DNA of 63,801 bases, filler included, from Aduncisulcus paluster (Eukaryota): NCBI GenBank assembly GCA_024181965.1. It is 8 parts of 8 records of this genome, joined end to end, with 100 filler letters (N's around TTAATTAATTAA, not from the genome) between each part and the next. Parts side by side here need not be neighbours in the genome. Positions count along the whole stretch, not along the records: positions 30,073 to 37,994 come from BQXS01009730.1; 7 more parts are not named here. One strand, written 5' to 3'. Numbering within the stretch: the first letter of the stretch is position 1; each line of letters begins with the position of its first letter. Both the position numbers and the translations under genes were made by a program. The notes under the pieces were generated by a model. It was not told where the DNA came from. It did no database searches and saw nothing but the letters and a program-made list of their open reading frames with translations. Shown here in pieces: positions 1 through 63,801 of the stretch.

Positions 1-751
1 CGTCTTTTCTCTTTTTTTCAGCGATTTTCAATTGCTCCTCTTCTTCTTTTGCTTTTTGTTTCTTTTTCTCCTCTTTTTCTCTCTGTTTTTGAGCTTCTTC
101 TTTTCTTTTGGATACTTCTAGAGGGTCATTTTCACCTTCATCCACGTGGATGCTTTCCTTATGCTTTTTGATTACTTTTTCTTTCTTCTTTTCTGGAGTT
201 TCTTTCGGTTTCTTTTTAACTCTGACCCTTTTACCACCTTTAGAAGGCTGTTTATCTGTTTTTTTGGGCTTTCCAGGTTTTTTAGTTTTTGTTCGATCAT
301 CTTTTTTCGCCTTTTCACCTTCCTTCGTGGATGCTTTTTTATCAGTGCTACGGGGCATTAAAACACTCAATTCTTCTTCTGATACTCCATCCCAGCCACT
401 CAAATGTTGGTCTTCTGCTTTTTTGGGTTCTTGAGATTCACTTTTTATAAGTGGCTTCGAGGGACTCGTTCCTGAGGTTGCTGGACGAACTTCTCGATGA
501 CGTGTCGATGCTCCAGAGGAAGAAGTTGGAGGAGATTTGGCTTTTGAGGATCCTTTTTGATAGGCTCCACCAAGGCCCAGGAGAGCTCGCCTCATGGGGG
601 CAACTTGATCATTTGCATATGGACTGTCCACAACAGGTGTGGGATTAGTAGATTCAGTTGCGGTCCCAGATGTTTTGGGTCGTTTACGACCAAGGGTTGG
701 AAACTTGGGAGCAACCAACGATGATAACGTCATTTGAGAGGGTTTTGGCAT
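1..751 (-). CDS. Lys/Glu-rich hypothetical protein, 3' end outside window
   Basis: Open frame from ATG at 751 (MPKPSQMTLSSLVAPKFPTLGRKRPK...) runs to the window edge. It is absent from the ORF track because it has no stop in the window. Confidence 0.7.
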   Translation of the reverse strand, partial: MPKPSQMTLSSLVAPKFPTLGRKRPKTSGTATESTNPTPVVDSPYANDQVAPMRRALLGLGGAYQKGSSKAKSPPTSSSGASTRHREVRPATSGTSPSKPLIKSESQEPKKAEDQHLSGWDGVSEEELSVLMPRSTDKKASTKEGEKAKKDDRTKTKKPGKPKKTDKQPSKGGKRVRVKKKPKETPEKKKEKVIKKHKESIHVDEGENDPLEVSKRKEEAQKQREKEEKKKQKAKEEEEQLKIAEKKRKD

Positions 752-1175
752 TATTGATCCTTTGTTATGGTTTAAAGTAATATAAGGAATAAAAAAAAGA
801 TGTTATAAATTTACCTAGCAAGGAAAATGACTGGTTTTTGGCTTGCGATTTTGCAGGGGCCATTCGGAATAAAAGAGAAAATATTAAGATAGTAATTTGA
901 ATTATACTAACAAATAAAGTTACTTTTCCCGCATTTTTTATTTCCAACTCCCTTCAAATCTCCCCCAACAAAACTCACTGAGTCATTCGCTTGATTACTA
1001 ATGATATCGTGTTTTATACTTTTGATTATGATGTGATTTTCTCTCTTTTTTGTTTTTTGCTGCATTATTAATAATAATTAATAGAAATAAATGTTTGAGC
1101 TTGACCTCATCAAATCGAATCCACATTCATTCACTTGTTTTCTACTTGTCAGCCCCTCCTACAAATTATTTCAAA

Positions 1176-2381
1176 ATGATTGATCTGTTGGAGGATCATG
1201 GGAGTGATTCAATTGAAAACAACGATCAAAAGTTGGATCTGGCCCTTGGAAATGACGGGTATCAGCGGTTGTTTTCTGATGGTGATAACGATGAATTTAA
1301 GACAGGTCCTGAACAAAAAAAGACGGTCGATATTGTTTTGGTTACTGTTTATCTTGTATCAGCAACAGCCATGCCTTTAATGAATTACTATGTTTTTACC
1401 GAACAATTTGAATATCCGATTCTTTCTACAGCTGTGCAGTTATTTATCACTGCTATTATCATGTTTTTTTGGAATATTTCGTTTCATTTTCGATGTGTCA
1501 AAGAGCACATCCCTCACACTTGGATATTTGAGAAAATATGGTGGAAAATGTACGTTTTCTGTTGTTTCTTTTGTGTTGTCTAATTTTCTTTTTTTTAGTG
1601 CACATTGACTCCTTTTTTTTATTTTTCTTTATCTCTCAATTATAGTCTCTGTTTATTGCCAGCCACCATTGTGTTCACTCTTGATATCTCTCTGAATAAT
1701 TGTGGTCTTGCGAAGTGTGGAGTCAGTATTCACGTTCTCATAAAGGCAACTGGGATTATTTGGAATGTTCTTTTCTCTGCCATTTTCAAAATGGATTTCC
1801 CAAATAAGTTTGGTTGTATTTGTTGTGTTATTCTAGTTGTTGGAGGAGCTATGGTCTTTGGGGAGGCTCTTTATTTGTATGGTTGGGGCAGTGAAACTTC
1901 AGTTGGAGTTTTACTTACCTTTTCAGCCTCTATTCTTGGTGGATTGTACACAGTTCTCATTTCTCGATCGATGAAACGTTTGAAATTGAACTTTTCTTTG
2001 CCCATGCATCCAACAGAAACCACTTGTATTAACATTGGGATGATGTCTCTAATTATGTTTATGTTTGACCCACTTGTGGAACCACATGCTTACTATGATC
2101 TGTTTCACATTGATGATGGGGCTATTCTCCTCTCCTTGTTCGGTGGTGTTGTGCTCACCGCTTGTATGAAGCTCACAATGATCTGGATTGTCTCAAGAAA
2201 CACTCCTATTGGTATGGGAGTAATTAGTCAAACCAAGCTCGCACCCCAAGTCCTCCTTGATATTTTCTGTTTTCACAAATATCCCATCAATTTTTTCATG
2301 ATTCTTGGAACAATTATTATTTGTGTGGGTGCCATAATGTATGGGTTTGAAATGAATCGGAAAAAGAAGAGCAAGAAATAG
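1176..2381 (+). CDS. SLC35/TPT-family nucleotide-sugar transporter-like protein, 2 exons (1176-1549, 1646-2381)
   Basis: Removing intron 1550-1645 (GTACGT...TATAG, pyrimidine-rich) joins the two ORFs in frame (WWKI-LCLLP). Multi-TM DMT pattern with FEYPILSTAVQLF and DISLNNCGL motifs. Confidence 0.8.
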
Positions 2382-3121
2382 TTTCGAGTTTTCTGCTCCT
2401 TCAAGGGGAGTACCATTGCATGTTTTAGTGTTTTTATAATAATAGAATAGAATTATCTCTTTTTCTTTTGACTTATTATTGTTCTTGTTCGTTATTCTTT
2501 CATTTTTCACAGTTTTTCTTACCACAAGGTAATTCATTATTGTTTGGGAAATCGGCGATCATTCTAATCGAATGAATAAATTAAATATGTAATATACGGC
2601 TTATGATGATCTAATTTGAACTTTTTAACGATGACTTTGAAAGTCCGATCGGAAACAAAAAATCATAATAATCCGGCATATTGGAACGAATTCTAATGCA
2701 TAAAAATCATATTTGAGATGTTTAGATCCATTGTAGGATAATCATTATACCTCTAACTATCCCGATTGTAGTCAAAGACTCGCATCGCTCGAATACTATT
2801 CGAATAGTCACTATTGTACTACTGAGTAGTACTATTCAATATTGAGTCAAAGTTTGACTCAAATATTTTTCGGAAAAACCCTAATTGTCTATCGATTGAA
2901 TCGATATGCTGAAATTTATTTAGGAACGACATTAGTAATCTATGATAAAGTATTACCGAAAAAAGAACTTGAGTTCAAAATATATAGGAAACACCATATA
3001 AATTCCTTATAAGAATAAGATTTTAAGGGATAACTAATACTACAAATTAAAAATCACAAGACAGTTAAAAAATCCAACTATACTATACTGTACTGATCAA
3101 ACGATATTATAGGTGTTTCAA

Positions 3122-4339
3122 TTAGTGTAGATCTTCCTGATAGGACTCAATTAAGGACTTCTTGTCTTCAGGTTCCTTTTCGACGAGATAATTGAAAAGT
3201 CCTTCGTGTTTGACGATCTGATTGTATACGAGAGTACCGTAGGTGATCAAAATGAATCCAGCGGCTTCGAGGAAGGACCACCATGTGAGTTTCTCTCCAA
3301 GAGCAGAGTTGTGGAGGGTGTAACCCATAATGACACTGATAATCCATACAAGCACACTCCTTAGAGCTTCGAGAAGAGTTCTGTGCACACAAGTGGTGAT
3401 AGCGGTCACATTCTGCCCAGCGACATTGTAGATGACAATAGAAACAATGAAGGCAAAAGTGGGGACGAGAATGAAGGGGTTGTTTCCAATCATGATAAAG
3501 GACTCGAAGAAATCTTCCTCGTGACCATTATCGTTTCCTGGAATAAGCCATAACAAGGGAACAACAATCAGCAGGGTTAAGATCATACCGTAAACACCTT
3601 CAAAACCAACGGTTTGGTTTGGAGAGGCGTTCATGTTGGCCATAACATGTTCTTCAACACAAAACTGCCCGGCATAGACAACTTGCCCAAGCACAATGAG
3701 CACCATTCCGAGAATTTGTTGTCCAACAGAGCCAGTAGTTTGTTCATCGTCATCAGCGGTAAAGGCACCAGTCATGGCCACACAAATCAGTCCAAGAGTA
3801 GCTATTCCAATAGCGTACCATTCATAACCCTTCAGACGCTTCTTGAGGAAAATGATAGAGAGAAGAGCAGTGAAAATAATAATGGATCCAGAAAGAAGTT
3901 GGAAAATAGAGGGAGAAACACCCATGGCAAATCCAACGTTTCCAAGACCGGTTCCAAGAAGATCAAAGACAGAAGAAGGAACGAAAACCCACCAAGGAGC
4001 TGGATCATCAAGATTCTGCTCCTTTTCTTTTTTGGATGCGGGAACGGGTTTATCATCTCCAAGATGTTGAGAACTATCGACAATTTCTTCACGCTTCACC
4101 TTTTCTTGCCTCAATTTTTTGATCTGAACACGTTCATAAATAAACATAAACATGCTCAAACTCATACCGACAAACATGGCTAGATTCCAATATGTAAAAG
4201 GTTTCGACGACATATATTTAACAGTATGTCCGTCTCTTCCTATGGCAGATAACGAATACTCCCACTGTGTAATAATGGTATTGGCAGCACCAAAGATTAG
4301 TAACCCGGCTGAACATATGATCAATCTATTAGGACTCAT
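3122..4339 (-). CDS. SLC35F6-like DMT/EamA-fold membrane transporter
   Basis: About 10 hydrophobic segments. Motifs SIFQLLSGSIIIFTALLS, QFCVEE, VGFEGVYG and HRTLLEALRSVLVW are typical of SLC35F6-like proteins. Likely start MSPNRL. Confidence 0.8.
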   Translation of the reverse strand: MSPNRLIICSAGLLIFGAANTIITQWEYSLSAIGRDGHTVKYMSSKPFTYWNLAMFVGMSLSMFMFIYERVQIKKLRQEKVKREEIVDSSQHLGDDKPVPASKKEKEQNLDDPAPWWVFVPSSVFDLLGTGLGNVGFAMGVSPSIFQLLSGSIIIFTALLSIIFLKKRLKGYEWYAIGIATLGLICVAMTGAFTADDDEQTTGSVGQQILGMVLIVLGQVVYAGQFCVEEHVMANMNASPNQTVGFEGVYGMILTLLIVVPLLWLIPGNDNGHEEDFFESFIMIGNNPFILVPTFAFIVSIVIYNVAGQNVTAITTCVHRTLLEALRSVLVWIISVIMGYTLHNSALGEKLTWWSFLEAAGFILITYGTLVYNQIVKHEGLFNYLVEKEPEDKKSLIESYQEDLH

Positions 4340-4865
4340 GTTTTGACGGAGTGAAGTGAACAAAACCTTACAGAAGAAATGATTGGAAATTTCTCTATTC
4401 ATCATTAGCAAGGTGCTTTGGCAGAGGAATGGAGATGAAATTTCAAATAAAACGCATTATTCTATGGAATAAAAAATTAAAAACACAAAAATATGCAAAT
4501 TCTTTGGATTTCCAGAAATCGTCATTATCATTCAATTCCGAGAAAAAAAAGGAACAAATGAAGTGCAAAATATAAGTAATTATCATATTATAGAAAATTT
4601 ACTGGGTTATGCAATATTTATTGTATCATATCTATTGGTTAGATCGAAATTTGTAGAAACTTGCTACATGATTTGCAATCTCATTATTGAATTATGTTTG
4701 ACATAAACCGAAATACGGATTGGTCATTTCCAACATGAGAAAAATAAAAAATTTCATTGTTATTACATGCGTGAATGATTCATTCAGAATGAATGCATGA
4801 AATAAAGGACTCAAGCAAAAAAAGGATATAATATATGATTGTTGAGAATACTAGGCTTTGATTAT

Positions 4866-6071
4866 TCACATTCCACTCTCTTCATTCTGCATATTGATCT
4901 GAACTTCTTGCAGAGCTAAATTATCCATACAGATATCTGTGAGGATCTCATCGTCGTCAACCACCAATCGAGGAGCATTGGATATTTCCTCTTCAATCGG
5001 AGGTTGTGCACTCACGGTCTTACTGGCTGCAAGAAGAGCATCGCCGAGGCCAACGGAGGAGGAGGAGGAAGAGGAAGAAGAGGAGGAGGAGGAAGAAGAG
5101 GAGGAAGAGGAAGAAGAGGAAGAAGAAGAGGGAGAACTGTTTTCATCATCATTTTCACTTGTTTCGTCTTTTTTATCTTCTTTCTTTATACTCTTGGAAC
5201 TTGAAACAGAAGACTCTTTTCCATTGCCACTGGATTCTGGATAATCTGAAATAATATCGTCAGAAGAGGTCTGGGCTGAAGAAGAGGTCTGGGCTGAAGA
5301 AGAGGAACCACGAATATGCGAAGAGGATTCGTCTAAATCGGAGAGTCCTCTTGATGAGTGATCTGTTTCTTCTTCCTCCTCTTCTTCCGATTGGTTGGCA
5401 CCTTCAACTTTGACTTCAACTTTGGAAAGAGAGGTTTTTCGTTTGTCGACTTGAGAATGATTCTTCTCGTATTCTGTGATATATGCTGATATTGACTTTA
5501 AAGATACGCCATCTTCATCGTTTTCCTCCTCTTTTACCTTCTTTGATGATGATTCTTGCGTTGAAGATTGAGTGGTATTTGAATACTTATCAGAAGTAAT
5601 ATCTGTAGAAGCTGAAGAAGAAGCTGAATCGTCTTCACTTTCTTTTGCGAGATCTTCGTGTTTGCAGGGGGGTTTCTGTTTTTTATCAATTTTTTCTGAT
5701 TCTTTCCTCTTATTTTTAATAAAAGAATGGACATCTGGGCCAATTCCGCTACTATAGAGAATCTGTCCTGATGAAGTGCGTTGGTGTCGTTTATCGTGCT
5801 CTTCCTCACTTTCAGACAACAATTCTTCGTCGATATGAACTTTTGCTGAAGTGTTTGGCAAAGATAGGGATATTGATTGGGCTGCATGCGAACGGCGTTT
5901 TGAACGGCCCTTATCACGATCAAGAGAATCATCATCTTTATCAGAATTTGATTCCCTTACAGTCCTTCTTTTTCCTTTTTGCAGGATTTTTATGGTGATT
6001 TCACCTCTTTTATGCTTTGGTATAACAACACGAATTTCCATGTTTGAACTTTCACTTATTTCTTCGGACAT
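4866..6071 (-). CDS. Ser/Glu-rich low-complexity hypothetical protein
   Basis: 401-aa ATG-initiated ORF with a poly-Ser tract; no recognisable domain. Confidence 0.65.
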   Translation of the reverse strand: MSEEISESSNMEIRVVIPKHKRGEITIKILQKGKRRTVRESNSDKDDDSLDRDKGRSKRRSHAAQSISLSLPNTSAKVHIDEELLSESEEEHDKRHQRTSSGQILYSSGIGPDVHSFIKNKRKESEKIDKKQKPPCKHEDLAKESEDDSASSSASTDITSDKYSNTTQSSTQESSSKKVKEEENDEDGVSLKSISAYITEYEKNHSQVDKRKTSLSKVEVKVEGANQSEEEEEEETDHSSRGLSDLDESSSHIRGSSSSAQTSSSAQTSSDDIISDYPESSGNGKESSVSSSKSIKKEDKKDETSENDDENSSPSSSSSSSSSSSSSSSSSSSSSSSSSVGLGDALLAASKTVSAQPPIEEEISNAPRLVVDDDEILTDICMDNLALQEVQINMQNEESGM

Positions 6072-6543
6072 TATTTATGATCAAAACCTCTGGCTAAATG
6101 TTTATAATCTATTCATAAGAAGTAAATAAAAAAACATTTTGTGAACTCATTCAAAATAATATGATTTAAAAAAAATATCAAAAGATTAATACCTACGATA
6201 AAGAAAAATTATAAAATAAGCCAAACTGGGCTAAATAATACCGGTGAATGATCCCAAAATCATTAATCGTTTCTCCCTTTTGACACTTTGAGAAAATACT
6301 GTTTTTATGATATGGATAATGTAAAACACTGCATGATATAAAAGTAAATGATACATTCTGTTCGATATTCGATGATTGTTTGGCTTTGATTTCTAATAAT
6401 GTTGGGAATATGGAGAAAATTTGGAGATACTTATCATGGAAAGTAATAAAGTATTAAGTATGTACTTTGGCGCGGTTAATATAACATTTTACACAAAAAT
6501 TGGAGAGATGGCATAAAACGGTGGATTTTGATTACATTGGATA

Positions 6544-7425
6544 ATGCATCTCCAATATCTTCCTGAAGACACGATTTCTGATATTGAATGGGATAAATCT
6601 GGCAGGTATTTAGCCGTGTCATCCTGGGATAAAGTATGTTGTCGTTGGTTTCTTCTTTTCTCGGTTTTTGTGATTTTTATTGATCTATTTTTATTATAAT
6701 TTTTGATAAAATTGTTTAGACAATATCAGTTTATGATACATATACAGGGGATTTAGTACATAGAGATACTTTGTCGAATCCTTCCTTAACGTGTTGTTTT
6801 ATCGGAGAAAATAGTAATTTTGCAGTAGTTTCTTCTTCATCCACAGAATTATATCATTCTAGTATCGATCGAGGTAAAAAGATTCTTTTGGGTTCCCATG
6901 AAGATGTTATTTCTCGTGTTGTGTCTGTTGACTCTAGCAAAAGTGAATTAATAAGCGCGAGCATTGATGGAAATGTTAAATTATGGGATATTCGAAGATA
7001 TACAACCCCATCTTTTTCTTTCAAATTCCCTTCTCCTGGGCAAAATATTATCGATATGTCCACTCATGGTAACAAGTTATACATGATTACTTCACACCGT
7101 TGTTTCATTACAGCTGATATTCGGAATCTTTCCAAACCATTTCACTGTTCTGAGAGTTGTTTGAGGCATCAAGCGACCTGTATGAGTGTGGCAGGAAATG
7201 GATCAAGATATGCGTGTGGGTCTGTTGAAGGGCGAGTAGGGATCATTGATTTTGACAAGGATGGTATAGAACATGGAGATAGCAAGCATCGAACCTGTTT
7301 CAGAGCACACATGAATCCTGATGCTTGTATTGTTCAGTCTGTGGCTCTCAATCATAGCGGAACAACGTTGTTGACCGGTGCTTCGGACGGAGTTAATTTG
7401 ATTAATATCGAGCAAGAGTCTCTTG
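6544..7425 (+). CDS. Bub3/Rae1-like WD40 protein, 2 exons (6544-6633, 6720->7425), truncated by contig end
   Basis: Exon 1 MHLQYLPEDTISDIEWDKSGRYLAVSSWDK; intron 6634-6719 GTATGT...TTTAG (phase 0). Exon 2 has SASIDGNVKLWDIR, ESCLRHQATC and GSVEGRV, signatures of the Bub3/Rae1 family. Confidence 0.8.
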
Positions 7426-7525
7426 NNNNNNNNNNNNNNNNNNNNNNNNNNNNNNNNNNNNNNNNNNNNTTAATTAATTAANNNNNNNNNNNNNNNNNNN
7501 NNNNNNNNNNNNNNNNNNNNNNNNN
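7426..7525. other. Artificial contig spacer (44N-TTAATTAATTAA-44N)
   Basis: The same six-frame-stop linker also occurs at 17259-17358, 29973-30072, 37995-38094, 44868-44967, 52903-53002 and 56049-56148. Confidence 0.97.
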
Positions 7526-8601
7526 GGGTGAGAAATGAGAAACTTGTTGAGAGAATTTGTGAGATGAAATCTGTTGATTTGTTGAGGAAATCGTTTTCAA
7601 CATGGAAACAGGGTTATCTCCGTTGTAAACTTGAGAATTTATGCCAGTCTATCGAACATAAGCATGAGATTCAGGGTGAAATTGATGAGAAATGGAAGGT
7701 TGAGGATGAACTCAGTCGTCAAAAAGTATCTCTGGAAACGGAATATAAACAACTGAAGGCAGAATTGGGACAAAAACATGAAGAAACATCTAATTTACAA
7801 GAAAAGGGGAAAACGGTTTCACTTTCTGTGGCTCAGTTGGAAGAAAAACTCAAAATCCTTGATGATTCACTCTCGACATTTTCGGCACAAACGGAAGAAT
7901 TTACGACCAAAATCGAACAACAAAACGTCGCCAACCGACAATCCGATATTCATTTCCGTAATTTGATGGCCACGTGGAAGAAAGTTGAGTGTGATCTCAT
8001 CAAGGAGAAAGATCGATGTGAAAACACTTTATTGGAATCAAAAGTTGCTCATTTGTCACTACAAGGTGAAGAAGCAGCCCTCAAACGTGACTTGGATGGA
8101 TTTCATTCAGAAATATGCTCCCTTTCCGAGCAGAAAGAGAAGCATTTGTCATTCACTCGTGATGCCCAAAAGAAATCAATTTCCATGGCTTCAGATCTGA
8201 GAAAACAGAAAGAACAACGTGTTAAACGTTTGCTATATTTAGATACAGAATTGAGAAAGAAGGATGAAGAAGTGAAGATTCTTAGGTCAATGCTTAAAAA
8301 ACAGGAGGTGAAAGAAGCCAAAACGAAAGAAAGAGTTCACACGGAAACACGTGCTGAAAGACATTCAAGAAGAAAAATAATGACTCTTCGTTGTGAAAAG
8401 GAGTTGTTAAGTCGGAAAGACCCGGAAGAAAATGAGATTTTTTCTTCGAGTCCAAGAACTGCTCATAAAGAACGATTCATCCATAAATTTGATTCAAAGA
8501 CCTTCAAAAGTGAGCGTAAAAGCACCGATTTTGATGATCCAATCCAGAGAAGCATTGATAATCTTCATAAAAAACTTCTTGGGACCCTGATCGTTGAATG
8601 A
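7526..8601 (+). CDS. Coiled-coil protein, 5' partial
   Basis: 357-aa E/K/L/Q-rich heptad ORF starting at the contig edge. Confidence 0.7.
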
Positions 8602-8980
8602 TGTCAGAATCACGGATAATGAGAATTTTTAAAAAAATATGCATAATTTTGGTTTTAATAAAGATTATTTTGTATATATTCAATTTATTTGACCTCATTG
8701 CCTTGTAAATCGTTGTAGAAAATATTGCCTGCGTATACCGTGAAATATTCAAAGCCAATAAAATAATTTGCATAATTTTAATTAATATTTCAAATAGTAA
8801 CAAAATTTATTTGTTAAATCTGCCTCAACGCAAGTAATTTTTAAAATTTAGTCGAAGGTGCAAAATTTTCTCTTTGTCTAACGATTAGAAATATTCATTT
8901 GTGATATTTCCATATATTTATATATTTTATAAGCCTCTTTCATTAAAAACTTTCTTAAAGTATAAAAATTCAATCATCCA

Positions 8981-10273
8981 ATGAGTCTAAGACCAACTAC
9001 TGTTTCGCACAAAGCCCGCCACCGTCCTCCATCCTTCGCTCGTCCTCGTACTGTTGGAAATGTTGAGGATTTATGGGATTTGGATGATCCTATGCTCGAT
9101 CAATACATGGACAAACCTCCCAGGAGGGCTCCCGAAAAGGGGTTTTCTGACACTTATAAAAAGCATTATGATGCTGTCAAACGTGAAACCATTGGTAAAA
9201 GAAACAAATTATTGATCAGAGATGGGAGAATAATCGGTATTAAACACACTCCTGGAGATGATAAATGTGAGTGTCTCACCTGTGCTACTGCAAGATTAAG
9301 AGCATTACAAAAGGCTAAAAAAATGCTTGGTGATCCTGCCGAAAAAGAATATGCTGCTTATCTCAAAGATCGTGTCAAGGCTCAAGAAATTGAGGAAAGA
9401 AACGCTGCTATGCAACGTCGTGCTGCCACTAAAGAAGTCAAGGATGACAATAAGAAGCATCTTACCGATCTCGAGAAGCGTCGTGCTGACTTGAAGAAGA
9501 AAGGAGTTTTATCGGCCCACCACTATCCTTTGGGTAATATTTTCGAGAAAGCTGAGAAGAAAGGAGTTGTTGACTATGCCAAGAGAAAGAAGGAGTTTAG
9601 AGATGGATTGAATGCTCAGCTTGATCAACAAAGGAGAACCTACGAAAGTGAGAGAGCTGCTGATCTTGCTTATGGTAGACAAAAGGCCAAAGAAGCCTAT
9701 GCTGCTCTTGAGAAACAAGCCATTGATGATGCTGCAAAAGATGCTGCCCAAAAACGTGCCATGAGAGAGCTTTTGAGTGAACAAATCGCTGCTGGGCATT
9801 ACTCCATTCCAAAGATTCAACCTATGTCTGACGTATTCTCTGGGAGAAAAGATATCGATTTGGCTAAACTTCGGCGTGAAAGACAACAAATTGAGAGGGA
9901 AAACGCTATGGCCAGCCGTCAAGCTAGGCGTCGTGCAGCAAGTCGTCATCAGGAACTTGCTGATGCTGAAATGCGGGTTGCCAAAGAAAATGCCGAAATC
10001 ATGAGGAAAGAGAAAGAAGAATTTGCCCGTAAGAAGAAAGAATTGGCTAAGACTATCACTTCGCAACTCCAGGAACAAATCAGAACCAAACAAGCCATTG
10101 AAGCCAAGGAAAGGGAAGAATTTGATCCATCCTGCACCAGTGCTCAGACTGATACAATGAAGAAGGAAGCTGGGCTTATTCCAAGAGATATTTACAATTG
10201 TTACAAGTGTGGTGTGGAAGTCACCCCAGCTAATGCCTATACCCTCCCTCCATATGCCTTTGAGAAACGTTAA
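8981..10273 (+). CDS. Coiled-coil protein (possibly flagellar/microtubule-associated)
   Basis: 430-aa ORF with long A/E/K/R helices, repeated L-x-x-Q-I/L motifs and CxCxxC/CxxC pairs. The function is inference. Confidence 0.7.
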   Translation: MSLRPTTVSHKARHRPPSFARPRTVGNVEDLWDLDDPMLDQYMDKPPRRAPEKGFSDTYKKHYDAVKRETIGKRNKLLIRDGRIIGIKHTPGDDKCECLTCATARLRALQKAKKMLGDPAEKEYAAYLKDRVKAQEIEERNAAMQRRAATKEVKDDNKKHLTDLEKRRADLKKKGVLSAHHYPLGNIFEKAEKKGVVDYAKRKKEFRDGLNAQLDQQRRTYESERAADLAYGRQKAKEAYAALEKQAIDDAAKDAAQKRAMRELLSEQIAAGHYSIPKIQPMSDVFSGRKDIDLAKLRRERQQIERENAMASRQARRRAASRHQELADAEMRVAKENAEIMRKEKEEFARKKKELAKTITSQLQEQIRTKQAIEAKEREEFDPSCTSAQTDTMKKEAGLIPRDIYNCYKCGVEVTPANAYTLPPYAFEKR

Positions 10274-10743
10274 TCATGTCAATTCACCTTTTTCTTTATT
10301 GAAGATTCCAGATATCTTCATTATTTCCCTTTCTATTGTTTTTTCTTATTTGGACTGAAACTCATGAGCCAAAAATCTATCCTCAATGATTTGGAGTGTA
10401 TCTAATCTTAAGGGTGCTACTTTTTATTAAATAAACGTGTTTATTTCAATTACAACACTTTGAGAGCGACGATGCTTTGTCGCCATCTGGAAAAAAAAAA
10501 ATTCGTTGCATGATTTTCTGAGACTTTTGATAGGAGAGAAATATGATAGAACTGAAATCAAAACTCAATACGAGCTTAAACGCTCAAATGTCCTACATCC
10601 TGAAAAAAACTTATTACATCATAAAATAAAAATAAATTTGACTATATAATCCATATAATTAAATATTAATGCACCATAGAAAAATATATAATATAGTATG
10701 AATCTCTAGAACCAAATTGCTTTTTTTTTTGATTTGCACAGTA

Positions 10744-11169
10744 ATGGCTGATACCCCAATTGCTTCAGAAGGTGAAATAGGAGAAATTCTTGAAGAAAAA
10801 GTTGAACTTCCTTCAGAATTTGACATAATAACAGAAATATCAGACCCCATTACAATGCATGGGTTAATACAAAACAAGAAGCATGTCGTATTGTTATTAA
10901 TTGCTTCATATTGTGGACCATCCAAAAAATTAATTGAGGATCTCCCAGACTTATTGGGCGAAATAGAAAAAGCTGAACAAGAGATTTATTTCGGAATAAT
11001 GTCGATTGATCTTTTGCCTCCTGCTGCCATTAGATTCAGTGTTCGGGATACGCCTTCATATGTTTTCTTTAAGAATGGCGTTGAACATAACGATTTACGG
11101 TTTTCAGGGTTTAACATGGCTAAATTGAGCGAGTGCTGTGAAGATTTGCTTAGATTACCGGATGAATAG
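10744..11169 (+). CDS. Thioredoxin-fold protein with CxxS site (start uncertain)
   Basis: VVLLLIASYCGPSKKL, then RFSVRDTPSYVFFKNG (cis-Pro region) typical of thioredoxins. Confidence 0.7.
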   Translation: MADTPIASEGEIGEILEEKVELPSEFDIITEISDPITMHGLIQNKKHVVLLLIASYCGPSKKLIEDLPDLLGEIEKAEQEIYFGIMSIDLLPPAAIRFSVRDTPSYVFFKNGVEHNDLRFSGFNMAKLSECCEDLLRLPDE

Positions 11170-11415
11170 ATTAAATCTATTAGATTTACTCATTTTCTAT
11201 CAACAAAGAACATACTTATCAAAGAAATTATTATCAAAAAGTGACAAAAACTATTATTTTTGTTTTTATTCGATCCTGATGAGAATATAACCCGTACCGA
11301 ATTGAAAAACAAAAATAAAAATCCAAATATCAAACTGACAAACAAAAAGAATATAATATTATTATTAATATAACAAAATAACGAAATAAAATAAGAAAAA
11401 ATAACAAAAAATTTC

Positions 11416-11893
11416 TCATTTTCCCTGGAGTTCTTTAACAATATCCCGAGTTGTATTTGGGAACATGGAAGCAACTTTCAATCCCCGTCTAATATCGACC
11501 CCCCTTGTTGAAATATTGAGAACTACCTTGTTCCGGACATTACCTTCGGTTAAATATTCAACACAAACGGCCTTTTCTTTCGATATCGTTCGACCTTTCC
11601 AATCTTCCTCAGTTCCCATGTCTATTTTTAGAATAGCTGAGAAAGGAAATGAAGGAAGCTCGTGATTACGAGATGCCAAAGGTTTCAATCGAACATACGG
11701 TTCAGTACCTGAAAAATCAAACACGAGATTTGAAGTGACAAAAGTTGCCTTTAACAGAGTAAAAGCTAATATTTTCCTCGATTTCAGACAAATATCAATA
11801 AAAGTTACGAGAAATGAATGTTCTTCTGTTGTCATTTTTCTTTTTTGCTCTTCTAAATAAGGGAAAACAATCTCCTCTTCCTCTTCCTCCTCC

Positions 11894-11928
<35 letters not shown>

Positions 11929-13898
11929 TTTTTCTTGTTCTTCTGAGGAAGATTCGAGAATATTCACACGAACTCTTTGTGTCTCTTTCTCTTTCTCCTT
12001 ATCTTCTATTTTTTCGTTTTCATTTGTTTTGTTATCCTTTTGATCTTTGAGATCATGGCCATTTTCTTGTTCTTTCCCTTCAATTCTTTTCCCACTCTCT
12101 TCCTCTTCCTCTTCTTCTTCTCCCTCTCTCTCTTCCTTCTCTTGGGATTCGAGGGGATTCTCTTGTTCTCTATCGGGATCAATATGGATGATNNNNNNNN
12201 NNNNNNNNNNNNTGAGGAAGATTCGAGAATATTCACACGAACTCTTTGTGTCTCTTTCTCTTTCTCCTTATCTTCTATTTTTTCGTTTTCATTTGTTTTG
12301 TTATCCTTTTGATCTTTGAGATCATGGCCATTTTCTTGTTCTTTCCCTTCAATTCTTTTCCCACTCTCTTCCTCTTCCTCTTCTTCTTCTCCCTCTCTCT
12401 CTTCCTTCTCTTGGGATTCGAGGGGATTCTCTTGTTCTCTATCGGGATCAATATGGATGATCATGTCATCTGTCTGCAATAATTCCACGTCATCGGTGGC
12501 ATTATCGTGCAATAATATTATCTCAGGTGAACCAGGCTGAGAATGATGCTTAGCGGGATGAACTGATGAAGCCCCATTAGCTGAATGGTCAACAATCTGC
12601 TGCCGTCTCAAATTACTTAACTCGGCCGATTCCTTCAAAGACGTCGTTTCATGAATATCAATGTCTTCTTCCTGTATTTCTATAGGCTCTCTCATCCCCC
12701 CATCACGCATGATGCTCCCTCTTATCTCATCTGCATCTGACAGAGACAAGACATGAGTGTGTGAGGATGTTTTATGGTTAGAATTATTCATAGTGGGATG
12801 TAAAGAAGAGAAGGGTTGAGAATTAGAGGGAGATAAGAGGGGGGGGTCAATATCCGTTTGAGTGGAGGAAGATACCATCTTAACTTTGACAGTGCCACAG
12901 AGAGAACAAATGCTACAGGCTCTGCCTTCTTTGTCCGTCGAGAGAGAGATAGATTTCGAGAGAGCCTGATCATCATCCAATGGTTGAGTTGTATCACTTT
13001 CCAAAATATGAGAGTGTGCCTGATGATGAAATGATTGAATAGACCGCTGAGGCTCAGCTAATCGAGTTCCAGGACCCCCTGTCATCCTACCACTAACATT
13101 TGTTCCAGTAAAATGTTGTACATGGCTGGCCACTGGTGTTTGGAACATCGATGGAGATGCTGGGAAGACCGATGCTTTAATTGAGGCTGATCGTGGGGAA
13201 ATAGGAGGTTTTGATTGAAGCTGAGATGGATCACCTGGGAGCTTAAGTTTCTTGAAAATAAGTGATGACGAGGGTTTCGAACATTGTGGTTTAGATGGAG
13301 ATATAAGGGGTTGAGCAGGCTTTGGAGTATGACTATTTGACCATCCAGCTGGCGGAGGAATGGGAGGCTTTGAGGAAGGAGGAATGGGAGGTCTTCGAGA
13401 AAATGAGGGCTGAAAACTATGTACTGAAGGCCTATCAGAAGAGATATATTGATTAGATATTGATTTAGTAGCATTTGAAATATAATATGGTCTAGAAATA
13501 GATCTATATATCGGTTTTGAAGAAGGAGTATGTGGAAGATCTTTGGGGGTTATATCTATAGGTTTTGGAACAGATTTTGTTTTAGTTTCATCTATTATGG
13601 TCTTCTTAGGGGGGATCGGCTCAATTTTTGCAGGGGATGAAGTTTTACGAGCAACAGAAAACGAGAAAAGGGGATCTTCCTCAATAAAAAGTGTTTCTTT
13701 CTCTTCTATGGGCTTTTTAGGCACTATTCTTGATTGAAAAGGTGGTACTTCATATTTTGAAGTTCCAAATAGTCCCTTTCCTTGCTCTTGGGCATTTTTT
13801 CGTTTTCGTTCATCCTCTTCAGCTAAAAATCGTCTAGCCCAACTTCCTACTTCATCAGATTCTCTTTGTCCATGTAATCCAAGATAATATTGGTCCAT
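11416..13898 (-). CDS. Pro/Ser-rich protein with possible C-terminal PH-like domain; split by assembly gap
   Basis: ORFs 12006-13898 and 11416-11967 join once the duplicated overlap (11944-12192 = 12213-12461) around the 20-N gap is collapsed. Confidence 0.65.
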
Positions 13899-14195
13899 AA
13901 ATATGACCGTTATACAGAAAATGTGGCATTTCTAGCTAGAATTTTATTATGTTAAATATTTTTCCTAAAGATAGTAAAAAGGGGTTGAAATTAAGTTTTA
14001 ATTAAAAGGTACAAAACAAATTTTGATGATATATGATCAGAAGCTGATTTACACAATGAATCTCATATCACCCAAAATATTGACTTTCCAGATGATTTAT
14101 TGATAAATATTCTAGTGTGAATAAGTATATTAAATGTTTTGAGTTGAATAAGTGAATTCTAGTTTGAATATCAACTTTGATGTCAGGTCTCTACC

Positions 14196-17100
14196 ATGGC
14201 AAAAAACAGGATGGTCTTGGGAACAACCATGGACGGGCCTTCGTCCTTCATAAAGTGTAAATTTTGTGTTAATGGATTATTAGTCATTAAATCATCTTTA
14301 ACTGCATCTATATCCACTGCAACAGATCAAAAAGAACAACTTGTCGATTCCTCCAAAGGTGATGTTTTTTCAGCCGTAGAAGGTGGTGATATTCTCGGAG
14401 AACCTGCTGAGGAAAGTGATTCTTACGATTCATACTTTTCTGAAAATGATCGATTAGACATATTGAAAGAACCATCTCAATCCTCGCAAGAAGAAGAATA
14501 TTCGAAATCAGAGGAGGTAATAGAACATAAAGAAGAAGAAAAAGGAAAACAAGATGAGCCTATTCAAGATATACAAATATTATCAACTCAACATTACATA
14601 ATACCCGCGAATGATGCCAGATTGAATCCATTTTGTCCATTTACAGCCCTTCCTTCTTCATTATCTTATGAAGAAGGAGCTAAAGTTGCCATGGATTTGG
14701 CTAAGTTTGCCCCAAGGCTCAGTCTGGTGTTTAAGACTATTGCCCAATGTTTTATTGAGCAAAAACCCTTATTACTTCCGTTAAAGCGAGATAAATTAAA
14801 ATCGGCAAAACTTCAAACATCAAGATCTGATATTAGTGAGTATTTGTTTAAATCTGCTCATTGCGTCGGCAATTTAGAATCTCTTGGATTTCGTAGTGAA
14901 CCCAAACCCTTTGGAAAAGATTCTTCAACTCAATTAACTCAATTATTAACTTCTGGAGCCATTCATAAAGCTGTTAATGGAGCCGCTCGTGCTGATCACT
15001 GGGCTTTGTCTCTTGCATTGTCCTGTTCTCTTGGCTTGACTCCTGCCGAAGAAGTTGCCATTGCTTTTGCGCGTACATTGCCTCCCGATTCACCCCTAAG
15101 ATGTGTTCTTCTCTGTCTCCTCCGTAGTCGCATTACCTCCTCTGATATCCAAGGCGATGTGTGGAAATGTGGTGTATCTGTGCTTCTTGAGAGAGAAGGG
15201 GGTGGTCAACGTGCCATGAAGTGTGCCGTAAGTCTCGGAAAAGCCATTATCGAAAAGCGGAGGAAGAGGAAGAGGGAGATTGAGCGTGCTCTAAAGAAGA
15301 ACGGAATCAAACGACGAGATAATCCTGCCTTATTCGAGGAAGAAATGGATAAAATGATACAAGATAGATATGAGACAGATAGTGATGTCGATGCTGTTTG
15401 TGTTGCCCACTCATGTTTTATTATGGGTGGAGAAATCCCGTCTGCAGCCACTGATTTATCCTTATTCACACTTCCAGGAATAGATCTAACCAGTGGCCGG
15501 TATGATATCGGCGGTGGCCGGGAGGCATGTATGAATGAGATCCTTGCCTCTTCAATGGGAGCTGAACTCATCATCCAGCTCCACAAACTGACGAATGCCA
15601 GGTCAGAGATGCGTCGAAGAAAGAAGATTGAACGTGAGTCACGTACATCATTAGCCATGGTGACTTCACCCGTTCTCTCAGACTCCAATGAACCACAGTC
15701 TCCGATCCCTCTCAGTCTTAACTACGAGATCAGTCCCATGTTCCTCTGGCCTTTCCAACTCGCTCAGACATTGCTTCTCATTAGCTGTGGGAAGTACAGG
15801 GATGCATTGATCAAGTGTGAGCGTGTTGCGAGAATGTGCAGGGAGAAGCTACGTGATGGTGCAGAGACGAAAGAGTCTGGGACCTCCCTTCCAGGGTCCC
15901 ATCATCGTCCTTTTGCCCTATCTCAGTCCTCAAGTGGAATGTCTATGACCGATCTCAGTGGAATGTCTGAGATGGATAGTGAATTCGTGGAAGAGAGCAG
16001 GAGCAGGAAGGATAGATCGATTGAAGGAGGCAGGAGAGGAAAACGTCGATCTGGTGGAGGTCATCACATGTCAGGCTCGCGTGATTCTGCTCTTCGAATC
16101 CACCATTCTTCCACCAAACCTTCTGGTGCCCCTCTCTTACCGCGTTCACATATGCCCTTTGCCTTCTCGTGTGACCCCCAGCCAGGAGAGTGGCTCCAGT
16201 TAGGTCAGCAAGCGCTATCTATTGTTGCACTGATATCGTCATACATTGGTACCTCTGAAGCCTCTTCTGTGCTGAATGATGCCCTCAGACACAGGGCCAA
16301 GGGAGTCAGGCTTGTCATTCGTAAGAGAGGTGGGAGAGCCAACACTCCGCATAGACAGCGTGGAGAAGGGTGGGAATGGTTATCAAAGGCTCAAGAACGT
16401 GGTGTTGGTGTTCTCTATAGTTTTGCTGAAGAGGAAGAAGAAGAGAGGAAGAGAGAGGAAGAGAGGAAGAGAGAGGAAGAGAGGAAGAGAGAAGAAGAGA
16501 GGAAGAGAGAAGAAGAGAGGAAGAGAGAGGAAGAGAGGAAGAGAGAGGAAGAGAGGAAGAGAAGAGAAGAGGAAGAAGCAGCTCGGAAGAAGAAAGAAGA
16601 GGAGGAAGAACGGGAGAGGAAAAGAAAAGCTGAAGAAGAAGAGCAAAGGAAAAAAGAAGAAGAGGAAGAAAAGGAAAGGAAGATGAAAGCTGAGGCTGAG
16701 GAAAGAATAAGGAAAGAAATTGAAGAAAAGTTGAGAAGAGAAGAGGAAGAAAGGAAGAAGAGAGAGAAAGAAGAGGCAGAAGAAAGGGAAAGAATAAGGA
16801 AGAAAGAAGAAGAGGAGGAACGGGAGAGAAAAGAAAAAGAGGAAGAAGAAAAGAGGAAGAGGCAAAAAGAGCAGGAAGAAGCCTTAGAAAGAGAAAATCA
16901 GCAAGGTCTTATCCCTTCCACATTTCCTTCTCAAGATATTTTTGGAATTGAGTCAAAACCTCATGAGTTCACTGGTGATGAAGCCTTCTTCTCTGCCCAA
17001 GATGAGATGGAGACCAACAGAATAGATCAAACAAAGTCTGTTCCCACCGTTCCTCCTGGTCAATCTGGTATTCCCTCCCTTGTCCCTTCTGACATCCATC

Positions 17101-17258
17101 TTATTGAACCTCCGCCAAGAGAACAGCCTCATCCAAGAGAACAGCCTCATTCAATGATCCCTGGTATTCCTATGATGCCAATCTCAACTCTGCCAAACAC
17201 ACAAACACTCCCTAGTACTCACATGATGCCTTCCACCAGTCATGTGCATACCTCTCAG
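14196..17258 (+). CDS. Sec16-like COPII scaffold with ER/K single-alpha-helix region, 3' partial
   Basis: The order of motifs QLLTSG..KAV..A..ADHWALSLALS, AFARTLPPDSPLR, SLGKAI, VAHSCFIMG, LPGID and PFQLAQTLLLISCGKYRDALIKCE matches the Sec16 central conserved (ACE1) domain. Possible in-frame 69-nt intron at 14257-14325. Confidence 0.6.
16435..16560 (+). repeat. 18-bp coding tandem repeat (EEERKR)n
   Basis: About seven copies of GARGAAGAGAGGAAGAGA inside the Sec16-like CDS. Confidence 0.9.
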
Positions 17259-17358
17259 NNNNNNNNNNNNNNNNNNNNNNNNNNNNNNNNNNNNNNNNNN
17301 NNTTAATTAATTAANNNNNNNNNNNNNNNNNNNNNNNNNNNNNNNNNNNNNNNNNNNN

Positions 17359-17963
17359 CAACTAAATATGAATCCAGTCTGAGTGATATTTTGAAACCAT
17401 TTGTTATTCAAGTATCTGATGCTATACAAGGAGTTTCTGCACAACAGAATGAATTATTAAAAAGGATTAGCTCCGTTACAACCCACTTCGAGCAATTTCA
17501 AAAACATTCTGAGTTCCCTTCAGTTGGAAAAGAAATGGATAGACTAGGAAAATGTAAGAAACGTGCTCTTGCCCTTCGTGCACGTATAATGAAGGTATCC
17601 ACACGGGTTCAATTGATAGAGAAAAAGGCTCGCCAAAAATACAATGAACAATTTGACATCCTTTCTAAACGTGTTGCTTCTCTTGAAAAACATAACGCTG
17701 CAGAAGAGAGAAGACTCGATATGATGAAAGAAAAACATCTTTCGGCAGAGAAGGAAGAGAAGAAAGAAGAAGTCGAGAAGAAAGAAGAAGTTAAGGAAGA
17801 AGAAGAAAAGAAGGAAGATGAAGAGGAGAAGGAAGGAGTTGAGGAGAAGAAGGAAGGAGTTGAGGAAGCGACGGAAGGAGTTGAGGAAGTCAAGGAAGAA
17901 GAGAACAAGGAAGAAGAAAAGAAGGAAGCCATTGAAGAAGGAGAAGAAAAGAAAGAAGAATAG
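17359..17963 (+). CDS. Snapin/Pallidin-like (BLOC-1 subunit-like) coiled-coil protein with acidic tail, 5' partial
   Basis: ILKPFVIQVSDAIQGVSAQQNELLKRI...RLGKCKKRALALRARIMKVSTRV resembles the Snapin/Pallidin family pattern. Confidence 0.5.
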
Positions 17964-18148
17964 ATTAAACAGTGATTTCCCCTTTTCCCCTAAATAAAGA
18001 GACACTCTCATCATATTTTGGGCCTAGAAATAACGATTTTTGCGAAATTATTTTCTATTTTGGTCATACTATAGGCCTTATGCGTTTTTGCTCACATTTA
18101 ACACATTCATAAGAGAGCCAAGTCTTTATTGTCCTAATTTTTCCAACC

Positions 18149-19771
18149 ATGAAATTAAAAGATGTTTTTTACTACATCTTCTTTTTGATTCTTGGATTTT
18201 TGCCCTTCACCCTCGTCAATGCTCTGTGGGCAGAAGGCGTTGTATTTTGGAATGTATTACCTGAAGGAAATGAATTGAGTACGAAAATTAATATATTTTA
18301 TAATATAGGAAACATTTTCCCATTCATTTCCATTTATCTCCAATCCAAATGCAAATCCCTCTCAGATGGAAGAATTTTGATCTTTTTGGGCACATTTTCA
18401 TGTTTAGTGAGTATTTTATTGGCATTTTGGTGGGATGTAACATCTAATGGACATTCAATTATGGTAATAATCTGTTCTCTTCTTTCTGGCTTTGTCGGTT
18501 GCACATCCATCGTATCAATCTTCTCATTTATTCATGGATTTGCGTCAGAATATGTTTCCGCAACGTCTGCGGGCCTGTCTATTTCTGGATTGGTGACAAG
18601 TATTCTTTCGAATTTCCAGATACATCAAAATCAAACTACCGGTGATATTGAGCTTTCTTTCAGTGTCAGAACCTTTTACCTTGCTGTAGTTCTTCCTATG
18701 GCTGTTATTTCCCTTATTATAGCAATATTAATTCATCTTGATATCATCAAAAGGGATCAACTTCCTGCCGCTGGTTCCTTGCTCTCTGACGAGGATTCAG
18801 ATAGCGTTCATTCGCCAAACTCCACTGATAACCCCAATCATGAGCCTTCTCTTGATTCCAAGATGAGTAATCATCTCGATGGTAAATTTGATTTTGAAGA
18901 CATTCCAACAAAGCCTGTAAGTTTAGAAACGGGATCTTCATGGGGTACTCTTTGCCGGCGATCAAGAGAATTGGATGTTCCAGCATCAATCCAAAGCATT
19001 GATCCGACAACAGGCGACGTTTCCTCTGTCCCAGGCCAAGATAGTGACGGTCGGGCCACGAATAGTTCCTTGAAGGATTCTTCCAGCAATGAAGAATTAG
19101 ATGAAACCTCAGAGAAGCAATCTTTCGAGTTCCTTTTATGCTGTGCTCCCAAAAGAAGACCAGCAGGAGATGAAGAGGAGATTATTCTCCTTGCATCTTC
19201 TCCTTCCTCATCTTCTCCGGCCGAAATCATTCCGTCAGAAGACGAAAGCTCCAAAAGGCGTACATATGTTGCATGGATCCCAATTGTAAATCAAACTTGG
19301 ACAGCATTCCTCGCATATTGGCTGATGCCGTCATTCTTGCCCTATTTCAGCCAAGGATTCGCTGATGGCGCAGAGGTATCAAGTTTATGCAACACAATAT
19401 ACCAGGCTGCCGGTATTGTTGGCCGGTTGATGCCGTCTTTCCCGGTTAGGATTTATGCATCGTGGATCTTGAACATTCTTCAAACTGCCGTGACAATTGT
19501 CTTGTGTTCTCTTTCATTCTTCACAACAACCACGGATAACCCAATGTCAGAGGGCCTCGTTCTAGTACTGATCGGTGGTCAAGGTGCATTAAATGGATAT
19601 ATTGCAACCGTCAACTATCTTCTCCTGGAGTATCTCACTATCAAGAAGGGAATTAGACCGTTCAGCGATGGAGAAAAGAAGGTTGTTAAGCGAATGACAG
19701 GGTTAATGAACCAATTGGGATGTTGCACGGCTTCTGTGATTGTATTCTTCATCATTCAGTATGGAATGTAG
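18149..19771 (+). CDS. SLC52-like (riboflavin transporter family) membrane protein
   Basis: NALWAEGVVFWNVLPEGNELS..GNIFP, GCTSIVS, GLSISGLV, LSFSVRTFY and LMPSFLPY correspond to SLC52A motifs; long acidic central loop. Confidence 0.7.
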   Translation: MKLKDVFYYIFFLILGFLPFTLVNALWAEGVVFWNVLPEGNELSTKINIFYNIGNIFPFISIYLQSKCKSLSDGRILIFLGTFSCLVSILLAFWWDVTSNGHSIMVIICSLLSGFVGCTSIVSIFSFIHGFASEYVSATSAGLSISGLVTSILSNFQIHQNQTTGDIELSFSVRTFYLAVVLPMAVISLIIAILIHLDIIKRDQLPAAGSLLSDEDSDSVHSPNSTDNPNHEPSLDSKMSNHLDGKFDFEDIPTKPVSLETGSSWGTLCRRSRELDVPASIQSIDPTTGDVSSVPGQDSDGRATNSSLKDSSSNEELDETSEKQSFEFLLCCAPKRRPAGDEEEIILLASSPSSSSPAEIIPSEDESSKRRTYVAWIPIVNQTWTAFLAYWLMPSFLPYFSQGFADGAEVSSLCNTIYQAAGIVGRLMPSFPVRIYASWILNILQTAVTIVLCSLSFFTTTTDNPMSEGLVLVLIGGQGALNGYIATVNYLLLEYLTIKKGIRPFSDGEKKVVKRMTGLMNQLGCCTASVIVFFIIQYGM

Positions 19772-20358
19772 GAATCGATTTGCTGCATTAAAATATAGTT
19801 ACTTCTATGCATAATTTGTTTATTTATTATTATTATTTTTTCGTATTTTCCGAGCTTTAGTCCTGAGGATGGAGAAAACTTTTCTATTAATACAATTCAT
19901 TTTGACCAACATTCTTGTTGCCTATTATTCTCTTTTTGGCCATTGCTTTCAGGAAATATTAGCTATTTGCGGCTATATATATTTTTTTTTTGGTTTGTGT
20001 GACTAGAATCCTTGAATTTCATTATTGTTCAAGAAATTTTTATTCTTTGAGATCACAAAGTAAATTTCCACGACCCAATGTTTTTTTCTCCGACCCAAAT
20101 ACTTCTAGCTGTAACAGACTGTTTTATCTCAAGAATTTTGTTGCATCTAGGAAGTGACATCAGGTGAATTGTGACAAAAATTGAATTTAAATAATAATTT
20201 GTTTATTATTTCTTTGTGGGGAGGATTGGAATCATCATTCGTATTTTTTGCGAACATCTGTCTTTGCGAAGTGTACTCATCCTTGATGCTATCTCAGATA
20301 CGATGCTTCAGTATATTAGTTTATTTGTGTTATTCGAATTAATTCTTGTAATTTTTAT

Positions 20359-21340
20359 ATGGAAAAAGCTCCAGTCTCACAAGAATCTTCTCCTTCTTCC
20401 TCCCCTTCGGCCTCCCCTTCGCCCTCAATGTCTCAATCTTCTCCCTACATGAAGTCAAGTGCATCTTCTCCCCTTTCTTGCCATTCTAGTGTTATTGATG
20501 ATGTCGATACTACTCCAATGTCAAGTGCTTCAAAATCGGTTCAAAAATTCATTGAAACGAGCGCCTTCAATCTCATCAAATTATCGATATATATTGTTGG
20601 TATCACTCTTATCATTGCTATTCCAACATTATTAGCGTTGGAGTGGAAAGCTCCCACTGGGAATACTGGAGATGAATCAAGTCCAACTTTCAAGGAATCT
20701 GTGAACGGTTTACAAGACAAAGATAAAAATATTCACAATTATACAGATATGGCAAATTCAAACGATGTAAGTGATGATCAAGATGAAGAAGAAGGAAATA
20801 GTGTCTCAAAAGTACTAATGGAGTTGGAGAAACAATATCACGAAGCAGAAAAAGACAAGTCAGAAATTCTTGAAAAAATGTGGAAGAAATTTACTGNNNN
20901 NNNNNNNNNNNNNNNNAACATTATTAGCGTTGGAGTGGAAAGCTCCCACTGGGAATACTGGAGATGAATCAAGTCCAACTTTCAAGGAATCTGTGAACGG
21001 TTTACAAGACAAAGATAAAAATATTCACAATTATACAGATATGGCAAATTCAAACGATGTAAGTGATGATCAAGATGAAGAAGAAGGAAATAGTGTCTCA
21101 AAAGTACTAATGGAGTTGGAGAAACAATATCACGAAGCAGAAAAAGACAAGTCAGAAATTCTTGAAAAAATGTGGAAGAAATTTACTGAATTAAGGAAAG
21201 AAAAGAGTGATGATCTGATTGCTCTAAGAGATTCAGTGAAACAGAAGTTCAAGGATTTCGTTGAAATGTTGGAAAGCATTGACAAAGTCGAAGGCGATTG
21301 GAAAGAGGATGCCGATATTGAATTAGAAGACGTGATGTAA
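20359..21340 (+). CDS. Single-pass membrane hypothetical protein; split by assembly gap
   Basis: One TM segment (LSIYIVGITLIIAIPTLLAL). 20625-20896 is duplicated as 20917-21188 around the 20-N gap. Confidence 0.65.
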
Positions 21341-21365
21341 TTAAGAACATTTGAGATGGATTCGG

Positions 21366-21685
21366 ATGATCCAACGAATAACAATTGATTATCCACATTA
21401 TCATAACAAAAGTATATTATATACTATATATAATGGATGTTTTTTTCTCATTTGGATTGGCTATTTTATTCAACAAGCTCATTCATTTCATAATAAATCA
21501 CTATTTTCCAGCTAACCTTATGTTAAGATCTGAGATCTCAGAAAATTGCGCAAATTGAAAAAGTTTTTCAAAAACTGAGATTGATGTTTAGTCCTCTTGG
21601 ACTATTCAGAACTGACCCCCTTGTCGGCGATGAATCCACTTGGCCTCCACTCTGTGACCCTGCTAATGCTCATCGTAAGATGTAG
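21366..21685 (+). CDS. Putative small two-exon gene (~67 aa)
   Basis: Exon 21366-21411, intron 21412-21527 (GTATAT...GCTAAC...TAAG), exon 21528-21685; phases are compatible. Confidence 0.3.
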
Positions 21686-21759
21686 AATTTATTCTACACT
21701 ATGGATTAGTATACTCGAAAGTTTCGAGTCGAAACAACCATAAATATATCAAAAATCAC

Positions 21760-22569
21760 TCAGTCTAATGTGGCTTTAAGCAAAGTTAAACTGCAAAACA
21801 CCAAATTCTGAAGTCCAATCCAATCATTTTGGGTCAGATACTCCTTGCCAAACGAAAATCTACAAAGAACCGCATTTTGAAGCCAATCTGGACAATAACA
21901 TGCATGTGAAGCCAATTTTGATGAATTAAAAATACGATAAGGAAACTTCCCAGAAAAAGTTGCCAGATTAACAGGAATAAAATCTGAATTTCTTTGAGGA
22001 ACATTATCTAAAATCTCAGGAACTTGAGTTATTCCCGTAAAATATGAAATTACTGCAAATCCAGCAGAGATATACAACCACACCATGGATTTTAAGGTCC
22101 AAGACAATATTAAAGAGATAAAGAGAAGTGAACTTACGATAATCCTTGTCATTGGATATGCAAATACCTTTTTAACCGGTATCTGTGCTTGGATGGCAGC
22201 GAGTCTCATGGCAAAATGAGTCCAAGAATACAAAAAGCAGTTGACAAGCGAAATTCCAATAAACAGGAAAATTGATCCGAAGTTTAATGATTTTTCAGTT
22301 GAATTTAATGTAATTGAATAGAATAATAAGCCTGAAAACAAAAAGATATCAAGGAAATAAGCCATTTTCAAAAATAGAAGGAATGCATTACTAAAAGAAT
22401 GTATTTCGGTTTTATATCCTATATTAGACAATGTTTCTGGTTGTTTTGATCCTTGTTTTGATTGCAAAGTTGCTAAAGATAGAGTTTGTTGGTTTTTTTG
22501 CATATCTTCGTCAATATCCGGGAAAAGTCGACTCTTGGCGAGCACATATTTATCAATATCATCTGCCAT
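21760..22569 (-). CDS. Multi-pass membrane hypothetical protein
   Basis: ORF with likely start MADDIDKY and about four hydrophobic segments. Confidence 0.55.
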   Translation of the reverse strand: MADDIDKYVLAKSRLFPDIDEDMQKNQQTLSLATLQSKQGSKQPETLSNIGYKTEIHSFSNAFLLFLKMAYFLDIFLFSGLLFYSITLNSTEKSLNFGSIFLFIGISLVNCFLYSWTHFAMRLAAIQAQIPVKKVFAYPMTRIIVSSLLFISLILSWTLKSMVWLYISAGFAVISYFTGITQVPEILDNVPQRNSDFIPVNLATFSGKFPYRIFNSSKLASHACYCPDWLQNAVLCRFSFGKEYLTQNDWIGLQNLVFCSLTLLKATLD

Positions 22570-23161
22570 AAAATTTCTATATATGTATGAGTTATATCTA
22601 CTCCGAGGTGTTACAAAAATTGCAAAAATCAATTTATGATAGGAAATATACATAGAAATTGGTGAATAAAGAGATATTTGAATTTATAAGAAACGATCAT
22701 TTATTTAATTCCACAAAGAAATATTCTTGGATCATTGACAACGGAAAAAAAAAAAAAAATTACAAACTTTGTAATTTGAATTGAATTCAAAAAGGGGAAG
22801 TAATCAAAAACGTTAGAAAAAAAAAATAACAAAAACGAGCAAAAGCAATATAAGATAACAGTTAAAAATATTTAAGCACAAAAAACTGTAAAAAAAAAGT
22901 AAATTATAGTGTTAATTTATAATTATGATTAAAGTCGAAAATAAAGAAATAAAGGGGCCCTAATAATATGAAGAGGCTTTTAAGTCGACTATAGAATGTA
23001 AAATAACATGTTATAAATTGAAAATCATTAAAGAAGAAGCATGTCAGTCATTTTCTAGAGATTTGTCAAAATACGAAAAATATCATTATATATGCAAATT
23101 TCACCCGTATATTAACATTTTCATTGCAAAAATACCCATTAATAATAATATTAATCATGTT

Positions 23162-25078
23162 TTAAAATGATCCAAACACATTCCTCTTCATCTCAAGAGT
23201 ACCGGATTGAACGTATTCCATGAATTTGTTTTTCTTTCGAGGAAGATTAGCATACGCTAATTTTATCATAAATTTCAAATATAAACCCCCATCTATTGAT
23301 TTCAGAGGGACATCAAAATGAATAAAATAGTCCTTAAGACGAGTCACAGGGTTGCGGCCTTTCTGTTTTCCAAGTTCCTCGACTGCAAATGTCAGCATTT
23401 CACGTACTTCTCTCACAGGATGTGAAGGAATCACATGTTTCAGAAAGATTTCACGAGTTGTGAGGCCACTCTCAAGCCAAAGTCGGACCTGAACATTTGG
23501 TTTGGCGGTCTCCCCGGGGATTCCTCTCTGAACATTCCCCCATATCTTCGTTGATTGCCTACAACACCGTAGACAACATCCCCGTTTCAAGAGAATAGCG
23601 CTGAGTGGAGCTGATCCTCTAGCCCAAGGGATGAATTTATGGGAGACATACAAGAGAAATAAGATGGGATAATCAATCTGTTCAATGCTGTGCACACAGG
23701 AGCACTGTAATAGTGCCTTTGATGGACCTGGATGAGATCTTACAGACTTATGGTATCTTACGAAATGTGCACCTTTACCACTATATTCCTCATATAAGCG
23801 CCTCCAGTCCATTCCAGAAGAACCAAGTGAGTCCTCATCGTCGGCGGGTTTCTTTGATCTCTTGACCACCACATCATCTGGTGAGTCGATCCCTCCATAC
23901 ATGGTCTCATCATCATCATACAAATATGCAACCGATTTATCTTTCAAACGGGCAGAATGTTTAATTCCTGTAGCTCTACCTTTCGCAACATCATCATTTG
24001 AGACCTCCCGACCAAGACTTCCATCAGATTTTCCATTGGATTTGGGACTCGAGGAGAAGTTCGTAGACAAGGTATTACTGAGTTTTGGTGGCTTCTTATC
24101 CACAATCTGAGAGTTTGAAAGAGGTTTTGGAGTCGATGTATATGAGGAAGATTGCATAGCCGATGAGGGATTTGTTGATGAACTTGCAATCGCTTTCCAT
24201 TCTTTTTCCAGGACAAGACCTCGAGGAACATAGCCCCCAGAACTGGAGTGCTTCTTTTGCAAAGCATGCTCATTTAATTCTTTACGAGTTGGAGGTTTTT
24301 GGAGCTTTGGGGCAGATCTTCGCTTACCTCCTGAAGTCCCCCCGATCTCTCGGATCAGTTCAGAAGCATGGGATTGGGATATTGGTTGTTCGAGGACCAT
24401 GATTTGGTGAGATTGATGTTTAGATTTGGAAGATATCATGTCAACCCCAGAATCTGATTGTGATAGATCTGGGTAAAGGTTTCCAACCAAAGGAGAATGA
24501 GATGTTGGACATAAGGAAGGAGAAAGAGGTGAGAGTCGAGAAAAGTCAGACGTCAAAGTATCAATAGTTGGGGAAGGAGGTAAATGTTTTGACCGCACTG
24601 CGAATAAAATAGGAGTGTCTTGGACTTTGCATCCAGACTTTAAATAAAGAGAAGAATTTGATGAATGAGGTTTTGTTAATGATTTCATTTGTGATGTAAA
24701 AGGATTTTTTGAACGAAAATTATTCCTCACACCAACTGAATTTGTTGAAATCGGAGGAACCTGAGAAAATTTCTCAGAAGTGATATCGCACCCATTTTGA
24801 TAAAAAAGTTTGGCCCATTCTGGATATTTATCATATTCAGGTGGTAAAGTAGGAGTGGATTCTGCTGGACAGGATTTGGAAGCACATTCAAGATGTCTGT
24901 TGGAGAGAATATCAATATCTGTTGATTTCCCCCTTTCATGTTGAATATACGATGCTCCTTTTAAATCAAAGCTTTTTGGAGCCATGAAGAAATCTGAAAG
25001 AATCGTAGAAGGAGTTGGACAACGCAATTTCGTTTCAGAAGAATCAACATCAATTTCTAATTGATCAGAATTGCTCAT
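23162..25078 (-). CDS. Hypothetical protein (Ser/Pro-rich N-terminus, Cys-containing globular C-terminus)
   Basis: 638-aa ATG-initiated ORF; no family recognised. Confidence 0.7.
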   Translation of the reverse strand: MSNSDQLEIDVDSSETKLRCPTPSTILSDFFMAPKSFDLKGASYIQHERGKSTDIDILSNRHLECASKSCPAESTPTLPPEYDKYPEWAKLFYQNGCDITSEKFSQVPPISTNSVGVRNNFRSKNPFTSQMKSLTKPHSSNSSLYLKSGCKVQDTPILFAVRSKHLPPSPTIDTLTSDFSRLSPLSPSLCPTSHSPLVGNLYPDLSQSDSGVDMISSKSKHQSHQIMVLEQPISQSHASELIREIGGTSGGKRRSAPKLQKPPTRKELNEHALQKKHSSSGGYVPRGLVLEKEWKAIASSSTNPSSAMQSSSYTSTPKPLSNSQIVDKKPPKLSNTLSTNFSSSPKSNGKSDGSLGREVSNDDVAKGRATGIKHSARLKDKSVAYLYDDDETMYGGIDSPDDVVVKRSKKPADDEDSLGSSGMDWRRLYEEYSGKGAHFVRYHKSVRSHPGPSKALLQCSCVHSIEQIDYPILFLLYVSHKFIPWARGSAPLSAILLKRGCCLRCCRQSTKIWGNVQRGIPGETAKPNVQVRLWLESGLTTREIFLKHVIPSHPVREVREMLTFAVEELGKQKGRNPVTRLKDYFIHFDVPLKSIDGGLYLKFMIKLAYANLPRKKNKFMEYVQSGTLEMKRNVFGSF

Positions 25079-25509
25079 TTTAAAAAAGAGCTAGAAAAGA
25101 TAAAAAAATCACGAATAGTGAGAATAATTTGCTAAAAAAAATTTAACTGCGGCCGTCCAACTCGAGAATTTTTTGAATAAACCTCTCTTGGTCAAAAAAT
25201 TGAAAATAAAGCTGTGCACAACGTACTAAAATAATAGTTCATTAATATATATATTTTTTATTTCATTTGTTTTTTCTATTTTTTCAATTTTTTCATCTGG
25301 ATTCAAAAATGATTCATAAATGCCGAATTTTCTTTAGTATATACGTATAGAATTAAATATTATTGTTAATATAGTTTCAACCAAAAATATTGACCATTAT
25401 AGTGATTGAATTTTGTCTTGAATCCGCTGGACATTTTTTTATTTTTATTCGTTCAAAATATGATTCATTTTGACATATACAGATACAATAAATCAACAAA
25501 AATTGACAA

Positions 25510-28500
25510 TTAAATTAGAACATCACAAAATATGTCTGTTTTCCGCTTTCTTTCTCCACTCAAAATTTCCTCCTGTTGTTTTGTAGCTTCGAAGAGTCCA
25601 TCAGTCAAGGATTGTTGCAAAGCTCCAGTATCAAATACCCCTGCGCTATATTTGAAACAATCCATTGTCTTACGTCTCATTTCATTCCTAAATGATTGTT
25701 CTCTGGCCATTTTACGGATGATATTGATGTAATCATCAGCATTAGCTGCGCATAAATTTCCAAGACCACAGCTTCTGAGGATTGAACAAGAGAGAGAATT
25801 GCTTGGTCTGGTCCCACCATCCATGGAGACAACTGGGACTCCGCAATACAATGAATCGACCACATCAGACACACAATTACATACACATGGATCAAGAGTG
25901 ACATCGAACATAATGGAACGTTTGATGTGGATGATACGAGGCGCCCTCTCAAGAACATAGATCTGACGGCATCTCTTCCAGTGCAACAATGACATCAAAG
26001 CATGTATAATGGAACTCACGGATTGGGCAGGTTGAGCAATGATAACCAAAGCAGAAGAAACGACTTCCTTCAGAACTCCAGCACAAATGGCAAGTGTTTG
26101 TTGGTCAAATCGACTCAATGACCCTGTAAAGACCATTAAAAACCTGTCCAATGGAAGGCCAAAAGCTTTTCGAAGAGCGAGTTTTCCCCTCGGCATGTGA
26201 ATAAAAGGTGATGCACATCCTTGAGAGAACTGCACAATTGGGGAGGTTGAAAAGAGAGTTGAGGAAGGGAAAGGGAGGAAATCACATGAACCACATCCAT
26301 CGCAGAGCAAGACAGAAGCTTTGGAGAAGGATTGAGTTGGTTTGTGAGTTAACTTCGAATTGGATGAAGAAGCAAGCAAATCATCTTCTTCCTCTGATCT
26401 CTCGGTTATTGAGTGAGTTCCAGAAACTCCATCACGATTTAGTTGATGTGATTCTAGTATAGGCATCTGGGGCGATGGAGTGGAATTTGGTTCCTTAATC
26501 AAGGTCTTACCGTCACAAATAGGAACCCTAATCCACCCATCGTCAGCATCTTGAGCCAAGAATGCCCGTTCGTAAGCAAGTGAGCGTTCAAAAAACTCAT
26601 ATACACAACTAGCCTCACGTTCAGCATTCGATATAATTGGAGACGTCAAATCAACCTCTCCTGAATACTCAATTTGATCCATAAATCCGACGATACCGTC
26701 TTCATCCTTCTCATTTCGAATGTGAACATCCCTATCGGGAGCAAAACCAAGGGGAGACACACGCATGGCGAGACCGTTCAAGATAGAGTAATCGCAGAAA
26801 TATGACGAATAAGGTGGAGGTAGATTGATGTGAATATCAAGAGAAGCAGACGGAGGAATAGTTTTTTCCTCACATGGTGGCAGTGAAATGAAAGGAGGAA
26901 GGGCAATGGCAGAGCTTGAAGAAGATGGGGATGAATGTACATGCAAATGGGACACACCGGCACCCCTGTTAAGCTGAGGATCTCCACGAGATAGGGAAAC
27001 AAGATCCTCTTTTAGTTTGGAGACCGAGGCTAAATAATCTGTGGGATACAAATGTGGGAGAATTGAAGTGGCATCGCAGCGTATGGAATGTTTCATACGT
27101 TTGGGCAGATAGTCTCGAATAACATTATCAATGAGAAGAGGAATAATGTTGGAAAGACGCTGATACATGGAAGATTCGTGCTCTTTTTCATCTGAAGATG
27201 ATTGACGAAGTGTTCCGCGATCAACTTTCATTGAGACTAATTCAGGCCCAAATATGGTCTTGAGTTCAATAAATACTTGGCGTAGAATAAGGTGTGTCGT
27301 CCCACTATAATTGGCAATACCAATACGATCCAAGCACTTCCGTAAGAAGGATTCATCGTCAACTCCCGCTTCTGTTTCTTCTCCCTCTTCTTCAATCGTA
27401 TCAGGTCGAATGTGGAAACTAGGGTTGAAGAAAAATCCCAGAACAAGATTGATTAGTTTCTCCCTCCATACAATCCTTGACAGACTATAGGGAGATAGAG
27501 CAAAACTTGAAGGAGCTGCTGTCATTTTAGCTGTACTGTCTGATTGGGTCTGGGTAAAATATGGATTGAATGAGAAAGATGATCTCCACTGAGTTTGATA
27601 TCCATGATTACACACCGATTGACCATGTTTCCAGATATTTTCAAAACTTCCATTGGGCCCGATCCACCACTCTTCTTTTCCACCAATCCCTTCACTTCCA
27701 CGAATAGACCAATCGAATATAGGAATAGAAGACGAAGTCTTAGTATAAAAAACAGGGGTACGCTCATCACGAGTACCCAAAGATCCCTTTTCCTTTGATT
27801 GTTTCTCATCTTTCCCCTCTTTCATAAGGAAATCTCTTTGACAACTTCCATGGAATCCAATATTACCAAGAGCAACGTGGGCTGATCCAATAGTGTGGAA
27901 ATTCAAGGGAATAGGAGAATTGTACTCACTGTCTCCTTTGAAAGAAGAATCATCCTTCCCGTGTGTTCCTGCTCGGGCTGAGCAATTTATCCATTCCCTT
28001 TCACGACAACCCACAGCACAGCATCCATGAAGTGAATGTTGTCTGAAAGGGTCAAGAACAAGGGTGATATCAGGGACAAATACGGACATAGTACAACGTG
28101 AAGGGCCATCAGTACATTCAATCGCAGGACCATCAGAAAGCTGACCGAGAACTGGAGAGGAGTGTTGACCCGTATAACTGGGGGGCAATGAAGACAAAGG
28201 AAGTGGAGAGTGATCACTTATCATAGATTCCTGGTGGGTTATTATGGGTTCTGACGATGCCAATGATGTAGTTTTAGGAGCGAAGAAAGATGAGAGGCTC
28301 GTGTATGGCATATTGGTAGATATAAAAACAGACACATCATGTAGATAGAAATAAGATATCGCTGACAAGACATAGGGTTGCAATAATAGTGGAGAAGGAG
28401 AAGAAGGAAGAACGGAGAGGATAGAAGAAGGATTATGTGTTGATTGAGGAGAAGCACGAGGAGGGATATGCCATATTCCCTTTGGAGATATTCCGTCCTG

Positions 28501-29972
28501 GACGGATAAACACAGTGAAACTCTGACAGCTCGTTTCTCTATCATCGTTCCATCCTTATCTGTTCCAACTCCAAGGGGAGCTCGATCTAGATCCTTTGAT
28601 TGCGTCCATTGGCCCCAGATATGCTTGGACATATCCATTCTACGCACGTATGAAGTAGATTTCATGCATCCACAGAGTTTAATCGCAAGGGATAGATGTC
28701 TAGAGGATGTCAAGGCGCTGAGGGAAGACAGGGATGACAAGAGAAGCAGGGAAAGAGGTCGTTTGGTTTGAGGAGGGTAATTCATTCGTGGAGGTGGCAT
28801 AACGATGGAAGACATACGGGGAATTGGAAACTTATGCTGAATAGGAGCAGATGGATGTCTTCTTAGTGGAGAAGATCCCCCTACAACTGACGAAGATAAG
28901 ACAGTTGAATCGTCATGGAAAGATGACACAAATGTGTCAGAATCAACGAAAGAGGAGAGAGATGACATCGTTGAGAGAGAAGAATATTTTGATAACTTTG
29001 AATCCATATACCCATTACCTTCTCGTTCCCTTTCCCTGGACTCCATAATCATGTCAAAATTATCTCTTGAATTATCAATAGATGAAACAACATGGGAGGC
29101 AAGAGAAGGGAGGGTTGAAGAAGCGGAATAAGGAGCATCAGGTCTGTCAAACAACCAACCACGAGGATTACGGATAAAATAAACATCATTAACATAGTTC
29201 AAGGAAGAAGAGGTTGTTGATTCTTTCACAAGAGCAGCATCCCTATCACCATATATCCATTTCACAGGTACTTTCTCAAAATGTTCTAAAAATTGTGAAT
29301 ATTGATCTGATCTTTCAAGATCCATCAGTTTCATCATCGAAGAGCTTCCTGCCTTGGCCTTTTTCTTTATCTTATTGTTTCTTGATCTGAATTTCATCAC
29401 CCATTTTCCTGATAGAGAGTCCAATTCCCATATGACTTTCTTCCCATTCCGTTGTTTCATCTCAGATAATTTCAATCTCCTTGCTTCTTCACGCAGAACT
29501 CTATCATAGACCAGACAGATCGAGACAATTTCCCATTCACTGATCTTGAATGGAGAGCACATCTCTGGTGGTAAGAGAGGAGATAAAGGAGGACCAAGAG
29601 AGGTTGATGGAGAAGAAAAAGAAACTTCTGTTTGCTCAGGAGTACTATTAAACTCATTGAATGCGACTTTACCCACCTTTTCAAGCATCTCTCTCCACCC
29701 ACCAGTGTTGACAGAGAGTAAAGTGATTGGAAGAAGGATGGAACAGTGAGAAAATAGGCATAAAACGGACGAGAAATGGAGAGTAAGAAGCAAGAGAGGG
29801 AGGAGGACATGTGAAGGAATGGAAGGATGTGGAGGATGAGATGGAAAGCCGTGTAATGGTGGAAGTGAGGAGAGGAAGATGTTTGGTGATGTGATGGAGT
29901 TCTGACAGCGCATAATTGGAATAGAGTCCGAAGGCAAAATAATTAGATCAGAAACACTATTGTTCTGCTTCC
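25510..29972 (-). CDS. Large protein with C-terminal GT41 (OGT/SPINDLY-like) domain, 5' partial
   Basis: The C-terminus RKAFGLPLDRFL..VLKEVVSSAL..HIKRSIMFDVTLDPCVCNCVSDVVDSLYCGVPVVSMDG..SILRSCGLGNL..DDYINI follows the GT41 C-terminal catalytic half. Confidence 0.65.
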
Positions 29973-30072
29973 NNNNNNNNNNNNNNNNNNNNNNNNNNNN
30001 NNNNNNNNNNNNNNNNTTAATTAATTAANNNNNNNNNNNNNNNNNNNNNNNNNNNNNNNNNNNNNNNNNNNN

Positions 30073-30507
30073 TCCCAAAGGATGTTTGTGAACAACTCTC
30101 GTCACATAGAGCTTCAATTCCTTATCTTCCTCCGGAATAATTATTCTCCCATCCTCGTTCAGTAAATAACCTTCTTCTTCAAACATTTCATCATTCCGAC
30201 TCAAATATTCACTCTGACTCTTGACAATTCTCTCTTTTAAATCCGGTATCGAAATTTGAACGGATTTAACGGACACTCTTTCCTCATTCTGTCTCGATAG
30301 GAAGTCAGCAAGAATATTTTCTTTTCCACTAATATGCTCGATCTCGAAATCATATTCCGACATTTCCATTCTCCACCGCATAAGTTTTGGTGATGCAGCC
30401 TTCAAAATGAACGTAAGATTCCGATGATCCGTTTCAATTTTGAACTTTCTTCCTAGAACGAATCTCCTTGCTTTTCTCAGACACCAAACCACCCCAAAAG
30501 CCTCCTG
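30073..30507 (-). mobile_element. Outer Ty3/Gypsy element, RNase H / integrase-linker fragment (downstream of nested insertion)
   Basis: EAFGVVWCLRKARRFVLGRKFKIETDHRNL...RWR...HISGKENILADFLSR; continues the frame interrupted at 37054. Confidence 0.9.
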
Positions 30508-30585
30508 TGTTTGACGTTAGCAATTTATTCAATAAATGTGATCGGAGTGATCAAGGTTCTATAAATAGATAGCTGAGAAGTTACA
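30508..30585 (-). repeat. 3' LTR (78 bp)
   Basis: Minus strand TGTAACTTCTC...CGTCAAACA, identical to 36976-37053; contains TATTTATA and AATAAA. Confidence 0.95.
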
Positions 30586-30596
30586 CTTCCCCCTCT
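30586..30596 (-). promoter_or_regulatory. Polypurine tract
   Basis: AGAGGGGGAAG immediately upstream of the 3' LTR on the minus strand. Confidence 0.85.
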
Positions 30597-30675
30597 AGAG
30601 CTTGATCACCGATCAACACTCGTCCTAGATCATGTCCTTAAATCCTATGACCTTGTTCCATTTTAATTACATACC

Positions 30676-30701
30676 TTATTATTATTATTATTATTATTAT
30701 T
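30676..30701 (+). repeat. (TTA)8 microsatellite
   Basis: Directly upstream of the tRNA-like RNA. Confidence 0.9.
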
Positions 30702-30705
30702 TTCT

Positions 30706-30800
30706 AATATGAGTCGGATAGCTCAATGGGTATGACTCCTGGTCATACTTCCTTAAGCTATTTCAGCGCGCGGGTTCGAATCCCGACTTTCTCATATTTT
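30706..30800 (+). ncRNA. tRNA-like Pol III (A-box/B-box) structured RNA candidate inside the retrotransposon
   Basis: A box TAGCTCAATGG (30719-30729); B box GGTTCGAATCC within T-arm CGGG-TTCGAAT-CCCG (30771-30785); terminal stem AATATGAG/CTCATATT; TTTT terminator (30797-30800). Not a canonical cloverleaf. Confidence 0.65.
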
Positions 30801-31874
30801 CTGAGAATCCTTAGTTTTTGCTATCTTCCTTCTTGCTATCACAGAATCCTTTAATTTCTTCTAGAACACTCTGTAGCCTTATAATTACTTCTTTTCTTTC
30901 CATAATCCTTTTCAAATTAAGCAATTTCTTCATTCCCTTCCCCCCTCTCCTTCTGGGGTGTTATTTCATGTAATAATATCCAGATGGATAGTAAAATTGC
31001 TTATATTTCTCTTTTCTGCATTATTTACCTTATCTAACCTTGCTATTCCTGATTTCCCTTTCTTTTCTCTTTTTTGTTGACTCGTGTCTGAAAATTCTTG
31101 TCTTCCTGTCCATATTAATGCTTTTTTATATGATTATCATATGTTTTTCCTATTAATTCCTTTCTTTTTTATCATAACATTCTTCATTTCTCATTTTTCT
31201 TTTCCCCGACTATTTTCCGGATTATTCCATGATTTTTCTTTCAATTCACCCGTTTTATATCTATCTTATGTCTTACCATCCTTTTCCTGCCTTGCTAATG
31301 GGGTTAGTTTCGTTTGTTTATAAATCTTTTTATATCTCATTTTATATAACATAATTATTACAAATTGTTTTAAAATCTTTTCCAAGCTTCCTTTTTTAAC
31401 TTAAAACTTCCTTAATTAAGCTTATTTTTCTTTTCCTTTATAGTAAAACTAACTTCTGGAGTAGACCTCGAAAACGGCATTAGATTTGCTCTACGACGAA
31501 GTCGGTTTTTTCGATCGTTTTCCTTAACGCAAATTAATTGCCGAATTCACTTTTATACCTTTTAAGGGTGCTGAACCTTGAATCTTTTCTTATTTTCCTT
31601 AAATTCATAGGTAATTTTTCCTTTTTACCTCGATAAAAACACATTTATGATTTTTTCCTTAAAAACTTTATAAATTTTGTTAAAACCTTTATTCAAGCTA
31701 GAATATTCTTTCTAGGAGCTATATCCTTTCCTCCCATCTTATTTCCAACTTGCTTTTTCCAGCTTTTCCTTCTAAAAACCCTGTTATTCAATAAATACCT
31801 TTCTTAAGCTTCCTATTGCTCGGATATTGTCAATTTTTCCTTTATATATCCGCTACCGATTTAAATTATCTCTT

Positions 31875-32750
31875 TTAGTGGGATACTTCATTGAATCTTC
31901 TCACCAACCTTGATATTTGTCTGGCCTTTATCCAGTTTTCCTTTTAAGGCCTTATTTCCTTCCAAATATTTATCCAGAGCCTCACAATCTTCCACTGTGG
32001 GAAAATATTCCCATGTATTGTGTTCTTCTGTGTAGTTTTTCCATTTCACGAGGAATTTTATAGGTAATTTGCCCCCATGACGGTGTCTTAAGATTTTTTC
32101 AACTATGTATTCTTCCTCGTCTTTCCCATTGATGCTTATTTCCTCTTTTTCTGAAACAAATGGGTCCTCGACGTATTTAACCATTCGCCTTACTGGTATA
32201 ATGTCTTCTTCACCTCCTTTTACCGGAACAACTTTGTATTTGTTATCAGTGATTTTTTCTTTCACAATAAATGGTCCATTCAGCGGTGCTTTCTCCTTTT
32301 TACCTTGTTTCGGTTTGGATAATAGGATTTTTTCCCCTATTTCAAATTTTTCCGGTCTTTATCCAGTTTTCCTTTTAAGGCCTTATTTCCTTCCAAATAT
32401 TTATCCAGAGCCTCACAATCTTCCACTGTGGGAAAATATTCCCATGTATTGTGTTCTTCTGTGTAGTTTTTCCATTTCACGAGGAATTTTATAGGTAATT
32501 TGCCCCCATGACGGTGTCTTAAGATTTTTTCAACTATGTATTCTTCCTCGTCTTTCCCATTGATGCTTATTTCCTCTTTTTCTGAAACAAATGGGTCCTC
32601 GACGTATTTAACCATTCGCCTTACTGGTATAATGTCTTCTTCACCTCCTTTTACCGGAACAACTTTGTATTTGTTATCAGTGATTTTTTCTTTCACAATA
32701 AATGGTCCATTCAGCGGTGCTTTCTCCTTTTTACCTTGTTTCGGTTTGGA
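31875..32750 (-). repeat. Two extra tandem copies of the integrase C-terminus/chromodomain
   Basis: ~31875-32355 and ~32356-32750 repeat the 3' end of pol (~32751-33232) essentially exactly. Confidence 0.85.
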
Positions 32751-32764
32751 TTTAGTGGGATACT

Positions 32765-35700
32765 TCATTGAATCTTCTCACCAACCTTGATATTTGTCTG
32801 GCCTTTATCCAGTTTTCCTTTTAAGGCCTTATTTCCTTCCAAATATTTATCCAGAGCCTCACAATCTTCCACTGTGGGAAAATATTCCCATGTATTGTGT
32901 TCTTCTGTGTAGTTTTTCCATTTCACGAGGAATTTTATAGGTAATTTGCCCCCATGACGGTGTCTTAAGATTTTTTCAACTATGTATTCTTCCTCGTCTT
33001 TCCCATTGATGCTTATTTCCTCTTTTTCTGAAACAAATGGGTCCTCGACGTATTTAACCATTCGCCTTACTGGTATAATGTCTTCTTCACCTCCTTTTAC
33101 CGGAACAACTTTGTATTTGTTATCAGTGATTTTTTCTTTCACAATAAATGGTCCATTCAGCGGTGCTTTCTCCTTTTTACCTTGTTTCGGTTTGGATAAT
33201 AGGATTTTTTCCCCTATTTCAAATTTTTCCGGTTCTATTGCTGAGGTTTCCCTTTTATCGTCGCTCATCAATATTTTATCGCTCACAACTTCTTTATCGA
33301 GTCCTTTTAGGACCAACCCTCTCTGAATTTCCGTTGAATCCGTTTCAACCAGTTCCCCTTCTCGCAAAAACATACCATAGAAGGGCTGTACCCTCGTTAT
33401 GGAATGAATTCTTTGATTTAAGGTCTCCATCGCCAGGTCTGCTAATTTTCCCAAGTCTGGGTCATTTTCCATATTCCAAATCCGTTGAATTTTTCGGATT
33501 TCCCGATTAACCCGTTCCACGCGACCATTTGCTTCATGATCGTATGGTAATGTTGTTTTTTGTTCGATACCCTTTCCTTTTAGCCACTCTTGCATCCGTC
33601 CTCCGGTGAACTGTTTGCCCCCGTCGGAGCGTAATGTGTAAGGTTTCCCGAACATTGCAAACCACTTCCTTAGTAAAATAATCGTTTCGTCAACCGTAAC
33701 GGATTTTAAAGGAGCAATTAACGTAAATCTAGTGAAGTCATCCACTAACACGAGGAGATAGCGGAATTCTTTTTCATCCATATCGCATGGTCCAATCGTA
33801 TCGACCGAAACGCTCAGCCAGGTGCCAAAAGCACGTAAAGTCCCGTGGCCGCGGGGTTTGATGCTCTTTAATTTTTGGCATTTTAAACATTGTCGGACAA
33901 TATTCTTGGCTTTTCCTTTCAAATTTTCGATCTTAATCTCCTTTCTTTTGCAGTAGTTTTCTATCATACCACTCCCAGCATGTCCAAGTCTTTCGTGGAT
34001 GTCTCTTATCAATTTATCATCATCCTTAGGCTCGTCTTGTTCCTCTACTTCGACCAGACATGTCTCCACCGTGTCCTGGGCCCCAACTCGTGACAGGAAG
34101 TCGGCAAAACCGTTGGTTTTTCCAGGGATGTGCCGGATTTCCATATCATATGGAGCCAATTGCAGTTTCCACCTTATAAGTTTTGGTACTTCTGACTTAT
34201 ACAAGTAAATCAAGTTTTTATGATCTGTTTCTACGATAAACTTCTTTCCCATCAGTAAATACCTGTTTTTAGTTATAGCATATACTACGGCAAAGCATTC
34301 CTGTTCTATTACCGACCAGTTAGCCTCAACTTTCGAAAACTTTTTGCTGAATAGTGCTACGAGTCCTTCTTTTTCTGATCCTATTCTTTTCTGCCAGATT
34401 CCGCCTCCTATTCCTTTCGTGGAGCCGTCGGTCCTTACAATAAACGTTGCTTCTCTGCAGGGGTGTTGTAAGGTGATTCTTCTTCTAACTAGTTCCTTCA
34501 ACTCCTCTAGGGCTTTGCTCTGGGCTTCCATCCAAACAACTTTCTCTCCTTTTGTTGCCAAAAGGTCCGATATCGGGCTTGCTATCCTCGAATAATCGGG
34601 GATAAAGCTACGAATGTAATTTAAACACCCTATTAGTTTTTGAACTCCCTTTTTCGTAGTTACGGGGTGTAAATCTTCAATAGCTTCGATTCTTTCGTTT
34701 TTTATCTTCCTTCCGTCGCCCGAAACTTCAAAACCGAGATATTTCACTGTTGTTGTAGCAAAGTCAGTTTTTTCATAATTTACGATCAGGTTCGCCATCC
34801 CTAATCTATCCATTACCTCCTTTACATTTTTAATAAATTCTTTCTTCGTTTTACCCATTACTAATATATCATCCAAGTAAACATAACATCCTCGTCCAAT
34901 TATATCGCTCAATACCTTTGTCATGATCTCTTGGAAGTGGGATGGGGCTGTTTTCAGGCCAAAAGGCATTCTACTCCATAGGAATGTGCCTAATGGCGTT
35001 GAGAAAGCCAGTTTATCCTGCGAAGTTTCCTTGACTCCCACATTATAGTATCCGGACTTAAGATCGATGGCTGCGAAGTAGATATATCCCTCCAACGCTC
35101 TAAACAATTCGTCTGGGCTTGGAGTTGCATAGGATTCATTAATCGTGATTGCATTGAGTCTCCGATAGTCTATACAGAGTCGTATTTCACCAGATTTCTT
35201 ATATTGTATCGACAAAGGTGCTGAAAACCCGCTTTTACCTCTCCTAATGAATCCCTTGTGTAGTAATGTTCTTAGTTTATCTGATACCTCCTCCTGTAAA
35301 TGTATTGGTACTGGACGTGGCTTCAAATTCACCGGTTTCGAGTCCTTTTCAAGTCTTAGTTCAAATTTCTGTACTTTCGCAGGCAATGTTCTGTCTATTT
35401 GCTTTTCATACTCCTTGACAATTTCTGTGATTTCTTTTTCCATTTCTTTTATGTTACATCTTATTTTACGTCCTAACTCCTCTTCTGGTTCCTTTAAATC
35501 TGCTTCGGTTGGTATTTCCACGAAACCTTCTCCTATTTCTTTCTCCAAACTCGTGATTTGTGTTTCATACCCCCCTTGACCCAGTAGATCGTAGTTAAGG
35601 ATCGTCGATGCTCCAATAAGTATGTCTTGTTTCGTATTTTCCATTTTTCTATTGCTGAGGTTTCCCTTTTATCGTCGCTCANNNNNNNNNNNNNNNNNNN

Positions 35701-36961
35701 NACCCAGTAGATCGTAGTTAAGCATCGTCGATGCTCCAATAAGTATGTCTTGTTTCGTATTTTCCATTTTTATCACAGTAAATGTCTCTTCGAATGTGAG
35801 CTTCTCATCTTTATCCTTTACAAAGTCCACAATCAGATTTAATTCTCCTAACACCGGTGTCGTTTCTCCTGAGGCTAGCGTCGCGACTACCCCCGTGTTA
35901 TTTGAAATGAATCCGAATTCCTTCGCCAGCGATTCTGCTATTACTGATCCTGTTGCTCCCGTGTCCAGGAGTGCTTGTATTTCCTTCCCTTTATCTGTCT
36001 TTTCCCTTTTTATCGTCATAGGTCGAGTAAAGTCTGTTCCCGATCCTATCTTATGAATAAACAAATAAGAATTGGTCCCTTTACTGTTCAGAACCTCCTT
36101 TTCTTTACAAAACTTCGCGAAATGTCCCCTTTTTTCACATTTCCGACAGATAATGGAGGGATAGTACCTATTGTACTTCGGATCCTTACTGGGAATCCAC
36201 CTTGCTCCTCTTGTTGGTTTCTTTTCCTTTTCTTTCAACTGAGAACCACCAAATCTTCTCTTACCGGTCCTATGCCAGTAATTTGCTTCCACATGTCCTG
36301 TTTTGCCGCAGAGTCTGCAGACTGGTTTCCCTTGACGCCGCTGGTGCCCTTGTGTGTCTGTACCATGTTTTTCTTTCTCCAAAGCTTCGTGCGTCCTTTC
36401 AGACTCTATGATTTTCTTCAATTCTACGATGGCGATCCCAATTAAGCTTCCCAGCGTCGTGACATCGGACATTTGAGCTCGGACACATTCCTTTAATCGT
36501 CCTGTAAATAAACCTTCAACGAAATGGTCCCCAATAGACTTTTCTTCACCCAACTTCGGAACTCTGTTCCGTACTCCCTTAAATTCCTTCGTGTACGTCA
36601 ATAAAGCGTTTATCGACAGTTCCTTTCTCATACGAATCCTCCGTAACTCATCGTACAAATCGATCGTCGTACTAGCTCCGAAAATCTTGTCTACCGCTGT
36701 TCGAGCTGTTTTCCTGGTTGCTGTTGTCCTGAAATCTGGGACCTTTGATAAGTCCTTAATGATGTCCAGGACAGTCACGTCCACCAATTCTGGCCATTTT
36801 TTGTGACCACCCAAACTAGTGTAATGTTCGTGATCTGCCATAAAGTCTATCCAAGTCTCACTTGTTAGCTCTTCTAACCGCGGCATCGCTGGAGCAGCTT
36901 CCGTTGTTAATACGGTCTTGCTAGAGCTAGGAGCGTCCTTCTTAGTCTCCTTTTGCGTCAT
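32765..36961 (-). CDS. Gag-Pol polyprotein (~1,360 aa when the gap overlap is collapsed)
   Basis: Zn knuckles CRLCGKTGHVEANY (degenerate) and CRKCEKRGHFAKFC; protease LLDTGA; RT YLDDIL; RNase H TDGS/ETDHKNL/ADFLSR; integrase HERLGH..CLKC plus D-D-E; GPF motif; chromodomain EYIVEKIL..FLVKWKNY..NTWE. The halves overlap in MENTKQDILIGAST across gap 35682-35701. Confidence 0.9.
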
Positions 36962-36975
36962 TCTAATAATATTAT

Positions 36976-37053
36976 TGTTTGACGTTAGCAATTTATTCAA
37001 TAAATGTGATCGGAGTGATCAAGGTTCTATAAATAGATAGCTGAGAAGTTACA
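36976..37053 (-). repeat. 5' LTR (78 bp)
   Basis: Identical to 30508-30585; the gag ATG lies 14 nt downstream, at 36961. Confidence 0.95.
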
Positions 37054-37813
37054 TCCTGCTCCAGGGTGCACCAATGTTTTTCTTGTTCTGTGAATTTCTT
37101 AGCGAAGAAAAGAATGGGGACTTCCTTTCCATTCTTGATCATTATGAGTGCTCCACCCAGTCCCTGGTTCGAAGCATCAGTCCTAAGGATTAAAGGACAG
37201 TCTGGATTGTAATGGAACAGTTCCCTATTTCCTTCCAAGCTCAGAACGATTCTCTTCCAGGCATCCTTCTGTAATTTTCCCCATGTTAGATCTCCTTTTT
37301 CCTTGAGTAGATCACTTATTGGCTGAGTTAATTCGACGTATCTTGGAATAAAATCTCTCAAATAATTTAGAGTGCCCATCATTCGACGAACCCCCTTCTT
37401 TGTTCTTGGTGGTTGTATCTGGTTCAAAGCCTCCAATCTTTTTGTCGATATTTTCCTTCCTTTGGAGTCCCTTTGCTTTCATTCTAACCAAAATACTTCG
37501 ATTAGCCTCCAGAAGCTCCCCGTTTGCTAATTCTAGCGTTACAGAGATCTTCTTTTCCTTCTTAATAAATCTCTTGTCCATCTTCGACTGTTTCAACAGA
37601 CTATGTTCAGCCCCTGAGTCCAGCATAACCTTTGATAGGCTCTTCATATCCATCCGGTGTCAAAAACATCATATACTCAACGGGGGCTTTACTGGACACA
37701 CCAGCCATCTTTGCTTTTGTGGTGACCATTCTCAGGGACATTCTAAAAATAGATTGGTTCGCTCGAGATCTGTTTATTAATAAATTGGACCGCATTATAG
37801 TTAGTTTGGCCAC
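37054..37813 (-). mobile_element. Outer Ty3/Gypsy element, degenerate: protease joined to RT-thumb/RNase H, RT core deleted
   Basis: MLDSGAEHSLL (protease) is followed after a frameshift by PPRTKKGVRRMMGTLNYLRDFIP..LRTDASNQGLGG..EKHWCTLEQ; no YxDD region. Confidence 0.85.
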
Positions 37814-38094
37814 ATTTTGATCAAAATCATATCAAACTACCTTTACTATATAATTGACGCCAAAATTTTTCTGTTAAAATGGTACAAACAAGAAGCCAAT
37901 TGAAAAACGCCAATATTGATAATAATGATGAAGAATTTGAAATTGTTGGTGATTTACAAACTGAACGCCATGATAGTGATGCCAGTCATGGTGANNNNNN
38001 NNNNNNNNNNNNNNNNNNNNNNNNNNNNNNNNNNNNNNTTAATTAATTAANNNNNNNNNNNNNNNNNNNNNNNNNNNNNNNNNNNNNNNNNNNN

Positions 38095-39439
38095 GACAGT
38101 TCCCTTGACAAAGAGTCCATCTGGGCTTGTTTCAACTCAAGCTGCTTCTCAAACTCTTCGTTCTCTTGAATTCGAAGTGTCTTCTCGGCCTCAAGCTCAG
38201 CCTTTGTGTGCGATAATTCTTTCTTTGTTGCATCAAGATCATCTCTCAAAGCACTCAGAGTCTGTTTGGTGGAAGAGATGAAATCACTCAACAATTCATT
38301 GATCTCAACTCGTCGCTCTTCTTTCACTTCTGCAGCTCGTCTGGCTTCACCTTCAACACGAAGTTTCTCAATCTTGAAACGTTTCTCTTCAGCTTTCAGC
38401 TTCTCCATTTCCTTATCGATAACAAATTGAATGGCATGTAATTGTACTTTTGGTTGTTTATCATCTCCATCTGAAGAGAGGACTTCAAGATAACATGCTT
38501 TAATTGGAACAGAAATTTCAACAATGAACTTTTGCCAGAAGTAATCATCTGGAGGAATCGATAAATCTCTTACAAATTCTTTAGCATGCAACTTTTTATC
38601 AACAGAAGTAAAATGCATTATGAACCTCTTTATCCCACTTGGAATATTCCGACTACTTATATAGAAGTGGCTGATAATATGTGGTTTATCAAAAATAATT
38701 CGTAGATTAACTTCTCCCAGATCAGGAGTTAATGATAAACTTGTCTTGCCCTGAAAGAACTTCACTAATTTGCTCTGGCTATACCCTTCTGTCGATTCAA
38801 CTCGAGAGCTGACAATATCACAAAGGGGATAATCATCAAGAAAGGGTGCAAAATAATACTTTTCTGAGGGATCACATATGAAAGACTCAAAAGGAAATAA
38901 GTGTTTGTTTGAAGAATCAAGTGAATGTAACATGTGCTCTCTCATAACACATTTCTCAGAAATTATAGAAAACATTTCCTTCACTCCTTCTCCAGTTAAG
39001 GCACTTGTCTCAAAATACAAAATGTTCTTTTCAGTTGCAAATGCCTCAGCAGTCGATTTATCAACTTTTCGAGATTCAACAGCACAATCCAGTTTGTTTC
39101 CAACAAATGCTACGATTGGATTTTTCAGTGCCTCCTTCATTACAAACTCAAATATTTTCTTTGTGTATTCAAAAGATTCTGTAATATCAAACACAATAAT
39201 CACAACAGAAGCATCCCTTACATACATACGAGTCAACACTGGATATTCCCTCTGATAAGAAGTATCCCAAATTGCAAATTTTGCAGGGCGACGTGAATAT
39301 TCACCGTTTTTGGAAAAAAGTCCGCGCCAATAGTTGTCTCTGTTCCTGCATAATAGTCATTTTCGATATACCGTCGAATCAAACATGTTTTTCCCCCACC
39401 ACTGTCTCCTATAAAAACTATTCTGTAAAGATCATCCAT
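38095..39439 (-). pseudogene. Rab-like GTPase fused to beta-rich domain and coiled coil; 1-nt frameshift near 39291; 3' partial
   Basis: GDSGGGKT and TIGADF, then in another frame IWDTSYQ, VGNKLD and YFETSALTGEGV; C-terminal extension of more than 280 aa. Confidence 0.7.
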
Positions 39440-39960
39440 TTTTAATAGTTATGAATTCTTTATAGCTTTAGATACAGCAAAAAGTGACAAACTCCTCTAA
39501 CCCAGGCAACGACATCTATTTAGGAATCTATTCCTCCTAAAAAATATTATATCTTAATATTATGTATTTATATTATTTTTGAAGTATATAAAATCCATTA
39601 TATGACGAAGACAAAAAAGATCGAGCCAAAATCATCCTTTTGGCTTCCATATTGGGGATATAGAACTTATAATATGGCATTATAAATATTTTATTGTTAT
39701 ATCTTTGCTTATTTTTTATGAACTTGGTGTATTTTATAGATATTTGAATCTTATTGAATAAGACTTAATCTCAGCATAATATGCCGAATGATCAGCCGTA
39801 CTTTTAGTCATTCTTGTCGTTCTATCACTTTTGTAAACCTGAATGTTGATAATAAGATCACTGGACTCAAAAGCACCACAGAATCTATCAAGAATCAATA
39901 CTATTTTCACCGATTTCTCCAAGAATTTATTGATTGATCAAAAAAGATGATTTTATATCT

Positions 39961-42900
39961 TCAACTCCTCAGAGCCTGTGCAAATTTATGCATAATATCG
40001 ATGACAGCGGGGAACAAAGCACTAACACTGGTCTGAATGATCTCACTGAAGTGTTTCATTGCCTCGTCTTCGCTCAAATCTAATCGGAACGTATCATGAA
40101 GCGCTGGAAAAGGTGGTGAACAAGCAGCTTCTTCATCAAACGTCTGGATTCGTTCGCCGACCATCATCTTGAATAAATTGAAGAATAAGTTTGCATGTCG
40201 CCTCAATATCAGGTATGATTCACACGAAAGCTCCTTGAATTGCTTATATCCATCACTGAATGGACCACCCATGGCTTCTACCATTGCTTTCGAGAGCTTC
40301 ATAGCGGGAGCAAAAGCTTTCGGATCTCTTCCAAGCATATACCCGAAATCAATGTGGAACATATTACCATTGGGCTGAACAAGGATATTCTCGAGATGAC
40401 GATCCCCGACACCAAGGAGATAGGTCAGAACAGAACCACCAACACAGGTCTTGACGAAGTTGTCAACACAACGTCGCTCATAACCAGCGAAAAGAGAGGA
40501 AGCCATAGCGCTGGGCAACGAAGGGTCAGATTTCTCAGAAAGTCCCGAAATAGAACCTTGACCTCCTCCGANNNNNNNNNNNNNNNNNNNNCTTCATAGC
40601 GGGAGCAAAAGCTTTCGGATCTCTTCCAAGCATATACCCGAAATCAATGTGGAACATATTACCATTGGGCTGCACAAGGATATTCTCGAGATGACGATCC
40701 CCGACACCAAGGAGATAGGTCAGAACAGAACCACCAACACAGGTCTTGACGAAGTTGTCAACACAACGTCGCTCATAACCAGCGAAAAGAGAGGAAGCCA
40801 TAGCGCTGGGCAACGAAGGGTCAGATTTCTCAGAAAGTCCCGAAATAGAACCTTGACCTCCTCCGATTTTCGATTTATCTGATTGCTGCTCTTCTTGCTC
40901 CTTTGCTTCCTCTTTCTGTTTCCACTCGAATATCCAATAATCCCTGATTGATTTGTGAGAACCCAGAAGCTCTTGGAGATCGATAGAAGGACGAATGACT
41001 TGAACAATGCCGGAAATTGGACTTAGAGCCAACGTATTGATTTTGATCATATTGAGTTGAATGTGCTCTCTGCGGAGGATAGCTCCCATAATATTCTTCA
41101 TTTGAGCCACCATTTGATCCTGGCGAACATCATCATCATATTTGAACAGAACATATGAAGTGAAGATATATTTCGAAGGAATAGTCACAACTTCTTCCCA
41201 TTCTTCATCACTACAACACTCATCATCATCTGCAAACTCATCACAATCATGCTCGGAGGAGGATGAAGATCCAGAAATAGTACGTGAGAAAGAGTGTTTC
41301 TCTTTGATGTTAGATGTTGATAGATGAGAATCATCACCATCGAGTCCAAGATCATCGAGAATGTCATCATCGAGATCAAGAGCATCCTTCACAATAGATG
41401 AGGGCTGAGGTAAGGAATGATCTTGATCACCATTGCCACGACCAACATCCCTAGACTCAGGAACATCCTTCTCCTCGTCCTCAAATCCAACAAACCCTGC
41501 AGCAGAAAGAGAGGAGGAAGAAGAACTTGGGAGATCTGTGGAATATGGAGAAGAGAGTAACAGAGATTGCGTCCGATCTTTCTTTGTGCCAAGAGTAGAG
41601 TCAATATCGGAACCGAATGAAGTGTAAGAAACGGACTTGGAAGCCCATTTACGGCCAATAGATGACTCTTCCTGTTTTTTCTTTTGTATAGAGTCAAACA
41701 AATCGTCCATCATTGCGTTTCTCTTGGTTTCACTTGTATATTCTTTCCCTTTTCCCCTCAAACCCGACTCTTTCTTCCTTCGTTCACGTCTGCCTTTTTC
41801 CTGAATATTCTTTGAACTCACACACACAAGCGGGAACAAAAGTGGACATTTAGCACTCTTGAATACATAACACTCATCAGAATCGATATCCAACACCCGT
41901 AGAGATGGCAAGAGAGGATGTGGAATGGTTAAATGGGGTAGAAATGTGACATATTCATTGTCCTCAGTGTCATGCGATTCCCCTGAAGATGACATCACTG
42001 AAGAAGGGAAAGACACAGAGTTAAATGGTGTAGATATCGAAGAAGAGGAGGAGGAAGACGTGGAAGGTGCTTGTGAAGAGGCGAGGGATGTTCCAAGTGT
42101 ATTTTGATCAGTATTTTGCAGTGAAACATCTCTATGATGGGTAAGCTTTGGAATGGTTTCTTTCACTTTGTAGAGAGAAGCTGATGGAGAGGATGAAACC
42201 CCGCTCGTAGCTTTCGAAAGAGCAGAGGAAGAGAGAGGAGGATTAGCATCGGCTTGAACCGTTTGTATATCCTCTTCTTGACCTATACACTCCACAGTAA
42301 CAGAAGTAACATCCAAACCGTGTACGGATTCTCCTTCCTCGTGTTCTTGATCTTTTGGGATATCAGTGGCATCATGGGCATCTTGTTCAGACACCGATGT
42401 GGGAGATACTGTCATATGGGAAGACAGCCGAGAAGGCATTGTTGTTGATGATAGAGGAAGAGCTGTTTTACCACTAAAAATAATATCAGAGTTATTCGTT
42501 GTCGCCTGTTGAATCGAACTCTTCGTCTTCTTTTGTTTCTTTTTCGTATCTGGTTTGTGTCGAATAAATTGACACTCTTTAACACAAGCACAGACATTGC
42601 CGACTTCTTTCTTCATTTGAGAGAGCTTTTCGAGACGAGGTAGTTCAGAAGAAGCTAGAGATGCAGCCATTGATGACATTGAAGACAGTAAATGTTGCTG
42701 TCGTTTTAGTTCCTCACATCTGGGCGGATCAATGGATGTCACACGGGAATAGAACTCACTTTCAAGGGAAGAGAAGAACAAGGAAAGAGGAGAGAAGAGG
42801 GAATGGGAAGTATAATTGGCACCATGTATGGCACCCGAATGAATGTTTGTTGAAGGGTTTGAGCCAAAAGATGCATTTTTACCAGTGATATCGGGCAAAT

Positions 42901-44867
42901 TAATTCCTTGAGAATGCTGGGCAGTGGTAGGCACACCTGCCATGGATGAAGATGCCACCCGAGGCTGAATAGATTGAGTGCTAGCAGAAGTATAACCCTG
43001 CCGAGTGAGAATAGAATTATCAGCGACCGACCATGCAGACTCTGGTCCCGATGTCTCCCATGACCCTGCACGGCTCCAGAGTTTCTTCTCACAGACAATA
43101 TGGATAATGAATAAATAATCGAGTAGTTTGGATTTGGCACACCTAGATAACAACAAACTTGGAAGATTAGTATGTTTAGGGGTAAAGGGGAAAGAATTGG
43201 AAGATCGGGCTTGGTGTAACAGCGAGGAAAGTTTGTCAGAATGAGAGACAATCAAGGGTTGTGAGTGATCTCGGTTGTAACCGGTAGAAGTACCGGCCAA
43301 CGAACCCATGAGTCTCTCTTCCTGAACACTGGTTACATTTGACCCCATAATAGCATTCCTTGTCCTCATTCTTGAAGGAGACCCTATCGTATGACTCCAA
43401 GGGTGTCTCTGACGTGTCGTTGTCGTCGAGAATCCTAACTGTGCTCCAGAGGCTGTGATACTGCTAGAAGAACCATCTCCACTCCTTGACTTTCGATGTC
43501 TTCTCCCTCCTGTTGTACTCACAGTCCTGGATGACCCTGCAGGAAGGAAAGGAGGCACCGAGAACATGAACCCGTTATCTGTCTTCCCAATAGGACCTGA
43601 CGACAAGGATGACAGAGAGTGGGGAAGGGAAAGAGGAGAAGGAGGAAGACCAGGTTGCACATGGGAAACAGGCAGAGAACCTTTACGCAAGGAGTACTGA
43701 GCAATGTTGGAGGGATCGGGGACACTCTTGCTTTGAATGCCTTCACTTTCACCAAACTCATCCTCATTCTGGCTTGAGACATCCTTATCGGTACCAATAC
43801 CGGGCTCATCTTTCACATCGGAGGATCGGAGTTCAAGCCCAGTCCCGTCCGATTCATTAAATGCTCTTTCAATCCTTTCTTCCTCCTCCACAGCTCCATT
43901 TCCGGGTTGGGATTTAGAAGTTGGAAGTGCTTGCTCTTGCTGATGTTCTGAAGAGTATGAACCAACTGAAGATGTCTCTTGATCGTGTGATGATACGTAT
44001 CTCTTGGCTCCACTTGCCATGTGTCTAAGAAATCCACCCTCAGAAGTTCCAATGGATCTATTGATTGGATTCCTTGTTGAATCCCTTGATCCTTCGACAT
44101 GTTGATGTTGACTATAGTCTCCTTCCTGATCATCTCTCTCTCTACCGGTTCCAGTGACGATTGCTCCATCCTTGTTGCTTTCTGAGGCACCAACAACATC
44201 GTGGATATCTTCATCATCAACTATAAGAGATCCATCGGTGTCATTCGGCCAGACGGCAGACATGCTGAAATCATCGGCCCCACCGGTCCCATATGAGAAA
44301 TCGCTATATTTAGAAGGCTCATCCAATTGAAGGAATGACGAATGGTGAAACGATGTCAGAGACTGAGGAGATTGAGGCAAAGGGGGCAGTGGATGAGAGG
44401 CTTCACGCATTTCTCTCTCTCTCCTCCTTTCTTGCTCTCTCTTTGTCCTAACCTTCTCTTCTTTCCGCCTCTGATTGTCTCCGTGCCACATGGCTTGATG
44501 GTAGCGGCACACACAGACCAATTGAGGTAAATATGAACTTAGTTCAGAGTCTCGGCAGTGTTCAAGGGCAAACAGGACAAGGTACATCACCCATCTTGTC
44601 GAAGGAGTAGAGGAAGAGGAAGAAGAAGAGGAAGAAGAAGCAGAGGAAGAGGAAGGCAATGTCGATGCAGGCTGGGGTTGTTCAGAATCTGAAGTGGTCG
44701 ATATAATACTTCTTGCTGATGTCGTGACATCATCTTTGTTTTGTGTCTTATTCCAGCCTTGTGCAGTCTTTTGGTCTTTCCTATCAGTGCTTATGTTCAA
44801 CCCATGTCCAATTTTCTTCATCCACTCGAGTCCAAGCAACTCAAGGAGCCACGAGATTGAAGGAAGT
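39961..44867 (-). CDS. VPS34: Class III PI3-kinase Vps34-like, 5' partial, with long low-complexity inserts
   Basis: YLPQLV, VFKSAKCP, FKYDDDVRQDQ, TYLLGVGDRHLENIL, FHIDFGYMLGRDPK and C-terminal MHKFAQALRS. 40297-40571 is duplicated at 40592-40866 around the gap. Confidence 0.85.
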
Positions 44868-44967
44868 NNNNNNNNNNNNNNNNNNNNNNNNNNNNNNNNN
44901 NNNNNNNNNNNTTAATTAATTAANNNNNNNNNNNNNNNNNNNNNNNNNNNNNNNNNNNNNNNNNNNN

Positions 44968-45368
44968 GTCCTCCCTTCTCTGTCCAATTCTGGAGTGTCC
45001 TCCGACCCATCATGCTGTGGTGGAGGATTCTCTTTTCGCCAGATCTCATGAAAGACCGACAAAATGAATTTTCGAGATGAATTGTTGGGCAAGGCAGCTA
45101 CCATGTCCGACCTTTCAGTATCAGGGATTAAGGTACTACCCGTGATTTTTGTCGCCACCTGTTTGCACAGAGTCGCCCCAGGTTTTGGGAAATTCACAGT
45201 TCCCGAAGAAACAGTATGGGATTGAGAACTACATGAATCACTATCACCCAAAAGGATATTCAAGTGATCCATGTTGGTAAATCCCAACTCTGTAAACCAT
45301 TCCTTCAGCATTTCGACCGTTACTCCATAATCAATCAGTTTTTGAGCAACTTCTTCGACTTCCAGCAT
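44968..45368 (-). CDS. Hypothetical protein, 3' partial
   Basis: ATG-initiated ORF running into the spacer; no family recognised. Confidence 0.45.
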
Positions 45369-45446
45369 GTTTGTTAATAAATAACCGCAATGTTATTCCA
45401 AACAATTAGAATTCAGTAATTATGGAAATGGAAAATTTGTCCACGT

Positions 45447-45468
45447 CACACACACACACACACACACA
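45447..45468 (+). repeat. (CA)n microsatellite
   Basis: About 11 CA units. Confidence 0.85.
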
Positions 45469-45664
45469 ATGGACATATTTGAGAACAACATATGCATTAA
45501 ACATTGTTTTTGGATGGATAGTTCTTCATTCGTTCTAAATTTAGATCTTCTTGTACAATCTGAACTTCAGCCAATCAATTTCAGAGATAAATTTTCTCTT
45601 TGATAATGATCTTCTATCGTTTTACCGACCTGTATGATTTCTTTCCAGGCATAAGAGTTCATAT

Positions 45665-47144
45665 TCACTGACTCTGATCCCAACCTTCCCCATGCCCAAC
45701 GCCTACAAGACCACATCCTCCTTCAATGGTTCCAACATAATCACCATACTTCTTGCGTTGCTCACGGATAATGTCATCAATGCTTGGACAATCAAAATCT
45801 TCACCGATCTTGGGAAGGAGAGGTTTGATGGTTTGGACTTTGACACGAGCTTGGTGTACACTCATGCGTTTGTCAACATCAAGCATAGTAAGACCTGTGA
45901 ACACTTCATTTAACAATTTATGAACGTGTTCGTACTTACCACCATCAATGGTCAAAAGTGATTTAAAAAGGGGAGCTTGAACAATTCTTGGACATGAATT
46001 GCTTTTCAAAAGAATAATAAGCTCTTTAATGAACTCTGCAGGACTTCCAGCCCATTTCAAGGCAGGAATCTGAAGGAAAGGATCACAACACAAGAACAAT
46101 GCAAGTAAGGAGATTCCAAGAGAGTAAGCATCGCTGCTTTGACTCTGAAGACCTTGAAGAGCTTCATAGGAATTGTACACAAGGGTGCCACAGATGGAAC
46201 GTTTGGGCTTGTGGGCTTGAGTCGAGTGAGAAGAAGAGGAAGAAGAAGCAGAAGGAGCAACAAAACTCTTGGAAGACATTGAAGAGGAAATAGAATCCTG
46301 GATATGCACCAATCCTAGATCAGAAAGAACAACAGTACATTCTCCATCTTTAGGGTCAATACGAGCCAAGATCAGCGAGGACAACCGTACATTCTCCATT
46401 TTTTGGGTCAACACGAACAAGGAAGTTGTCAGGTTTCACGTCTCGATGCACAAGCTTTGGTTTAGCCGTGAACACATCATCAAGACACTCGATCATCCCA
46501 ACACATAATGAACACACTTTCACAGGGTTCAGTGTCATGGCGTCAAAGTCAGGCACAGCAGTGTCAACATCGGCACTCTCAACGGTGGGTCTTGAGCATG
46601 AGTCTAGATATAGATCTGAGTCAAAGTCTGCGTCTACGTCTGCGGGTTCACTATCATCAGCAGTATCAACAACACTCACATACTTGCCATCGGCACACCA
46701 ACGCTTGGCAAACGCACTCACACTGCCTCCAACACAAAACTCCATCAGGAAGCCATAAACACCTTTCATATCGGAATCAAGCAGGTCAAGGATATACAGA
46801 GGACGTGGGATACGGTTGAAACATTTGGGATGGTTAAACAACTTGAGATGCACTTTAAACTCTTTCCGACAATCGTTCACAACAGTTTTGTCCTCACTTC
46901 GAAGCATCTTCTTCAGAACACATGGGAAAGGAATGCCATCAACTTTCACAAGAAGAACCTCTCCGAACCCACCACTGCCAATGATGCACTGTGAAGTCAG
47001 CGTGGATACAGATGTCAGGGTTAGCGAGTCGTGCTTGGGGTTATATTTGGGCTTGCCATCCTTGGGGTTATGTTTCTTTTTATCCTTACGTTTCTTCTGT
47101 TTGGTGTCTTTTGGTGCCGAATCCTTATCATTTCCTTTCTTCAC
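45665..47144 (-). pseudogene. Ser/Thr protein kinase interrupted by a frameshifting 52-nt diverged duplication
   Basis: IGSGGFGEV, VLKK, HRDVKPDN, DLG (twice), GTLVYNSYE and SDAYSLG; duplicated segment 46312-46415. Confidence 0.75.
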
Positions 47145-47175
47145 ACAATATTAGCATTTTATACCATTTCTTGAA

Positions 47176-48232
47176 TTATTTCCATGGAAGAAGAGATACT
47201 CGTTCAGCTGCAATGGTTTCCTCGGGCATAGTAAACATAAGGGAGTAGATTTCGAAAATTCGACTATTCTCCTTCCACCATATTCCTTTCCCTTCAATCT
47301 CACACAAAACAACATTTTCTAAATCAATAGGAAGGAAGTGCCATTCATATTCATGTTTTGGTCTTGTGAATTCATACTTCTTGGATGTTTTCTTGCCATC
47401 AGAATCTGTGAAAGTGAAGAGAAGAGAGGGTGAACAATACTTGTCCACACAGATATAAGCACCTTTCATTGGACTAGGTGATGGGAAAGGGATGTAAAGA
47501 TGGGATAAGCTAATATCACTTTCCCCTTTTAACATTCTTTGTGCATCTGAACTCCGATCGTAATACTTAGATTCCTTACTATACGAATCATTCTTGCACT
47601 TAAGCATTAAGAATGAAGGATCTACAAGCTTTGGATCATCACGTGGAATGGGAATAGATTCTCTACCACCTCCCTTAACAAATTCTGATTCTACAACAGA
47701 AGCTTCAGCCCATAGTTTCTCTTTGGCTTCACGAGCTATAGTTTCTTCAGAGGTTTCTTTTCTTATGAAAACAAGAGAGAGGATCCCAAAACACTCTTCC
47801 TTCCTTCCTTTCCCTGTAATCTCACACAGAACAACATCAGGGAGATCAACAGGAAGGAAATACCAACCTCCATATTTAGAAAATTCATATTTCTTGGATA
47901 TTTGCTCTCCCTCTAAGGATGTGAAAGTGAAGATAAGATGTGACGGATCATCAGAATTTACACAAATGTAGGCACCTTTAATTGGAGAGGATGAAGGGAA
48001 AGGAATACTGATGTCGGTAAATTTTGCACTATGCCACTCCCCTTTCATCATTTTTTGGGCTGAATCACTTTGGTCGTACCAATAACTACCTTCTTCTTCG
48101 CTTGCATTTCTAGCTCTGATAGTCCATTTTGGACTCTTAATATTGGGGGAATCTCTAGGAATTGGACAGAAATGACAATCTCCCCTTCGAATAAACTGGA
48201 TTAACGATTTGAATAGCTGTGGATGAACTCAT
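47176..48232 (-). CDS. Lineage-specific protein with two tandem beta-rich repeats; frameshift near 48198
   Basis: Two copies of PIPRD..AQxMxKGE..IPFPSxSPxKGAYICV..FTFT..KKYEF..W.FLPxDL.xVVLCEI.GKG. The ATG at 48232 (MSSSTAIQIV) is out of frame with the body. Confidence 0.6.
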
Positions 48233-48830
48233 TGGTTAGGATATCTACGATCGATTTAGGGTTTTGTTGGCTTTGAAATATGGATAAAATCTGATAAAAA
48301 TAAATATAACGAATATATTAAAAGGATAAAAACATTCAAAAGAGAGCAGAAAGTTATGGTTAATAGAGACAAAGATCAACAATACATATATAGAGTTAAT
48401 TGAACATACAACAAGGAGTATTAGTTATATCTTGGATTAATTGAACAGAAATTATTCAGTTGAATATAGTTTTGTCACCAGCTAACACCTAAATGAGGCC
48501 AAAAAGGCCAAAATTTAAATGACCCACTTTTTTGAACCATTTCGCTGAAATTCATGCATAAAAAACACCTTCGAATGATTTATAACCAATATAAATTATA
48601 AAGACATATTTTTCAATGCAATCCATATGCATTTTCTGGGTTAGAATAAGAATTGCTCCTTGCGAACGCTTTGGGTTTATTCGCGACATTTCCTAGATTG
48701 ATTAAAGTTTATTGCTCTTTCATCAACTTCCTTCTTATCGGGAATGATCTCCGTTCCACATCATATTTATTAATTCGGATATTGACATCCAGAATAGATA
48801 TATTTATAAATGCATATATTTTATTGATAA

Positions 48831-51800
48831 TTAATGCCTAGAATTCCGTCCTCTCCTCTTCTTATCTCTTCCACTTCTTCTATCGTATCTCTGCTGTTGT
48901 CTCTTCTTTTCTCTCTGTGCAACAAGCTTTCCAGCAGTCGTGGTCTCCCTTGTGCTCACCATCTTACTGGCACGAACACGTTCCATCGCTTCGTCACCCA
49001 CACGTCTTTTCCCAGGACCACCTGAAGCTCCAGCCCCACGACCTTTGTAACGACCAAGACCCTGAGTGCCACTCTTCAACAGACCCATTCCAATTCCCTC
49101 TTCCTCTTTCTCTCCAACGGATTTGACTTCCATTTTTGTCTTCTTTTTCCACCGTTTATATGCTTCACCGATCTTCTTTTTCGCCTGTCCTTGTTCAACC
49201 CAGGCTCCACTTTCTGTCTGAATCTTGCGTTTATCCCTCCTCCTCTGTTCTTCTTCTCTTGCGTCCTGCATTTGTCCAATCGTTACATACGCTTTCTTCT
49301 TCGAATCCCAGACCTTTCGTTTCCTCTCTCTCCTTTCCTTCTCTTTCCGCATCGATGTGGATTCATCTCCACCAACGTCCATTACCATCGATGAAAGGGA
49401 AGCAAGAGAGGTCGAAGAAACGTTATTGAAGGTAGTGTCATCTGCACCCAAACCAAAACCAGACGCCAAAGAAGAAGAGGAGGAAGAATTGCCCCAAATG
49501 TCTTGTTGAACAACAACGCTTGAAGAAGAAGAGGAAGAAGGAGAAACATTTGACGATTGATGTTGCTTCTTGGATTTCTTCTTATTCCGTCCTTGCTTAG
49601 AGTCTTTCTTATCCGTTTGCATGGCTCTCAGTGAATCCAATGTGAGGGTACATTTCATTGTTTTCTTAAGGAAAGCTCCAGGTTTCAATAAAGTACAAAT
49701 CTCTTTCTCTTTCTCTTCTCTTTCCTCCTCTTCTCTCTCCTCTCTCTCATCAAGTTCAATTTCTTTTGTTAACTTTTCCAATTCTTTTTGTTCCTCAAAT
49801 TCCTTTTTCTTTTGTTCCGCAGCCAAATCGGCTTCAATAGCTTTTCTGAGTTGAATCTCTTCTTCATCTTCTTCAAATTCATCATAGTTACCAAGACTAT
49901 CTGTGCTCTTTTTCTGTTTTTCTCTTGTCTTCAGGATGAATAAATTGGCCTTTCGCATTTCACCCATCGCATTTACGACAATTTCACTCGTACCTTCTTT
50001 CCCCTTTTCCCTGGTTTTCTTCATGGAAACCTCTTTGTGTTCAAAAGCTGTCTGAGCAGGTCTAAAAGAGGACAACCTCTCAAGAAACTCAGATGAAGAG
50101 TGTTTAACATCAGGCTGACTGTACGAGGAAGACACTGTGAACAAAGAAGAGGAAGAGGAAGAGGAAGAGGAAGAGGAAGAAGACTTTGTTTCCTCACAAG
50201 CAAGCCTTTCACGGGCGATGGACCAGGCCTGATATATAGGGTGCGGATGAACCATGATATTCTCCCAAGACAATCCCTTAACCATTCGTATACCAGTCTC
50301 AGAAGCACTTCGACGAGTTCTAAGATACTCTTTCTGTCCACCTTCCATACTCCTCTTCTCAGGGAGGCAAGTGTCAGTGATGTGAGGCAAGAGAGTGTGT
50401 GAATGAGTATCTATCAAATGGAGAGGTATGCAGCCCAAGTGACCTGATAAAGAGATAGGGATTGGAGTGACAAGGAACAAATCAAGAGAAAATGAAGCTC
50501 TGTTCGTCGACTTATGAGCAGATTTAGACTGTAAAATGCCATCAGATGAAGATCTCACCTTACCCCACTTTTTCAGCTTCTTTTTCCCTCTCTTCATCTC
50601 TTCTTCTCGAAGTCTTCTAAACTCAGCCATTTCAGCATGTTCTCTTCGCCTCAACTCTTTTCTTCCCTTTTCAACCTCAATCCACTCACTGGTGCTTCTC
50701 TCAAGACCTTCAGGAGACGCAGATCTACGGAGAGATTGTACATCAATATGCATGTAAGAACACACATCACAAAGGTATCCACAATCTTCTTGACACACAA
50801 GAGACCAAGCATAACCAATTCTACCGGCTCTAGCCGTACGACCGACTCGGTGGACGAACAATTGAGGGGAATCTGGGAAATCATAGTTAATGACATGATT
50901 AATAAAAGGTAAATCAAGTCCCCTGGCTGCCAGATCAGTTGTGAATAAGATACGGATAAAATCAGCATCGGTTGAGGCAGAGTCATATCGTCTACAGCTC
51001 TTACTATTGCTATTTCTGTCACCACCTTTTCCTCTATGGTCTTTCGAATATCCGCCGCCACGTGAATGTGAGTCATGTCTATCATTTGAAAACACTCTAA
51101 GTCTTTCCATACGCAACGTTTGTGGCATGGATCCATACAGTGCGTCACATTTCTCCCCACAAGCTTCAAGAAGGGATTTTAAATATATAGCATGGTGCTT
51201 TGTGCTCACAAAGACAAGAATTTGTTCCCGAGGATCAATAATATCAGTCACAAGACTTAAAAGGGATGCTTCTTTGGTGGAAGATGAACTAGCAATGATA
51301 GCAGTTTGAAGCTCATCTGGTATTGTCAAATCGGTGTCAATCCGAATGATTTCAGGGTCTTTGAGATGCTTTCTAATGAGTTGAGCCACACCTGATGGCA
51401 TTGTAGCAGTTGTAAGCACAGTTTGACACATTGCCGGAATACGAGAACGAATATTTGCAATGTCCAGTTCGAAATTCATATCAAGAAGGCGATCGGCCTC
51501 ATCAAGGATTAATATTTGGCATGTTGACAAAGAAAACGATTCAACTTCTTGCACAAGATGCCATAAACGACCAGGGGTAGCAACAATAATGTCAGGATTC
51601 TCAGATATGGCAGCAAATTGATCTTCAAGGGATTCTCCTCCCACTAAAATACATGTACGGAGTCCAACTTCCTTACTAAATTTTCTAAAAACGAAACCAA
51701 CTTGGATAGCAAGCTCACGAACAGGAACAAGAATGATAGCTCTAGTTCCAACAACAGTGGAATGTTCTCTCAATATTTCAATTGTTGGCAGTGCATATGC

Positions 51801-51956
51801 CAATGTTTTCCCAGAACCTGTCTTTCCTAAGGCCACAGTATCCTTCTTTGTAATTATGGCTGGAATCGTACGTTCCTGAATTGTCGTGGGGCTTTTGAAA
51901 TTCTTTATAGCCCCCTGAAGGGTGATTTGGAGTGGTAACTTACTCCACGACACCAT
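48831..51956 (-). CDS. DBP10: DEAD-box RNA helicase Dbp10/DDX54
   Basis: PTTIQ, GKTGSGKT, PVRELA, ATPGRL, DEADRL, TDLAARGLDLP and HRVGRTARAGR, plus the DBP10CT-like WDSKKKAYV..KIQTESG..YKRWKKK. Confidence 0.85.
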   Translation of the reverse strand: MVSWSKLPLQITLQGAIKNFKSPTTIQERTIPAIITKKDTVALGKTGSGKTLAYALPTIEILREHSTVVGTRAIILVPVRELAIQVGFVFRKFSKEVGLRTCILVGGESLEDQFAAISENPDIIVATPGRLWHLVQEVESFSLSTCQILILDEADRLLDMNFELDIANIRSRIPAMCQTVLTTATMPSGVAQLIRKHLKDPEIIRIDTDLTIPDELQTAIIASSSSTKEASLLSLVTDIIDPREQILVFVSTKHHAIYLKSLLEACGEKCDALYGSMPQTLRMERLRVFSNDRHDSHSRGGGYSKDHRGKGGDRNSNSKSCRRYDSASTDADFIRILFTTDLAARGLDLPFINHVINYDFPDSPQLFVHRVGRTARAGRIGYAWSLVCQEDCGYLCDVCSYMHIDVQSLRRSASPEGLERSTSEWIEVEKGRKELRRREHAEMAEFRRLREEEMKRGKKKLKKWGKVRSSSDGILQSKSAHKSTNRASFSLDLFLVTPIPISLSGHLGCIPLHLIDTHSHTLLPHITDTCLPEKRSMEGGQKEYLRTRRSASETGIRMVKGLSWENIMVHPHPIYQAWSIARERLACEETKSSSSSSSSSSSSSLFTVSSSYSQPDVKHSSSEFLERLSSFRPAQTAFEHKEVSMKKTREKGKEGTSEIVVNAMGEMRKANLFILKTREKQKKSTDSLGNYDEFEEDEEEIQLRKAIEADLAAEQKKKEFEEQKELEKLTKEIELDEREEREEEEREEKEKEICTLLKPGAFLKKTMKCTLTLDSLRAMQTDKKDSKQGRNKKKSKKQHQSSNVSPSSSSSSSVVVQQDIWGNSSSSSSLASGFGLGADDTTFNNVSSTSLASLSSMVMDVGGDESTSMRKEKERRERKRKVWDSKKKAYVTIGQMQDAREEEQRRRDKRKIQTESGAWVEQGQAKKKIGEAYKRWKKKTKMEVKSVGEKEEEGIGMGLLKSGTQGLGRYKGRGAGASGGPGKRRVGDEAMERVRASKMVSTRETTTAGKLVAQREKKRQQQRYDRRSGRDKKRRGRNSRH

Positions 51957-52259
51957 TGCAGCAAAAAGCGACTGATTGATTCTCATCCAGAAAAAACAAG
52001 CTCTTACCTCAAAGTATAACAATAAAATATCATTAAATTTGCATATAATAATTGTTTTATACTGTATATTTTTTTATAACATTATGAAAACGACATTATC
52101 CCGAATGTCAATTTATCTCGTGACTCTTTCATTTCCAGTCGGTTTTAAACTTTAAAACATTTACAATTGTACAATGATATCGTGTCAATAATGGCCTCGC
52201 CCATACTTTGTTTCATCCTTCCGATTCTGACTTTCTTTCATTCCATTTTGGTTGCTACA

Positions 52260-52902
52260 ATGGGAGAAAAGAAACAAGAAAACAAAATTCTTTTATTAGG
52301 TAGCAAGAACTCTGGAAAAGTATGTTGATTGTTTGTGCTATTGTCTCTCCTTCCGATATTGGTTTCATTATTTTTTATTTTGTTTTGTTTCTTCCATGTC
52401 TCTGTTCTCCAAAGAGTACGCAAGGATTGGAATGGGCATACCAACGTCCTGTTAATCATAAAATGCTCAAGACAAGACTTATGGCTGAACTCACGATTCC
52501 TGAATCATTGAAATTCTCTCGTGGTCACACCCATCGTATCGTTGACTCCCTTCCTGAGAATCTTGACAGGAACCGTTTAGTCATCCCCCATGCGGCCGCC
52601 ATCATATACTTTGTGAACATCTGTGAATTGGAGCGAGAGATGGATGAATATGTGGATATGCTGTGGACCAAGCTGATTAAAGGAACTCCCATGATTTCCA
52701 CCCCGATTGTGCTTGCACTCACTCATCTGAAAGATCTTCCCATTGATGACGATGCTCGTTTCAAGACGTATATTGAGAACGCTGAGAAGTTCATTCGCTG
52801 TGTTGTGTTGACTCGCACGAACACCAACGTTGTCCACATCCTGCCCACACTCGAGTATGCCGACCGTCAGGCCTGTGGAGGAATGTACAAGTCAGTTCCT
52901 AT
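52260..52902 (+). CDS. Divergent small P-loop GTPase-like protein, 2 exons (52260-52319, 52415->52902), 3' partial
   Basis: Removing intron 52320-52414 (GTATGT...AAG) yields KILLLGSKNSGKST. Later AAAIIYFVN and TPIVLALTH resemble small-GTPase strands. Confidence 0.6.
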
Positions 52903-53002
52903 NNNNNNNNNNNNNNNNNNNNNNNNNNNNNNNNNNNNNNNNNNNNTTAATTAATTAANNNNNNNNNNNNNNNNNNNNNNNNNNNNNNNNNNNNNNNNNN
53001 NN

Positions 53003-56000
53003 CCTGGCGATTCTTTGACTTCTCTGAATATCAGTGGCAACTCCATCTGTGACATTAATTCCGTCGTGATGTCATTCCAATCGTATTTCACAAATCTAAC
53101 CACCCTCACTGCATCTAACCAATCCACTTGCCCATGTTCCGAGTCTGGGACTGATGTGTCCTTTTTTGCTCACAAGACGTGTCGCCAACGCTCTGATGGC
53201 GATTACCAAGTTGAGTGCTGGCATGGGTATTACTTAGATAAAAACACGAATACATGTATAAAAGCATGTACCAGTGGTTATTCGGTTAACCCATCCGATA
53301 TCACTGGCGAGACATGTGCAGAGGATCTTGTTGTTGAAGATGACAATGTTATCCGTTGTCAAGTGTGTGAGAGGAAAGAAGATGTCGTCGCCATTTATGA
53401 TTCCGTCAGTTCGTCTGTCCTGTGTGCTTCTCCCTGTCTATCTGGATGGTATGGAGAAGACTGCTCGAGTGAGTGTCCAATTGTTGGAGGTGAAGTATGT
53501 TCTGGTCATGGAAGTTGTAACACCACCGATCATGCATGTGAGTGTGACACCTGGTATGATGATGCTTCATGCTCAACTCTTGTTCCTGTGTATTTCCCTG
53601 AATGTGATCGTACATTCACCATTGATGATCATTTGGAGTGCAATGAGGTATATCCTGGTCGTTATGCAGCCGAGTGTGAGGATGGGTATTATTATGACCA
53701 AGGAGAGTATTCATGCGTTGAAGATACCGATGGTGAATGTCCCAGTGATATGAATGATCATCAAATGTGTGTCAAAACGTCAGGAGATATTATTACATCC
53801 GATTGTCGATCTGCCTGGTATGGTGACGATTGTGATCAATTATATCAAATACATATTCCAGATCCATTGTTCAGGGGTAAAGTATGTGATGATATAGATA
53901 ATAGTGATCCACTTTGTGATGTGTCAGAGTTTGAAATGGCCGGTATAATTGGGTTTTTTAATTCATATTATTCAAATATTACGTCCTTTGAAGGTGCTCA
54001 GTATTTGATAAACATTTATAGTTTCTATGGACGAGATACAGATGTAACATCAGTTTATCCTATTTCTTTCCTTGAACAACTATCACTCTTAGCTTTTTTT
54101 CAGAAGTCAACTACCTATAATGGCAATATTTATGATCTCAATTCCTTGTTCACATTGAATAGATTGTATGAATTGTGTATTTATGGGAATGAACAAATCT
54201 ATGATATATCTGTCTCATTTAGGAATGTTGGATTGTCCGGGATGCATATTGCGTATACAGATTATTCTGCATTCATATCTCTCTGTAGATCAGAAGATGA
54301 TACCAATTATTGGACATTTATAACGACTGTCTTTCCAATTCATAACTCTGCCTCATACTATAAGGATAAATTCTATATTCCAAATAGTTGTGCTTTGAAC
54401 AATGAGGATGATTATGTATGTGACTCAGAAACATATCCAACGCAATGCCCTTCAATAGTTCTGAATGAGGTGTACAACAGTATGGATGGTGTGAATGAGA
54501 AACAATGTGCATTCATTGCGAAGGAAGGTGACAATGGTGAGTGTTACACTGTTCATGATGATTCAATTCGACAATATCTGAAGGATCAGTGTCTTTCCAC
54601 TAGTGATGTTGAATCAAATGGTGTCATCAGTGTTGCCACGATGAGGAGTGTTTTGACATGTACTTCATTGTCGATTCCTTCCATTGCCACAGATAGGGGG
54701 ATATCCCTGAATTCCATCACGACCCTGCAAGGTCTTGAGTATGCCACTTCATTGACCTCTCTGACCCTTGATGGGTATGACTTGAGTGGAGATATTAATT
54801 CCAACGCTGAGTATGATAAGTTGGTTGTTCAGATCTTGGCAAAGGCTGTGACGTCTGGAACCATTGATTCTGGTCTGAGGATACTATCTGCGAGTGGATG
54901 TGGATTGAGTGCTATCAGTGATGTGCTTGACTTGACTCCAATTGCTAATGGAGACTCAACCACAGACCAATTCAAATTGACATCCCTAGATCTCTCAAAC
55001 AACTCCATCTCTGATGTATCTGTTCTCATCACATCTTCCATGTTCCCTGATGATACTGATGCTGTTCTTACAACTCTTGACATCAGTGATAATAATATCT
55101 GCGACATTGAAGGAATTGTGAGTCAATTGCAAACCGAATTCCCAACCTTATCAACCTTGACATATTCTGACCAAACATGCCATTGTTCTGCATCCGTGTC
55201 TTCTTCTGACCACCAAGTGTGTCGTGAAGTATATCCCGATCAATGGGCTGTTGAGTGTTGGAATGGGTATTATCTTGACAAAGCCAGTGGAGAGTGCCTT
55301 GAGGTATGTACGAGTGGGTCTGAGCTTGATACTTCCATTGGAACCCCGCCATATTCATGTACAACAGCTACTTCAGACGTTAATGATTCCATTCGTCTCC
55401 AAGTATGTGAAAGACATTCCAATATGATGCCTGTTCTTGAGGAAGGAGCTTCATCCATCACATGTGGATGTCGATCTGGTTTCCATGGAGATTCCTGTGA
55501 ATATGTTGACATTCCCGATTCCAACCTTCGAAGTGCTGTATGTCTGGCTGTTGTTAATCCAAGTGCTCACGATTCCTCCTGTGATGTTCTGACTCTTTCA
55601 GACATGGCAACCGTGACCTCTGTGAGTGCTTCCATTGTGGACTCCTTTGAAGGTCTTCAATCTGCTGTGAACCTCACGTCTTTGTCTATCTCTGGCACTT
55701 CGTCTAGTTCTGTGTCCATTGGGAATACTGATCTTGGATACCTTCCTTTGTCCCTCGTTGAGTTGTCTCTTGAGGCTGTCTATCTTGATGCTGATAGTGA
55801 CTTCTCTATCTTCCCCAATCTTACAACACTCTCCTTGAAGAACAATTCTTCGTATGATTTGACAAATTCTGCCCTATTCCCATCCTCATCTTCATCATCT
55901 TCTTCATCTTTCACATCTCTTGATGTTAGTTACACTGCATTGTCCTCTTTCTCTTCCATTCCAACATCAATCACGACCTTGACTGCAAACAACTGTTCCT

Positions 56001-56048
56001 CACTGACGAGTTTCTCAACCATCTCCAACCTCACGAATCTTGTGTCTC
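53003..56048 (+). CDS. LRR + EGF/Cys-rich surface protein, both ends partial
   Basis: LRRs (LTSLDLSNNSISDVSVL, LEYATSLTSLTL), internalin-like caps (IPDPLFR, IPDSNLR) and EGF-like CSGHGSC..CECD..W and CLSGWYGEDC modules. Confidence 0.85.
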
Positions 56049-56148
56049 NNNNNNNNNNNNNNNNNNNNNNNNNNNNNNNNNNNNNNNNNNNNTTAATTAA
56101 TTAANNNNNNNNNNNNNNNNNNNNNNNNNNNNNNNNNNNNNNNNNNNN

Positions 56149-56271
56149 GTCGTAAAGCCAAAAAAGGGAGAAGAAAAGGTGGAGAAAAAGCCTGAAAAGC
56201 TTATGGATGAGAAACTAGAAACTTCTGAATCGACTCAGAAGGATGAGAAAAAACAAGATTCTACGATGTAA
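56149..56271 (+). CDS. 3' end of a Lys/Glu-rich protein
   Basis: Open frame VVKPKKGEEKVEKK...QDSTM* from the contig edge. Confidence 0.45.
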   Translation, partial: VVKPKKGEEKVEKKPEKLMDEKLETSESTQKDEKKQDSTM

Positions 56272-56594
56272 TCTATTCCAAAACTTGTAATTTGAATGTT
56301 AAAGGATTAAATAAAAATTAATTGATTATTGTCTGACTCAGCTTCGGAAGCTCTTTTGCTAATTCTCCTCATTTGTCAATATATAGAATCATTATGGTTT
56401 AGATATGCCCTATTTCTTTAATGATTCAAGATTTTTTTAAAAATATTTGAGTTTTATTTTGAATATTGCAAATGATTATGGAGATTTGGAAAAATCATTT
56501 CAAACTTGTCATTCTCTTCACCTATATTCAGCATTGGTATCTCGTCTTTTGACTGTGAAAATTTTTGGGTTAGTTACCATATATTTGGCAAGAA

Positions 56595-59228
56595 ATGTGT
56601 GGAATATTCGGTCTTTTTTCATTTTGTTCTTTTTCATGGCAGTTACATTATACAATTAAATGTCTCCATCTTCTATCATATCGTGGATATGATAGTGTAG
56701 GAATATGCTATTCTACAGATTCCTCTTGGTTTTCGGATCAGATAGGAGAAACTCCTGCTATTTTCACTCAAATTGTCAAATCTGTGGGAGATGTTGATGA
56801 ATTGGTCCAGCTTCTTAGAGATAGGTGCTGTGTCTATACCAAGAAATGCTGCGACTCTCCTGAAACATCTTGTGTAATCCCAAATATTATTGCTCATACT
56901 CGTTGGGCCACTCATGGTCCTCCCACTCCTTATAATGCACATCCAGTTTATTCCGATCCCAGTTGTGGGTTTATGCTCTGTCATAATGGTCAAATAACGA
57001 ATTATCAGGATTTGCTTGATATGTCAACCAAGGTGTGTGGTACTTCTCTCGAAGGATCAACTGACAGTGAAGTATTGGCCCGTTTCATACTTTTTAACTA
57101 TTTGCAAAATCGCTCTTCTGTCTCATTTCCACAGCTTCTTGCTCAATGTCTCTCAAAATGTGAGGGTAGCTTCGCTGTAGTTGCCAAAAGTCAATTCTAC
57201 CCAAATGAACTGGTCGCATCAAGGAAATCTTCTCCTCTTTTAGTGGCTATTATACCTAAGGATGGAGAATTTGTTAAGGATTGTGCTTCCAAGATCAAAG
57301 TGCAACCACTTCCCTCTGTCTCTGTGTCCTCTTCTTCAACCGTTGATTCTTCCGCTGAGATAAGATTTAAATCTATGTTAAAAGAAGACAATGTTGATAT
57401 CTCTGTTGATACTATCCGTGGTCGAGTCTTAACAATTCCTCATTCTTCTGCATTTCAAAGTGTTTTGAAAGGCCATTATCAAGAGGTAGATGTCTCAGAA
57501 ACTCCCTTAGAGGGAGATGATTCCTCGCCAAAAGAACTCCCGAATTCTGTTATTATTTCTTCTGATATTACTTCTTTCCCCCCTGGATCTGTCTTTTTCC
57601 CATTGGTTGAAAACGATATCCTTCATTTATCTCCGCAAGGATTTACTCTATATTCATCCCACTCTTCTGATGTTACTAAAGAATCTATGGATGAAGAAAT
57701 TAACCTGTTTGACCTTTGGGAAGTGTTGGAATTGACTATCAAAGAAGAAGATGGAGAAAGGGAGGAAGAGGATGAGAAAGATTCGATTGTTTCCCGTTCC
57801 AGAGTTATTTCGTCCCAAATAATCGAGTCTGATGCCTTTCAGCACTCTTCTGAGCAGCGAGTGGTGATAACCGAACGATCATCCACATCTATCAGCAACC
57901 CTCAAATGTCATTTCTCCATAGTTCGACTGATCATATCTCATCTCCTGCCTTGTTTTGCGAAGATGATCTTTCTTGTATTTCGTCAATTTCTTCTTCGGC
58001 GTCACTTCGCCATTCTGATCTTCCTTCCTCTTCTTCGACAAAAAGTGGCTCAATTCCTTCATTTGAGTCCACATATATGTTTAAGGAGATCATGTATCAA
58101 CCAAAAGTCGTTAGTAGAATATATGATTTGTATTCTCAACCTGTTCAAATAAGAAAGATGGATTTATTGTGCTCTAAAATATCGAAATGCCGCCGAATAT
58201 TGTTTTTGTCGTGTGGAACAAGTTATTTTGCCACTTTGGCAATTCTTTCATCGTTTGAACATGTGTTGGAACTAAATGGATTGAATTGTGATGTATATTC
58301 TATCAATGCTAGTACCAGAGTTGATGATATTCCTCGTATCCGTTCTTCTGATGTCTGTATAATGGTAACGCAGAGTGGAGAGACGGCTGATGTTTTAAAA
58401 ATTGCCAAGAAGGCTGTTGCGCAAGGTGCCACTGTTGCTGCAATTACGAATTCTCTGTTCTCTTCTGCGACAAGAATTGCTGGACAAATGCAAACATTCT
58501 ATATTAATGCTGGCGTGGAAGTTGCCGTTGCCTCCACAAAGGCCTTTTCAGGACAAATTTTGACCATGATGCTTCTTTTGTCTTACCTGCGAGGAGGTAT
58601 CGCAGAATATCAAAACACTCTCTCAATTTTGCCAGATTTTTCAGTATTGTTAACAAACACTTTGATTAATTCGGCAGATATCATGCAAATGTATGCAGCA
58701 AAGATTTCTAGACATCCTTCTTGTTTGGTCGTTGGCCGAGGGAAGCTTTCCTCTGTTGCCTACGAGGGAGCCTTGAAAATGAAAGAAGTGTCATATATCC
58801 ATGCCGAAGGTATTGCAAGTGGTGATCTTAAGCACGGAACGCTTGCTTTAGTTCACGATGATATGCCTGTGATTTATCTCGCGACTCCTCTACCTTCCAA
58901 AGAAACTTGTGGAACTGGATCTGATTCTTTACATATTGGACTCTCACAAATAACTTCAAGAGTTGAGAATCGAGATAATATTTTGGTTATCGCCACAGAA
59001 GAATTCGCTAAAAAGATGTCTAGCGACATGAATGTCATCATCATTCCTTCAATTCAATCTATCTTGAAGGAGCAAACAAAATTATCGTATTTCATTGAGA
59101 AAACTGACTGTTTACAGCTATTAATGAATGTAGTACCTTTACAACTCCTCTCTTTATTTTCTGCTTGTACACGAGGATGGAATGTTGATAAGCCAAGAAA
59201 TCTGGCTAAATCAGTGACTGTATTGTGA
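56595..59228 (+). CDS. GFA1: Glutamine:fructose-6-phosphate amidotransferase (GFAT/GlmS)
   Basis: MCGIFG, YRGYDS, AHTRWATHG, HNG, TDSE, QSGETAD, ASTKAF, LKHG and PRNLAKSVTV. Confidence 0.92.
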   Translation: MCGIFGLFSFCSFSWQLHYTIKCLHLLSYRGYDSVGICYSTDSSWFSDQIGETPAIFTQIVKSVGDVDELVQLLRDRCCVYTKKCCDSPETSCVIPNIIAHTRWATHGPPTPYNAHPVYSDPSCGFMLCHNGQITNYQDLLDMSTKVCGTSLEGSTDSEVLARFILFNYLQNRSSVSFPQLLAQCLSKCEGSFAVVAKSQFYPNELVASRKSSPLLVAIIPKDGEFVKDCASKIKVQPLPSVSVSSSSTVDSSAEIRFKSMLKEDNVDISVDTIRGRVLTIPHSSAFQSVLKGHYQEVDVSETPLEGDDSSPKELPNSVIISSDITSFPPGSVFFPLVENDILHLSPQGFTLYSSHSSDVTKESMDEEINLFDLWEVLELTIKEEDGEREEEDEKDSIVSRSRVISSQIIESDAFQHSSEQRVVITERSSTSISNPQMSFLHSSTDHISSPALFCEDDLSCISSISSSASLRHSDLPSSSSTKSGSIPSFESTYMFKEIMYQPKVVSRIYDLYSQPVQIRKMDLLCSKISKCRRILFLSCGTSYFATLAILSSFEHVLELNGLNCDVYSINASTRVDDIPRIRSSDVCIMVTQSGETADVLKIAKKAVAQGATVAAITNSLFSSATRIAGQMQTFYINAGVEVAVASTKAFSGQILTMMLLLSYLRGGIAEYQNTLSILPDFSVLLTNTLINSADIMQMYAAKISRHPSCLVVGRGKLSSVAYEGALKMKEVSYIHAEGIASGDLKHGTLALVHDDMPVIYLATPLPSKETCGTGSDSLHIGLSQITSRVENRDNILVIATEEFAKKMSSDMNVIIIPSIQSILKEQTKLSYFIEKTDCLQLLMNVVPLQLLSLFSACTRGWNVDKPRNLAKSVTVL

Positions 59229-59450
59229 TTTGTTGTTTGTCAATGTTTTTTATGATTCTCCATATGGATTCTTCATCATCTTATTTTTTTTTTTTGGTAG
59301 CGGCTCAATTGTAAATAAAATTGTTAATATTTATTTAGAATTTTTGATAAAATATGAATTGATTTTTAAATTATATGATTATCTTACTTAATATCTTTTA
59401 TTTTGACTTTATCTGGTCGAAATCGCTCTTTTGATCCCTATGAATTGGAT

Positions 59451-62400
59451 ATGAATGATATAATTCCTATTTTATCATTAAAATCATTATTGAAATCCGA
59501 TTCATTTATTAATATTCATCAACTACAAGAATTTCATGATTTATTTGTCTGTGTACGAATTCATAGCATATCCATATATTCAATAATTTCTGATGTCCCT
59601 GATAAATGTCTTAGTTTTCATAGCTTTGATGACAAGAAAGTAATTGGTTCTGAGATTATTCAAGCCTTCTCATCCCATCCTCATAATCCTCTCGTCTTTG
59701 TTTTATTTTCTGATTTTTCTTTCCAAATATGTTCGTTTACTAAAACGATTGATGAAAAATTATATATGGAAATTCTTCATCAATCTTGTTTGGAAAGATA
59801 TTTTGAACCTCCTCTCAACCTTGATACTTTCTCTGTTTCATGTGAAAAAACTCCTATTCACGAAAATGAAAGATTTATTTCGGTTTCATATGATTCATAT
59901 TTGTCAATCATTTCCGTTGTTAAAGATGAATTACCGGCTTCTTCATGCTCTGAATCCTTTAAAATTCAATCATCATGTTTCTCTATTCCTTGTAGCATTT
60001 GCTCCATTTCTGTACCAAATGGAACTCCTTTATCATCTATACTTCCAATCGTCCATGAAAATCACTTGTTTATCGTATCTATGGCATTCTTGGATCCTGG
60101 AAAACAGTTGAGAGCCGAAGGTATCCATGGAGTTTCAAAAAGTAGTGATGAAAAGGGTGGTATATGTGAAAAAAGTGAATCTCTTTTCCCCAAATTAGCT
60201 GTTTGTCTGTCCAAAAATAGAACTTCTCATTCCGTCTCTGATTCTTCTACTTCAACGTATTTGTCTGTTTGTTGCGAAGTCAGACCCAAGGATAAGATTG
60301 TTTGTCAGCATGGTTGGTCTTTAATTCATAAAAATCCATGTTATATTATCCTTCCCATTGAAAGACACGAAGATATATCCCCAAGATCTGATGAGCCATG
60401 TATATCTGTTTGCGCCCTCATTTTGAGTCAAGAAATAATATTAATGAACATTGATGGTATCATTGATCGAATCTCTACATTCTCTCAAAAATTGAAATCG
60501 ATTCCTTCGGGAGAAGTATTACTTCAGGATCAAATATCCCCCGTTCCACGTTCTGTATGTGAGGTTCCACGGGCTTACAGTCTAAGGATTTCCCAGTTTA
60601 AACCTCAAAATGGGTATATTATTTTCTATTCAGATGGAAGTGCTTTCCTATTCCTCTTTAGGTTCTCTCTAAATCTCCCTTCCATCATATCATCAGATTC
60701 AGTTCACAAATACACAAAATCTGAGGAATTTATCTCATTTTCACCAATATCTACATGTAAATTGCCTAAAATATCGTCTATTCTCCGTGTATCGTCATAC
60801 TTGATGCCAATTCTTCCAATTGATTTTCCGTCAAAATCTCCAGAATTCTCACTTAGTGATAGCTTTTCTTGTGTTCCTTCGTCTTCGTGTTGCTATTTTA
60901 TTAAGAATAATACAATTATTTCTTGTAATGATTCAAGAATTTTAGGTTGGCAAGTGGTTTTGTCACCCGTGAAGAGTGAGATTGAAGGATCTGATTCTTC
61001 CAATGATCAGATGAAATTACGTTCGATATCTTATTCTAATGAATATTTAGATCGAAAATATCTGCATTCCCTTGGGAATATTGTTGATGTCATCCCAGCG
61101 AGGAGTCAAAGTCAATATTCCCCATCAAATTCATTTTATTCACTCAGATCTCAAGGAAATATTGGAGAAATATGTCCAATCCAAATAGGAATCCCCATTC
61201 TTCCAGGAAAATGTGGGTTGGAACTTGATTTCATACCATATTTTATTGAATCGTTTGAAATGCCAATTTTTGACTCTGATTTAACAGTGACTCATGATAT
61301 TGTCTCATTTGAAATTTGTATGGACAATTCAATGAAAAATCTTCAGATTATTCAATCCCAAATGGACGAATCGTCACTTTCTATTTCTCCTAAGATTGAA
61401 TTTCCTGAGGGTTGGTGCTCCTTTTGTTCTGTGCTTGGATTTCAAACAGAAATAGGAATAATGGGCAAACAAATCGATATAGATTTATCAAAACAAGTTT
61501 ATGCTCTTAAAACTTTTCGTCTAGTTCATTCAATTACTTCGATGAAAACGAAACAAGTCCAGTTTATCGAATTTAGTTCTATTTTTATTCCATCTGTGTG
61601 TTATTGCCGTTTTACAGTGTCTAAAAATATGGACTTACCGAAAAAAACTCTCAATAATATCTCTGGGATATTAATTGCTGCTGGAAAGTCTTTGATTATC
61701 CTTGAATATAACAAAGATAGCATTGAGGATAAATCTTCTTCTCCATCCAATTTGTGGTCTATTATTAGAATTTTAACATTTATTCATCCAATAACTCATG
61801 TTGATTGTTGTGGTCAGTATTTTGGGATCTGTTTTGAGAAATTGGATGATATTGTGGTTTTCAACATTTTGGATTTTTTCAAGGATTATTCGTCGCTATC
61901 AAAAACTAGAATTCAAGATAAATCATATTGGTGGGAAGAGATCATTGGAGATGTTAGTTATTATGAAACAGCAGATCAGACTGATGGGACAACAATGAAG
62001 TTAAAACCAAAAGATATATCCATGGGTTTAGATATTCTTTCTTGTTTTAGAATTCCATATTTTGGATCCTCGATATCCATTCGACAAATGAAACTTGTTC
62101 AATGGGCCGATGATATGTCCTTTGGAGTTGTGGTTTCCACACTTGATGGGAAATTATCAGTTTACTCTTATCCTCATGATATTGATTGTGGTTTTCAACA
62201 TTTTGGATTTTTTCAAGGATTATTCGTCGCTATCAAAAACTAGAATTCAAGATAAATCATATTGGTGGGAAGAGATCATTGGAGATGTTAGTTATTATGA
62301 AACAGCAGATCAGACTGATGGGACAACAATGAAGTTAAAACCAAAAGATATATCCATGGGTTTAGATATTCTTTCTTGTTTTAGAATTCCATATTTTGGA

Positions 62401-63801
62401 TCCTCGATATCCATTCGACAAATGAAACTTGTTCAATGGGCCGATGATATGTCCTTTGGAGTTGTGGTTTCCACACTTGATGGGAAATTATCAGTTTACT
62501 CTTATCCTCATGATATTGTGGGGAAAATTAGAACTAGGGGTGGTTTTCATCCTAAAATTAGTCTTCAACAATGGAATATATATCCATTTTCGAGCAATAT
62601 ATTTCCAATATGTGAATGTTCTGAGGATTATAATTCTGTTGTAATTCGGGGTATTGTGATTAGTCCAAATATCAGAGAGTGTGTTGGCATTAGTTGTAAT
62701 TATCAATCGTTTCTTCTCCAGAAAGCATCCTCGAAAAATGGTGAAGCTCAGTTCGAATTAGAACCCTTTATTATGTCTTCAAATTCCACTTCAATGACGG
62801 TATATATATGTGGAAAATACAGATCAAATGGCTTCATGTGTCTTCGTGATATATTGTTATTGTCGGACAAATGTTTGTTTTTTATTGGAACTCTTTCAAA
62901 CTCTGAAGAGTCAGAATATGGAAATATTGCATCGACTCGTTGTGTTGAAAGTAAGGGCGAGAAACTTTGTGTCCAATCTCAGATTAACTCTCAGGTTTCT
63001 GTTTTTTATAATCATTCGTTAAAATTATTTCTTCCTTCTAAGATGTGTATCGTTCAATCAAGCTGGATTCCATTGAGAAACATATCTAATTCAAATGTCA
63101 TCCAGGCTAAAAAGGAGAAAGCACGACGTTCAATGCCCCGAGGACACTACAGATGGACTAATGAGGCCCTGTTTTCAACTGTATCTGATTCTCCCCTCTT
63201 GGTTGTATGTCATCATCAGTTTATATCATCTTTCACGAATCATTCCAAATTTGTGAGTGAAGGGGAGAAGGATTCCCACAGTGTTCAATCACAAGCTGAG
63301 GTTTCTTTTCCGAATGAATATGTCACCTTATCTATTTTTTCAGGATCACAATGTATTCTTTCAATCCCTCTTGGTTCATCCCAACTTGAATGCCATGCCT
63401 TAGCTGTATTAGATTTGCAAGATACTAATCCACCGCAACAGCAATACAAAGGTCTTTGCCAGAGTGGCAAGTCTAGACGATGCGTTGTTATTCTTTCCCT
63501 CCATAATGCTTACATTTCTGATCCTTCCCAAAGGTCCAAATTGGTGTTCTTTTCATTATTCCGAACCGATCCATCTGTATCTGAAACTTCCATGTCAAAA
63601 GGTCGTTTTCTTGATGCCGAATGTGATACCCTCTCTCGAGATGCAGCTACTTCTCATAAAACTACTTTGCTAGATTGGGAAGTCCTTGGGTGTTTATCCT
63701 TACAACACCCCTGTTCTGTGATAAATTCACATAACGATGGCACATTCTCTATTTCTGTTAATGACGTTTGGGGAAAATTAGAACTAGGGGTGGTTTTCAT
63801 C
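59451..63801 (+). CDS. Divergent DDB1/SF3B3/CPSF1-family beta-propeller protein, 3' partial, broken by internal duplication
   Basis: ISVSYDSYLSII, GWSLIHKNPCYIILPI, ALILSQEII and YLHSLGNIVDV..GEICPIQIGIPI recall DDB1 motifs. ~61850-62184 is repeated at ~62187-62518 and the frame appears to stay open to the window end. Start uncertain. Confidence 0.5.

Follow-up and report, generated by a model that had tools for sequence, protein, structure and literature searches.

A complete Ty3/Gypsy retrotransposon of Aduncisulcus paluster carries, in its 3' UTR and on the strand opposite gag-pol, a 95-nt module assembled from the parts of a tRNA gene. To judge from sequence and arrangement, the A box, the B box and the T arm of this module derive from a tRNA gene, and together with a run of T they would still make up a unit that is Pol III-competent on paper. 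The explanation that we favour, and to which we give about even chances, is that the module is a decayed tRNA-gene relic that became fixed in the 3' UTR of the ancestor of this element family and is probably a passenger.

[quoted passage not shown] Its draft genome amounts to 29.4 Mb in 25,863 contigs and the announcement of this genome holds no transposon analysis (PMC9933649). The window analysed here, that is the whole stretch of 63,801 nucleotides, is a chain of separate contigs, and the finding sits on the piece covering positions 30073-37994 (7,922 nt). The contigs are separated by seven linkers of the form N44-TTAATTAATTAA-N44 with stops in all six frames; reading frames that cross them, such as a '1504-aa' frame at 25510-30024, are artefacts in which N was read as X. 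Every 20-N gap is bordered by near-identical duplicated sequence, and these places look like unmerged contig ends. Frames resembling OGT and PI3/PI4 kinases occur on other contigs and are uninformative on the module. The coordinates of the features are given in Table 1.

The retrotransposon, hereafter element A, is a complete and recently inserted element of the Ty3/Gypsy chromovirus type and lies on the minus strand. Its completeness and youth are deduced from the identity of its two 78-nt long terminal repeats (LTRs), the target-site duplication CAGGA and the polypurine tract (PPT); TG..CA termini of the LTRs, an RT-RH-INT order and a C-terminal chromodomain complete, with the duplication and the PPT, the set of chromovirus features. 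Element A has a size of roughly 6.5 kb and is autonomous, as it encodes the full gag-PR-RT-RH-INT-chromodomain series; the Pfam matches in pol were RVT_1 (2.2e-31), RT_RNaseH (1.3e-26), rve (1.9e-13) and Chromo (6.9e-11). Gag and pol probably form one continuous frame, since the break between them (35682-35701) coincides with a 20-N gap having near-identical sequence of 70 nt on either side. LTRs of 78 nt are near the short extreme among autonomous LTR elements. In protein searches, the nearest relative of pol was 41% identical and came from the same organism, the rest being near 30% (556 proteins at E<=1e-20 among 8,000 scored candidates), and all four relatives of gag were labelled Aduncisulcus paluster. 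Element A is itself nested in a second, different gypsy element whose RNase H domain it interrupts: the pol-like matches of the latter, at 37460-36999 and 30507-30292, show 37% and 51% identity, respectively, to the pol of element A. This second element extends to 37994 and, minus the insert and one copy of CAGGA, its reading frame would cross the insertion site. The chromodomain-coding end of the element A pol is present three times in tandem (31874-33233, in units of ~431-446 nt), the first and third copies being 100% identical over 483 nt, and either a genuine duplication or a loop in the assembly could account for this arrangement.

The LTRs, the PPT and the Pfam domains agree in placing the module in the 3' non-coding region of element A, 121-215 nt upstream of the 3' LTR and antisense to gag-pol, as the sequence-only reading had proposed. 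All the motifs listed in that reading are present on the plus strand at 30706-30800, and the tRNA-like promoter parts and the type-2 Pol III layout that it described are borne out at the level of the sequence: an A box is followed after a 43-nt spacer by a B box within a canonical T arm, and a T-run begins 13 nt past the B box. The parts of the module succeed one another as in a tRNA, from an acceptor-like 5' strand through a D-arm half and the T arm to an acceptor-like 3' strand and a discriminator-like A. The latter is followed by TATTTT and no CCA is encoded, which points to a gene or a primary transcript as the origin and not to a mature tRNA. Read-through of a mature tRNA from a former PBS was rejected as a source, given that no TGG (the complement of CCA) precedes the acceptor complement and that a gene-type T-run is found instead. 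A second run of five T lies at 30816-30820. Just downstream of the module, AGAATCCTT occurs twice (30804-30812 and 30843-30851) and 30805-30828 is 71% like the module end at 30778-30801; these similarities may be weak traces of other relics or may be coincidental in sequence of low complexity.

Table 1. Coordinates, along the window, of the module, of its host element and of the joints between contigs.
Feature	Position	Strand	Remarks
tRNA-derived module	30706..30800	+	leader, acceptor-like 5' strand, A box, rebuilt middle, T arm/B box, acceptor-like 3' strand, T-run
A box TAGCTCAATGG	30719..30729	+	D-arm 5' half of ancestral tRNA
B box GGTTCGAATCC	30773..30783	+	within T arm
T arm hairpin CGGG-TTCGAAT-CCCG	30771..30785	+	contains B box
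TTTT T-run, possible Pol III terminator	30797..30800	+	from sequence
Hairpin GTATGAC/GTCATAC	30730-30736 / 30742-30748	+	7 bp, loop TCCTG
Terminal arms AATATGAG/CTCATATT	30706-30713 / 30791-30798	+	8 bp
Imperfect palindrome centred on TCCTG	30718..30761	+	44 nt; arms compared, inverted repeats
Direct repeat TATTTTCT, left copy	30698..30705	.	8 nt; possible target-site duplication
Direct repeat TATTTTCT, right copy	30795..30802	.	8 nt; possible target-site duplication
(TTA)8 microsatellite	30676..30699	.	abuts module, 5' side
3' LTR of element A	30508..30585	-	78 nt, TG..CA, 100% identical to 36976-37053
5' LTR of element A	36976..37053	-	78-nt repeat
Polypurine tract AGAGGGGGAAG	30586..30596	-	directly upstream of 3' LTR
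Target-site duplication CAGGA	37054..37058	-	5 bp; other copy 30503-30507
Rest of 3' UTR	30801..31873	-	67% purine on sense strand, 30% G+C
pol: RT, RNase H, integrase, chromodomain	32768..35668	-	Pfam and translation
gag and aspartic protease	35702..36961	-	two CCHC knuckles; Pfam and translation
Linkers	7426-7525, 17259-17358, 29973-30072, 37995-38094, 44868-44967, 52903-53002, 56049-56148
20-N gaps	12193-12212, 20897-20916, 35682-35701, 40572-40591		duplicates of 249, 272, 70 and 275 nt, respectively

The relationship of the module to tRNA genes has to be seen against the performance of tRNA finders in such a sequence. With default settings, ARAGORN reported no tRNA gene in the whole window. 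At a threshold of 90%, its single call in the window was a minus-strand 'Leu(aag)' at 30761-30846, rejected as an artefact built on the near-palindromic T arm. With the threshold at 80%, the plus-strand module was among 24 calls in the window, and 108 calls were obtained when introns were allowed; as the window is AT-rich and yields 24 calls at that setting, the call on the module amounts to noise. An Arg(cct) placed on the module at 80% with introns allowed was not significant either. Rfam returned nothing on the module at the gathering score, its tRNA model being absent from the results up to E<=10 as well. When the 106 nt were searched alone under relaxed settings, the T arm alone was matched, by positions 348-362 of the tmRNA model, a member of the tRNA clan (15 of 15, 8.5 bits), next to a further and irrelevant match of 13.5 bits. 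The check by Rfam and tRNA finders suggested with the sequence-only reading therefore calls no tRNA on the module and recognises its T arm only.

The readiness of relaxed ARAGORN to make false calls in the AT-rich window, 24 of them at the 80% threshold, could be taken to mean that the module resembles a tRNA gene by chance and has no tRNA ancestry. The frequency of its motifs argues otherwise. The window contains a single A box (TRGCNNANNGG) that precedes a B box (GGTTCRANNCC) by 25-55 nt, where 0.0013 are expected analytically; when the window was simulated 110 times with a first-order Markov model, this composite never appeared. The 13-mer GGTTCGAATCCCG around the T arm, with at most one mismatch, is likewise present a single time, the expectation being 0.01. 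In addition, the T arm is perfect and the G+C content is locally raised. We regard a chance resemblance as practically negligible, and descent from a tRNA gene as secure in view of the rarity of the A and B box composite, the canonical T arm, the tRNA order of the parts and the TATTTT end.

This ancestry does not extend to the fold. The acceptor-like stem is paired at six of its eight positions, with two central mismatches, the D stem is devoid of its 3' strand, and the middle consists of a hairpin of 7 bp with a 5-nt loop, set inside a 44-nt palindrome. As modelled, the module is no longer able to fold as a tRNA and the cloverleaf is lost. The layout that had been claimed for the plus strand, with one long hairpin in place of the D and anticodon arms, was reproduced by the minimum-free-energy fold at -28.2 kcal/mol (z -2.83, one of 200 shuffles as good). 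The complementary strand reaches -29.8 kcal/mol (z -4.11, again one of 200 shuffles as good); since it folds at least as well, the stems are inverted repeats at the DNA level and single out no strand.

The origin of these inverted repeats can be followed in part. In the palindrome, the left arm is ATAGCTCAATGGGTATGAC, the reverse complement of which, GTCATACCCATTGAGCTAT, compares with the right arm GTCATACTTCCTTAAGCTAT. Our reading is that the right arm arose when the D-arm half was copied, almost faithfully, in inverted orientation and took the place of the tRNA centre; the structure would then be a rearrangement scar rather than an evolved hairpin. The pairing of the long central hairpin stands in both sequence and fold, including that of GGATAGCT with AGCTATTT through two G-U pairs, but its interpretation as an evolved fold is not supported. 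The palindrome can alternatively be drawn with a stem of 5 bp that closes the loop CTCCTGG of 7 nt (U33, anticodon CCU). The terminal stem calls for a similar distinction: its 8-bp pairing holds, but four of the eight pairs are supplied by the direct repeat TATTTTCT.

The two copies of TATTTTCT flank a unit of 89 nt (30706-30794). Flanking repeats of this kind were found at 73 of 8715 sampled positions of the window (0.84%), and since the repeat is AT-rich and abuts a microsatellite, this p of ~0.008 is suggestive and not proof. The G+C content of the module is 44% against 30% for the surrounding UTR, and contigs break at the microsatellite (apparent cut at 30670-30712). The 8-nt repeat, the contrast in G+C content and the junction at the microsatellite suggest an old insertion of the module into the UTR.

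The distribution of the module within the element family was followed in contigs from two runs of one sample, the depths given below being sums over contigs and not copy numbers. In run X1, the depth was 22,843 for the bin of the module, 23,436, 19,895 and 19,284 for the next element bins and 119,837 for the LTR bin. No contig joint skipping the module was found in the contigs of the two runs. A depth showing neither excess nor deficit relative to the neighbouring bins and the absence of a skipping joint argue that the module was inherited with the element and is not an abundant free SINE. Each run yielded one variant contig in which 31958 abuts 30935, with loss of 1,022 nt of UTR (30936-31957) and retention of the module; by its coordinates, pol would end shortly past the joint with a different short C-terminal end, and the UTR would measure about 330 nt. 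Among the 40 listed of 134 contig differences, a subset from which nothing is concluded, none falls in 30551-31014. The bulk of the family contigs carry the module, which is not peculiar to one copy.

These data bear on the proposal of a private nested insertion, in which a free tRNA-derived SINE or a tRNA pseudogene would have landed in a single copy of the element. SINE insertions into LTR elements are commonplace, and the 8-nt flanking direct repeat is what such an event could leave behind. Nevertheless, the module lacks the excess or deficit of depth, or the skipping joint, that a private insertion would bring with it (22,843 over the module against 23,436 and 19,895 over its neighbours), although a low-copy source would escape notice in these contig sums. 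The unit is, moreover, only 89 nt long and devoid of body and tail: unlike a SINE2, it ends at the acceptor-like strand with no 3' tail, the microsatellite being on its 5' side. Summed over contigs, the depth across the unit does not exceed that of the adjoining element. We hold a private insertion to be highly improbable.

Other repeats showed up in the same contigs. The LTR depth in run X1, ~5x that of the element interior, suggests the existence of solo LTRs or of other elements with the same LTR. A 54-nt stretch of the 3' UTR (31446-31499) reaches a contig depth of 94,380 against about 10,000-13,000 in its flanks, with contigs diverging at both edges, and is probably a separate short repeat common to other loci. 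Searches elsewhere returned no further copy of the arrangement. A metagenome scan with pol gave 36 pattern matches and two confirmed loci (30% identity over 105 residues and 76% over 17 residues), neither of which is a sibling element or has a B box. No match was obtained in a scan of viral contigs with a 30-nt stretch of the module, and a protein search with the 48-residue open frame covering the module produced no candidate on other copies.

Among the functions envisaged for an RNA of the module, the sequence-only reading had included that of a primer. The 5' LTR is separated from the ATG of gag by only 14 AT-rich nucleotides, ATAATATTATTAGA (36962-36975 of the window, minus strand), in which no tRNA-type PBS is recognisable, no TGG occurs and no complement to the acceptor or 3' end of the module is present. 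The predicted duplex of the 30 nt following the LTR with the module RNA has an energy of -11.4 kcal/mol against a shuffle mean of -11.3, with 215 of 500 shuffles as good, and the only complement of at least 10 nt to the 3' end of the module elsewhere in the element is a 10-mer inside gag. Complementarity beside the 5' LTR is not above that of shuffles, and the primer proposal fails. Self-priming with the LTR in the manner of Tf1 is not supported either: the predicted energy is -8.5 kcal/mol, whereas shuffles average -9.2 and 306 of 500 do as well.

A different reading assigns the activity to the sense strand, where the stretch would bind a host tRNA as part of the genomic RNA, or would be a structured cis element for packaging or dimerisation, shaped as a three-way junction with an exposed GCGCGC. 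In Ty3 and Gypsy, the genomic RNA contains segments towards its 3' end that base-pair with T-arm, D-arm or anticodon-stem portions of the primer tRNA and in this way bridge the ends of the genome (PMC5371799; PMC1635307). The sense strand of the module is complementary to generic T-arm and D-arm sequences and lies in the 3' UTR shortly before the PPT and U3, as do those tRNA-binding segments; the fold of the minus strand is the stronger one (z -4.11), and in the absence of a canonical 5' PBS priming would be unusual anyway. However, a bipartite site requires a 5' segment for the same tRNA, whereas ATAATATTATTAGA has neither TGG nor an acceptor-end complement. In addition, gene order, T-run and the complete A box are all preserved in the 95 nt, an extent that exceeds the 11-12-nt patches known from Ty3 and Gypsy. 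On balance, a sense-strand role appears very unlikely.

That the element maintains the module as a working Pol III unit in antisense is a reading that we consider unlikely. The module could specify an RNA of about 85-90 nt that is an exact complement of the 3' UTR and would serve in copy-number control or, through its ~19-bp hairpin, as a Dicer substrate. Alternatively, TFIIIC bound to the boxes could, with no RNA being made, form a chromatin barrier in an element that its chromodomain directs to heterochromatin. The intact promoter geometry and terminator, the presence of the module in the bulk of the family contigs and its maintenance in the variant with a short UTR are consistent with such a role. 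Identical LTRs indicate that the copy is young and the family active, so that the module is at least not disabling. Pol III promoters serving LTR elements have precedents in Cassandra, Helenus and Ajax, and the antisense transcript of the module, unlike that of every TRIMp3 case, cannot make the template RNA of the element (PMC10886601). The fold of the plus strand is, furthermore, no better than that of the minus strand. To our knowledge, Giardia is reported to be without recognisable TFIIIC subunits, and this renders any box-dependent function in the lineage itself uncertain.

The reading of the module as a relic and probable passenger would proceed as follows. A tRNA gene, or a short tRNA-derived copy, would have been inserted backwards into the 3' UTR of the ancestor of the chromovirus family, an event that we infer from the 8-nt direct repeat, and would have been copied along with the element ever since. 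Its middle would have been rebuilt as a 44-nt palindrome and its acceptor stem damaged, whereas the boxes and the T-run could on paper still bind TFIIIC and yield an RNA of about 85-90 nt. The module would thus be a presumed passenger, dispensable for the replication of the element. The survival of boxes, T-arm pairing and T-run amid such rearrangement would also fit selection for a Pol III or TFIIIC function; intact promoter parts are, at the same time, what makes a relic noticeable, so that ascertainment bias is at work. In the same way, the occurrence of the module throughout the family contigs and its persistence in the short-UTR variant fit retention as well as simple descent.

If the module is a passenger, LTR elements can acquire and spread tRNA-like sequences that are Pol III-competent on paper; in this little-studied protist lineage, tRNA-like predictions would be inflated and potential TFIIIC sites scattered in the genome. 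If it is functional, the range of small-RNA-gene modules would extend beyond the LTRs of non-autonomous elements, in which they act as promoters, to an internal antisense unit of an autonomous element, with a role in self-regulation or insulation. That an autonomous chromovirus would maintain a Pol III unit derived from a tRNA gene in antisense, for a hairpin RNA of roughly 90 nt tuning copy number or for a barrier shielding its 78-nt LTR promoter, seems quite unlikely to us; if true, it would be the first internal and antisense counterpart of the Cassandra/Helenus principle. The host element is noteworthy in itself for its 78-nt LTRs and the lack of a recognisable PBS, in a genome without described transposons.

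Several known systems share traits with the module. The VA RNAs of adenovirus, the EBERs of EBV and the tRNA-miRNA units of MHV68 are viral type-2 Pol III RNAs that are expressed and conserved in structure; the likeness, at the sequence level only, lies in a mobile or viral genome that combines tRNA-like promoter parts with a long hairpin. With tRNA-derived SINE heads and nested tRNA pseudogenes, the module has in common A and B boxes within a decayed cloverleaf and a short flanking direct repeat, but it possesses neither body nor tail, gives no sign of independent dispersal at a comparable copy number and is inherited with its host element. Ty3 and the Drosophila Gypsy element, which belong to the same Ty3/Gypsy group, carry near the 3' end of their RNA a stretch complementary to T-arm, D-arm or anticodon-stem parts of a tRNA; these patches span ~11-12 nt and have as partner a 5' PBS for the same tRNA, whereas the 95 nt of the module mirror a whole decayed tRNA gene with its terminator and have no matching 5' PBS (PMC5371799; PMC1635307).

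The closest comparison is with the TRIMp3 elements, where LTR elements likewise carry small-RNA-gene modules. Among LTR elements, the sequence-only reading had cited Cassandra alone, but Helenus and Ajax have been described as well (PMC10886601). The modules of Cassandra (5S), Helenus (tRNA-like) and Ajax (5S) sit, in sense orientation, in the LTRs of non-autonomous elements of small size (311-1263 bp in Helenus); they are thought to drive the element's own transcript, their proposed origin is the insertion of a SINE-like unit and their RNAs are judged mostly non-functional (PMC10886601). Literature searches at the level of listings and abstracts brought up no autonomous LTR element with a tRNA-like unit that is internal or antisense. 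Element A has 78-nt LTRs without A or B box and a full gag-PR-RT-RH-INT-chromodomain series, and its module is single, internal to the 3' UTR and antisense within ~6.5 kb of autonomous sequence. The principle is shared with Cassandra, Helenus and Ajax (PMC10886601), and the differences lie in the place of the module (internal), its orientation (antisense) and its host (autonomous).
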